DNA of 64,000 nucleotides from Squalus acanthias (taxonomy: Eukaryota): positions 67,146,001-67,210,000 of the forward strand of contig CM059440.1 of assembly GCA_030390025.1 (NCBI GenBank), given 5' to 3'. The notes below the pieces were generated by a model, which saw only the letters and a list, made by a program, of their open reading frames with translations, did not search any database and had not been told where the DNA came from. The position numbers were made by a program, and so were the translations under genes. Below, one piece after another: positions 1 to 64,000 of the stretch. How positions within the stretch are numbered: the first letter of the stretch is position 1; each line of letters begins with the position of its first letter.

Positions 1-719
1 CTCAAGGGCAACTAGGGATGGGCAATAAATGCTGGCCTTGCCAGCGATGCCCACATCCCATAAACGAATAAAAGAAAAGACTTGGAGCATTGTTCTGCTG
101 CCGTTGCTGCTTCCCTCCCATTTCCCTTGCCCATCAAAAAAACTCCCCCCTTAGCCCAGTACGCACCTTTTTCTCTCAGTTTAGCACTCTCAGCTCTGAG
201 TCAGACACTTGAGCAGTATTTATCCCTCAATCAACAGCACTAAAACAGATTATCTGATCATTTACCTCATTGCTGTTTGTGGGACCTCGCTGTGTACAAA
301 TTGGCTGCCGTGTTTCCTGCATTACTACAGTGACGATACTTCAAAAAGCCAGTGAAATGAATATATTGAGTACTTTATATGTGATTAATACTTTGTAGGT
401 GTGACACTCTGAAGTGAAGAATTTTCCTAGACATGTGCCAAATGCAAGACTTTTAATAATACGGATAGGAAGCTGGGAACTGAGTGCTTCAGAAGCTGGT
501 AGAAAAAAAAGTAACAAAAATACTGATTGATTATTATATGCAAAATGTCGATGATAAGATTAAAGCATTAATTCATCAATTTTTCATGAGTCACTTCCTA
601 TAAATTAAACTTGATTGCAGGCCTTAGGTTTTCATGTTGCGTATTTTACACCATAATTTAAAACAATAATTTTTTCTATAATGTATATCTCCTGTTGTCA
701 GTTTTGCTTGTTGATTTTT

Positions 720-1112
720 TTTTTCGTTTATGGGATCTGGGCGTCGCTGGCAATGCCAGCATTTATTGCCCATCCCTAATTTCCCTTGAGAAGGTGGTGG
801 TGAGCCGCCTTCTTGAACCGCTGCAGTCCTTGTGGTGAAGGTACTCCCACAGTGCTGTTAGGGAGGGAGTTCCAGGATTTTGATCCAGCGACGATGAAGG
901 AACAGCGATATACTTCCAAGTCAGGATGGTGTGTGACTTGGAGGGGAACTTGGAGGCGGTGGTGTTCCCATGCGCCTGCTGCCCTTGTCCTTCTAGGTGG
1001 AAGAGGTCACGGGTTTGGGAGGTGCTGCCGAAGAAGCCTTGGCGAGTTGTTGCAGTTCATCTTGTCACACTGCAGCCACGGTACGCCGGTGCTGGAGGGA
1101 CTGAATGTTTAA
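720..1112 (-). mobile_element. 3' fragment of the same LINE family
   Basis: Reverse complement of ~56920-57280; ORF 813..1112 mirrors ORF 56867..57226. Confidence 0.85.
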
Positions 1113-2451
1113 ACCGCTAATGTTTTAAAACAGTAAGAACTATCAGGCCTCATGATGGTCTTGTGATAAATAAACTCTATACATGCAGAACTATTCCACA
1201 ATCAAGATTAAAGTGGCTGCAATTTAATATTTGTTATCTTTTGCCATACAGTGCAGTACTCTTAATGATGTTATGCAAGAGAGAAAAAAATTGCATTAGT
1301 ATTACTATTTGACAAGGATAGATCTTTAAGCAATATATATGCATTTTAAGGCACCACTTAAACAACCTTTTATGACTGAGAGAACCTATTTGCTGCTCGG
1401 CTTCTGCCAATTGTGTTCTGTAACCAACTGCTAGGAGATGCAAAGGAGTCATGCCAGAGAATGTTCTCTCTGTGATTTCCATCCTCTCCATGATAGGGAT
1501 TAACTTAGCAACTTTCTCTCAAAACATAGAAACTCCAGCCCAAGTTGTAACCTAGGGCGAAGTGAGACGTGTGGGACTGGGGTGTGAGGGTGCCCATGAT
1601 GGCGTCAGCCTGAGGGCCTGGCCATTTTAACTCCCTGGCTTCGTTTACACGCATCGCTGACTCCTGCCCGAAGCTGGCGGGAATGGCTCGATGGCCAGAA
1701 GGTGGGAGTGGGAAATCGCGCAGTTGCAGGCCGCCATTGGGGACCCACGGAAACGGTCCTCGGCAAGGTAAGCGAAGAGTGGGAGGTCTTGGCAGGACCA
1801 AGAACATTGCTTAGCAGAGTGATGGCCACATGTCCTGGTCCTCTGCTCATGCTGATGTTTAGCCGGCCATGAGTAACAGCATGTCAGTGGGCCAAGGAGG
1901 CTTGTCCTTGCATTTTTCCATCCTTCCTACGTATTGGAAAGTACCCGGGTTCTGTTCAGTGCCTCCACCTGACAGCTTGGCTGAGATTAGGGACTTGCTA
2001 TGGCATGAATGATATGATCAATATATATTACCGTCCTACAGTGCAGCAAATTGTAGCATGAAGTTTATGCTGCATCAAACCGGTAGGCCAACATTTTAAG
2101 AATAGGCTCTGTGCCTTTCTTACAAATTATTCAAGAAAGCGCCTTTCCTTGCTCTGAGAGGATGTATAATCAGTACATATTGAATATGAAATGCCACAAG
2201 TTATGGATCACAGTATGAGATAGAATTTCAAATTAGCTTCATGACTCTGAAAAAGACACTAGGTCATTTAGGAGAAATGTCATTGTAATAAAATTCTACT
2301 TTTCTCTTTCTTTATGTGCCATTTTCTGCAGCAGGATGAAAATGGTCTAATATATATGCCAGGCAAAGTTAGGCTACTGGTTTTTATTTAGAGAATGATT
2401 GTATTCTTCCATGACATAATTAACGATATCAACTTTCTAAAACCTGATTTG

Positions 2452-3490
2452 AACGATCGTGTCCGTTCCATTTTCCGCACTTCTGCTCTCACCCCGTCCC
2501 CTCCCTCCCAGAACCACGATAGGGTTCCCCTTGTCCTCACCTTCTACCCCACCAGCCTTCACATTCAACAGATCATCCTCCGCCATTTCCACCAACTCCA
2601 GCGTGATCCCACCACCAAACACATCTTCCCCTCACCTCCCCTTTCAGCATTTTGAAGGGACCGTTCCCTCCGCGACACCCTGGTTCACTCCTCTATCACC
2701 CCCAACAACCCCTCCCCTTCCCACGGCACCTTTCCGTGCAAGCGCAGGAGATGCAACACCTGCCCCTTTACCTCCACCCTTCCCACTGTCCAGGGCCCCA
2801 AACACTCCTTCCAGGTGAAACAGCGATTTACTTGTACTTCTTTCAATTTAGTATACTGTATTCGCTGCTCACGATGCGGTCTCCTCTACATTGAGGAGAC
2901 CAAACGCAGATTGGGTGATCGCTTTGCGGAACACCTCTGTTCAGTCTATAAGGGTGACCCTGAGCTTCTGGTCGCCTGTCACTTTAATTCTCCGCTCTAC
3001 TCCCACTCTGACCTCTCCGTCCTCGGCCTCTTACACTGTTCCAATGAAGCTCAACGGAAGCTTGAGGAACAGCACCTCATCTTTCGATTAGGCACTTTAC
3101 AGCCTTCTGGACTCAACATCGAGTTCAACAATTTCAGACTATAACCTCTGCCCCCATTTTTTCCACATGGCAGCTGTTGATGATTCTGCCGTTCCCATTT
3201 ACACCTCCTCTAGACCCATCTTTTGTTTCTTTACTTGTCCCATTACCATCTCCTTTTGCCTTGCACCATCATCCCTTTTGTCATTTAATCTCTCCTGCCT
3301 TCCACCCTATCACAGACCTTCCCGTTTGTTCTTTCCTCCCCTCCCCCCTTTCCCTGCCTCTGTACTTGCTTAAAACCTGTTACATCTCTAACTTTTTCGG
3401 GTTCTGACGAAATGTCATCGACCTGTTTCTCTCTCCACGGATGCTGCCTGACCTGCTGAGTATTGCCAGCATTTTCTGTTTTTATTTCCA
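2452..3490 (+). mobile_element. Penelope-like element (family B) 3' fragment, degraded
   Basis: RVPLVLTFYP RT C-terminus, in-frame TGA at 2653, GIY-YIG (NLVYCIRCSRCGLLYIEETKRRLGDRFAEH), 3' repeat matching 11230-11420. Confidence 0.88.
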
Positions 3491-4536
3491 AAACTTAATA
3501 TAGTGATGAAATTGCGGTGCACTGTTTAATCCCCATTATACATGCTGACGACTTACTATGCATGAAATTAATATCCTAAATTATTTTGCATGTACCACTC
3601 AAATTCCAATCAATTTTTCTTGAGATTTAACCTGCATTAATGTGTGATTAGAGGGAAACGGTTTTTGAGATTGTTAAATGCAAGATTACTTTAACTATGT
3701 GTATTCTTAACTCTTCCTCTTCTCTGTCCCGGAGTACAGATTAGCTCCTTTGAAAGCACTCTTGGCTCTATGTTAGAAGTCTGAGTACTAAGTGCCAACA
3801 CCAGGACTTGAACCAGGCCAACACTCCAGTGTAGTACTGAAAGTGCTTTATTATCGGAGGTACCTGAAAGCCTGTTCAGATGGATGTTAAAAATCTTTTT
3901 TGGTGTTTAATCACAAGAAATAAAACAGATTAGCTGGTTATTCATTTTATTGCTGTCTGTGCAATTTTATTGCACTGAAAATGGCTGCAGCAGTTGCCTC
4001 CAGTCACTGCAGTTCAAAGTAATTCACAGTGTGTGAAATGCTTTGAGACATTTTTAAGAGATGTGGGGGTAGATTTTCATTTTCACTGCCTGGGCAGTAA
4101 TCTGGTGGAGCGGAGTACCCACCTTTTATAGAATCTGTCCATCAGAGGCGGTGAAGATGAAACTACCCTGTGGGGAGGTACTTTATCATTGCAATACTCT
4201 CTTTTACATATATCAAATTTAACAAAGCAATTTCCTGTTAAAATGCAACAAATTACTCCTCCCAAGCAAATAGCCAAAATGTCTCCTGAAATTCTAACAC
4301 AGAGATATCCTACCCTATGTAATTGCTCTAAAATGCCCTCTATGTCATTTTAGGAGAGACTTAAATTCTACATAGTAGTACTTGCTGGCATGTGGTTTAG
4401 TCAAAGGGAAAGTTTCTCTCATTAAACTGGGGTGGTGGGGGACAGACCCCCTTCACAATAGTTAATAACACCCCCCCCCCCAATCGACCCCACCTGTAGT
4501 GTATTGGCTACAGTTAGGGAATACTGGGGGAAAAGA

Positions 4537-5114
4537 AGAACATAAGAACATAAGAAATAAGAGCAGGAGTCGGCCATACGGCCCCTCGAGCCTGCTCCGC
4601 CATTCAATAAGATCATGGCTGATCATCGACCTCAACTCCACTTTCTCGTCCGATCTCCATATCCCTTGATTCCCCTAGAGTTCAAAAATCTATCTATCTC
4701 AGCCTTGAATATACTCAAAGACTCAGCATTCACAGCCCTCTGGGGCAGAGAATTCCAAAGATTCACAACCCTCTGAGTGAAGAACTTCCTCCTCATCTCG
4801 ATCTTAAATGGCCTACCCCTTATCCTGAGACTATGCCCCCTTGTTCTAGACACTTCAGCCAGGGGAAACAACCTCTCAGCATCTACCCTATCAATCCCTT
4901 TCAGAATCTTGTATGTTTCAATGAGATCACCTCTCATTCTTCTAAACTCCAGAGAGTATAGGCCCATTCTACACAATCTCTCATCATAGGACAGCCCTCT
5001 CATCCCAGAAATCAATCTAGTGAACCTTCGTTGCACCACCTCCAAGGCAAGTATATCCTTCCTTAGATAAGGAGACCAAAACTGTGCACAGTACTCCAGG
5101 TGTGGTCTCACCAA
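4537..5114 (-). mobile_element. CR1 3' fragment
   Basis: VRPHLEYCAQFWSPYL ORF plus tail aagaacataagaacataag. Confidence 0.92.
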
Positions 5115-6019
5115 GTGACCAACTGTTAATGCATAAAGCTTAAAGTTGTCTTCTTTTATACAGCAGTAAAAGAGTGAATCCCTTTATGAAAAGCTCTTTC
5201 CATGTTTGTCATTCTGTTGAGGGAACAACCTGCAGCAGCTGTGCCCAGGTATTTGGTCACTCAGACACCATGCAGAGGAACCTGGAGATAATTAATTAGA
5301 TAACACTGTGACAAAGAGTATGCAAAGAGTATGGGCTGGTCCCACTGGGGCACAGTACACCTGCCCATATGTGGGCGGGCACATGATCAGGCCAACAAGA
5401 GAAGAGGGGCCTGTGCACTGGTCCCATCATGGTAAGGTATGATTTTTAGCTAATTATTTTTAAAGGCTGTTTCTTCCTGCTGCTGTGGCAGGCCCCGAGC
5501 CCCAATCAAGGGTAGGGAGGGAGGGGGTTGCAGAAAGCCTAGGCTATTCATTACACCAGTTCCATAGAGAATTAAATGACCAATTAATGCTACCATTTGT
5601 AGCTAAAATAATATTATTATTAAAAGCCTAGAATGTAGAGAAGTTGTTACTTTTTGCAGCCCCTGTTTGTTGAGTACATATAAGAAAACTGATTCTATGA
5701 TGTTACAAATGAAAAATGCAAATTAAATACATATAAAGGTAAATTTAAAATAGATATTAAAAGAACTTAAGTGATAAATTTTCAGCCAGGTAGTTGGGAA
5801 AAAACATTGGGCCGGATTTTGCTCGCCGTTTATTGCACTTACTCTTGCCCACAGACGTTCTGTGAGCTTTTGCACTGCGACTTGTGGTTATTAGAGAGTC
5901 AAAACAGCGCAGCGCCCTCTACAGGAGATCAGCGACCTGTGTGAGCAGGTCAAGCAACTGTGTGCCTCCTTAACCAATCAGATTGAAGAATCCTTACTGA
6001 GCCATGCAGAGTCTAAACC

Positions 6020-6207
6020 CTGACGGATTGTATCTCTGCAGACACATTGTTCTCTGTCTATATATGCTTTGTAACTGATTTGTATTCCCTCACTTTACCT
6101 GACGAAGGAGCAGCGCTCCGAAAGCTCGTAATTTCAAATAAAACTGTTGGACTATAACCTGGTGTTGTGCGACTTCTCATTTTTGTCCACACCAGTCCAA
6201 CATCATG
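6020..6207 (+). mobile_element. Solo Penelope family A pLTR (non-coding, ribozyme-bearing) inside a MITE
   Basis: Matches 28196-28387; TSD GAGTCTAAACC at 6009-6019 and 6208-6218. Confidence 0.9.
6095..6131 (+). ncRNA. Minimal type I hammerhead ribozyme motif (family A)
   Basis: ttac-CTGACGA-a-ggagc(agc)gctcc-GAAA-gc-TC-gtaa: stem I, core, stem II, AGCT palindrome in place of stem III. Confidence 0.8.
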
Positions 6208-7044
6208 GAGTCTAAACCAGGAAGTATAAATTAGAATATTTAATTCAATGCCAAATCATGTACAGAAAGCGAAATAAAGAAAGAGAAAGAAAGATGGGAT
6301 TAAGAAAGAGATAAAAGAGACAGAAAGAAAAAGTAAAAAAAAATGTTTTTTAATTTTTTAATTTTTAAAAAATCTTGAACAATAATTAAAATCTGAAGGA
6401 ATGAGACACCACACTTAAAAAAGTTAATTTTCAGTGCCAGAGAAGCTGTTTGGCAGTAATTAAGACTTATCACACCGTTAAAAATTCACTTACATTTGAA
6501 TGGACAAGCCCTAACTTTTTCTGGCGTGTTTAGTGGGTATCTAGTGGGTAAGTACCGCAAATTCATGCCCTTCCATGTACGTGAATGCCGAGTCTTTCGG
6601 CGAGGTACCGGTGTAGCGAAGCTTCTGGAGGAACAGGGCAACTTGGACAGCAACATCCTGATATCCGCGTTTAACTGCACCTGTGTGTAGTCATCGGAAG
6701 TTGCTGTCGGATTAACTTCTTAATAAGTTAGCACTGATAGCCTCACCGTTATTTCTACCGCAAAATCCAGCCCATATGGTTGTTCAAGATGCAGTTGGAT
6801 GATCTAATAGGAGAGTTAGGGTATCAGACTGATGAGCTTCAATGGGCTGAATGGTTTTTTCTCGTCCCCAACTTTTTTTTAATGTTCTTAAGTGTCATCT
6901 AGGAATTCCTAATTTAATTCCAATAAAGAAATATAGATATAGGAACCTAGGTGAAACGGTGTGTTTGAACACCATCTTATAATTTGCTGGACCTGGATTT
7001 GAATTCAGTCCTAATACAGAAAGAAATAACTTTGCCTTATTACA

Positions 7045-7445
7045 GCCCAATGCAGTTTACAATCAATAGATTATTTTTTTGAAATGCAGTCACTGTTGTA
7101 ATGTAGGCAAACTTGGCAGGCAATTTGCACCCAGCAAAGTCCCACCAACAGCAAATGAATAACCAGATAATTTGTTTTTCGGGGGTGTTGGTTGAGTAAG
7201 GCATGTTGGTGAGGGCCAGGAGAAGTCCCTGCTTTTTAAATTGCGCCATGGGATCTATTATATCCATCTGAGCAGATAGAGAGGGTTTCAGTTTAATGTC
7301 TCATCTGAAAGATAGCACTCCGACAGTGCAGCATTCTCTCAGTATTGTACTGAACAGTTGAGTTTAGTTTATGTGCTCCAGTGGGGCAAGAGCCTCAGAA
7401 GTGTCTCAGAAGTGAAAGTGCTACCAACTGAGCCAAGCTGACACA
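7045..7445 (-). mobile_element. tRNA-derived SINE (related fragments at ~170-350, 3740-4050, 8800-9045, 50090-50320)
   Basis: Shared body (aacagattatctggtcatt..gggagcttgctgtgcgcaaattggctgc..cattacaacagtgact) among the copies. Confidence 0.65.
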
Positions 7446-7720
7446 GGATGGAAGGTATCCATCCTTGTTTTATAAATTTGTCCAATTTCTTTCCTCTTTT
7501 ACTTTCCTCCTCCTTTGCTGAAGGTGACTCAAGTTAGGCTGCAATTGGCGACCCTCTACAATCTTGCCAAGAGGCCATTCTTCACATCTGAGCCTAGAAA
7601 TTCTAAAGGAGCCTGACTCAGTCTTCATGCGACATCCACATATGAGCGCTACTAGCAAGTGCCCCTGGGTATGATGAGGAAAGAAACCTTGGTTGATTAT
7701 CCTCTTGCAAGCCTCGGATA

Positions 7721-7744
7721 CCCTAACCCTAACCTTAACCCTAA
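7721..7744 (+). repeat. Short telomere-like (CCCTAA)4
   Basis: ccctaa ccctaa ccttaa ccctaa. Confidence 0.7.
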
Positions 7745-9339
7745 TGGGTGCCACCCTGCATAACTTTTCTGGTGCAGTAGGGCAGATATATAAAGAACAA
7801 CTAGAGCTCACGGTGCCAACACAAGTTCCACCCATGCTCAGTACAAACGAGGCATAATGTTAAAGCTCAGCGATCTTTTTGTTATATCACTAATACCCCA
7901 GCAGGTAAGATAATGGCATGAAGTTGTTTACCCTTGCAGAATCTAAAAAAAAATCCTGAGGTCCTGAAAAAAAAACAACTTAGAAAATTTGGTTTGATTT
8001 TGGAGATGCACAATGTTTAAAAAAAATGTATGGATTGGTCATGTCTGTCAGAAAACTCAGTGAAAGATATAGCGGATGAGATTTAAGGTAGATTTTGATG
8101 AAAATTCTTCTCTAGTACCAAAAGCAATGCATTTCTAATAAAACAGCAATATATCTCTTTTCCCACTTGCCTCCTTTCCTTTATTAGCAAGGAGTTTAGT
8201 GCATTTTTATTGACTAAATGCATAGGAGGATATAAAAAACAGCAAAATTAGGATAATCTTACTGTGAATTGAAATTGTAGCATGATAAACAATAAAATAG
8301 CAAAGAATGCATAGTTATATAGCAATGATGCAGAGGAATGGGCCAGATGGATAACATTGCCTGGTATTACTTATTTATTTGAACTGATTAAATTCTAGAT
8401 AAATCATTTTGTGTTTTAAAGGGGCATTGTCTCCTCAGCAAAGTACCGAGCAAGACATTTTCTAATGCTTAGTCACACAATGCATTATCAAGAGGGTGGA
8501 TCTTCTGAGGGGCTAGAGAACCCAGTGAAGTATTGGCGCAGTGAAAGCAACGCTCGCTGGTATTCCTCAGATTTGTTGCCTCAATATTTCATGGGGTCAG
8601 CCCTCATTATTTATTTATTCACCGAGCTGCCCACCCATTCTGGACCAGGCGCACGACAAGGGAGGTAGGTGAAAAATGGTGCAACTGACAGTCTTTAATG
8701 GACTGCTGGGAAAACTAAAGGGATGTGGGTCACATTGATGCTGAAAGAATGTAGGGGGCCAATTTCCTTGGTGCTCCTCCTGCTCCACTGCCATAACTTC
8801 AGCGAAAATCTTTTTGCAGGGAGTTTCTCCTGGTATCCTGGCCAACATTTATCTCTCAAACAACAGTACCAAAAACAGATTATCTGGTCATTTATCTCAT
8901 GGCTGTTTGTGGGAGCTTGCTGTGCGCAAGTTGGCTGCTGTGTTTTCCTACATTACAACAGTGATTACACTTCAAAATACTTTATTAGCTGTGAAGTGCT
9001 TGGATTGTCCTGAGTTTATGGAAGGTGCTATATAATGCAAGCTCTTTGTTTGTTTGTTATATAGGGGGAAAAATTGAGTCGCACCCCCTTTGGGGCGCTA
9101 ACTTTGCCGGGGCGCTACTTTTACTGCCCCAAAAAAATTAGTGCCCCCGCGGCTGAAATTCATTGGTAGCGCCCCAAGAGGGAAGCAGGGTGCCACTGGA
9201 AGCGCCCCGCCTCCCTCTTGGGGCGCTGCGAGGGAATATTGTGGTGCGACATGCCGCATCGCGCCACGGTATTGCAGGCCTTCCTCCCCTTCTTAAAGTC
9301 GCACAACACCAGGTTATAGTCCAACAGTTTTATTTGAAA

Positions 9340-9376
9340 TTACGAGCTTTCGGAGCGCTGCTCCTTCGTCAGGTAA
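9340..9376 (-). ncRNA. Minimal hammerhead ribozyme motif (family A)
   Basis: Reverse complement of the 6095-6131 motif. Confidence 0.8.
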
Positions 9377-9987
9377 AGTGAGGGACTACAAATCAGATAC
9401 AAAGCAAATCAGATACAACGTTGTCTACCTCATACGTTGCAGGAAAGAATGCACCGCAGCATGGTACATCGGCGAGACCATGCAGACACTGAGACAACGT
9501 ATGAACGGACACCGCGCAACAATCGCCAGGCAGGATTGTTACCTCCCAGTCGGGGAACACTTCAGCAGTCAAGGACATTCAGCCTCGGATCTGTGGGTTA
9601 GCGTTCTCCAAGGCGGCCTTCGAGACACATGACAACGCAAAATCATCGAGCAGAAACTGATAGCCAAGTTCCGCACCCATGAGGACGGCCTCAACCGTGA
9701 TCTCGGTTTCATGTCACGCTACAGGACATGACTAGAGTCCAGACTAGAGTCCAGACTAGAGTCGTCGTTGTCTTGTTCACAGATGTGATTTCCAGTTTTA
9801 AAAAAAAGTAAAAAGCTTAACTGCAGACTGCAGCATTTGACACGTTGGACCCCCTGTGACCCCACCTCATTGTCTTAGCTGTACTCTGCTGTGTCTTTGA
9901 TGTAATGCCTCCCTGACGGATTGTATCTCTGCAGACAGATTGTTCTCTGTCTATATATGCTTTGTATCTGATTTGTATTCCCTCACT

Positions 9988-10024
9988 TCACCTGACGAAG
10001 GAGCAGCGCTCCGAAAGCTCGTAA
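9988..10024 (+). ncRNA. Minimal hammerhead ribozyme motif (family A)
   Basis: tcac-CTGACGA-aggagcagcgctcc-GAAA-gcTC-gtaa; one stem I mismatch. Confidence 0.72.
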
Positions 10025-11218
10025 TTTCAAATAAAACTGTTGGACTATAACCTGGTGTTGTGCGACTTCTCATTTTTGTCCACCCCAGTCCAACACCGGC
10101 ATCTCCGCATCATGGCCCTTCTTAAAGGGGAGGGGCCTTGCGCAGAGCGACCCGGGGCCCAGCTGGACCACCGGGATCGGAGTGCAGGCAAAAGAGCCTG
10201 GCACTCGAGAAGTGCCGGGCTCATGGAGCACAGCCGGCACTCCCCGGGGGGGGGTGCTCAGGAGGCCGGGGACGGCAACGGAGGCAGGTGCTGGCAGGCG
10301 GCCAGCAACAAAAATGGCCGCCCGGCACCTCGCCTTTAATTAGCGCCGTCCCGGCCGCAGGTAGGCCCCCCTGACCCCGTCGGACATAGCGTCCGGCGGT
10401 AAGTCAGGAGGCGCTACCGAAGATCGCGGCCGGGGCACGAGCTGGGCGCTGTGCACGGCGATGACATCATCGGCGGCGCAGCGCTGCGGGGCGCTAACGG
10501 TTACTGCCGCCGCTAACCTCCCGCTGAATTTCGCGGGAGGTGTTGGCGGCGCCGCGCCCGGGCGCTAGTTGCTTTGCGTCCTTTTAGCGCCCTAAGAGGG
10601 CGCTAAGGGGAGGCGCAAAGCAACTGAATTTCTCCCCCAAAGTTTCCTAAATGGAACAATTAGACCAATTTGTAGCTTATTCTGGGAAGTTATTACTCTA
10701 CTTTTCCCAAACAGTATATTGAACACTTATTGTATATCATTTGTAATATTCCATCTCGTTAAATGTATCTTTTTTCTAAGCCATTATATTATCATGCTAG
10801 AAATGATTGCAATGACACATAATTAGACATTGCCCTTTCACAGGAGAGCATTCCGCAGTGATATACGGTTCAGATAAGGTTTTGTTGTGTTAAGCACCTC
10901 AGTGCTCATTGTAATCATTGTCTGCTTTAGAAAGTATTAAACTAGAATTCAAATTAAGTACAGCTAAGCTTACCCATTGTGGAAGCAATTTGCATTTTAC
11001 TAAAGTTCCTTCTAGAAGAAGAGGATGAATTCTGAAAAGCTGTCGGATTATCTAGTTATAGACTTTGAGATAGGATAATAACACCGGTAATGTTTATGCA
11101 CATTGCGTGATGTTTACTTAATTGGTATGATTAAATAAATGGAATGTTTGCTTGGCCATAAAGCCATTAGAAGCTGCATAATGTACTACCTTTATTTCCA
11201 ATTTCAAATTGATGCAAA

Positions 11219-11420
11219 TTGATCCTAGCACAGACCGTCCCTTTAGTTCCTTCCTCCCCTCTCCCCCCACCTTTCCCTGCCTCTGCACCTACTTAAAACC
11301 TGTTACTTCTCTAACTTTTTCCAGTTCTGACGAAGGGTCACAGACCTGAAACGTTAACTCTGTTTCTCTCTCCCCGGATGCTGCCTGGCCTGCTGAGTGT
11401 TTCCAGCATTTTCTGTTGTT
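11219..11420 (+). mobile_element. Solo Penelope family B pLTR
   Basis: Homologous to 3310-3490; flanked by 18-bp direct repeat ATTTCAAATTGATGCAAA (11201-11218, 11421-11438). Confidence 0.85.
11323..11359 (+). ncRNA. Minimal hammerhead ribozyme motif (family B)
   Basis: agtt-CTGACGA-a-gggtc(aca)gacct-GAAA-cg-TT-aact; perfect stem I, ACGT palindrome. Confidence 0.8.
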
Positions 11421-12240
11421 ATTTCAAATTGATGCAAAGCTGTTTCAGATATGCATTGATGGAAAACTGGTAATATGTCAGGAGTTTGACCATGAGCTGC
11501 ACTAAACAACAACTTACACTTAATATAGTGACTGTAACAGTATAAAACCCCAAGGGGTGTTGTGGTGATGGTGGGAGATGGGGGGTAGGTAGGGGCTCCG
11601 GTATTAAGCAGGAGATGGGGGGGAGGTGACAGATTGGCCTTGAGGAAGCTTTTGAGTGAAATTTGGACAAGCTGACAGTGTTTACGCACGAGGATCTCCA
11701 GGAGGGAGTCTCACTTCACTTGGGTTACATGCTCAGTGCAGTTGGTGCAAAACTGCATTTTAGAGATTGTCTTGGGACCACTGGAGAACTTTTAAAACTC
11801 AATTTTGAGTGTTTCTAATTTTAGCAGAGGGCCAAAAGTCCCAAGGACTCTCTGCCAACATTAAAAATCCAATCGAGATTCGGAAGTCAGTGAGTGAAGT
11901 ACGCATGTGCAGGTCTGCCCAGTCCACACTGTGCGACCCAGGTACCTGCAGTATAATTGATCTTTTATAGACGGGAAGAACAAAGTACAAGCAATGAAAA
12001 AGCTCCGGTTAACAGAGCAAGTGGAAACTTCAATGAATGCAATACAGTGGTGTCAGCCTTCATTCAGTGGTAACACACTCGCCTCTGAGTCAGAAGGTGG
12101 TGTGATCAAGACCCACTCCAGAGATGTGAGCAAATAATCTAGGCTGACACGCCAGTAAAGTACGGAGGGAGTGCTGCACTGTTGGTGGTACTATCTTTTG
12201 GATGAGACATTGAACCAAGGCACTGTCTGTCCTCTCAGAT

Positions 12241-12605
12241 TAGGGTTGCCAACTCTGGTTGAATATATTCCTGGAGGTTCATCACATGACCTCCTGCCTC
12301 CAACTGGCCCACCCCCAAGCCCCCACCATTGGTCGTTCAACACATCCATCCCCACGGCGCCCCGTCTTCCCACGGCCAATTGGAAAGTGAAAAGACTCCG
12401 ATTGGATGATTCTTGACTGTCAGCCAAACAGCCTTTTTTCCCATCTCCAATATATTTATAACTAATAAAAGAAAATTGAAAAAAAACACACAATTCTTTT
12501 TAATGCCCTCTGATTTTTCTCCTGGGTTGTGCTGCAGCCGTATCCTAAAGATTAATCTTCAATTCCTGGAGACTCCAGGCCAATCCTAGAGGGTTGGCAA
12601 CCCTA
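12241..12605. mobile_element. hAT-like MITE
   Basis: 13-bp TIR TAGGGTTGCCAAC / GTTGGCAACCCTA; no clear TSD. Confidence 0.7.
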
Positions 12606-12867
12606 TATTATATCTCTTTAGTTTTCCACCTTATCTCTGTAATCTCCTCCAGCCCTTTAATCCCCCATTACCTCCGCACTCCGCCTATTCTGGCCTTTTG
12701 AACATCCCTGACTTTAATTGCTCCACCATTGGTGCTCGTACCTTCAGCTGCCCAGATCCTAAGCTCTGGAATTCCCTCCCTAAATCTCCCTGCCTTTCCA
12801 CTTCTCTTTCCTCCATTAAGACACTCCTTAAAATCTACCTCTTCGACCAAGCTTTTGGTCATCTGCC

Positions 12868-14769
12868 AAGAACAGAGAGGTACTCATCAAGGACAGAGAG
12901 GCAGTCAGTGCCCGCTGGAAGGAGCACTTCGAAGATCTCCTTAACCGAGACTCTGTCTTCGATGCGAGTGTCCTCAACTCCATCCCGCAGCATGCTACCC
13001 ACCACCATCTCAGCACAACCCCAGCCCGGCATGAGGTTGAAAAGGCCATCTGACAACTGAAGAACAACAAGACCTCAGGAGCAGATGGAATCCCCGCCGA
13101 GGCACTAAAGCATGGCGGAGAAGCACTACTGCCGCGAATTCATGAACTCATTTATCTTATTTGGAAGGAGGAGAGCATGCCAGGGGATCTCAGAGATGCC
13201 GTAATCGTGACCATCTTCAAGAAAGGTGACAAGTCCGATTGCAGTAATTACAGAGGAGTTTCCCTGCTGTCTGCCACAGGGAAAGTCATCGCAAGAATCC
13301 TCCTCAATCGCAATGCGGATTCCGCCCACAAAGGGGCACAGTGGACATGATCTTCACCGCGCGTCAAATACAAGAGAAATGCAGGGAACAGCACCAACCG
13401 CTGTACATGGCCTTCTTTGACCTCACAAAGGCCTTCGACACTGTCAACCATGAGGGATTATGGAGTGTCCTCCTCAAATTCGGCTGCCCTCAAAAGTTTG
13501 TCACCATCCTCCGCCTGCTTCACGACGACATGCAAGCCGTGAGCCTGACCAACGCATCCACCACAGACCCAATTCACGTATGGACCGGGGTCAAGCAAGG
13601 CTGTGTCATCGCACCAACGCTCTTCTCGAACTTCCTTGCTGCAATGCTCCATCTCACCCTCAGTAAGCTCCCCACTGGAGTGGAGCTAATCTACAGAACA
13701 AACGGGAAACTGTTCAACCTCCGTCGCCTCAAGTCCAGATCCAAGGTCGTCCCATCCTCTGTCATCGAATTACAGTATGCAGACGACGCTTGCGTCTGCG
13801 CACACTTGGAGGTCGAATTCCAAACCATCGTCAACACCGTCACCGAAGCGTACGAGAGCATGGGCCTTACACTAAACATCCATAAGACAAAGATCCTCTA
13901 CCAACTTGTCCCCGCCACACAGTACTGCCCCCCAATTATCAAAATCCACGACAAGGCCTTGGACAACGTGAACCACTTTCCATACCTCGGGAGCCTACTG
14001 TCAACAAGGGCAGACGTCAATGATGAAGTCCAACACCGCCTTCAGTGTGCCAGTGCAGCCTTCGGGCGCCTGAGGAAGAGAGTGTTTGAAGACCAGGACC
14101 TCAAACCCAGCACCAAGCTCATGGTCTACAGAGCAGTAGTGATTCCCGCCCTCCTGTACGCTTCAGAGACATGGACCATGTACAGCAGGCACCTCAAAGC
14201 ACTGGAGAGGTACCACCAATGCTGCCTCCGCAAGATTCTGCAAATCCATTGGAAGGATAGGCACACCAACGTCAGTGTTCTCGCTCAGGCCAACATCAAA
14301 GCTTTGACCACGCTCGATCAGCTCCGATGGATGGGCCACATCGTCCGCATGCCCGATACGAAACTCCCAAAACAAGCGCTCTACTCGGAGCTCCGGCACG
14401 GCAAGAGAGCCCCAGGTGGGCAGAGGAAATGCTTCAAGGACACCCTCAAAGCCTCCTTGAAAAAGTGCAACATCCCCACTGACACCTGGGAATCCCTGGC
14501 CCAAGACCGCACAAAGTGGAGGAGAAGCATCCGGGAAGGGGCCGAACACCTCGAGTCTCTTCGCCGGGAGCAAGCGGAAACCAAGCGCAAACAGCGGAAG
14601 GAGCGCACGTCAACCCAAGCACCCCACCCACCTGCCCCTTCAACCACCGTCTGCCCCACCTGTGACAGAGACTGTAGGTCCCGCATCAGACTCATCAGTC
14701 ACCTGAGAACTCATTTTTAGTGTGGAAGCAAGTCATCCTCGGTTCCGAGGTACTGCCTAAAAAGAAGAA
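12868..14769 (+). mobile_element. RTE-clade (BovB/Expander-like) LINE, 5'-truncated
   Basis: RT ORF 13341-14720 (QEKCREQ..FFDLTKAFDTV..GVKQGCVIAPTLF..QYADD), C-terminal CPTC..H..H finger, (GAA)n tail, TSD GGTCATCTGCC at 12857-12867 and 14770-14780; upstream stop and internal deletion near 13310. Confidence 0.92.
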
Positions 14770-17613
14770 GGTCATCTGCCCTAACATCTCCTTATGTGGC
14801 TCGGTGTCACATTTTTTTTTAGATAACACTCCTGTGAAGCGCCTTGGGATGTTTTATTACATTAAAGGTGCTATATAAATATAAGTTGTTGTTGTTTGGA
14901 TGTAAATGATCCCATGGCACAATTCTAAGCAGAGCAGGGGAGCTCTCCTAGTGTCTTGGCCAATATTTATCCCTGACCCAACAACTTATCTGGTCAGTTA
15001 TTCAAGCAAATATGAATGCTAATTGGAAAAAAAGCCCAATTTCACAATTTTACTTTTGCAGCAGTAACTTAGCTTTAAGAATCCAACTTCAACAGACCAG
15101 TACAGGAGTCATGGCCCATTTTAATGGAGGAGCTTAGACCGAGGGGGGTGGGACTCACCCGAACAAAGTCAAATTCGGCATGGCACATATTTGTATAATT
15201 ATGCTATTTACAAGAGGCTTGTTTTGGCCAGCAGTGCAGTCTTCAGTAATCCATCTGTTGCTCTCCTGCGAAATGCGACCGGCTGTGAATTGGGCGCACC
15301 AGGGTCTGGAATTTCCTCTGGGACAGTATCACCGCTGGAGGTGGGTCAGGGTGAAATGTCCACTGACTGCCTCGACTCCACCATTTTCTCAAGTGGGGGT
15401 CAGTTATACATGATGGGCTGGCTCCTGATGGGAACCCGCCACTGTACAGCTGGAGAATCCAGTGAGCAGCACCCGAGGTGGGGGGGTGGGGAAGGAACTA
15501 CATTTAAAGGAGGCAGAAGCCCCTTGAAGGGCAGAATTTTCTGCAGAGTAAATGGTTTTGAATGAATACGAGTGCCCCGTAGAGTGACAAGGGAACAGGA
15601 GAGGAACAGATGGCCAGGACACAAGGTCCGCACCCTCCTTCAGTGGCTGCCTGCCACTGTGGAGACTGTACTGACATCCCTATTCTGCTGATACTGGAGG
15701 TGGCAGGAAGGCAGGGAAATCCACTGGTTTCCCTCGCCCTTGTCCTCCCCCCCATCGTTTAAATGAAAGGGACAGGGGCTAAGATTCCTTCAGGGGGAGG
15801 AGAGGAAACTCCCCCAGAGTCTGATTTAGAGTTAGTGACCTGCCCCATTTTCCCTGCTCCATCGTCACTATACCCCCTGATTTTGGGTGGTGTAGCAGAG
15901 GAAAATTCAGCCCAGGTTGTGTGCCAGATTTCGCGATCTGCGCTCCCAGCCAGCGATGCTCTATGCTGCCAGAGGAACCTTGTAAAATCAGCTCTTTAAC
16001 GGGTTTGATTGATTATGCTCAGGTTTTTATTGAAATCCAGTCAATTACCACCAATCCCTTGATAGTTTCCGACAGCAAAATCAATAATTCATCATCATTG
16101 CTTGCAAAATAATGCAAATGCTTTTAACAAATGCATGTCACAAACATGTGAATTTTGTGGAAAACCCCAGCAGTATTTCTGAGTCTGTTTAGACCCAGGG
16201 TGAGGAAAGTAAAGAACACTCCTTCTGCTTTGTATCGACTGACGAGGACTCTGCACAGTCTCCACAAGGGTTCCAATTTCTTCTTGCTTCACACTAATGT
16301 TAAGGGACTTCCTGCCCATCACAAAGGTAAATGAAGACCCAAGTTATTATCCCCTCCTCCCGCCCCCATCAGGGCCATTATTAAGAAGTGAATAATAGAG
16401 CTGGGACAGGGAAGGGGAACAGGCTGTTAGTTTAATCTTCGGATACTAACGCCTATCACAAAGAAGCAGTTACTGGGTTAAGTGAAGCATGCCAGTGGGC
16501 AAAACAGAGACTCTTGATAGACTGATCATACTGCACTCAGTGCTCGCAATGCGGTTTCCTCTACACTGGGGAGACCCAACACAGGTTCACAGGCAATTAC
16601 ACACACTGCTTATCTGTGATAAAGGGAAATTGCCAATTCCAATCTTGGTGGCAGCGGCACTGAACACTGGGCGGTTTCAACATCAGGCAGATCTCCATCC
16701 ATAATTGGCCATAAGTACCTGCCAGGCTGCCACTGAAAAGAAGCGAGAGCTTCATTATCATATGTTGATGCATTAATATGATATTACTGTTAGCACAGGC
16801 TAATTTCTGTGATATCTACTGGAAATGCACTGCGCATTCATTTTGACAGCATAAACTAAAACTTGGAGACAGGCTGACATTTACTGGGAGGAAGTGACAC
16901 TTGCGATTTTTGAATCATTTAAACAGTTTCAATGGAGATTTGCGGCGCATCTGCTGGAAGCACCAAAGTAATTACGGAAACTAAAAGCCGTCTTTAAATT
17001 GCGTGAATGCAACCTCCCTTTAAGAGGTGTACTCACCCTTTGAATAGTGGCCCGGGTCTCTGGTGGGAAATTGCGCGGTGTAGGTGGGCGGCCCGCTGTC
17101 AACACAATCGACCTTCGAGCCTGACAATCTTACTGGGCCAAACCTTGCTGGAAAAATAATGGCATGTTAACGACGCACACCATTATTAATACGCAAATCG
17201 ACCAGCAAGTTCAGGGCAATGAGAGATACGCCATGAGCTGTGAATCTCCAGAACTTGCTGGTGGATTTAGGCCGCTCCATCATTTGCTTCACACAAACGG
17301 TATCTCGCCCTTACTTTTACAAACCTGCTGGATTTGCACATTAATTGCCCATTAAAGTCACCAGAGAAAGTTGTCTGGTAATTAAGAGCGTACGTACCAT
17401 TTTTTAACGATGTGGTAATTGTTAATACAATCAGCCTCTCTGACCCAGAAGAGGAACAAGTTAAAATGTTCAATCACATTCCTGCATTGTGACAACTTGT
17501 TGTTAGAGATTTAAAAAATGTCAAATTTAAAATTTAAAACTTTAAATTTTTTTTCACCTTTTCCTTTCTGTCTTTTTTCTTTCTCTCCGTCCAATCTTTC
17601 TTTCCCTCTCTGT

Positions 17614-19290
17614 GGCCGCGATTTTACTTACCTCGGTGGGTCCGTGGCGGGCGATGTCGGTGGCGGGTCCCGACCCCGCTGCTGGCTCCATCCCGCTCTG
17701 GAAAATGAATTTCCGTTGATGGGGCTTGTTAAGCCCGCCCAGCGCATTTCCCGGGCCAATTAGAGGAAGCGGGTCGGGTGACGTCATTTGATGACGCGTC
17801 ATCAACCGGTTTCCTTAAAGGGACCATGGTCAAATTTATTTTGATATTTGTGCTGTCAGCGTTCTACAGCATTAAGGTGCTGCAAACACTGACAATGGCT
17901 GCACAGAGGCAGAGGGCTGCACCCAGGCTCTCCCATGACTCCCTCCATAAGCAGTCACAGCACGCAGGGACGTTCTCTTCCCTTCCCATGGGCGGAAGAG
18001 ACCTCCACAGGAGATCAACGCAGCCTGGTTGCAGAGGAGGGCACAAGCAGGGATGTGGTCAGGAGGACCAGGCTGCAGTGGCGCAAACCTTTCAATGATC
18101 TCAGTAGATCACGGAACATTACTGCAAAGCCACACTCAACCTCATCCTGCTGTCACTCATCACATCCTCATCACTCTGCCTTCCCTACCCTACTCCTGCA
18201 CATCCTTACTCACACCAACTTACCTTGCACCTCCACCCATCCCTCTCTCTCTATCCACATTGTCACTTTCCCATCTCACTAGCCACACCTCACACTCACC
18301 CTCATCCTAGTCCAATCATACCAACTAACAACACACAAGGGCAGGCACTTGGGTGTTTTCTGCAATGTTCATGTAAAGTTTCTGTTAATGTGTTGTCAAA
18401 CATTGAAACCTTTATTTTCAACACTTTGTGTTCTTGGACAGATTTGTGTGCATTTTTGGAAGTGGCTTAGTGAGTTGCAGTGAATGGTGAGACATAATGT
18501 GATGAGTGTGAAAGGAATGGCTTGGGCATTGTAGGGATGCTTTATGGTGTTGGTGTGGGGTGGTGCCAACCTGGCACATCATGTGGCAGCCAGGGTGTAC
18601 AGCACCAAGTCAAGTAAATCTGGCCATGGTGAGGCCATCCCTGGCCTCCCGGGCAGCAAGGTGGTCAGGTGCTGATGCCCTGTGTCCTGTACAGCATCAG
18701 TTGATTACGGAGAAGGTTAGTGTTGTTTTTGGTGCTGCTGGTGTGCCTGGTGCTGTTGGTGTCGGGGCTGATCGTGGTGGGATTCTGAGGACCAAGGTGA
18801 GAGAGTATAAAGGGCACCGATGCTGATGGAATAGATAGCAGGTGAAGTAGAGATGACAGAAGCGATCTGTCAATGGTGAGAGAGGTAACGAGGTCAGACT
18901 GGATGGAGACTTGTGTAAAGACTTGCAGCATCCTGAATCTGTAGTGGAAATGCAGTGAGGAAGAGTTTGTGGCTGAGGGAAGATATCTCTGTAAGGTGGG
19001 AGTGTTTACTGTACATTTGAAGCTGTCAACTCAACAACTGATTCAATGGCCACTGGCCTCCCGCCTCAGCTTCACAGACGGGGTCTAGGCACAGGGAGAG
19101 ACCGGTGGGCGACCCGTCAAATCCAAAAAACTGGGAAAAAACCATGGATAGGTGGCTGGAAACAAGCCACTAATAATTTTAATTGCCTCCCCCGCCGCTG
19201 CCTGTCGGGTCTGCTCAGCGCTGGCAGACCCGACATCGGGAAAGTCCAGTGTGCGTGTTTTGACAGCGGGTTCCCGGCCCGCTGTCAATC
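17614..19290 (+). mobile_element. Degenerate PIF/Harbinger derivative with Myb/SANT-like gene remnant (right end uncertain)
   Basis: End ggccgcgatttt; from 17895 MAAQRQRAAPRLSHDSL..VAEEGTSRDVVRRTRLQWRKPFNDLSR; an inverted relative lies in the B7 intron at ~52860-53264. Confidence 0.65.
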
Positions 19291-19393
19291 ATTTTAAATT
19301 TAACAACTTTCCAGAATTTAACAGAATTCCTCTAACTGGGAGTAAAAAGAATTCTCTGCATTGTGCCATTACAAATATTAGCCCTGCAATTCC

Positions 19394-20152
19394 ATGGGCC
19401 GGAATCTGCAGAAAAAATAACAGCATGTGAACGACGCACGCTGTTACACATGTACAAATCAGCCAGCTACTTGTGGCGAGGAAGAGATACCTCGTGAATT
19501 GCGAATCGCCACAAGTTGCTGGATGATTTGCGCAGCTCCGCTGTTAGCTTCGAGACGACGTCTCGCTCTCAACTGCCCCATAAGTTTGCATCTGCACATT
19601 AATTGTCCATTAAACTCACCACAGAAAGTTAAGTTAAGCACAATTACCATTTTAACAATGTGATAATTGTTAATGACTGCCAATCAACCTCTCTGGCTCA
19701 GAAACGGAACAACTTAAACTGTGGAGTCTTATTCCTTCAGGCAGTGAATTGTTGTTGGGAGATTTAAAAAATGTCAAATTTTTAATTTTTAATTTATTTT
19801 TCTTACTTTTCCTTTCTGTCTCTTATTTTTCTCTCTCCCTCTTAATCCAATCTCTTTCCCTCTCTTTATTTCTCTTTCTGTACCTGATTTGACATTGAAT
19901 TCACCCACTCTAATTCACCCTTGTTCTCAGTCCTTCCTCTGTTTATTTCCCAATCCTTAAATCTCATTGGTTATGGAGATAGACTATTTGTCCCGCCGTT
20001 CACCAAGGTCCCAGATGCCCCGCTACCCTCACTGCATCGTTATCAGCTCGCACTTCCAGCAAGTTACAGGCCAAAAAAGTTTTTGAGCTGAAGGGTGCAG
20101 GAAAAGGTCTAACTAACAGCGAGATGTCCCGCTCCAGCGAGATCTGGCCCAT
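19394..20152. mobile_element. Harbinger-type MITE, opposite orientation to 5808-6774
   Basis: atgggccggaatctgc / gcgagatctggcccat ends; internal similarity. Confidence 0.7.
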
Positions 20153-21535
20153 GGGTTTCCCGCAGGAGACAAGCAGATCCCCAGGTAATGCCAATCTCCT
20201 GCTGTAGATACGGTGGGAGACAGGAGACCACCCAAGTGATTTCAGAAGCTCCTGCCTATTTAAGCAGGTCACGGGGTTTTACAAGAGGAGAAAGTTAATA
20301 TTGGAAGTATAAAAAGTAAAAATAATTCATCGTGAAGATAAGAATACTTTTAAATATGTTCGTTAATCAATAAGTCGTAACCTGTGCAAGTTATATCGGA
20401 TTGCCTTTGGTATCGTATTACAAAGTATTACAGCGATGGACAGTTATATTTATAAACTAAGTAACTTTACTTTTTTTGTACAGTTGTGAGTTTATATGAA
20501 ATGTAAACAGAATTCATGAGTTGGCACTCAGGCACTGATTAGAATCTTCATAGCAAAATAAAGTAGACCAGAAAACACCCGTGATTAGAAATAAACTACA
20601 AGAAAGAAAAGAGTGCGGAATTTGCTATGCAGAATAATGAGGAAATGACTGATAACAAAAAGAGGATGAATGTTTACAGTTTCCCTGGCATTTTCCTCTT
20701 CATCGAATACTGGACTCTGAAAACTGAAATCTCCCTCTCCAATTTTCCTGACAATACAATATAATGACTGGATTCAAGATATTAACAACTGACTTGGGGG
20801 CAATGGGAATCCCTCTGGAGTCTCTGCACATTAACTAGCATAATCTACATAAACCTGCGCATATTCAAAGTCAAAGATATACAACTGTCAATTGGTGTGG
20901 TGTCCCAGGTCATTATGGACCCCCCCACCCCTTCGGCCCCTTGACAAGATGCACTACATAGACCTGAACAAGTAATTCGTGTTTCACTATTAAGTATTGG
21001 AATTGGGAAACGCTAAAAGAAACAAAATTGTTGTACAAGTTTTAGTATTGATTGTCTGAACTGACTCAGAGTTCAACAGCTGCTCAGGCATGAGATGAAT
21101 AACTATTGAAAGGTGCTTGCAGTTTGAAAGACCCATAAAAGAAGGTCAGAATTGCTCAGAGATTGGCAATTTTTGAGCTATCATGAATGAGACAACACTA
21201 ATTTGCTGAAATCTTCTCAGAGTGATTGCAACAAAATGTATTCCTTTCAGTTTGAGTTACTGCATTGCATGAGTCAAATTAACATGTAGGCAACTGTTGT
21301 AACGTTTGAATAGATATTTTCTTCAGCATAGAAGACACTGGCCTAGAAATCTGCGCACCCATTTTTGGGCATGCAGGGGGTGTAGGGTGCTGTCCCTGTG
21401 CCTGAGCACTGTGATCCGAGGAGCCCCCAATATTGAACCTCGGGCCTCACTCCCATAGAGCAGGCGAGCTGCCAGAAAATCCTAATTGAAGATCCAACCG
21501 CTGCTTCCGTTGTAGTGGCCCTCAGGTAAGTGATC

Positions 21536-21730
21536 AGGCCTCGGGCCGGGGGTGGGCGATCGGGTCTCGGGCCAGGGGTGGGCGATCGGGCCTCGGGCCA
21601 GGGGTGGGCGATCGGGCCTCGGGCCGGGGGTGGGCGATCAGGCCTCTGGCCTCAGGCCGGGGGTGGGCGATCGGGCCTCGGGCCGGGGGTGGGCGATCGG
21701 GCCTCGGGCCTCGGGCCACGGGCGGGCGAT
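21536..21730 (+). repeat. 26-bp G-rich minisatellite, about 7 copies
   Basis: Unit gggcctcgggccgggggtgggcgatc; spacing 26,26,26,33,26. Confidence 0.9.
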
Positions 21731-22694
21731 TGAGCCTTGGGCCGGAGAGGGTGATGGGGCCTCAGGCGCGGGGCAGGGTGCAATCAATGACTGGGGGGAG
21801 GTAGCGGTTGCCGGGTGAAAATCGGGCCTTGGGTGGGGTGAAGCGGCCCGTGTTCTTTTAAGGTGGGTTTGGTTGGAGCACTCTTGCTCCTTTTGGATCC
21901 ACATTCAGGTAAGTGTGGGGCCTTCAGCCTGTTAGCGCCACGCTGAGCTGTACAAGTTCAGCACGTGGCGAGTGAAATGTTGCGGCGTTCGAAAATCGGA
22001 AACAGGTCCTGCAAGACACGCAGGATCCTAATTGAAATAAATTATTCTGCCTGTTAAATGTTCCAAACGTGTGGTCCTGCCGCCAGCACAATACCTTAAC
22101 CAATATAGTGGCTGGCGCACTTCTACCGGAAATGTGCGCGCGCTTCTTGCCCACCATATTGGGAGCTTAGTAGGCCAATTCAATACTCAGTAATTTCAGT
22201 AATTTCATCTTTAATTAAAGATTCCAAAATTGTCCCTACCACTGATGTTAAACTAACTGGCTAACCCAGGTTAGCTCTGTCTCCCTTTTTGAAAATGGGG
22301 ATTACATTAGCTGCTCTCCAGTCATAGGAAGACACATCAGATGGTCCATTTCCTACTGCGTTAATCACAGGAAGACACCTACCCTAGTTGTTTGAATCAT
22401 TCCTGATTGTTTAAGATATGAATGTGTTGCTTATGTATTAGATGACTGTAGATGTAGAGGATTTCTCTCAGTGACCTATTCTTATTAAGTTTGTAAATTC
22501 ACAAGAACATTTATAACTTCCTCTAGAAATTTTTGTAATGTAAGCTAGAGCACCTTAAACAACATTTTTTAAAATGATAATCTCTGTGATTATCAGAGAT
22601 CACTGCCAAGTGAATCACACAGTACGTGAGTCTTCCCTCTGTTTCTGTACTCATACCATTTATTTAATATTTATCCTTTTAGTTGAAAATCATA

Positions 22695-23583
22695 GGGGGA
22701 GAAATTCAGTATCGCCCCATTTGGGGCGCAATTATCGGCTGGGCGCAAAGATTAGCGCCTGGCGCTAATTATCGCCACCGACTGCAAACTTGACTTTTAT
22801 CGCCCCTGGAGGTGATTGGAGCGCTAAATCAGGCGCTTCACACCTGTCTTAAGGCACAAAGGCCGAGGAGCGAGGCGCTACCTCAGAGCGCTGGCGAAGC
22901 TCATGTAATGTCAGTCAACAATGGAACACACACACAATGGCGCGGGCCAGTTCTTAAAGGGGATGGTTAATCTTGCTTTCCATCCACATCCTGCTCATTG
23001 CAGGCTTGAATCTCGGCCTGGAGAGACCTGCACAACAAATCTGCTGGAACGAACAATGGAGAGTACCAGGCAAAGAGCTCAGAGTGCAGCCCCCACAGTC
23101 TCTTCTAAATCGATACAAGGAATGGCAAATCAAAATGAACCTGCAAAGTGCTGCTCAGTACCCAAAACTCCTTCACACAACGTTGAATCTCTCCAGAAGT
23201 CTCTCTCTCTCTCAGAATGCGTAGTTCAAAAATGGCACCAACAATAAAAGGCAGGAAGCGGTCACCTTTAAATAGCGCTCCCCCTTTCCCTTCATGACTG
23301 CAGAACGCTCCCCTCAACCTGTCGTTGCTAGCGTCAGGCAGTAAGGCAGGGGGCGCCACTCAATATCCGCTCCGGGGCGATACCGGGGCGTTGCGCACTC
23401 GACTGACGTCACAATCTGCCGGCGCAGGAGATCGTGGCGGTAGTGTTTAGCGCCGCCACAAAATGTCTAGTTAATTTCGCGAGCGGCGCAAACTTCGCCG
23501 CGCCTGGGCGCTAGATGCTTTGCACCCCATTAGCGCCCTCTTAAGGCGCTAACGGGAGGCGCAACCAACTGAATTTTTCCCCC
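22695..23583. mobile_element. GC-rich MITE (same end family)
   Basis: TIR gggggagaaattcagt / actgaatttttccccc, flanked by TA on both sides. Confidence 0.8.
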
Positions 23584-23900
23584 TATCTCTTTGACCAAGC
23601 TTTTGGTCACCTGTCCTAATATCTCCTCATGTGGCTCAATGTCGAATTCCGTTTGATAATCGCTCCTGTGAAGCGCCTTGGGACGTTTGACTACACTGAA
23701 GGTGCTGTATAAATACAAGTTGCTGTTGTTGTATATTTCTGCATTCTGCATTCACCAGTAACATTCTGACATTTGAATTTTGGAATTACATCACAATAAT
23801 TTTCATGCTAGTCTTAATCAATGTTTAGGCCTTTATGGCCCTTGATATTTTTTCTCTTCCTACAGCCACGTGCCCCCAAACATGACTGTGCTGACACTAA

Positions 23901-24551
23901 GGGCTGGATTTTCATCGACCCGTGGAGGTGGGTTTGGAGGCGTGTGGGGGGTTAAAATTGCGAAAACTGGTGGGCGGGCACAAGCCCGCCTCCATCCCGC
24001 CTCCACGCAATTTTCATTAAATCGTGTCTGCTGGTCCCGACTCCGTCCCGCCTCTAAGAGGTGGGATAGGCTGTTAAGGCCGTTAACAAGCACTAAATTG
24101 CCTCTATAATGCCATTTTGAAAGGCCTTTGTGATTTTAACCCTTTTTCTACGTGAAGCACACCTGTTCTGAACCACGAATGTGAAACCTGGCGGGAGCAC
24201 ATTTGATGGCTGGCTGGCTGGATGGATGGATGGATGGCATATCTGGGAGTGGTGGTGCAAAAATATCTGGGAGCAGACTTAGGGCTGCTGCTGCTCATTT
24301 TGCATCCAGGTCCTCTCACAGCAAAGGCCAGGCAGTCTTTGCAGACCTTCAATGCAGCAGCAATGATGACATCATCAGAGGTGACTTTCAGACTGAAAAC
24401 ACTAATTGGGTCATGGGTTCCCACATGCTGGAACTCAATTGCCCAATTAGGTGAAAATTGTATCAATCTCCCACATCCAATTGCAGTCGGGTGGATAACA
24501 CGAAAAGTGGATAACACGACCCCAACCCACCCCAGTATCAAAATCCAGCCC
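23901..24551. mobile_element. Harbinger-type MITE
   Basis: Perfect inverted ends gggctggatttt / aaaatccagccc, flanked by TAA and TTA. Confidence 0.78.
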
Positions 24552-24625
24552 TTACTCTCTTATCATTTATACAAAAATGAGAAGTCGCACAACACCAGGT
24601 TATAGTCCAACAGTTTTATTTGAAA

Positions 24626-24662
24626 TTACAAGCTTTCGGAGCGCTGCTCCTTCGTCAGGTAC
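24626..24662 (-). ncRNA. Minimal hammerhead ribozyme motif (family A)
   Basis: Reverse complement reads gtac-CTGACGA-aggagcagcgctcc-GAAA-gcTT-gtaa. Confidence 0.75.
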
Positions 24663-24698
24663 AGTGAGGGAATACAAATCGATTACAAAGTATATATA

Positions 24699-25800
24699 TG
24701 ATGCGGAGATGCCGGTGTTGGACTGGGGTGGACAAAAATGAGAAGTCGCACAACACCAGGTTATAGTCCAACAGATTTATTTAAAATTACAAGCTTTCGG
24801 AGCTATCGCCCCTTCCTCAGGTAAAGTTACAATGAGTGAATCTACAAAAGTTCAGAGAATATAAACACAGATGCTGCAGAGATACAATCTTTCCTTACAT
24901 CAAAGACACACCAAGAGCACAGCCAAGACAATGAGATGTGTCCCAGGGGGTCCAACGTGTCAAATCCTGCTGTCTGCAGCAGATCTCTCTCCATATCCCT
25001 TCCTCTCTCTCCATCTTTTTTGGGGTTTGTTTTTTGAGTTTGTTTTTTTTGTGTTTGTTTTTTAAAAACTGGAAAGACAGACAACGATGTCAAGTCACGT
25101 TCTGTAGCGTGACATGAACCCAATATCCCTATTGAGGCCGTCCTCATGAGTGCGGAACTTGGCTATCAGTTTCTGCTCAATGATTTTGCATTGTCGTGTG
25201 TCTCGAAGGCCGCCTTGGAGAACGCTAACCCGCAGATCTGAGGCTGAATGCCCTTGACTGCTGAAGTGTTCCCCGACTGGAAGGCAACTATCCTGCCTGG
25301 CGATTGTTGCGCGGTGTCCGTTCATACGTTGTCTCAGTGTCTGCATGGTGTCGCCGATGTACCATGCTCTGGGGCATCCTTTCCTGCAACGTATCAGGTA
25401 GACAACGTTGGCCGAGTCACATGAGTATGTACCATGTACCTGGTGGGTAGTGTCCTCACGTGTGATGACGGTATCTGTGTTCATGATCTGGCATGTCTTG
25501 CAGAGGTTGCCGTGGCAGGGTTGTGTGGTGTCGTGGTTGCTGTTCTCCTGACAGCTGGGTAATTTGCTGCGGACGATGGTACTTTTGAGGTTAGGCGGCT
25601 GCTTGAAGGCAAGTACTGGAGGTGTGGGGATGGCCTTAGCAAGGTGTTCGTCGTCATCGATGACATGTTGAAGGCTGCGAAGAACATGGCGTAGTTTCTC
25701 TGCTTCGGGGAAGTACTAGACGACGTAGGGTACTCTGTTGGTTGTGTCCCGTGTTCGCCTTCTGAGGAGGTCTATGCGGTTTTTCGCTGTGGCCCGTCGG
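24699..25800 (-). mobile_element. Nested Penelope 3' fragment (related subfamily) inserted in the inverted pLTR of the host Penelope
   Basis: GIY-YIG ORF 25095-25484 with diagnostic differences (RKGCPRAWYIGDT) and a different 3' UTR; 11-bp TSD AAGTATATATA at 24688-24698 and 25801-25811. Confidence 0.9.
24787..24824 (-). ncRNA. Minimal hammerhead ribozyme motif (family A variant)
   Basis: Reverse complement reads ttac-CTGAGGA-a-ggggc(gata)gctcc-GAAA-gcTT-gtaa; changes fall at the variable core N, loop II and one G-U wobble. Confidence 0.78.
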
Positions 25801-26472
25801 AAGTATATATAGACAGAGAACAATGTGTCTGCAGAGATACAATCCATCAGGGAGGCATTACATCAAAGACACAGCAGAGTACAGCTAAGACAATGAGGTG
25901 GGGTCACAGGGGGTCCAACGTGTCAAATGCTGCAGTCTGCAGTTGAGCTTTTTACTTTTTTTTAAAACTGGAAATCACATCTGTGAACCAGACAACGACG
26001 TCGAGTCACGTCCTGTAGCGTGACAGTGAAACCGAGATCCCGGTTGAGGCCGTCCTCATGGGTGCGGAACTTAGCTATCAGTTTCTGCTTGATGATTTTG
26101 TGTTGTCGTGTGTCTCGAAGGCCGCCTTGGAGAACGCTAACCCGCAGATCCGAGGCTGAATGTCCTTGACTGCTGAAGTGTTCCCCGACTGGGAGGTAAC
26201 AATCCTGCCTGGCGATTGTTGCGCGGTGTCCGTTCATACGTTGTCTCAGTGTCTGCATGGTCTCGCCGATGTACCATGCTGCGGTGCATTCTTTCCTGCA
26301 ACATATGAGGTAGACAACGTTGGCCGAGTCACATGAGTATGTACCATGTACCTGGTGGGTAGTGTCCTCACGTGTGATGATGGTATCTGTGTTGATGATC
26401 TGGCATGTCTTGCAGAGGTTGCCGTGGCAGGGTTGTGTGGTGTCGTGGTCGCTGTTCTCCTGACAGCTGGGA

Positions 26473-28041
26473 AAGATACACAAAGCCAACACACCCGGAC
26501 GTCCTATCGTATCAGGCAACGGAACCCTGTGTGAGAACCTCTCTGGGTACGTCGAGGGCATCCTGAAACCCATCGTACAGGGAACCCCCAGCTTCTGTCG
26601 CGACACTACAGACTTCTTACAGAAACTCAGCACCCATGGACCAGTTGAACCAGGAACACTCCTCGCCACGATGGACGTATCGGCACTCTACACCAGTATC
26701 CCCCACGATGACGGCATCGCTGCGACAACCTCAGTACTCAACACCAACAACAGCCAATCTCCAGACGCCATCCTACAACTCATCCGCTTCATCCTTGACC
26801 ACAATGTCTTCACCTTCGACAGCCAGTTTTTTACCCAAACACACGGAACAGCCATGGGGACCAAATTCGCACCCCAATACGCCAACATCTTCATGCACAA
26901 GTTCGAGCAACACTTCTTCACTGCACAGGACCTCCAACCAACGCTATACACCAGATACATCGACGACATTTTCTTCCTTTGGACCCACGGCGAAGGATCA
27001 CTGAAAGGACTACACGATAACATCAATAGGTTCCATCCCACCATCAAACTCACCATGGACTACTCCTCAGAATCGGTTTCATTCTTGGACACACGAATCT
27101 CCATCAAAGACGGACACCTCAGCACTTCACTCTACCGCAAGCCCACGGACAACCTCACGATGCTCCACTTCTCCAGCTTCCACCCTAACCACGTTAAAGA
27201 AGCCATCCCCTATGGACAAGCCCTGCGAATACACAGGATCTGCTCAGACGAGGAGGAGCGCAATGGACACCTATGGATGCTGAAAGACGCCCTCGTAAGA
27301 ATGGGATATGACGCTCAACTCGTCGATCGACAGTTCCGACGGGCCACAGCGAAAAATTGCATCGACCTCCTCAGAAGGCGAACACGGGACACAACCAACA
27401 GAGTACCCTACGTCGTCCAGTACTTCCCCGGAGCGGAGAAACTACGCCATGTTCTTCGCAGCCTTCAACATGTCATCGATGATGACGAACACCTTGCTAA
27501 GGCCATCCCCACGCCTCCACTACTCGCCTTCAAGCAGCCGCCTAACCTCAAAAGTACCATCGTTTGCAGCATATTACCCAGCTGTCAGGAGAACAGCGAC
27601 CACGACACCACACAACCCTGCCACGGCAACCTCTGCAAGACATGCCAGATCATCAACACAGATACCATCATCACACGTGAGGACACTACCCACCAGCTAC
27701 ATGGTACATACTCATGTGACTCGGCCAACGTTGTCTACCTCATACGTTGCAGGAAAGAATGCACCGCAGCATGGTACATCGGCGAGACCATGCAGACACT
27801 GAGACAACGTATGAACGGACACCGCGCAACAATCGGCAGGCAGGATTGTTACCTCCCAGTCAGGGAACACTTCAGCAATCAAGGACATTCAGCCTCGGAT
27901 CTGCGGGTTAGCGTTCTCCAAGGTGGCCTTCGAGACACACGACAATGCAAAATCATCGAGCAGAAACTGATAGCTAAGTTACGCACCCATGAGGACGGCC
28001 TCAACCGGGATCTCGGTTTCATGTCACGCTACAGGACGTGA
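26473..28041 (+). CDS. Penelope reverse transcriptase + GIY-YIG endonuclease, open frame, N-terminally truncated
   Basis: KIHKANTPGRPIVSG, MDVSALYTSI, GTAMG, YTRYIDD, LYRKPTD, NVVYLIRC..WYIGET..R.NGH; the frame is open upstream of the listed ATG at 26671. Confidence 0.93.
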   Translation, partial: KIHKANTPGRPIVSGNGTLCENLSGYVEGILKPIVQGTPSFCRDTTDFLQKLSTHGPVEPGTLLATMDVSALYTSIPHDDGIAATTSVLNTNNSQSPDAILQLIRFILDHNVFTFDSQFFTQTHGTAMGTKFAPQYANIFMHKFEQHFFTAQDLQPTLYTRYIDDIFFLWTHGEGSLKGLHDNINRFHPTIKLTMDYSSESVSFLDTRISIKDGHLSTSLYRKPTDNLTMLHFSSFHPNHVKEAIPYGQALRIHRICSDEEERNGHLWMLKDALVRMGYDAQLVDRQFRRATAKNCIDLLRRRTRDTTNRVPYVVQYFPGAEKLRHVLRSLQHVIDDDEHLAKAIPTPPLLAFKQPPNLKSTIVCSILPSCQENSDHDTTQPCHGNLCKTCQIINTDTIITREDTTHQLHGTYSCDSANVVYLIRCRKECTAAWYIGETMQTLRQRMNGHRATIGRQDCYLPVREHFSNQGHSASDLRVSVLQGGLRDTRQCKIIEQKLIAKLRTHEDGLNRDLGFMSRYRT

Positions 28042-28263
28042 CTCGACGTCGTTGTCTGGTTCACAGATGTGATTTCCAGTTTTAAAAAAAAGTAAAAAGC
28101 TTAACTGCAGACTGCAGCATTTGACACGTTGGACCCCCTGTGACCCCACCTCATTGTCTTAGCTGTACTCTGCTGTGTCTTTGATGTAATGCCTCCCTGA
28201 CGGATTGTATCTCTGCAGACACATTGTTCTCTGTACTTTGTAACCGATTTGTATTCCCTCACT

Positions 28264-28300
28264 GTACCTGACGAAGGAGCAGCGCTCCGAAAGTTCGTAA
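28264..28300 (+). ncRNA. Hammerhead motif (family A) with mutated stem III palindrome (AGTT)
   Basis: gtac-CTGACGA-aggagcagcgctcc-GAAA-gtTC-gtaa. Confidence 0.65.
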
Positions 28301-29166
28301 TTTCAAATAAAACTGTTGGACTATAACCTGGTGTTGTGCGACTTCTCATTTTTGTCCACCCCAGTCCAACGCCGGCATCTCCACATCATCATTTATACAG
28401 GAAGAGTGCCTGAGTCACGAACCATACTGCAACAGAGAGGGTTTAAAGTTCAATTTATTCATCATCTCAAGATGTACACTAGTGATTTGAGGCCTGGAAA
28501 ATGTCAGACATTAATATTTCAGTAGCTAAACCTCATATTGGAATGATTTAATTAGTTGCAAAAGTAGAGACTTTTTGCAGTGAATGTATGGCATTTTGCA
28601 AAAAGCAAATCATTCCTGTTCCGCGAAAAGCCAATGATTATTAACATTTTTTTACATGGACTGAATTACAAAGCATAGCTGATGGTCAGGACAAAGCACC
28701 ATTCCAAACCAGCCTTTGGATATTCCAATAAGTGAAAATTCTGCTGCTGTTATTTTGCCATTATCGTTACACAACTCACAATTCTAGAACACAACAGGAA
28801 GGTTGTAATTTTCACAGCACTTAAAGAAAATACATTTTCTTTGACAATTTAATCTCAGCTCTGACATTATAGGATAAATTTTGCATGGCTTCACTTGTGG
28901 AGCCTTATTGGCTCAGAGTGCCGGTCATAACATCAAGTGTGGAGATAGGTAGCCCATTTCTTTCAGGCTGTGCTGCTGACAAGACCAAGCCTCCTTCGAG
29001 CTTTGAATAATATGCCAATGGATCCCATGCTAGATTTCATTATAAGGAAAAATTTGCAGGGCTATAGGGAAAGAGTGGGGAGTGGGACTAATTGGACAGC
29101 TCTTTCAAAGGGCCGGCACTGGCACGATGGGCTGAAAAGCCTCCTTCTGTGCTGTAAGATTCTACA

Positions 29167-29764
29167 GGGGAAAAATTCGGTGTTGCCCCTTTTGGGGCGC
29201 TAACGTCGCTGCGGCACTAATTTTAGCGCCTCGAAAAAATTAACTCCCCTCCACCTGAAATTCAGTAGTAGTGCCCCAAGCGCCACGTCACTGCAGGCCT
29301 CCCGCCCCTGATTAAAGGGGAGGGGCCTAGCGCTGCGCGCACCGGGGCCCTGCTGGACCACTGGGGAGCAGGGTGCTGTGAAAACAGCCTGGCACTCAAG
29401 AGGTATGCCGGGCTGAGCGATCGCAGCCGGCACCCCGAAGACAAAAGGCGAAGGGGGCAGGTGCTGGCAGTCGACCAAAAGAAAAATGGCTGCCCCACAC
29501 CTGCCCTTTAAGCAGCGCCGCCACAGCTCCATAAACGCCACCCTGACCCTCTCGGACATATCGTCCGGCGATAGGTCAGGGGGCGCAACCCAAGTCATCG
29601 CCAGAGGCGCAGCGCCACAGGGCGCTACTGGCTACCTGCTAACCTCCCACTGAATTTCACGGGAGGCGTTAGCAGTGCCGTGCTCGGGCGCTAGAGGATT
29701 TGCGCCCCATTAGCGCCCCCTGTGGGCACTAATGAGAGGCACAAATCTACCCAATTTTTCCCTC
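29167..29764. mobile_element. GC-rich MITE, uninterrupted relative of 9064-10638
   Basis: Colinear with 9064-9298 + 10128-10638; contains the empty site cccctgattaaagggg. Confidence 0.78.
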
Positions 29765-30149
29765 TACGATTCTATAAACAGGCACAGGCTGGCCTAGCTT
29801 TTAGAAGTAGATCTCTTAAAGCTGTTTCAATTGCTGTTGTCAGGCTTCATTTTTTTAATGAACTACCTAGTTCAAGGCTTCATTTTCTTTTTAACTTACT
29901 AGCTAGTGTCACTTGCATTTTTCCTTTGTTCAATAATTCCAATTGCTGTATACATCTGATATTTTTACATTGCAAAACTTTTAATTGTCACTCCTTTTCC
30001 TGCAATGGTTTTGCTTGTAGCTGCAATTTAACTTGCAGATAACCAACTTTCTCCTGATAGATATTCCTTTGGGGACGAGGGGAGAAGAGAATTAGTTGTG
30101 GTTACACCTCAAACCGTACGTCCTTACCTCAGGACCCACATTTACAGAG

Positions 30150-30410
30150 CCAGACAGATCCAGCAGGGTTTCTTTGAGAAAGGCTGTCACTGTGCTGTGC
30201 CACCTCATGAAGGCTGATCTACAGACAACTTCAGCAACAGGGGCATCTCTTCCCACAGCTGTGAAGGTCACCACTGCACTGACTTTCATGCAACCAAATT
30301 CTTTCAAGCCCATGTAGGGAACATATGTCAACTCAGCCTGTCTGCTGTCCATAGATGTCCCAAGGAAGTGACAGATGCTATGTTTGCAAGGGCCAATATA
30401 TTGATCACTT
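30150..30410 (+). pseudogene. Harbinger (HARBI1-like) transposase fragment
   Basis: LRKAVTVLCHLMKADLQ..SLPTAVKVTTALTF resembles the Harbinger transposase N-terminal HTH region; frameshifted. Confidence 0.6.
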
Positions 30411-32589
30411 ACTCCCTCTGGAAAGGAGACATCAGCTCAATGGCAATTTCTTTACAAAGATAATTGTTAGAGCATGGACTGCTTTGTCACAGGGAGCAGT
30501 TGAGGCGGAGACTATTGCATCGTTTAAGAGATGGAAATTTCCTTGATATTTCTTGCACTCCACCATCTTCGATGGAACCCCCTATTTTCGTGTGCTGAAA
30601 TAGAGCAAGATACAGGGAGAGAACAGGTCATTGTGATTCATTTTGGATTGCTCTAGTAAGAGCAGGCACAGCCATGCTGGGTTGAATGGCCTCTTTCTGT
30701 GCTGTAAACATTCTATGGTTCCACCCTTAGTTTAAAAAGCGGACAAGAGCAGCCACATCGTGAGAACACCATCATCTCCAAGTTCCCTTCCAAGTCACAC
30801 ACCATCCTTCCTTGGACAAACACCGCTGTTCCTTCATCGTCATTGGGTTAATATCTTAGAATTCTCTACCTAATGCCATTGTGGGAGTGCCAGCATCACA
30901 GGGGCTGCCGTGGGTCAAGGAGAAGGCCCACCATCATTGCTTTAGGGCAACTAAGGATGGCCAATAAATGTTGCGTTGCCGTGCATTGTCCATATCCTGA
31001 CTCAAGTTAAAAAAAATCTATAAGATTCTTACATCAAGTTGACAGCAAAATAAATACATATACATATAATTTTTGGATCATAATGTGTACTGATCCCTTG
31101 TAATTACAGCTGTATATTTTATTTTATGTTTATTTTTGACTGCATTCTTTCAAGAAGAGTCAAGTAAATATTTAATTTTCTTCTGAGTTAGAATCATAGT
31201 CAGACGCTTACCATGTATGTATTATTCAGTTTAGTGCAGCCTCTCCGATTATATACATGTAATATTCAAGAGCTTAGTGAATAATTAAAATATTGAAAAT
31301 AGTGATGATCCAAATGTATTCACACAAACCTAAATAAAGATTATTTTGAGCATGTGTCATGCATGATTATAGTGATGACCAAGCTGAGGATGCTGCTCAC
31401 GGTGTCTAACTTGCTACATTTGATCTGCATGGTACTTGCATGGAAACCGATATGGGAATGGATTGCACAGTGCGCCACAATGATGACATTATCAGTTGCA
31501 TAATTCCTCCTAAACTTCAGATAACCTGGGATTAATATATTTTATAAATGCTTTCTTTTCTAACCAGCCTTCAGAATCTGAACACCAAACCCAAAGATAA
31601 CTGTGGAATATTTTACATTGGTAATAGGTGGATGAAAATATAAGTCAAATATACTGTTAACAACCTCTCCTTATTCTCCTTCAAATACTGCTATTGTCAC
31701 TGTCAAAAGTTACTGTGAGGATATCAATCAAGTATGAAATGTTCAGCATTTAATGGATTAAATCCCAAATGATGTTGGTCAGTAGGTGAGTACAGACACC
31801 AGACTAATAAATCATGGTCTTTGTGGAGCTCACAGCAGCAAATTAGAGATTGATTTAACATTATTCGTCTGAGGATTGATATTATCTGTAAATTAACTCA
31901 GAAAATGATGTTTCAAAATATGATAGATTTATGTCATACACAATTATATGTTAAACATACAGATACATGCTATAAACAAATATAATGACCGAAGGAAATG
32001 TATATATGGGAAAGAAATTTGGGGAAGCCCATTTTTAGTGCTAACTGCCTCAGGGCAAACCAATATTGCAGCAGGGACCTAAAACAGGGCGTTAGGCCCC
32101 TTATTAGCATATGCAAATGAACTAACGCCTGCTACAGGCGTGGGAAAAGGACGCCTCTTTATCCTTACCCAATATGGCTGGGTGGCGCGCTTCTGGTCTG
32201 AAGTGCGTGCTCGCTTCCTGCCCGCCATTTTAGGGCCTCAGGAGGCTGCATAGCGCCTGCAAAATGGGGGGAGGGGTAGATTTCAGACACTTTTGACAAT
32301 TATTTTTCCTCTAAAGTTTTTCCTCTATATTGTACTTGACTCTTATCTGCTTTTTATTGTCCCACTCTTCTTGACTCTGTTTTATTCCCTCCAAGATCTA
32401 TCTGAACCTTTCTTCTCTGACTTTATGTTGGTGGACATAAAGCCTGATATTAAACTCTAGTTCACAGTTTTCCACTTGTAACGGGTGCAGTAAGTTTCTG
32501 TTTCATCTACATGCTGCCCCTCGGCGATATTATCCGAAAGCACATCAAGTTCCACCTAGCTCTACCTCACCACCACCTCTCTTGACCCT

Positions 32590-33160
32590 TCCACTGTCGC
32601 TGATTTGTCACACTGCTTATCCGACATCCAGTACTGGATGAGCAGAAATTTACTCCAACTAAATATTGGGAAGACCGAAGCCATTATCTTTGGTCACCGC
32701 CACAACCTCTGTTCCTAGCTACTGACTCCATCCCTCTCCCTGACAACTGTCTGAGGCTGAACCACACTGTTCACAATATTGGTGTCATATTTGACCCCGA
32801 GCTGAGCTTCCGACCACATATTCGCTCCATCACCAAGACCGCTTACTTCCACCTCCGTAACATCGTCCGTCTCCGCCCCTGCCTCAGCTCATCTGCTGCT
32901 GAAAGCCTCATCCATGCCTTTGTAACCTCTAGACTGGACTATTCCAATGCATTCCTGGCCGGCCTCCCATCTTCCACCCTACCTAAACTTGAGCTCATCC
33001 TTTATAAAACCTATCTCTTTGACCAAGCTTTTGATCACCTGTCCTAATATCTCCTTATGTGGCTCAGTGTCAAATTCTATTTGATAATTGCTCCTGCATT
33101 TATACATCGCCTTGGGATGTTTTACTACATTAAAGGTGCTGTATAAATGCAAGCTGTTGA
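32590..33160 (+). mobile_element. L2 LINE 3' fragment (other L2 tails at ~12620-14895, 23584-23733, 38430-38690)
   Basis: LSHCLSDIQYWMSRNLLQLNIGKTEAIIFG, IHAFVTSRLDYSNA; tail aaaggtgctgtataaatgcaag. Confidence 0.85.
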
Positions 33161-34104
33161 AACTTCTGCTAGTAATAGATGAGAGCAGTGCATAGGAAAA
33201 TGTGGAACTTAGCCTAGCGAGACTGCTCTTCTAATAAACCACATCCAAATCTACACATGGGCTCATAGAGAGCAGATTATATTTATATTCTTAAATATTT
33301 TTGTAGTATGTGATTCAATTAAAAAAATAAAATGTTATTCACTAATAAACTGCATACTTTATTATATAACTTTCATTGTCTAAGACCATTACTTTTTGAT
33401 AATCTGCATACACTAGTTAGTAGTATAGCAGCAAAGCATAGTTCCTATCTGCTAATACTTAAAATACACAGAAAAATCCTTATTATGAAAAGCATCCAAT
33501 TGATTCTCGATGGAGTATGTTAGCAATATAGCATTATTTTGGCAACTGTTGCCTTTCATTTCTTTGGGAGACTAATGTTTGATGGTAAATGCTCTTCAAG
33601 GTGAGGGTGACTGTATCATGAAATAAAATCTTTTTCTACAGTTCACCCATTAATAACATCAAATAGTCCAACACTGGGTACGGCAGAGACAACATACTTG
33701 AAAAACTCTTCCCACACGGCACTAATAGCTCACCTCAAAATTAACGCCTTCTAGGCCTGTGCAAAGTCATGGGGGGAAAATTTGGTTGCTTTGCGCCTCC
33801 TGTTAGCGCCCTAAGAGGGCGCTAATGGGGCGCAAAACAACTAGCTCCTGGGTGTGGTGGTGTTTGCGCTGCTCGCGAAATTTACCAGACATTTTGAGGC
33901 GGCGCTAAACACTACTGCCACGCTCTCCTGCGCCCGCAGATCGTGACGTCAGTCGAGTGCGCAACGCCCTGGTAGCGCCCTGGACCGGATATTGAGTGGT
34001 GCCCCCTGCCTTACTGCCTGCCACTAGCAACGACAGGTTGAGGGGAGCGTTTTGCAGTCGGGAAGGGACTGGGGGAGCGTTATTTAAAGGCGACCGCCCA
34101 AAAC

Positions 34105-34405
34105 CTTAAATCTGTGTCTAGCCTATCCAAACCCGTCATAATCTTGTACACCTCATCAAATCACCCCTGAACCTCCTTTGCTCTAATGAAAACAAATTCA
34201 GCTTCTCCAACCTGTCCTTGTAGCTAAGATCCCCCATCCCCGGAACCATTCTGGTAAACCTCCTCTGCACCCTCTCAAGTGCCTTCACATCCTTCTTAAA
34301 GTGTGGTGACCAGAACTGGACACAATACTCCAGTTGTGGCCTAACCAGCGCTTTATAAAGGTTCAGCATAACTTCTCTACTTTTGTACTCAATACCTCGA
34401 TTTAT
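34105..34405 (-). mobile_element. CR1 RT C-terminal fragment
   Basis: LYKALVRPQLEYCVQFWSPHF. Confidence 0.88.
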
Positions 34406-35151
34406 GATTTATCTCTGTTTCCAATACTTTCTATGAGCTTCTCAGAGATTGCTGCATTATTGCAAATGAATTCCAGATTCGAGACAAACTTGTGTTGTGC
34501 TGTTGAAACCATTCAACTAATTTCACTTCCCACTTTTAGTGGTCATTAGAGATAGGAGACTAACTATTTATCTGAAATGGATGCATACCTAGGACACAGA
34601 GGTGATTTATGCACTTTGAGCCTCTAAGTTAACATATCAAATTTCTAAATTTACCTCAGAAAATAGCCTGTTAGCGAATCTTTATCCCCAGGGGTAGCGT
34701 AAGTTTAAATAAAATGGAAATGTCATCTGAAACTACTGGAGAATTATAATCAATAGTTCAGAAATTGAAGTGCATGACCTCGCATTTTCAAACACACTTG
34801 TCCAGGAGGACTAAACCAATAGCTGTCTACAATAAATGAAAATTAATGTGAAAAATTGGATCTTGTCTTTTTACGTTAAAAATGGATGTCTATTTTTTTT
34901 TGCAGTCTGTGGAATATTATTTGGGTTAGACACAGCACGGCAGCCTGAAAGTAATGAGCTCTATGTTTCCTAGCAACTTTCAATTAATCAATTTTGGATT
35001 TTGTTATTTGATAAAATATGTTAATAATGGGCTTTTAAAAGAAAGAAAATCATGAAACTATAGATCAATGGACACAAGAAAGATAAGTGCAATGTTACTC
35101 GCTACTCACCAATGGTCTGTTATTTGACTTTGCAAATAACAATCATTAATA

Positions 35152-38100
35152 AGAACATAAGAAATAGGAGCAGGAGTAGGCCAATCGGCACCTCGAGCCT
35201 GCTCCGCCATTCAATAAGATCATGGCTGATCTGATCCTAACCTCAAATCTAAAGAACACAAGAAGTAGGAGCAGGACCCGGCCACTCAGCCCCTGGGCCC
35301 GCTCCGCCACCCACAGGGCCTCGACCGATCCGAACTCAGCCTCATGTCCAATTTCCTGCCCGCTCCCCGTAACCCCTAATTCCCTTTACTTCTAGGAAAC
35401 TGTCTATTTCTGTTTTAAATTTATTTAATGATGTAGCTTCCACAGCTTCCTGGGGCAGCAAATTCCACAGACCTACTACCCTCTGAGTGAAGAAGTTTCT
35501 CCTCATCTCAGTTTTGAAAGAGCAGCCCCTTATTCTAAGATTATGCCCCCAGTTCTAGTTTCACCCATCCTTGGGAACATCCTTACCGCATCCACCCGAT
35601 CAAGCCCCTTCACAATCTTATATGTTTCAATAAGATCGCCTCTCATTCTTCTGAACTCCAATGAGTAGAGTCCCAATCTACTCAACCTCTCCTCATATGT
35701 CCACCCCCTCATCCCCGGGATTAACCGAGTGAACCTTCTTTGTACTGCCTCGAGAGCAAGTATGTCTTTTCTTAAGTATGGACACCAAAACTGTATGCAG
35801 TATTCCAGGTGCGGTCTCACCAATACCTTATATAACTGCAGCAATACCTCCCTGTTTTTATAATCTATCCCCCTAGCAATAAAAGCCAACATTCCGTTGG
35901 CCTTCTTGATCACCTGCTGCACCTGCATACTAACTTTTTGATTTTCTTGAACTAGAACCCCCAGATCCCTTTGTACTGCAGTACTTTCCAGTTTCTCGCC
36001 ATTAAGATAATAACTTGCTCTCTGATTTTTCCTGCCAAAGTGCATAACCTCACATTTTCCAATATTGTATTGCATCCGCCAAATCTCCGCCCACTCACCC
36101 AGCCTGTCTATATCCCCTTGCAGGTTTTTTATGTCCTCCTCCCTTTCTACTTTCCCTCCCATCTTTGTATCATCTGCAAACTTTGATATGTTACACTCGG
36201 TCCCCTCCTCCAAATCGTTAAAATAGATTGTAAAGAGTTGGGGACCCAGCACCGACCCCTGCGGAACACCACTGGCTACTGGTTGCCAGTCCGAGAATGA
36301 ACCATTTATCCCAACTCTCTGCTTCCTGTTAGATAACTAATCCTCCACCCATGCCAGAATATTACCCCCAATCCCGTGATTTTTTATCTTGAGCAATAAT
36401 CTTTTATGTGGCACCTTGTCGAATGCCTTCTGGAAGTCTAAATACACTACGTCCACTGGTTCCTCTTTATCCACCCTGTACGTTATGTCCTCAAAGAACT
36501 CAAGCAAATTTGTCAGACATGACTTCCCCTTCATAAAGCCATGCTGACTGTGTCCTATTAAATTATGTTTATCTAAATGTTCCGTTACTGTCTCCTTAAT
36601 AATAGACTCCAAAATTTTACCCACCACAGATGTTAGGCTAACTGGTCTATAATTTCCAGCCTTCTGCCTACTACCCTTTTTAAATAAGGGTGTTACATTA
36701 GCAGTTTTCCAATCTGCCGGGACCTTTGCTGAGTCCAGGGAATTTTGGAAAATTATTACCAAAGCATCCACAATCCCTACTGCCACTTCCCTCAAGACCC
36801 TAGGATGTAAGCCATCAGGTCCAGGGGATTTATCCGCCTTGAGTCCCATTATTTTACTGAGTACCAATTCCTTAGTGATTTTAATCGTATTTAGCTCCTC
36901 CCCTCCTAGAGCCCCTGTTTGTCCAGTGTTGGGATATTCTTAGTGTCCTCTACCGTAAAGACTGAAACAAAATATTTATTCAGCATTTTTGCCATCTCCA
37001 TGTTTCCCACCATTAATTTCCCGGTCTCATCCTCTAAGGGACCTACGTTTGCCTTAACCACCCTTTTTCTTTTTATATAACTATAGAAACTCTTGCTATC
37101 TGTTTTTATATTTTTTGCTAATTTATTTTCATAATGTATCTTCCCTTTCTTAATCAATCCTTTAGTTACTTTTTGCTGTCTTTTGAAGACTTCCCAATCT
37201 TCTATCCTCCCACTAAGTTTGGCTACCTTGTACGTCCTTGTTTTTAGTTGGATACTATCCTTAATTTCTTTACTTAGCCACAGATGGCTGTCATTTCTTT
37301 TACACCCCTTTTTCCTCAGTGGAATATTTTTTTTTTGAAAGTTGTAAAATAACTCCTTAAATGAACACCACTGCTCATGTACCGTCTTACCCTTTAATCT
37401 ATTTTCCCAGTCCACTTTAATCAATTCTGCTCTCATACCATCATAGTCTCCTTTATTCAAGCTCAGTACGCTTGTTTGAGAACCAACCTTCTCACCCTCT
37501 AATTGAATAAGGAATTCAACCATGTTATGGTCACTCATTCCAAGGGGATCCTTAACTAGGACATTATTAATTAATCCTGACTCATTATACAGGACCAGGT
37601 CCAAGGTTGCTTGCCCCCTTGTAGGATCAGTTACATACTGCTCAAGAAATCCATCCCTAATACACTCAATAAACTCTTCCTCAAGGCTGCCCTGCCCAAG
37701 TTGATTTGTCCAGTTAATATGATAGTTAAAATCCCCCATAATTATAGCTGTTCCCTTATTACATGCCCCAACTATTTCCTGATTAATACTTCTTCCAGCA
37801 GAGTTGCAACTATTAGGAGGCCTATATACTACTCCCACTAGTGTTTTTTCCCCTTATTATTCCTTATCTCCACCCAAACTGTTTCATTATCCTGATCCTT
37901 TGACCCAATATCATTTCTCTGTATTATAGTGATTCCTTCCTTTATTAACATAGCCACCCCACCTCCCCTTCCTTCTGCCTGTCCTTCCTGATTGTTAAAT
38001 ACCCTGGCATATTTAATTCCCAGTCGTTGTCACCCTGCAGCCATGTTTCTGTAATGGCCACAAGATCATACCCATACGTAGTTATTTGTGCCGTTAACTC

Positions 38101-38425
38101 GTCCATTTTGTTACGAATGCTACGTGCATTCAGATAAAGAACTTTCAAATATGTTTTGTGACACTTAGTTCCTGCTTTTTCCTTTTTTAACACTTTACCT
38201 TTTACTCCATACCTTCTGTCCCTTCCTGACACGCTTTCCTCTGTCTCCCTGCTCAGGTGCCCAACCCCCTGCCACTTTAGTTTAAACCCTCCCCAACAGC
38301 ACTAGCAAACACTCCCCCTAGGACAGCGGTCCCGGCCCTGCCCAGGTGCAGACCGTCCGGTTTGTACTGGTCCCACCTCCCCCAGAACCGGTTCCAATGT
38401 CCCAGGAATTTGAATCCCTCCCCCT
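35152..38425 (-). mobile_element. CR1 LINE, near-complete ORF2 (APE+RT), frameshifted
   Basis: YLNARSIRNK, VAITETWL, VYRPPN, GDFN, SDHN, KSPGPDGLHP, LDFQKAFDKVPH, KFADD, VRPHLEYC; (TTCTTATG)-type tail. Confidence 0.95.
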
Positions 38426-39014
38426 TATGAAGGATGACTAAAAGCGATAGGTTTTAAGGAGGATCTTAAAGGAGGAGAGGTTTAGGGAGGGAATTCTAGC
38501 GCTTATAGGGCCTAAACGGCTGAAGGCATGGCCACCAATGGTGGGTGAAAGGCGTGGCGATGCACAAGAGGCCGGAATTGGAGGAAGGCAAACATCATGG
38601 AGGGTTGTAGGGCCGGAGGGGGTTACAGAGAAAGGGTGAGGCCATGGACAGATTTGAACACAAGGATGAGAATTTTAAATGGGCGGCGTTGGGCAGTACT
38701 TAAAAAGGAACAGAAGAAAGAAGGGTGGAGAACACACAAAAGAAAAGAAATAGAAAGACCTATAAATTGCTAAGGAGTGAACAGGAGATGATTATATTAT
38801 GTAAGTGATACTAGCATGATGCAACTTTTTTGTTTCTAAGCAACAGCTGCTTTTGTGTCAATAGTTTAAAATGTACCCTGGACCCATGTGACTTTGAAAG
38901 TATAGTACAGGCAACCACAGTGAAGCAACAGTGAAATAAATAAACCATTTACGATTTGATTGCCATTAGCTTTTACAGATGGAATGTATTTCAGTGTTTG
39001 AACTTTGTTTCTAA

Positions 39015-39340
39015 GCTTAATGGTTATGGCACTAGATCAGCAATGCAAAGGTCATGAGTGCAAATCCCACGTGGCAAGTTGTGAAATTGAATTCAATGAA
39101 AATCTAGTAATATGTGGACTAGCACCAGAAAAATGGCTATTAAAGCTTTTGGATTGTTGTAAAACACCAACTGATTCACTAATGTCCTCAGGGAAGGGAG
39201 TTGCTGCCCCATCTGGTCTGGCCTACACGTGACTCCAGTCCCACATTATGTAGCTGAGCCTTAATACTTCAAGAAACTTGGCGATGGGCAATAAATACTG
39301 CCTCGCCAATGTTGCCCACATCCCAAGAACAAGGAAAAAA
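39015..39340 (+). mobile_element. SINE sharing head/body with 44336-44585 and tail with 57250-57279
   Basis: ttcactaatgtcct..gggaagg..tggtctggccta..gtgactccag..ccaca, then gatgggcaataaat..gcccacatccca. Confidence 0.75.
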
Positions 39341-41899
39341 CTCACTCACCCTGAACTCACCACAACTCCCTTGCTTTCACCATAGCCACACAATGTCAAT
39401 TACCAACAAGGCCATCTACTTTTACTTGCAAATGGCCTTTACTTGTCTCACTGCCCTCAGCCACAATACTTTGTGGTTTCTCCCCTATATTCATCAACCC
39501 ACTTAACTACCTTTCTGTGGTGAGCTGTTTGCTGGCCTTGTCAATTGCTCCTTTCCTGAGGCATTGCTTCCTCCCCCTCTTCAGCTATTGCTCCATCTCT
39601 GACCTCCCCTTTCTCTCTAAGCTCATCAACTGTGTCATTGCCACCATCTCCATGCTCACTTCTTCTTAACACTCCATCTTTCCTTCCCTTCAGTTTGTAT
39701 TCCGTCCCAACACAGGATGGAGACCACACTGGTCAAAATCACCAACATTATCTTTCCTTGACCTCGCCACAGTTTTCAACACAGTTGATCACACCGTATT
39801 TCTCTACCACCTCCTCTCCATGGACAATGTCTGTGACATTTCCTTTACATAGTTCTATTCCAACCTATCCCGACAGAGGCAGCAGATCTCTTGCAATGCT
39901 TCTCCCTCTGCTCCACCATCAGTTGCAAAGCCCTCAGTCATCACATCGCTGCAGTCTTCCTAAACCCCTCACATTAATACTTTGGCCCCAAACAGAAGGG
40001 AGTCGCACAGGGAGTAGAAGGAAAGATGAAATTTGAGATGAGTGGTGCTAACACTTCATAATGATACACATGTAGGTAAATTTACCAAAAGCACAAAGAA
40101 CAGCAGAGATTTTTCTTGTACATTCCTGAATATTATCAGATTCCCTCTCTTTCCCCTTTACAATAGAGTGGGTGAAACTCAGTTCCCTGCTGTGACTCAT
40201 GTTGTCTGATGTAATGATACTTATCTAGTGCAAAGGTTGTAAATAAATAGTCAGAGAACTTGTTCAAACTAGCTCCTAGCCACAGAACCCTGGCAATGTT
40301 CTTAGGAAGTAGAATTAAAGAACTATGAGAATGGAAAGCAGGTTAGAGAATGTGTTGTAACTAGTGGCACATTCTTCTTTTAACTTGGATTCTGGGTGCC
40401 TGCTGTCTGTGAGTGTTTTATTCTGTTAAATCTGTTTTCTGTAACCTGAATCAGATGGTTCCCACCAGCATAAACATCAGGACACAGCCCCCAGACAGCA
40501 AGCTCCCTGAATCCAAAATAAAACAAAAATACACTAAAAATGTAAGCCAGGAATATCCTCTGGGCCGTGGATCATCAAATATGCGCTGCGGGATTCCCTG
40601 CGCCAAGAGTGGATCCGCCATCAGCCCCAAGGGAAATGCTTTCTTCTTCCATAAGGGCCCCTCAGGGCCATTACCACCACTTACCAGGCTTACCATCGTT
40701 CCCCCACAGCCTGCCCTGGGAACCAGCGGTAACTAGGCCGATGCAAGGAAACTCCTGCGGTGCGAGCAGGGAGTGGGGAGGTGCGATGCCAGTTGGGCGG
40801 TGAGACAGTTCTCATCATTCCGTGCTGCAACGAACAGGACAAAAGCAAAGGGGAATCCCAGCCGTAATTTCTCTGGCTCTGGGAGGCCATGATGTCTCTG
40901 GCAGGAATATAAACAATGCATCTGGAGTCAGAGGTCGGTGTGCTTTCTGGCCATGCATATGCAGTTGTATTTCTGTTGTTCTTGCGCTGCAGAATTAAAG
41001 CAGAATGTCTACATAAATTCCAGTGAAAACCACCTCTTTAGCTAAGATTTGGCAGCTCTGGAGGCACCATCCTGCTCAGTTTACCACACTGCTCTTCAAA
41101 TTGGGGTGGCCATGGGCATCAACATTAGAATCATATAGAATCATGGAATAGTACAACACAGAAGGAGGCCATTTGGCCCACTGAATCTGCGCCAGCTCTT
41201 TCGAAGAGCTATCCAGTTAGTCCCACTCCTCCGTTCTTTTCCCATATCCCTGCAATTTTTTCTCCTTCAAGTATTTATCCAATTTCCTTTTGAAAGCTAC
41301 TATTGAATCTGTATCCACCACCCTATCAGTTAGTGCAATCCAAATCCTAACCACTCCTTGAGTAAAATTTTTTTTTTATGTCGCCTCTGGTTCTTTTGCC
41401 AATCATCTTAAATCTGTGCCCATTGGTTATCGCTTCTTTAGCCAGTTTGGGGGCGATTTTTGCTGAATACTTTAGGCGCCCTCTCCTAACAGCGACCAGC
41501 TATTTGGGAGTAAACACGCCGTTGATGTGGATTTCAAGCACTACTGAAAGGATACTCACCACTTAAAGAGATACTCACCATTTCATGATCATTGCTGCTG
41601 GAGCTGTGAAGAGGACCTCTGAAACACATCAGGAGACTTTCTGGGACACTTTGTCAAGACTGCACCAACACTCGAGCAACATTTATTCCAGAAATTCTCT
41701 GAGGACTTCACCTAAAATGAGCGAGTGCTGTGCTGCTCTACCTTATTGGACAGCTTATATGAGTCACCAGGAGAAAGGGACTTCTTGGTCATGGGCATCT
41801 TGCTAGGGGTCCCCTTGGTCTGGACGAGGAACGGGAGGAAGACATGAGACCAGGCAGAGCAGCACCAGCTGCTGCAGGAGAGAGGGCGAGGAGGGCGAG

Positions 41900-42025
41900 G
41901 TGGCGTCCTTCCCCCCCCACCGCTGGATTAGGACATCCCTCCTCCTCTGGACCTCCTCCACCAGGACCGCCAGTGCCGCATCCGAGAACCTGTACGCCCT
42001 CTCCCTCGGTCCCTGAGCCAACCTG
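41900..42025 (-). pseudogene. Harbinger Myb/SANT-like fragment
   Basis: PRERAYRFSDAALAVLVEEVQRRRDVL. Confidence 0.6.
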
Positions 42026-42371
42026 CAACCTACCACTGTGTGCCAGCCAAAGCACTTCACACCTTCAGCGGAAGTAGTTGCGAGAAGCCCACAGCTATTG
42101 CTCCAAGAAAATTGCATCTAATCCGCACTTGAGTGCTAAACCTGCAGGTTTCTGGTTAGAGTCTGCAGGCACGTTCAAGTCATAATAATCAACAATTAGC
42201 CCAAAAATTGCATTCTAAATCCAAACTTTCAAACAGGCGTTTCTTATTAGCACAGCACCCATTTAGCGCCTGTTTTCACCCACTTTCTCTATATTTACTC
42301 GATCTAAACCCTTCATGATTTTAACACTTCTATCAAATCTCCTCTTAGCCTTCCCTGCTCTAAGTGCAGGC

Positions 42372-44331
42372 AGTGACATCAGTAGTAGGGAAAATGCTAG
42401 AATCTATTATTAAGGACGTGGTAACAGGGCACTTAGAAAATAATAATAGGATTGGGCAGAGTCAACAGGGATTTATGAAAGGGAAATCATGTTTGAAAAA
42501 TCTGTTAGAGTTTTTTGAGGTTGTAACTAGCAGAATAGATAAGGGAGAACCAGTGGATGTGGTGTATTTGGATTTTCAGAAGGCCTTTGATAAAGTCCCA
42601 AAGAAGAGGTTAGTGTGCAAAATTAAAGCACATGGGATTGGGGTAATATACTGGCATGGATTGAAAATTGGTTAACAGACAGGAAACAGAGAGTAGGAAT
42701 AAATGGGTCTTTTTCGGGGTGGCAGGCGGTGACTAGTGGGGTACCGCAGGGATCAGTGCTTGGGCCCCAGCTATTCACAATATATATCAATGACTTGGAT
42801 CAGGGAACCAAATGTAATATTTCCAAGTTTGCTGACGACACGAAACTAGGTGCAAAGCGCCTTCAAGGCGATTTAGACAAGTTGAGTGAGTGGGCAAATA
42901 CTTGGCAGATGCAGTATAACGTGGATAACTGTGATGTTATCCACTTCAGTAGAAAAAACAGAAAGGCAGAGTATTATTTAAATGGTGATAGATTGGGAAA
43001 TGTTAATGTACAAAGGGACCTGGGTGTCCTTGTACACCAGTCACTGAAAGCAAACATGCAGGTGCAGCAAGCAGTTAGGAAGGCAAATGGTATGTTGGCC
43101 TTCATTGCAAGAGGATTTGAGTACAGGAGCAAGGATGTCTTACTACAGTTATACAGGGCCTTGGTGAGACCACACCTGGAGTACTGTGTGCAGTTTTGGT
43201 CTCCTTACCTAAGAAAGGATATACTTGCCATAGAGGGAGTGCAGCGAAGGTTCACCAGACTGATTCCTGGGATGGCAGGACTGTTGTATGAGGAGAGATT
43301 GGGTCGACTAGGCCTGTATTCACTAGAGTTTAGAAGAATGAGAGGGGATCTCATTGAAACGTATAAAATTCTGACAGGGCTAGACAGACTGGATGCAGGG
43401 AGGATGTTTCTCCTGGCTGGGGGGTCTAGAACGAGGGGTCACAGTCTCAGGATACGGGGTAGGACAGTTAGGACTGAAATGAGGAGAAATTTCTTCACTC
43501 AGAGGGTGGTGAACCTGTGGAAATCTCTACCACAGAAGGCTGTGGAGGCCAAGTCACTGAATATATTTAAGAAGGAGATAGATAGATTTCTAGACACAAA
43601 AGGCATGGGGAGAGGGAATGGGGAGAAAGCGGGAATATGGTATTGAGATAGAGGATCAGCCATGATCATATTGCATGTTGCAGGCTCGAAGGGCCGAATG
43701 GCCTACACCTGCTCCTATTTTTTTATGTTTCTGTAATGTGGAGAAATGTGAAGTTATCCACTTTGGTAGAAAAAATAGAAAAGCAGAGTATTTTTTAAAT
43801 GGTGAGAGATTGGGAAATGTTGGTGTTCAGAGGGATCTGGGTGTCCTTGTGCACGAATCACTGAAAATTAACATGCAGGCACAGCAAGCAATTAGGAAAG
43901 CAAATTTGCTCTGTTTCCTGTATGTTGGCCTTTATTACAAGAGGATTTGAGCATAAGAGTAAAGACGTCTTACTGCAATTATATAGGGCCCTGGTGAGAC
44001 CACACCTGGAGTATTGTGTACAGTTTTGGTCTCCTTACCTAAGGAAGGATATACTTGCCATTGAGGGAGTGCAACGAAGGTTCACCAGACTGGTTCCTGG
44101 GATGGAGGGATTGTCTTATGAAGACAGATTGAGTAGACTCAGCCTATATTCTCTAGAGTTTAGAAGAATGAGAGGTGATCTCATTGAAACATACAAAATT
44201 GGGCTTACTGGGCTTGACAGGGTAGATGCAGGGAGGATGTTTCCCCTGGCTGGGGAGTCTAGAACCAGGGGTCACAGTCTCAGAATAAGGGGTCGGCCAT
44301 TTAGGACTGAGATGAGGAGCAATTTCTTCAC
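42372..44331 (+). mobile_element. Two head-to-tail CR1 RT fragments (42372-43733; 43734-44331)
   Basis: ORFs 42364..42675, 42729..43646 and 43922..44371 carry CR1 RT motifs; the second fragment restarts at NVEKCEVIHFG. Confidence 0.92.
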
Positions 44332-44335
44332 TAAT

Positions 44336-46576
44336 GGGAACGGTAGCATAGTGATAATGTTACTGGGCTAGTAATCCAGAGGCCTGGACTAATGATCCAC
44401 GGCAGCTGGGGAATTTAAATTAAGTTAATTAAATAAATCTGGAATAAAAAGCTAACGTAAAACGTTATCGTAAAAACCCATCTGGTTCACTAATGTCCTT
44501 TTGGGAAGGAAATCTTCCGTCCTTACCTGGTCTGGCCTATATGTGACTCCAGACCCACAGCAATGTGGTTGACTCTTAACTGCCCTCTGAAATGGCCTAG
44601 CAAGACACTCAGTTGTAACAAACCGCTACGAAACACAATAATAAGAATAAAATCACACAGACCACCCGGCATCGAACTTGGCACCGGCTACGGACACGGC
44701 AACAGCACACCCAGCCCAGTCGACCCTGCAAAGTCCTCCTCACCAACATCTGGGAATTTGTGCCAAAATTGGGAGAGCTGTCCGACAGACTAGTCAAGCA
44801 ACAGCCTGACATAGTCATATGTCATAGTTCAACTCCTCCATCACCATCCCTGGGTATGTCCTGTCCCACCGGCGGCACAGTGGTATACAGTCGGGAAGGA
44901 GTGGCCCTGGGAGTCCTCAACATTGACTCTGGACCCCATGAAGTCTCATGGCTTCAGGTCAAGCATGGGCAAGGAAACCTCCTGCTGATTACCACCTACC
45001 GCCCTCCCTCAGCTGATGAATCAGTACTCCTCCATGTAGAACACCACTTGGAAGAAGCACTGGGGGACTTCAATGTCCATCACCAAGAGTGACTCGGTAG
45101 CACCACTACTGACCGAGCTAACCGGCCTGCGACAGGTGGTGAGAGAACCAACATGTCCGCACCAATTTACCTGTCGCAGATGCATCTGTCCATGATAGTA
45201 TTGGTAGCAGTTAGCACCGCACAGTCATTGTAGAGACGAAGTCCCGCCTTCACACTGAGGACACCCTCCATCGTGTTGTGTGGCACTACCACCGTGCTAA
45301 ATGGGATAGATTCAGAACAGATCTAGCAGCTCAAATCTGGGCATCCATGAGGCACTGTGGGCTGTCAGCAGCAGCAGAATTATATTCCACCACAATCTGT
45401 AACCTCATGGCCCGGCATATCCCTCACTCTACCATTACCAGCAAGTCAGGGACCAACCCTGGTTCAATAAGGAGTGTAGAAGAGCATGCTAGGAGCAGCA
45501 CCAAGCGTACCTAAAAATGAGGTGCCAACCTGGGGAAGCTGCAACACAGGCATGCTAAAAAGCAGAAGCAGCATGCTATAGACAGCGCTAAGCGATCCCA
45601 CAATCAACAGATCAGTTCAAAGCTCTGCCATCCTGCCACATCCAGTCGTGAATGGTGGTGGACCATTAAACAACTAACGGGAGGAGGAGGCTCCATGAAC
45701 ATCCCCATCCTCAATGATGGTGGAGCCCAGCACGTGAGTGCAAAAGACAAGGCTGAAGCATTTGCAACCATCTTCAGCCAGAAGTGCCGAGTGGATGATC
45801 ATATCAGCCTCCTCCTGAGGTCCCCACCATCACAGAAGCCAGTCTTCAGCCAATTCAATTCACTCCACGTGATATCAAGAAACGGCTGAGCGCACTGGAT
45901 ACAGCAAAAGCTATGGGCCCTGACAACATCCCGTCTGTCGTGCTGAAGACTTTTGCTCCAGAACTAGCCGCGCCTCTAGCCAAGCTGTTCCAGTACAGCT
46001 ACAACACTGGCATCTATGCGACAATTTGGAAAACTGCCCAGGTAATGTCCTGCCCACAAAAAGCAGGACAAATCAATCGGGCCAATTACCGCCCCATCAG
46101 TCTACTCTCAATCATCAGCAAAGTGATGGAAGGTGTCATCAACAGTGCTATCAAGCAGCACTTACTCACCAATAACCTGCTCGCTGATGCCCAGTTTGGG
46201 TTCCGCCATGACCACTCGGCTCCCGACCTCATTACAGCCTTGGTCCAAACATGGACAAACGAGCTGAATTCCAGAGGTGAGGTGAGAGTGACTGCCCTTG
46301 ACATCAAGGCAGCATTTAACCGAGTGCAGCATCAAGGAGCCCTAGTCAAACTGATGTCAATGGGAATTGGGGGGAAAACTCTCCATTGGCTGGAGTCATA
46401 CCTAGCACAAAGGAAGATGGTTATGGTGGTTGGAAGTCAATCATCACAGCCCCAGGACATCGCTGCAGGAGTTCCTCAGGGCAGTGTCCTTGGCCCAACC
46501 ATCTTCAGCTGCTTCATCAATGACCTTCCCTCCAACATTAGGTCAGAAATTGGGATGTTCGCTGATGACTGCACAG
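44336..46576 (+). mobile_element. CR1/L2-group LINE, 5' part (SINE-like head, APE, RT up to MFADDCT), frameshifted
   Basis: APE motifs (QQPDIV, TTYRPPS, LGDFNVHH); RT (MGPDNIP, NYRPISLLS, QFGFR, LDIKAAF, GVPQGSVLGP, FADD); ends abruptly at the duplication boundary. Confidence 0.88.
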
Positions 46577-49500
46577 GTTACAGCACTTCAAGTGCATATC
46601 CAAGTACTTTTTAAATGAGATGATGGTCTCTGCCTCTACCACCCTTTCAGGCAGTGAGTTCCAGACCCCCACCACCCTCTGGGTGAAAAAATTTCTCCTC
46701 AAATCCCCTCTAAACCTCTGACCAATTACTTTAAATCTATGCCCCTGGTTATCGACCCCTCTGCTAAGGGAAATAGGTCCTTCCTATCCACTCTATCTAG
46801 GCCCCTCATAATTTTATACACCTCAATTAGGTCTCACCTCAGCCTCCTCTGTTCCAAAGAAAACAACCCCAGCCTATCCAATCTTTCCTCATAGCTAAAA
46901 TTCCCCAGCCCAGGCAACATCCTCATAAATCTCCTTTGCACCCTCTCTAGTGCAATCACATCCTTCCTGTAATGTGGTGACCAGAACTGCATGTAGTATT
47001 CTAGCTGTAGCCTAACTAGTGTTTTATACAGTTCAAGCATAACCTCCCTGCTCTTATATTCTACGCCTCGGCTAATAAAGGCAAGTTTTCCGTATGCCTT
47101 CTTAACTACCTTATCAACCTGTCCTGCTACCTTCAGGGATCTGTTGACATGCACTCCAAGGTCCCTCTGATCCTCTGCACTTCTCAGTGTCCAACCACTT
47201 ATAGTGTATTCCCTTGCCTTGTTAGCCCTCACCAAATGCATTACCTCACACTTCTCCAGATTGAATTCCATTTGCCACTGTTCTGCCCACCTGACCAGTC
47301 CATTGATATCTTCCTGCAATCTACAGCTTTCTTCTTCATTATCAACCACATGGCCAATTTTTGTATCATCTGCAAATTTCTTAATCATACTTCCTACATT
47401 CAAGTCCAAATCATTGATATATACCACAAAAAGCAAAGGACCCAGTACTGAGCCCTGTCTTCCAGCCACAAAAACACCCTTCGACCATTACCCTTTGTTT
47501 CCTGCCTCTGAGCCAATTTCGGATCCAATTTGCCACTTTGCCTTGGATCCCATGGGCTTTTACTTTCGTGACCAGTCTGCCATGCGGGACGTTATCAAAA
47601 GCCTTGCTAAAATCCATATAGACTACATTAAACGCACTACCCTCATCGACCATCCTCGTTACCTCCTCGTTACCTCCTCAAAAAATTCAATCAAGTTAGT
47701 CAGACACGACCTTCCCTTAACAAATCCATGCTGACTGTCCCTGATTAATCCGTGTCTTTCTAAATGAAGATTTATCCTGTCCCTCAGAATTTTTTCCAAC
47801 AATTTTCCCACCACCGAGGTTAGGCTGACTGGCCTGTAATTACTCGGTCTATCCCTTTCTCCCTTTTTAAACAACGGTACCACATCAGCAGTACTCAAGT
47901 CCTCCGGCACCATACCTGTAGCCAGAAAGGATTGGAAAATGATGGACAGAGCTTCTGTTATTTCCTCTCTTACTTCTCTTAATAGTCTGGGATACATTTC
48001 ATCCGGGCCTGGGGATTTATCCACTTTCAAAGTTGCTAAACCCCTTAATACTTCCTCTTTCACTATGCTTATTTCATCTAATATTTCACACTCCTCCTCT
48101 CTGATTGCAATTTCTGCATCGTCCCTCTCTTTTGTGAAGACAGACGCAAAATTTGCATTAAGAACCATACCCATGTCTTCCGCCTCCACACACAGATTAC
48201 CTTTATGGTCCCTAATAGGCCCTACTCTTACTTTAGTTATCCTCTTGCTCTTAATGTATTTATGAAACATCTTTGGGTTTTCCTTGATTTTACTTGCCAA
48301 TATCTTTCATGCCCTCTCTTTGCTTTCCTAATTTCCTTTTTAATTTCACCCCTGCACTTTCTATACTCCTCTAGGGTTTCTGCAGTATTGAGCCCTCAGT
48401 ATCTGTCATAAGCTTCCCTTTTTTTCTTTATCCCTCCCTGTATGCCCCTTGACATCCAGGGAGTTCTAGATTTGTTAGTCCCACCCTTTTTCTTTAAGGG
48501 AACAAACTTGCTCTGAACCCCCACTATCTCCTCCTTGAATGCCTCCCACTGCTCTGACACTGATTTACCTTCAAGTTTCTGTCTCCAGTCCACTTTGGCT
48601 AAATCACATCTCAGCTTAGTAAAATTAGCTTTTCCCCAATTGAGAACTTTTATTCCTGGACTATCCTTGTCCTTTTCCATAACTACGCTAAATCTAACTG
48701 AATTATGATCACTACCACCAATATGCTCTCCCACTGATACCCTTTCCACCTGCCCAGCTTCATTCCCTAAAACTAGGTCCAGAACCGTCCCCTCTCTTGT
48801 TGGGCTTGCTACGTAGTGGCTCGAAAAAGTTCTCCTGAATGCATTTTAAGAATTCTGCTCCCTCTATACCTTTTCACACTAATTTTATCCCAGTTAATAT
48901 TAGGGAAGTTGAAATCCCCACTATTACTGCCCTATTTTTGCACGTCTCAGAAATTTGCCTACATATTTACTCTTCTATCCCCCTCTGACTGTTTGGGGGT
49001 CTATAGTACACTAGCAGTGTGATTGCCCCTTTTTTGCTTTTCAGTTCAACCCATATGGGCTCGTTGGATGATCCTTCTATGATGTCATCCCTCCTCACAG
49101 CTGTAATTGATTCTTTAATCAATATTGCGACCCTCCCTCCTTTTTAATCCCCCTCTCTATCTTGTCTGAAAACCCTGTTACCAGGAATGTTGAGCTGCCA
49201 TTCCTGCCCTTCTTTCAGCCATATCTCAGTAATAGTTATGTTGGCCCAAAAATTCGGCCGTTCTCGGGTGAGTACGGACTGTGTACTCACCCGTATTCAT
49301 TCCCGAAGTGCCGGTTTCCTGCATGCACTGTGCATGCGCGGGAAACCGGCACTTCCGGTATGGCGAAGGGGGCGGTTCCTAGGTGAACCACGTGCGCACT
49401 AGAGGCTGTGCGCACGCAGCACACTTAGGTTTTTTTTCAGGTTTCAACGCGAGGGTAAGTATTGAAGATTCTACGCTAGTAAAAAGGAGGCGTAAGACCC

Positions 49501-50060
49501 CTTTTGACCAAGGTAAGTAGTTAATTAAGTATAATTTAAAAAAAATTTCAACAGGTTTATCTTTTTTAGAGACTTTAAAGAAAGGTAAGTTTATTTTTAT
49601 AACTTTTAAAAAGTATTTTAATTTTTTCAAAAATTTAAATTTTTGTTTAAAGTGGTTAATTTATTTAACTATAGTTATTTTATTAATGTGATGGTTTTAA
49701 AAAAATTTATTTGAGGTTTAGCTGTTCTTTTGGGGCCGATTTCAATTCGCAGATTTGACAGGTCTATGAATGAAAGATGGTCTGCTGCCATTGGCTCTCC
49801 ATGGCCCACGTGATCCCAGGGGTCGCATCGCACTAACTGCGCCCCTGAAACACGCAAGCACTGCGCGCCGGCTCTTGGGAGAGGCCCAGGACCCGAAGTT
49901 CCTGTGGGCCCAAAACACAACGGCAGGCGCGGTGGGTAAGAGCGCGCGCGATCCTTACCCCCGCGGCAAGCCAGCCACCCGAATTTCTAGGCCAACATCA
50001 TACTCCCAGGTGTCTATCTGCGCCCTCAGCTCATCTGCTTTATTCCTTACACTCCTTGCT
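46577..50060 (-). mobile_element. CR1 ORF2 remnant (duplicated copy 1; lacks the 3' tail)
   Basis: SDHN, KSPGPDEMYPR, MDFSKAFDNVPH, KFADD motifs across several frames. Confidence 0.93.
49243..49993. mobile_element. Hairpin-rich MITE inserted in CR1 (second copy at 60104-60854)
   Basis: Imperfect TIR ggcccaaaaattcgg / ccgaatttctaggcc; GC-rich arms around an AT-rich core; CR1 resumes on both sides. Confidence 0.8.
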
Positions 50061-50559
50061 GGTCTTGCCATGAACGAATAAAAAAATATATAGTGCCTTT
50101 CAGACCCTCAGGACATCTCAAAGAGCTTCACAATTAAATACTTTTGAAGTGTAGTCACTGTTATAATGGAGGCAATTTCAGCAGTCAGTCTGCATGAAAC
50201 AAAGTCTCACAAACAGCAGTGGGAAAAATGACCAAATCATTTTTTTCTTGTGGTGTTAGTTGTGAGAGAAATATTGGCCAGGAAACCAGGAGAACTCCCC
50301 TGCTCCTTTTTGAAATGCGTGAAATCGGAAACAAAAGCACACAATTTTAGAAACTCTCATTAGATCAGTCAGAATCCGTGGGAAGAACAGATACTTGGTC
50401 AGAGGTAATGTTCTTTGTTTTGATTTCATTCCTTTATGTCTTCCAAACTTTTTGTTCGCTGTAAATTCGACGACATTGCTTTTGCTTTACGAGTTAACTT
50501 TGCTGTGGTTTCCGTTGTCAGGAAAGAACACAGCCAGCCTACTGTCAACAGTGCCTGCG

Positions 50560-50930
50560 TCAGAGACAAGACATAAATACAAGCGGAATCCAGATTCCAG
50601 CGGCTCACTCGGCTTTGGCGTTTCACGCAGGGAGGTGCTGCGGTTCCGAGGCCGGCGAGAGTGAAGGTGAGCAGATACCCCATTCTCCGGCCTTGTTGTG
50701 TCCCCCTGTCTCACGTTGCCTTCACGGGAAAGAATTGAGACGTGGCAGACTGGGAGCGGCCGCTTGTTGTGAGTATCCCGCTGCCCCGGAGGCGGCCACA
50801 GAAGTTTGGAAAGTTGCAGCGACATCCCGGGGCTCTGCGAGCGCCGTCAGCGATCTCTCCAGTCCCCAGTGGGCAGGGGCTGAATGGGCAATTGCCGCTG
50901 AGTGAAGCCGCCTCTTTCCCCACCGTCACA
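50560..50930 (+). promoter_or_regulatory. CpG-rich promoter / non-coding first exon of B7-like copy 1 (candidate donor AAG|gtgagc after 50666)
   Basis: Local GC/CpG enrichment not matching the window's repeats, upstream of the signal exon; that exon has an acceptor and needs an upstream exon. Confidence 0.5.
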
Positions 50931-51334
50931 TTTACTTTCTGCCATCAGGTAGAAGCGACTGGGATGGGAGTTATTTTGATAACGTAAATAAACTGGTATT
51001 TTCGTTATTGAAATTGCTCGATTAACAAATCAAACATCTGCAAGTGTGATCATCTGTTGCTGTACTGTAAATGTAAAACAACTCTGTATTAAAGGAGCCA
51101 GCCTGCCCTGATCCCTCCACAATAACCTGTTGGAAGTTTGCGTTCTGGGCATCAAGTGAGGACAGTCTCAGACTAGGCTGTGGAGCCTCCCATCGTCGAA
51201 TAGTCTGCCAACATTCACTCTCTGGGCTCACACATGTAGAATGACCACTTGAGCAAATTCCTGCTTATTAATGTATATTAATCCATTTAATAATGACCAT
51301 GTTTATTCACATATCTTGTATTTCTTTCTTTAAG

Positions 51335-51418
51335 GAATTTACCAGCTAAGAGAAACAGCAATGAGATTGAATTCTCCGTTCCAAATTCTTGTTCTGTGGG
51401 GACAATTCGTAGTTGGTC
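51335..51418 (+). CDS. B7-like copy 1, signal-peptide exon (ATG at 51361)
   Basis: Acceptor tttctttctttaag|, ATG at 51361, 19 codons + 1 nt, perfect donor C|gtaagt; phase matches the IgV exon. Not in the ORF track. Confidence 0.8.
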
Positions 51419-54400
51419 GTAAGTCATAACTAACTTAATAATTTCAAGGAATTTGATGTGATGTTCTGCATTTGCTTTTTTGTTACTGCTCAATATTTGT
51501 TACACAATTACACTTAATTATCTTTATAACTGGCAGCTTTAAAATCAGTTTCTTTCATTTACAACCAAACAATCCAGGAAGTGGACGGTCCACTGATGTG
51601 AATTATGGCCCATTGAGCCTTATCCAGCTCGTAACCATTCACAATGCAGTCCACTGAGCCTATATAACTTCGTTCTATTGCTATTTACATTTCTTACTTG
51701 CTGGTTTGCCATGTTTGCATTTTCTGAGCCTGGATGTTTGGAAAGAGTTTTTTTTAATTCATTCATGGGATGTGGGCGTCGCTGGCAAGGCCAGCATTTA
51801 TTGCCCAGTTAGGATTAGTAGTTTTGCATCATTGGTGGATAAATCCTGAATCAGAACATCAGTAGTATCTGCAGCTAGACTTCTGCAAATTAATGGGAAC
51901 TGGTACATAGATCATTAAAATATGAACAGGTACAGAAAATAATCAAAAGGTTAATAGAACGCTGGCCTTTATATCTAGAGGACTAGGATACAAGGGGGTA
52001 GAAGTTATGCTGCAGCGATACACCAGGAGTACTGTGAGCAGTTGTGGGCACCGCACCTTAGGAAGGTCTTTCCGCAGATATTGACTGACCTGCTGAGTAT
52101 TCTTTTACTATTTTCTGCTTTTGTTTCAGATTTCTAACATTTTATCCTTCCTCTTTAACTTACAGCTGGATTTGAAGTCCGAATGGTTACTGGACCAGTG
52201 GCAGCTATCAGTGACCAAATTGTTGTGCTAGGATGCAGTTTCACTGTGACTGGAGAGCCACCTGAGAAGAATATCGTTGTCACCTGGCAGCTCGTCGACA
52301 CTGAAGAGGTTGTCCACAGTTATTATTATGGCGAAGACCAGCTCAGCAAGCAGAATCCTCAATATTCAGGCAGAACAAGTCTATTCCCAGAGGAGTTTAA
52401 AAATGGAAATGCTTCACTGAAATTAAAAGGAGTAAGACCAAACGACGCTGGACTATACCAGTGTTATGTCAGTAATACAGTTGGAAATGATAAAGGAACA
52501 GTTTCTGTCAGAATTGCAGGTAAATATACTGAACGTATTTCTCTTTTCTTAGTTGCCCATCTTACCTGACTCACGCTACAGTATTGTTGCCTCGAATACA
52601 TCCTCTCTCTTTATTCATAGTGAATGGGTAACAGGTCATGTACTGTAAACTTCTTCCCATTAAGTGTTAATAAGCACAGTGCAGAACAGAGCTAATATAG
52701 CCCATTATGTAATCGAGAGGAAATGGAACATTTCTCAAATTGCCTGGGATAAAAGTTGGAGTCCCAGAGGAAAGAAAATGTTGAGAACTGCATTTTTAAC
52801 ACATTTACACTTTTCGTTAGGTTACAAGTTTTTCAATCCATGTCCAGTGCCACCTCACTGGGAGAACCTCTCTCACCAGTGACAGATTGCTTCTGCCACC
52901 TCACCTGCAGCTGCCATCTATTCCAGCCTATGGAGGGAGTCATTGGAGAGCCTGGGTGCAAGAGGTCACCTTTGTGCAGTGATTGTCAGTGTTTTCAGCC
53001 CCTCAATGCTGTCAAACACTGAGAAATCAACTGTCAAAATAAAATAGTGCATGGTCCCTTTAAGGAAACCGACAGATGACGCATCATTAAATGATGTCAG
53101 CAGACCCGCTTCCTATTAATTGGCTGGCAAGCCCGCAGGGCGGGCTTAACAAGGTCAATCAAGGCAAAATCACGTCCATGGCCCAGATGCAGCTGGGGGC
53201 GGGACTGGAAGCCGGAAACCACCTGACCCGCAGCCAACCCGCCTCCATTGATAAAATCGCGGCCTTAGTTTTATGATGCCTCAAAATAGCACTGGAGGAT
53301 GATTTACCTGGACCCCCTCTCTCAGGTTCGAGCTCCGTTTGAATATGGTCCGGTCACAGCCCTAGTACTCCTTGCAGGGCCCTAATGTCAGGAAATGTCA
53401 GTTGGAGTACAGCAGCCAGAATGGTAGAAGAGCTGGGGGGGCTCATGGTTTAAAAAAAAACTTTCAGCTACCTTTCAGTTTCTCTTTGCTTTGCTGCCCG
53501 GTCCCGTCAGACCCACCGACCCGAGTGGGTGCCTAACACAAGGCCCACCATCAGCTTCTTGGGGTACCTCTACATCTGGGCACCCCTGGGCTGCAGAGGA
53601 AAATCTATCAGGCAGGAGGCCGGGAATGCCCCTCCCACCTCATTTAAGTGAGCACATTGTGCAGGTCCTACTCCACCCCTTGGAGCAAGCACTGGCAATC
53701 CCAGGACAGTTTAAAGGAGGTGGGTGCCTGGCATAACTGGTTTTTGCCCCTGTTATGACATTTGTGCCCAGAGAATAGGCGTTCCCTGGGGTAAAGGCCA
53801 AGATAATCTGCCTATGATGTAATGAGATTGCGATCAAATCATTTTTTCATCTTCTGAGGATGCTCAACCTGTGCAGAACTCGAACGTCAAGTACGCACTT
53901 GACCTCTAACTCTTCTGTGCTGCACTCCTTGTACTCAAAACAAATAAGTGACTGGTAACCAAGAACTTTATAATCATTATATTAGGCCGTGCATTGTTCT
54001 GCAATATAGCTCAAGCATATACCAAAGGTATATGGCACTGTATCATTTATTACTGAAGAGGCAAGACTGAAAGATTGTTTTAATTTCACAGCATACTACA
54101 ATGAGCCAGTGCTGTTGATCAAACAGAAACTGTCCAGCACCATTTTAACATTTGAGTCCCGAGGCTTTCCTAAGGCTGATGTTTCTTGGTACAACGGAGA
54201 CAATCTACATGATTCCCTTTTGTCCAAATGTTTATACCAGCAAACTGCTGATGGTCTGTACATAGTCGAAAGCACTATGGAAATCATTGTCACAGAAAGA
54301 AGTTCAAACTATACATTCGTGTTAAGAAATGCTGCTGTCAATCAAACTATCTCGAGGACACTTAGTTTTCTTATTCCAGGTAAGATTTTGCTTGTTCTTC

Positions 54401-55191
54401 TCACCAATTTTCTTCCTCTCCTTCTCGCTTGAAGGTACCAGGCCACTCTCACACTCAGGTGGGTTATTATTTATGTGGGAACATTAATAGTGGGTTTTAC
54501 CAGGCGGATCATCAATGGTGCATCAGAGCTGCACCTGATCCTATCCTCACCTTCTGTCCACAAAGGTGCAGTTTCAGAATGGGTCACTGATAACCCTAGG
54601 GCATTAAGACCAATTGTCACATCCATACTGCTGTCCCAGCTGTTATCAGCTAACTCAGCATATATTGAAGGTGGGACTGCATGACTCAGCTACTCACTGG
54701 AGAGACTCACTGAGCCACTGGAGGAGCTAGACTTTTCATTTTAATAATAATAACTGAGTCATCTATTTATTATTTTAGAAAATGAATCTTTACAAAACAA
54801 ATTCAATTCACACAATTTTCATCGCTAGTACATTTAAGTTGAGTATTCAGTAATTTGCTCATCACTTTAGTCGCTTCTACCCACCAGGAAGCCGCAGTAG
54901 CATCTGAATAGAACCTCCTTGTGATTTTTTTGAGCTGCTTCTATTTTTATGATTCTTTTTATTCAAGGAATAAAAGGTTTTTTTCCTCTTTTTTTTCTAC
55001 TTCCAGAGAATTCAATCGGGAAGAAAGACCGTTCCTGCAATTATTATGCAGCCCTCATCAGTTGCATTCTGGGGACTATATTCATAATAATAATAATAAT
55101 AATAATAATAATAGCACTAACTGTGATGTTACATAAACACAGGTATATTAAACCAAAGAAAATGGAATACAATAATCCAGGTCTACCATGA
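51361..55191 (+). CDS. B7-family Ig-superfamily membrane protein (CD276/HHLA2/VTCN1-like), copy 1; join(51361..51418,52166..52519,54092..54379,55007..55191), 294 aa
   Basis: Four exons with GT-AG, all phase-1 junctions, give an 885-nt open frame. Signal peptide MRLNSPFQILVLWGQFVVG; IgV (LGCSF..VTWQ..VVHSYYYGEDQL..YSGRTSLFPEEFKNGNASLKL..DAGLYQCYV); IgC-like (AYYNEP..RGFPKADVSW..QQTADGLYIVES..NYTF); hydrophobic TM and short basic tail. Orthologue cannot be assigned by eye. Confidence 0.88.
52166..52519 (+). CDS. B7-like copy 1, IgV exon
   Basis: ttacag|CT GGA TTT GAA GTC...ATT GCA G|gtaaat; canonical B-strand Cys, C-strand Trp and D-x-G-x-Y-x-C motif. Confidence 0.93.
54092..54379 (+). CDS. 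B7-like copy 1, IgC-like exon lacking the canonical Cys pair
   Basis: ttcacag|CA TAC TAC AAT GAG CCA...ATT CCA G|gtaaga; B7-type C-domain motifs GFP-x-A-x-V-x-W and DGLY-x-V-x-S. Confidence 0.88.
55007..55191 (+). CDS. B7-like copy 1, stalk/TM/cytoplasmic exon
   Basis: Long polypyrimidine tract + ttccag|; in phase it reads ENSIGKKDRSCNYYAALISCILGTIF(I)10ALTVMLHKHRYIKPKKMEYNNPGLP*. Confidence 0.8.
55084..55113 (+). repeat. (ATA)10 microsatellite, in-frame poly-Ile
   Basis: Ten perfect ATA codons. Confidence 0.97.
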
Positions 55192-55739
55192 GATCACTCT
55201 GGATTCCAAAATATCCTGATGGTTGTAACCAATTCTCTGCTGGACCTGTATGGTGTTTGGAGTTACAAATGGATATGTTATGAATGCTGTTTGTTCCAAA
55301 TAATGAGCCTGAATGGTCGGAATATCGATGAGTGATCCGCATGTAATAGCAACAAGGAATCCATGGGTATTCGTACTGAGTGATCCACATGTAATGGCTA
55401 TGAAGGATCCTGTATTCAGTCTGAGTGATCCACAAGAACTTGAACTGATAAGGAGGTGTTTGTAATAATCAGTGAGAGAGATTATCTAACTGGTCACTCG
55501 ACAGAGCTATCTGTAACTCTGTGAGAATAAGAGGAAGAGGAGTGTTAGATGACTGGTTGTGTTCTAAACCTACTAAAAACTGTTCAACTGAAAAAAATGC
55601 TGTAATAGCAGATCGATGATTTCTAGATGCTGACTGTGTTGTATGTTCGCGAATGTTTCCTTGCACCCTGAGTGTTAGTCTAATCTGTTTTCTATAGTCA
55701 TCCCTACTCCGTATGTTTCACTGCTATGTTTAATTCAGA

Positions 55740-55745
55740 AATAAA
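55740..55745 (+). terminator. Probable polyadenylation signal of B7-like copy 1
   Basis: AATAAA about 550 nt after the stop, followed by TGTA/GT-rich sequence. Confidence 0.45.
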
Positions 55746-56447
55746 TATATGTCAATCAATGTATGTATGACTCTGGTTTGGCATTTAATGTTCCACCATT
55801 CTAGAGTGAATTGAGGCTGTAGAATATCACTGGGCTCAACAATGCTGGCCCACTACTGCATTGTTGGAAGCACTACCCTCAGGCACCACGTGTACCTGTC
55901 CACACTCAGCTGCTCTCATTCAATAATGCTCATTGAATATATTTTCTGGCACTCCCAGTACATCAATCATGATGCTCAAGGACTGCCAAGAAAATGGGTC
56001 TGGCGTATTGTGGGGAAGGTGTGAGGGGGGGAGTGGTGGTGGTGGAAGGAACAATCAGGGACATTTTTTATTTTTTGATGGGACCTCCTCTTCAGTGCCT
56101 GTATCAGCATGCACCGATGCTCCCATCACAGCTCTCCCAATCTCAGGCCATGGCTTAACATCACATTCCTTGCCAGCTGCAAGCTCTTCCCCTCCCATCG
56201 CAGATGAGGTCATTTCTGTGGCTATATGGAGATTTGGAGCCCCAGGTCAGACTCTAGGACACTATGGGAGGTGAAGGAAAGAGGAGAAAGTGATAGACAT
56301 GAAGATAGAGAGAGAGTGCGAGACATAAGAACAGAAATAAAATGTACACAGAGTGAGGGACATAGAGGAAAAATAGGATACTGAGGGGAGGAGACACAGA
56401 GGAGAAGGAAAGGGTGAAGAAAAACAGATACAAAGACAAGGACTGAA

Positions 56448-57279
56448 AGTTCATTCGCAGCTCCTTAGATAATGAAGCAGTCCATGCCCACATGCAGCAA
56501 GACCTGGATGACATTCAGGCTTGGGCTGATAAGTGGTAGGTAACATTCACGCCTCACAAGTGCCAGGCAATGACTATTTCCGATAAGCGAGCGTCTAACC
56601 ACCGCCCTTGACATTCAACGGCATTACCATCGCCGAATACCCCACCATCAATATCCTGGGGGTTACCATTTACCAGAAACTTAACTGGACCAGCCACATT
56701 AATACTGTGGCAACAAGAGCAGGTCAGAGGCTGGGTATTCTGCAGCGAGTGTCTCACCTCGTGACTCCCCAAAGCCTTTCCACCATCTACAAGGCACAAG
56801 TAAGGAGTGTGATGGAATACTCTCCACTTGCCTGGATGAGTGCAGCTCCAACAACACTCAAGAAGCTCAACACCATCCAAAACAAAGCAGCCCACTTGAT
56901 TGGCACCCCATCCAACACCTCAGACATTCACTCCCTCCACCACCGGCGTACCATGGCTGCAGTGTGTACCATCTACAAGATGCACTGCAGCAACTCACCA
57001 AGGCTTCTTCAGCAGCACTTCCAAACCCGTGACCTCTACCACCTAGAAGGACAAGGGCAGCAGGCGCATGGGAACACCACCACCTCCAAGTTCCCCTCCA
57101 AGTCACACACCATCCTGACTTGGAAATATATCGGCGTTCCTTCATCATCGCTGGGTCAAAATCCTGAAAGTCCCTACCTAACAGCACTGTGGGAGTACCT
57201 TCACCACACGGACTGCAGCGGTTCAAGAAGGTGGCTCACCACCACCTTCTCAAGGGCAATTAGGGATGGGCAATAAATG
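56448..57279 (+). mobile_element. Same LINE family, 3' part (RT just after FADD through the 3' tail)
   Basis: IRSSLDNEAVHAHMQQDLDDIQAWADKW*VTF, ILGVT, YKAQVRSVMEYSPLAW; tail caagggcaattagggatgggcaataaatg, also seen at 1-78, 720-1112 (-), ~30760-31010 and ~51760 (-). Confidence 0.88.
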
Positions 57280-57280
57280 A

Positions 57281-60200
57281 ATCATAGAATCATAGAATCA
57301 CAGAAATTTACAGCACAGAAGGAGGCCATTTGACCCATCTTGTCTGTGCCGGCCGACAAAGAGCTATCTAGCCTAAACCCACTTTCCAGCTCTTGGTCCG
57401 TATCCTTGTAGATTACGGCACTTCAAGTGCACATCCAAGTACTTTTTAAATGTGATGATGGTTTCTGCCTCTACCACCCTTTCAGGCAGTGAGTTCCAGG
57501 CCCCCACCACCCTCTACATAGAAACATAGACATTTCTCCTCAAATCCCCTCTAAACCTCTTACCAATTACTTTAAATCTATGCCCCCTGGTTATCGACCC
57601 CTCTGCTAAGGGAAATAGGTCCTTCCTATCCACTCTATCTAGGCCCCTCATAATTTTATACACCTCTATTAGGTCTCCCCTCAGCCTACTCTGTTCCAAA
57701 GAAAACAACCCCAGCCTATCCAATCTTTCCTCATAGCTAAAATTCCCCAGCCCAGGCAACATCCTCATAAATCTCCTCTGCACCCTCTCTAGTGCAATCA
57801 CATCCTTCCTGTAATGTGGTGACCAGAACTGCACACACTATTCTAGCTGCGGCCTAACTAGTGTTTTATACAGTTCAGGCATTACCTCCCTGCTCTTATA
57901 TTCTATGCCTCGGCTAATAAAGGCAAGTTTTCCGTATGCCTTCTTAACTACCTTATCAACCTGTCCTGCTACCTTCAGGGATCTGTTGACATGCACTCCA
58001 AGATCCCTCTGATCCTCTGCACTTCTCAGTGTCCAACCACTTATTGTGTATTCCCTTGCCTTGTTAGCCCTCACCAAATGCATTACCTCACACTTCTCCA
58101 GATTGAATTCCATTTGCCACTGTTCTGCCCACTTGACCAGTCCATTGATATCTTCCTGCAATCTGCAGCTTTCTTCTTCATTATCAACCACGTGGCCAAT
58201 TTTTGTATCATCTGCAAATTTCTTAATCATACTTCCTACATTCAAGTCAAATCATTGATATATACCACAAAAAGCAAAGGACCCAGTACTGAGCCCTGCG
58301 GAACCCCACTGGAAACAGCCTTCCAGCCACAAAAACACCCTTCGACCATTACCCTTTGTTTCCTGCCTCTGAGCCAATTTCGGATCCAATTTGCCACTTT
58401 GCCTTGGATCCCCATGGGCTTTTACTTTCGTGACCAGTCTGCCATGCGGGACGTTATCAAAAGCCTTGCTAAAATCCATATAGACTACATTAAATGCACT
58501 ACCTCATCGACCATCCTCGTTACTTCCTCGTTACCTCCTCAAAAAATTCAATCAAGTTAGTCAGACATGACCTTCCCGTAACAAATCCATGCTGACTGTC
58601 CTTGATTAATCCGTGTCTTTCTAAATGAAGATTTATCCTGTCCCTCAGAATTTTTTACAACAATTTTCCCACCACCGAGGTTAGGCTGACTGGCCTGTAA
58701 TTACTCGGTCTATCCCTTTCTCCCTTTTTAAACAACGGTACCACATCAGCAGTACTCAAGTCCTCCGGCACCATACCTGTAGCCAGAAAGGATTGGAAAA
58801 TGATGGACAGAGCTTCTGTTATTTCCTCTCTTACATCTCTTAATAGTCTGGGATACATTTCATCCGGGCCTGGGGATTTATCCACTATCAAAGTTGCTAA
58901 ACCCCTTAATACTTCTTCTTTCACTATGCCTATTTCATCTAATATTTCACACTCCTCCTCTCTGATTGCAATTTCTGCATCGACCCTCTCTTTTGTGTAG
59001 ACAGACGCAAAATTTGCATTAAGAACCATACCCATGTCTTCCGCCTCCACACACAGATTACCTTTATGGTCCCTAATAGGCCCTACTCTTACTTTAGTTA
59101 TCCTCTTGCTCTTAATGTATTTATGAAACATCTTTGGGTTTTCCTTGATTTTACTTGCCAATATTTTTCATGCCCTCCCTTTGCTTTCCTAATTTCCTTT
59201 TTGATTTCACCCCTGCACTTTCTATACTCCTCTAGGGTTTCTGCAGTATTGAGCCCTCGGTATCTGTCATAAGCTTCCCTTTTTTTCTTTATCCCTCCCT
59301 GTATGCCCCTTGACATCCAGGGAGTTCTAGATTTGTTAGTCCCACCCTTTTTCTTTAAGGGAACAAACTTGCTCTGAACCCCCACTATCTCCTCCTTGAA
59401 TGCCTCCCACTGCTCTGACACTGATTTACCTTCAAGTTTCTGTCTCCAGTCCACTTTGGCTAAATCACATCTCAGCTTAGTAAAATTAGCTTTTCCCCAA
59501 TTGAGAACTTTTATTCTTGGACTATCCTTGTCCTTTTCCAGAACTACGCTAAATCTAACTGAATTATGATCACTACCACCAATATGCTCTCCCACGGATA
59601 CCCTTTCCACCTGCCCAGCTTCATTCCCTAAAACTAGGTCCAGAACCGTCCCCTCTCTTGTTGGGCTTGCTACGTACTGGCTCGAAAAAGTTCTCCTGAA
59701 TGCATTTTAAGAATTCTGCTCCCTCTATACCTTTTCACACTAATTTTATCCCAGTTAATATTAGGGAAGTTGAAATCCCCACTATTACTGCCCTATTTTT
59801 GCACGTCTCAGAAATTTGCCTACATATTTACTCTTCTATCCCCCTCTGACTGTTTGGGGGTCTATAGTACACGAGCAGTGTGATTGCCCCTTTTTTGCTT
59901 TTCAGTTCAACCCATATGGGCTCGTTGGATGATCCTTCTAAGATGTCATCCCTCCTCACAGCTGTAATTGATTCTTTAATCAATATTGCGACCCTCCCTC
60001 CTTTTTAATCCCCCTCTCTATCTTGTCTGAAAACCCTGTTACCAGGAATGTTGAGCTGCCATTCCTGCCCTTCTTTCAGCCATATCTCAGTAATAGTTAT
60101 GTTGGCCCAAAAATTCGGCCGTTCTCGGGTGAGTACGGACTGTGTACTCACCCGTATTCATTCCCGAAGTGCCGGTTTCCTGCATGCACTGTGCATGCGC

Positions 60201-60920
60201 GGGAAACCGGCACTTCCGGTATGGCGAAGGGGGCGGTTCCTAGGTGAACCACGTGCGCACTAGAGGCTGCGCGCACGCAGCACACTTAGGTTTTTTTTCA
60301 GGTTTCAACGCGAGGGTAAGTATTGAAGATTCTACGCTAGTAAAAAGGAGGCGTAAGACCCCTTTTGAACAAGGTAAGTAGTTAATTAAGTATAATTTAA
60401 AAAAAATTTCAACAGGTTTATCTTTTTTAGAGACTTTAAAGAAAGGTAAGTTTATTTTTATAACTTTTAAAAAGTATTTTAATTTTTTCAAAAATTTAAA
60501 TTTTTGTTTAAAGTGGTTAATTTATTTAACTATAGTTATTTTATTAATGTGATGGTTTTTTAAAAATTTATTTGAGGTTTAGCTGTTCTTTTGGGGCCGA
60601 TTTCAATTCACAGATTTGACAGGTCTATGAATGAAAGATGGTCTGCTGCCATTGGCTCTCCATGGCCCACGTGATCCCAGGGGTCGCATCGCACTAACTG
60701 CGCCCCTGAAACACGCAAGCACTGCGCGCCGGCTCTTGGGAGAGGCCCAGGACCCGAAGTTCCTGTGGGCCCAAAACACAACGGCAGGCGCGGTGGGTAA
60801 GAGCGCGCGCGATCCTTACCCCCGCGGCAAGCCGGCCACCCGAATTTCTAGGCCAACATCATACTCCCAGGTGTCTATCTGCGCCCTCAGCTCATCTGCT
60901 TTATTCCTTACACTCCTTGC
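57281..60920 (-). mobile_element. CR1 ORF2 remnant (duplicated copy 2; retains the (ATCATAGA)n tail)
   Basis: Same motifs; tail atcatagaatcatagaatcacag at 57281-57305. Confidence 0.93.
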
Positions 60921-61419
60921 TGGTCTTGCCATGAACGAATAAAAAAATATATAGTGCCTTTCAGACCCTCAGGACATCTCAAAGAGCTTCGCAATTAAAT
61001 ACTTTTGAAGTGTAGTCACTGTTATAATGGAGGCAATTTCAGCAGCCAGTCTGCATGAAACAAAGTCTCACAAACAGCAGTGGGAAAAATGACCAAATCA
61101 TTTTTTTCTTGTGGTGTTAGTTGTGAGAGAAATATTGGCCAGGAAACCAGGAGAACTCCCCTGCTCCTTTTTGAAATGCTTGAAATCGGAAACAAAAGCA
61201 CACAATTTTAGAAACTCTCATTAGATCAGTCAGAATCCGTGGGAAGAACAGATACTTGGTCAGAGGTAATGTTCTTTGTTTTGATTTCATTCCTTTATGT
61301 CTTCCAAACTTTTTGTTCGCTGTAAATTCGACGACATTGCTTTTGCTTTACGAGTTACTTTGCTGTGGTTTCCGTTGTCAGGAAAGAACACAGCCAGCCT
61401 ACTGTCAACAGTGCCTGCG

Positions 61420-61790
61420 TCAGAGACAAGACAGAAATACAAGCGGAATCCAGATTCAGCGGCTCACTCGGCTTTGGCGTTTCACGCAGGGAGGTGCTGC
61501 GGTTCCGAGGCCGGCGAGAGTGAAGGTGAGCAGATACCCCATTCCCCGGCCTTGTTGTGTCCCCCTGTCTCACGTTGCCTTCACGGGAAAGAATTGAGAC
61601 GTGGCAGACTGGGAGCGGCCGCTTGTTGTGAATATCCCGCTGCCCCGGAGGCGGCCACAGAAGTTTGGAAAGTTGCAGCGACATCCCGGGGCTCTGCGAG
61701 CGCTGTCAGCGATCTCTCCAGTCCCCAGTGGGCAGGGGCTGAATGGGCAATTGCCGCTGAGTGAAGCCGCCTCTTTCCCCACCGTCACAT
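61420..61790 (+). promoter_or_regulatory. CpG-rich promoter / first exon of B7-like copy 2 (candidate donor after 61525)
   Basis: Duplicate of 50560-50930 with a few substitutions and 1-bp indels. Confidence 0.5.
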
Positions 61791-62219
61791 TTACTTTCTG
61801 CCATCAGGTAGAAGCGACTGGGATGGGAGTTATTTTGATAACGTAAATAAACTGGTATTTTCGTTATTGAAATTGCTCGATTAACAAATCAAACATCTGC
61901 AAGTGTGATCATCTGTTGCTGTACTGTAAATGTAAAACAACCCTGTATTAAAGGAGCCAGCCTGCCCTGATCCCTCCACAATAACCTGTTGGAAGTTTGC
62001 GTTCTGGGCATCAAGTGAGGACAGTCTCAGACTAGGCTGTGGAGCCTCCCATCGTCGAATAGTCTGCCAACATTCACTCTCTGGGCTCACACATGTAGAA
62101 TGACCACTTGAGCAAATTCCTGCTTATTAATGTATATTAATCCATTTAATAATGACCATGTTTATTCACATATCTTGTATTTCTTTCTTTAAGGAATTTA
62201 CCAGCTAAGAGAAACAGCA

Positions 62220-63377
62220 ATGAGATTGAATTCTCCGTTCCAAATTCTTGTTCTGTGGGGACAATTCGTAGTTGGTCGTAAGTCATAACTAACTTAATAA
62301 TTTCAAGGAATTTGATGTGATGTTCTGCATTTGCTTTTTTGTTACTGCTCAATATTTGTTACACAATTACACTTAATTATCTTTATAACTGGCAGCTTTA
62401 AAATCAGTTTCTTTCATTTACAACCAAACAATCCAGGAAGTGGACGGTCCACTGATGTGAATTATGGCCCATTGAGCCTTATCCAGCTCGTAACCATTCA
62501 CAATGCAGTCCACTGAGCCTATATAACTTCGTTCTATTGCTATTTACATTTCTTACTTGCTGGTTTGCCATGTTTGCATTTTCTGAGCCTGGATGTTTGG
62601 AAAGAGTTTTTTTAATTCATTCATGGGATGTGGGCGTCGCTGGCAAGGCCAGCATTTATTGCCCAGTTAGGATTAGTAGTTTTGCATCATTGGTGGATAA
62701 ATCCTGAATCAGAACATCAGTAGTATCTGCAGCTAGACTTCTGCAAATTAATGGGAACTGGTACATAGATCATTAAAATATGAACAGGTACAGAAAATAA
62801 TCAAAAGGTTAATAGAACGCTGGCCTTTATATCTAGAGGACTAGGATACAAGGGGGTAGAAGTTATGCTGCAGCGATACACCAGGAGTACTGTGAGCAGT
62901 TGTGGGCACCGCACCTTAGGAAGGTCTTTCCGCAGATATTGACTGACCTGCTGAGTATTCTTTTACTATTTTCTGTTTTTGTTTCAGATTTCTAACATTT
63001 TATCCTTCCTCTTTAACTTACAGCTGGATTTGAAGTCCGAATGGTTACTGGACCAGTGGCAGCTATCAGTGACCAAATTGTTGTGCTAGGATGCAGTTTC
63101 ACTGTGACTGGAGAGCCACCTGAGAAGAATATCGTTGTCACCTGGCAGCTCGTCGACACTGAAGAGGTTGTCCACAGTTATTATTATGGCGAAGACCAGC
63201 TCAGCAAGCAGAATCCTCAATATTCAGGCAGAACAAGTCTATTCCCAGAGGAGTTTAAAAATGGAAATGCTTCACTGAAATTAAAAGGAGTAAGACCAAA
63301 CGACGCTGGACTATACCAGTGTTATGTCAGTAATACAGTTGGAAATGATAAAGGAACAGTTTCTGTCAGAATTGCAG
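62220..63377 (+). CDS. B7-like copy 2, partial: join(62220..62277,63024..63377); remaining exons lie beyond the window
   Basis: Signal and IgV exons with the same splice sites and identical translation to copy 1; offset 10858-10859 bp. Confidence 0.88.
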
Positions 63378-64000
63378 GTAAATATACTGAACGTATTTCT
63401 CTTTTCTTAGTTGCCCATCTTACCTGACTCACGCTACAGTATTGTTGCCTCGAATACATCCTCTCTCTTTATTCATAGTGAATGGGTAACAGGTCATGTA
63501 CTGTAAACTTCTTCCCATTAAGTGTTAATAAGCACAGTGCAGAACAGAGCTAATATAGCCCATTATGTAATCGAGAGGAAATGGAACATTTCTCAAATTG
63601 CCTGGGATAAAAGTTGGAGTCCCAGAGGAAAGAAAATGTTGGGAACTGCATTTTTAACACATTTACACTTTTCGTTAGGTTACAAGTTTTTCAATCCATG
63701 TCCAGTGCCACCTCACTGGGAGAACCTCTCTCACCAGTGACAGATCGCTTCTGCCACCTCACCTGCAGCTGCCATCTATTCCAGCCTATGGAGGGAGTCA
63801 TTGGAGAGCCTGGGTGCAAGAGGTCACCTTTGTGCAGTGATTGTCAGTGTTTTCAGCCCCTCAATGCTGTCAAACACTGAGAAATCAACTGTCAAAATAA
63901 AATAGTGCATGGTCCCTTTAAGGAAACCGACAGATGACGCATCATTAAATGATGTCAGCAGACCCGCTTCCTATTAATTGGCTGGCAAGCCCGCAGGGCG

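Follow-up and report, generated by a model that had tools for sequence, protein, structure and literature searches.

Gene structure and copies at the locus

We analysed a stretch of 64,000 nucleotides of the Squalus acanthias genome (assembly GCA_030390025.1, contig CM059440.1, positions 67,146,001 to 67,210,000 of the forward strand), which we refer to as the window. It carries a B7-family gene and the signal-peptide and IgV parts of a second tandem copy. The features are as follows:

46575..57279 (+): unit 1 of the gene-bearing tandem duplication (~10.8 kb); 98.5% identical to the next unit
51335..51418 (+): 5' UTR and signal peptide exon, ATG at 51361; placed by tblastn with an orthologue, exon joints and splice sites
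52166..52519 (+): IgV exon; Pfam V-set at E 5.9e-12, Cys43/Trp60/Cys119 and an HHLA2-like VHSYY..DQ patch
54092..54379 (+): IgC exon, B-F disulphide absent; Phe158, Trp170 and Phe213, unpaired Cys184, N-glycosylation sequons at 210 and 221
54151..54153 (+): Phe158 at the B-strand Cys position (TTT; from the alignment)
54187..54189 (+): Trp170, core Trp of strand C (TGG; 71 of 71 family rows)
54316..54318 (+): Phe213 at the F-strand Cys position (TTC; Phe in 57 of 71 rows)
55007..55191 (+): stalk, transmembrane segment, short cytoplasmic tail and stop; joint 54379>55007
62220..62277 (+): tandem copy 2, signal-peptide coding sequence; identical
63024..63377 (+): tandem copy 2, IgV exon; identical, with its Phe/Phe IgC exon just past the window end

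The layout is that of the B7 family, with signal peptide, IgV, IgC and the transmembrane segment plus short tail each on a separate phase-1 exon. The four joined coding exons give a product of 294 aa, the same length as stated in a preliminary description of this DNA. That description had also called the IgC exon otherwise intact, and we indeed found an open frame, the core Trp and AG/GT on the two flanks. Pfam gave weak matches to B7/BTN-type C domains for this exon (C2-set_2 at E 0.0018, below the cut-off). The cytoplasmic tail comprises 19 aa and has no B30.2 domain. The exon joints 51418>52166 and 52519>54092 were observed at GT..AG in contigs of all four sequencing runs (two studies), the joint 54379>55007 in contigs of three of the four runs and the upstream joint 50666>51335 in one run. 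None of the runs is recorded as RNA and their RNA nature is a guess of the tool; the evidence consists of the splice joints, not of depth. On these joints the IgC exon is spliced in.

The poly-Ile run of the transmembrane segment is an ATA microsatellite (window positions 55078-55107). It counts 10, 8, 11 and 10 codons across the tandem copies and thus the length of the transmembrane segment varies between them. Another characteristic is Cys184 (54230-54232) on strand D of the IgC domain, which is unpaired and also occurs in the Heptranchias, Scyliorhinus and Mustelus orthologues. This residue could form a disulphide-linked dimer.

Four near-identical gene copies lie within 70 kb and two of them contain a stop in the IgV exon. 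Searching the genome with the IgC exon, we obtained 54 matches from 67 candidates, 46 of which score as members of the Cys-less family described below. These are mostly copies of about 50% identity, clustered on C16, C4 and unplaced contigs, and some of the cluster copies may be haplotype duplicates. Of 36 exons inspected out of the 46, 34 showed Phe/Phe, one Leu/Val and one Val-or-Phe/Phe; Cys was observed in none of the 36. The Phe/Phe paralogue clusters (G000:C16:52.13-52.72 Mb, C4:43.37-43.94 Mb, C3806, C3598 and C794) comprise ~40 C-exon matches, several with stops, and their IgV varies on the receptor-binding face. For a cluster-type member the V>C splice was present in all four runs, which came from three studies.

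For the flanks we scanned 140 ORFs, the longest of 1,356 non-repeat ORFs, and a few of them identify neighbours. Upstream we detected exons of an orexin receptor, a penta-EF-hand protein and a 14-3-3 protein, and downstream F-box and MFSD2A exons; ZMPSTE24 lies on the same contig as the gene and a search for the RPA_C family gave no match. We take this neighbourhood to correspond to human 1p34-35, where no B7 gene is known. A correspondence of the locus to the bowfin CD276-like gene near RUNX1/NITR was unsupported, as the Runt matches fell on C5, C9 and C2339 and not on C16. Within the window no other host gene was recognised. Judging from the ORF translations, positions 1-50000 and 56000-60000 consist mostly of LINE- and Penelope-type repeat fragments. 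Near the tandem array there are LTR-retroelement pol fragments and one env-like fragment (L031:8157-L032:2131, L033:3331-3732, L085:6392-9179 and L090:8571-9290).

The IgC domain and its missing cysteines

The preliminary description had placed Phe158 and Phe213 on the Cys positions of strands B and F, and the alignments to CD276 and PD-L1 bear this out. In the HMMER alignment to human CD276 both Phe fall on the Cys of TIT-C and YS-C, in the PD-L1 alignment the first Phe falls on LT-C, and the C exon of the genome's own CD276 gives the same alignment of Phe to Cys positions. Phe/Phe is no chance state, as it was present in all nine shark and ray matches with a whole IgC, the tenth match being an isoform without the B strand; the IgC identity to the orthologous Heptranchias and Pristiophorus proteins is 83%. 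Neither site is Cys in any of the 71 family rows, and the IgC disulphide of the canonical B7 members is absent.

Proteins of this family, named 'CD276 antigen-like', occur in sharks, rays, chimaera, lungfish, coelacanth, bichir, sturgeon, teleosts and turtles. A profile search gave 86 matches, of which the top 62 belong to the Cys-less family; the profile was built from family members and the ranking therefore favours the family. We scored 61 of the 62 and found a C domain in 60, with Cys at the B site in 0 of 60 and at the F site in 0 of the 58 that reach it. In limited homologue searches, amphibians, squamates, birds and mammals yielded no Cys-less member, and one of these searches missed even true CD276 orthologues.

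For the 71-row alignment the rows were picked after homologue scoring, with one lizard PD-L control excluded. At the B site we counted 36 F, 16 L, 8 Y, 5 H, 2 Q, 2 T, 1 M and 1 W, and at the F site 57 F, 13 V and 1 A. The core Trp is invariant (71/71), and the IgV residues Cys43, Trp60 and Cys119 are kept in 70, 71 and 71 of the 71 rows, respectively. As far as these sequences tell, the trait that marks the family is a lost Cys pair together with a fixed Phe on strand F, and not strictly Phe/Phe. The earlier suggestion of Phe/Phe as a subfamily trait thus holds for the lost pair and the F-strand Phe and fails in its strict form, as the B position varies. Since the trait is common to cartilaginous and bony fish lineages, the distribution of the sequences dates the loss of the cysteines to before the split between them. 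It had further been pointed out that each Phe codon is one G>T change away from Cys. The arithmetic is correct; as an argument it is uninformative, because with a loss of this age it is silent on recent events.

In one Leu/Val subclade, consisting of L045 (G000:C2339, ~640 kb) and 13 database proteins, the core aromatics are gone and a conserved new C-F Cys pair is present. One of the new cysteines lies on strand C, two residues after the Trp, and the other immediately ahead of strand F; we found the pair in 13 of the 14 rows with Val or Ala at the F site. Going by these positions, the pair may be a replacement disulphide. As one subclade is Leu/Val, the aromatics are not required.

A single-sequence AlphaFold model of the Pristiophorus orthologue reached a pLDDT of only 44 and was discarded for a model based on a 72-row alignment. 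The latter, for a protein 83% identical, has a mean pLDDT of 89 and a complete beta-sandwich IgC, and Phe158, Trp170 and Phe213 all lie on strands. Its best structural match was B7-H3 (Z 20.7, rmsd 1.9 Å over 197 residues); PD-L1 and butyrophilins were the other top matches, where rows within 1 Z are tied. The Atlas model for the C domain of Heptranchias agrees, with a TM score of 0.83-0.88 to CD276-type clusters. Aromatic packing of Phe and Trp within the IgC domain is consistent with the orthologue model and likely from the alignment positions, and we consider a folded aromatic core highly probable.

The IgC domain is under purifying selection. Between paralogue clades we computed a dN/dS of 0.19-0.46 for IgC in five of six pairs, with dS near saturation and the sixth pair undefined (saturated). 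These values of about 0.2-0.5 agree with the low dN/dS that the preliminary description had named as a check. Within the expanded cluster pN/pS was 0.27 for IgC (21 loci) and 0.60 for IgV (18 loci), where the pairs are not independent.

Disulphide-free Ig domains are known from other proteins, namely CD2 D1, CD58 D1, CD4 D3 and many titin I-set domains. They are a precedent for hydrophobic residues taking the place of the B-F cystine, but the domains are V- or I-set domains of other families. We know of no other B7-family IgC without the B-F disulphide.

Relation to CD276, HHLA2 and other B7 genes

The tree was computed from 45 rows and 208 columns, with the two trait columns taken out. The window gene was placed in a 21-row Cys-less clade (support 98/99) of sharks, chimaera, lungfish, bichir, sturgeon and teleosts. 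A second Cys-less clade (94/93) contains shark, coelacanth and turtle genes, and two further Cys-less rows are loose. Monophyly of all 29 Cys-less rows was not rejected (p-AU 0.356), which is no proof of a clade. The deep forks between the two Cys-less clades and the two loose rows would also allow two or more independent losses. The BTN rows form their own clade (100/98). Quick trees with PD-L1 or HHLA2 inside the family in places were set aside (long-branch effects, HMM-guided alignment).

All canonical B7 homologues that we inspected in the genome are Cys/Cys in their IgC. Cys/Cys genes like CD276, PD-L1, HHLA2, VTCN1, ICOSL and butyrophilins are located elsewhere in the same genome, where the CD276 label was derived from the PDB search and the other B7 labels, from the tree, are provisional. 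In the PDB search the match of the Cys/Cys CD276 (contig C19) to human CD276 has an E-value of 5e-71, compared to 1e-6 for the IgC exon of the window, and the C19 gene lies outside the 98/99 clade; the window gene is not a CD276 orthologue. Because the true Cys/Cys CD276 is on another chromosome, the label 'CD276-like' hides a separate paralogue family. CD276/B7-H3 is V-C-TM like the window gene and is the best PDB sequence match both for the IgC and for the family profile; the automatic name of the family also derives from it. However, the window gene lacks the IgC Cys pair and its A-B segment is 5 residues shorter. Compared to the CD276 of its own genome the identity is only 33% (V) and 23% (C), and 2 of the 11 contact-patch residues of CD276 match.

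HHLA2/B7-H7 shows the top IgV identity among the canonical B7s of the genome (43%), and a VHS(Y/F)Y..DQL patch is common to both. It differs from the window gene in its V-C-V layout and its retained IgC cysteines; the C domains are 17-19% identical and the genes lie on different chromosomes. With V-C only, the window gene is not an HHLA2 orthologue, and a separate HHLA2-like gene is located on C5. We provisionally take the latter to be the shark HHLA2, based on its grouping in the tree with the named bird HHLA2. PD-L1/PD-L2, VTCN1, ICOSL and the butyrophilins have the B7 fold of the window gene, but all of their homologues inspected in this genome are Cys/Cys. The 19-aa tail and the position outside the BTN clade also set the gene apart from the butyrophilins. 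Dozens of butyrophilin-like V exons are clustered elsewhere (G000:C26:0.02-7.6 Mb, C2738 and C3359), and the C domains of the four inspected are Cys/Cys.

We conclude that the window gene belongs to a distinct, ancient B7 branch, and we have hardly any doubt that the disulphide-free subfamily is real. Splicing, conservation, selection and the tree all agree with the view of the preliminary description, which had proposed a distinct B7 subfamily with a disulphide-free IgC instead of a decaying gene.

The family or its loss of cysteines might already be known by a different name from work on B7 genes of fish or amphibians, which would bear on novelty and not on mechanism. The proteins are present in RefSeq/UniRef as 'CD276 antigen-like' for many species, and Flajnik 2012, Hansen 2009 and Quiniou 2024 are candidate places, with their 'B7H3/B7H4-like' genes or B7 genes of amphibians. 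However, a 2024 paper from the same groups lists the fish B7 homologues as B7, B7H1/DC, B7H3, B7H4, B7H5 and B7H7 and no extra family. The literature searched, which did not extend to key B7-evolution papers, contained no Cys-less B7 IgC family, and none of five B7 terms occurred in the supplement of the elephant shark paper (PMC3964593). We regard an earlier description as doubtful.

Predicted receptor and meaning of the family

HHLA2 (B7-H7) is a ligand of CD28H/TMIGD2 and KIR3DL3. The IgV of the window gene is closest to the HHLA2-like V of the genome, with 43% identity compared to 33% for CD276, and the HHLA2-like patch of the IgV exon 52166..52519 is predicted to be the receptor-binding GFCC' face. 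The binding of HHLA2 to CD28H is stated in PMC9035628. A 2024 paper described four additional receptors of the CD28 family that human has lost, among them the CD28H paralogues CD28HL1-3 and the further paralogue CD28X, and in its accessible sections the paper leaves the ligand interactions of CD28HL1-3 and CD28X open (PMC11599192).

A motif search gave three matches: an intact EIPPP V exon related to CTLA-4, one chance-like match and one match in a broken V exon. We located six CD28H-like V exons that carry the EIP motif (L102-L107), at G000:C2:194.40 and 194.44 Mb, C2:3.5 Mb, C5:145.19 and 145.38 Mb and C19:8.6 Mb; the one on C19 is frame-broken in this assembly. Two EIP-motif V exons lie less than 250 kb from the HHLA2-like gene on C5, which suggests a receptor-ligand linkage there.

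Complexes were modelled without alignments. For the window IgV with an EIPPP-type CD28H-like V of the same genome we obtained a score of 0.83 (0.83-0.85 in three runs), compared to 0.00, 0.53 and 0.00 for the controls; the runs had at least 95% of the contacts in common and the pLDDT of the partner was at least 89. Among solved pairs, 51 of 78 microbial and 39 of 65 eukaryotic ones attained the score mark, compared to 2 of 108 mismatched microbial and 2 of 126 unrelated eukaryotic pairs. The score may reflect a likeness to solved structures of the CTLA-4/B7 or ICOS/ICOSL type, and the model cannot pick which member of the receptor family binds. In the model the GFCC' face is the docking site of the EIPPP loop. 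The contact residues Q41, V48, S51, Y53 and Q58 (exon numbering) are 93-100% conserved across 57 rows, and S-Y-Q is common to the window IgV and HHLA2 and not found in CD276, VTCN1, PD-L1 or BTN. Taken as a whole, the predicted interface showed no significant excess of conservation over the remaining IgV (p=0.77 for polar positions and p=0.09 for the 11 tightest contacts). In the paralogues of the expanded cluster the contact patch is changed and 4-5 of 11 residues match. PDB sequence searches returned no HHLA2 or TMIGD2 chain at the cut-offs used. We give about even chances to the window gene being the ligand of a CD28H-type receptor.

The explanation that we favour as a whole, with some confidence, is an ancient V-C-TM B7 paralogue with a disulphide-free IgC built around a Phe/Trp core, which would act as a CD28H-type ligand via its HHLA2-like IgV. 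The exon 54092..54379 would encode the membrane-proximal IgC of a spliced V-C-TM surface protein of the B7 family. The Cys pair would have been lost once and early, before the split of cartilaginous and bony fish, and a hydrophobic core, probably with Phe/Trp packing, would stand in place of the disulphide bridge, with the IgC domain presumably serving as a rigid spacer. The EIPPP loop in CDR3 of the receptor is predicted to contact the conserved Gln-Val-Ser-Tyr-Gln patch of the GFCC' sheet, in a docking mode like that of CTLA-4 on B7-1, and the HHLA2-like IgV face would thereby be a ligand for an EIP-motif CD28H-type receptor on lymphocytes.

The same disulphide-free family could instead bind another receptor, either an NK-type Ig receptor (NKp30/NITR/KIR-like) or a gamma-delta TCR, as is the case for B7-H6 and butyrophilins, and the shark expansion would then be an arms race. 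The roughly 40 further C-exon matches in clusters would fit such a history, as would the faster divergence of the cluster IgV compared to IgC (the pN/pS of 0.60 and 0.27 given above), the changes falling on strands C, C', F and G. Butyrophilins are also close structural matches, and a preprint reports a bowfin 'CD276-like' gene among NITR genes (10.1101/2021.06.11.448072), a candidate member of the family. However, in the clade of the window gene the S-Y-Q patch of HHLA2 type is retained and the complex test with a CD28H-like V was passed, and the tail is short (19 aa) and has no B30.2 domain; we consider a receptor of this other kind rather unlikely. A decaying or recently mutated CD276 duplicate, for which the IgV-exon stops in two of the four tandem copies and the stops in several cluster copies might speak, has practically no chance of being correct and is refuted by the conservation data: the orthologues are intact in all sharks and rays examined, selection is purifying, spliced contigs come from two organisms, the trait extends to teleosts and turtles and the true CD276 is separate.

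Ig domains that lack the disulphide are not new as such, so the finding is of interest more for the family that the two Phe codons mark, and for its predicted pairing with orphan CD28H-like receptors, than for the codons themselves. The most far-reaching version of our interpretation is tentative, and we would sooner bet against it than for it: an undescribed B7 branch of jawed-vertebrate age, lost in mammals, with a disulphide-free IgC and dozens of copies in this shark, would provide the ligands for the orphan CD28H-like receptors (CD28HL1/2), and one of its subclades would later have gained a C-F Cys pair. The list of fish B7 ligands has not grown, and the conserved 'CD276-like' branch is a concrete candidate ligand set. 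With the orthology corrected, fish studies citing 'CD276-like' genes may measure the Cys-less family instead. The family is also a natural experiment in which an IgC domain has been kept without its hallmark disulphide for more than 400 million years, while one subclade apparently swapped the aromatics for a new Cys pair.
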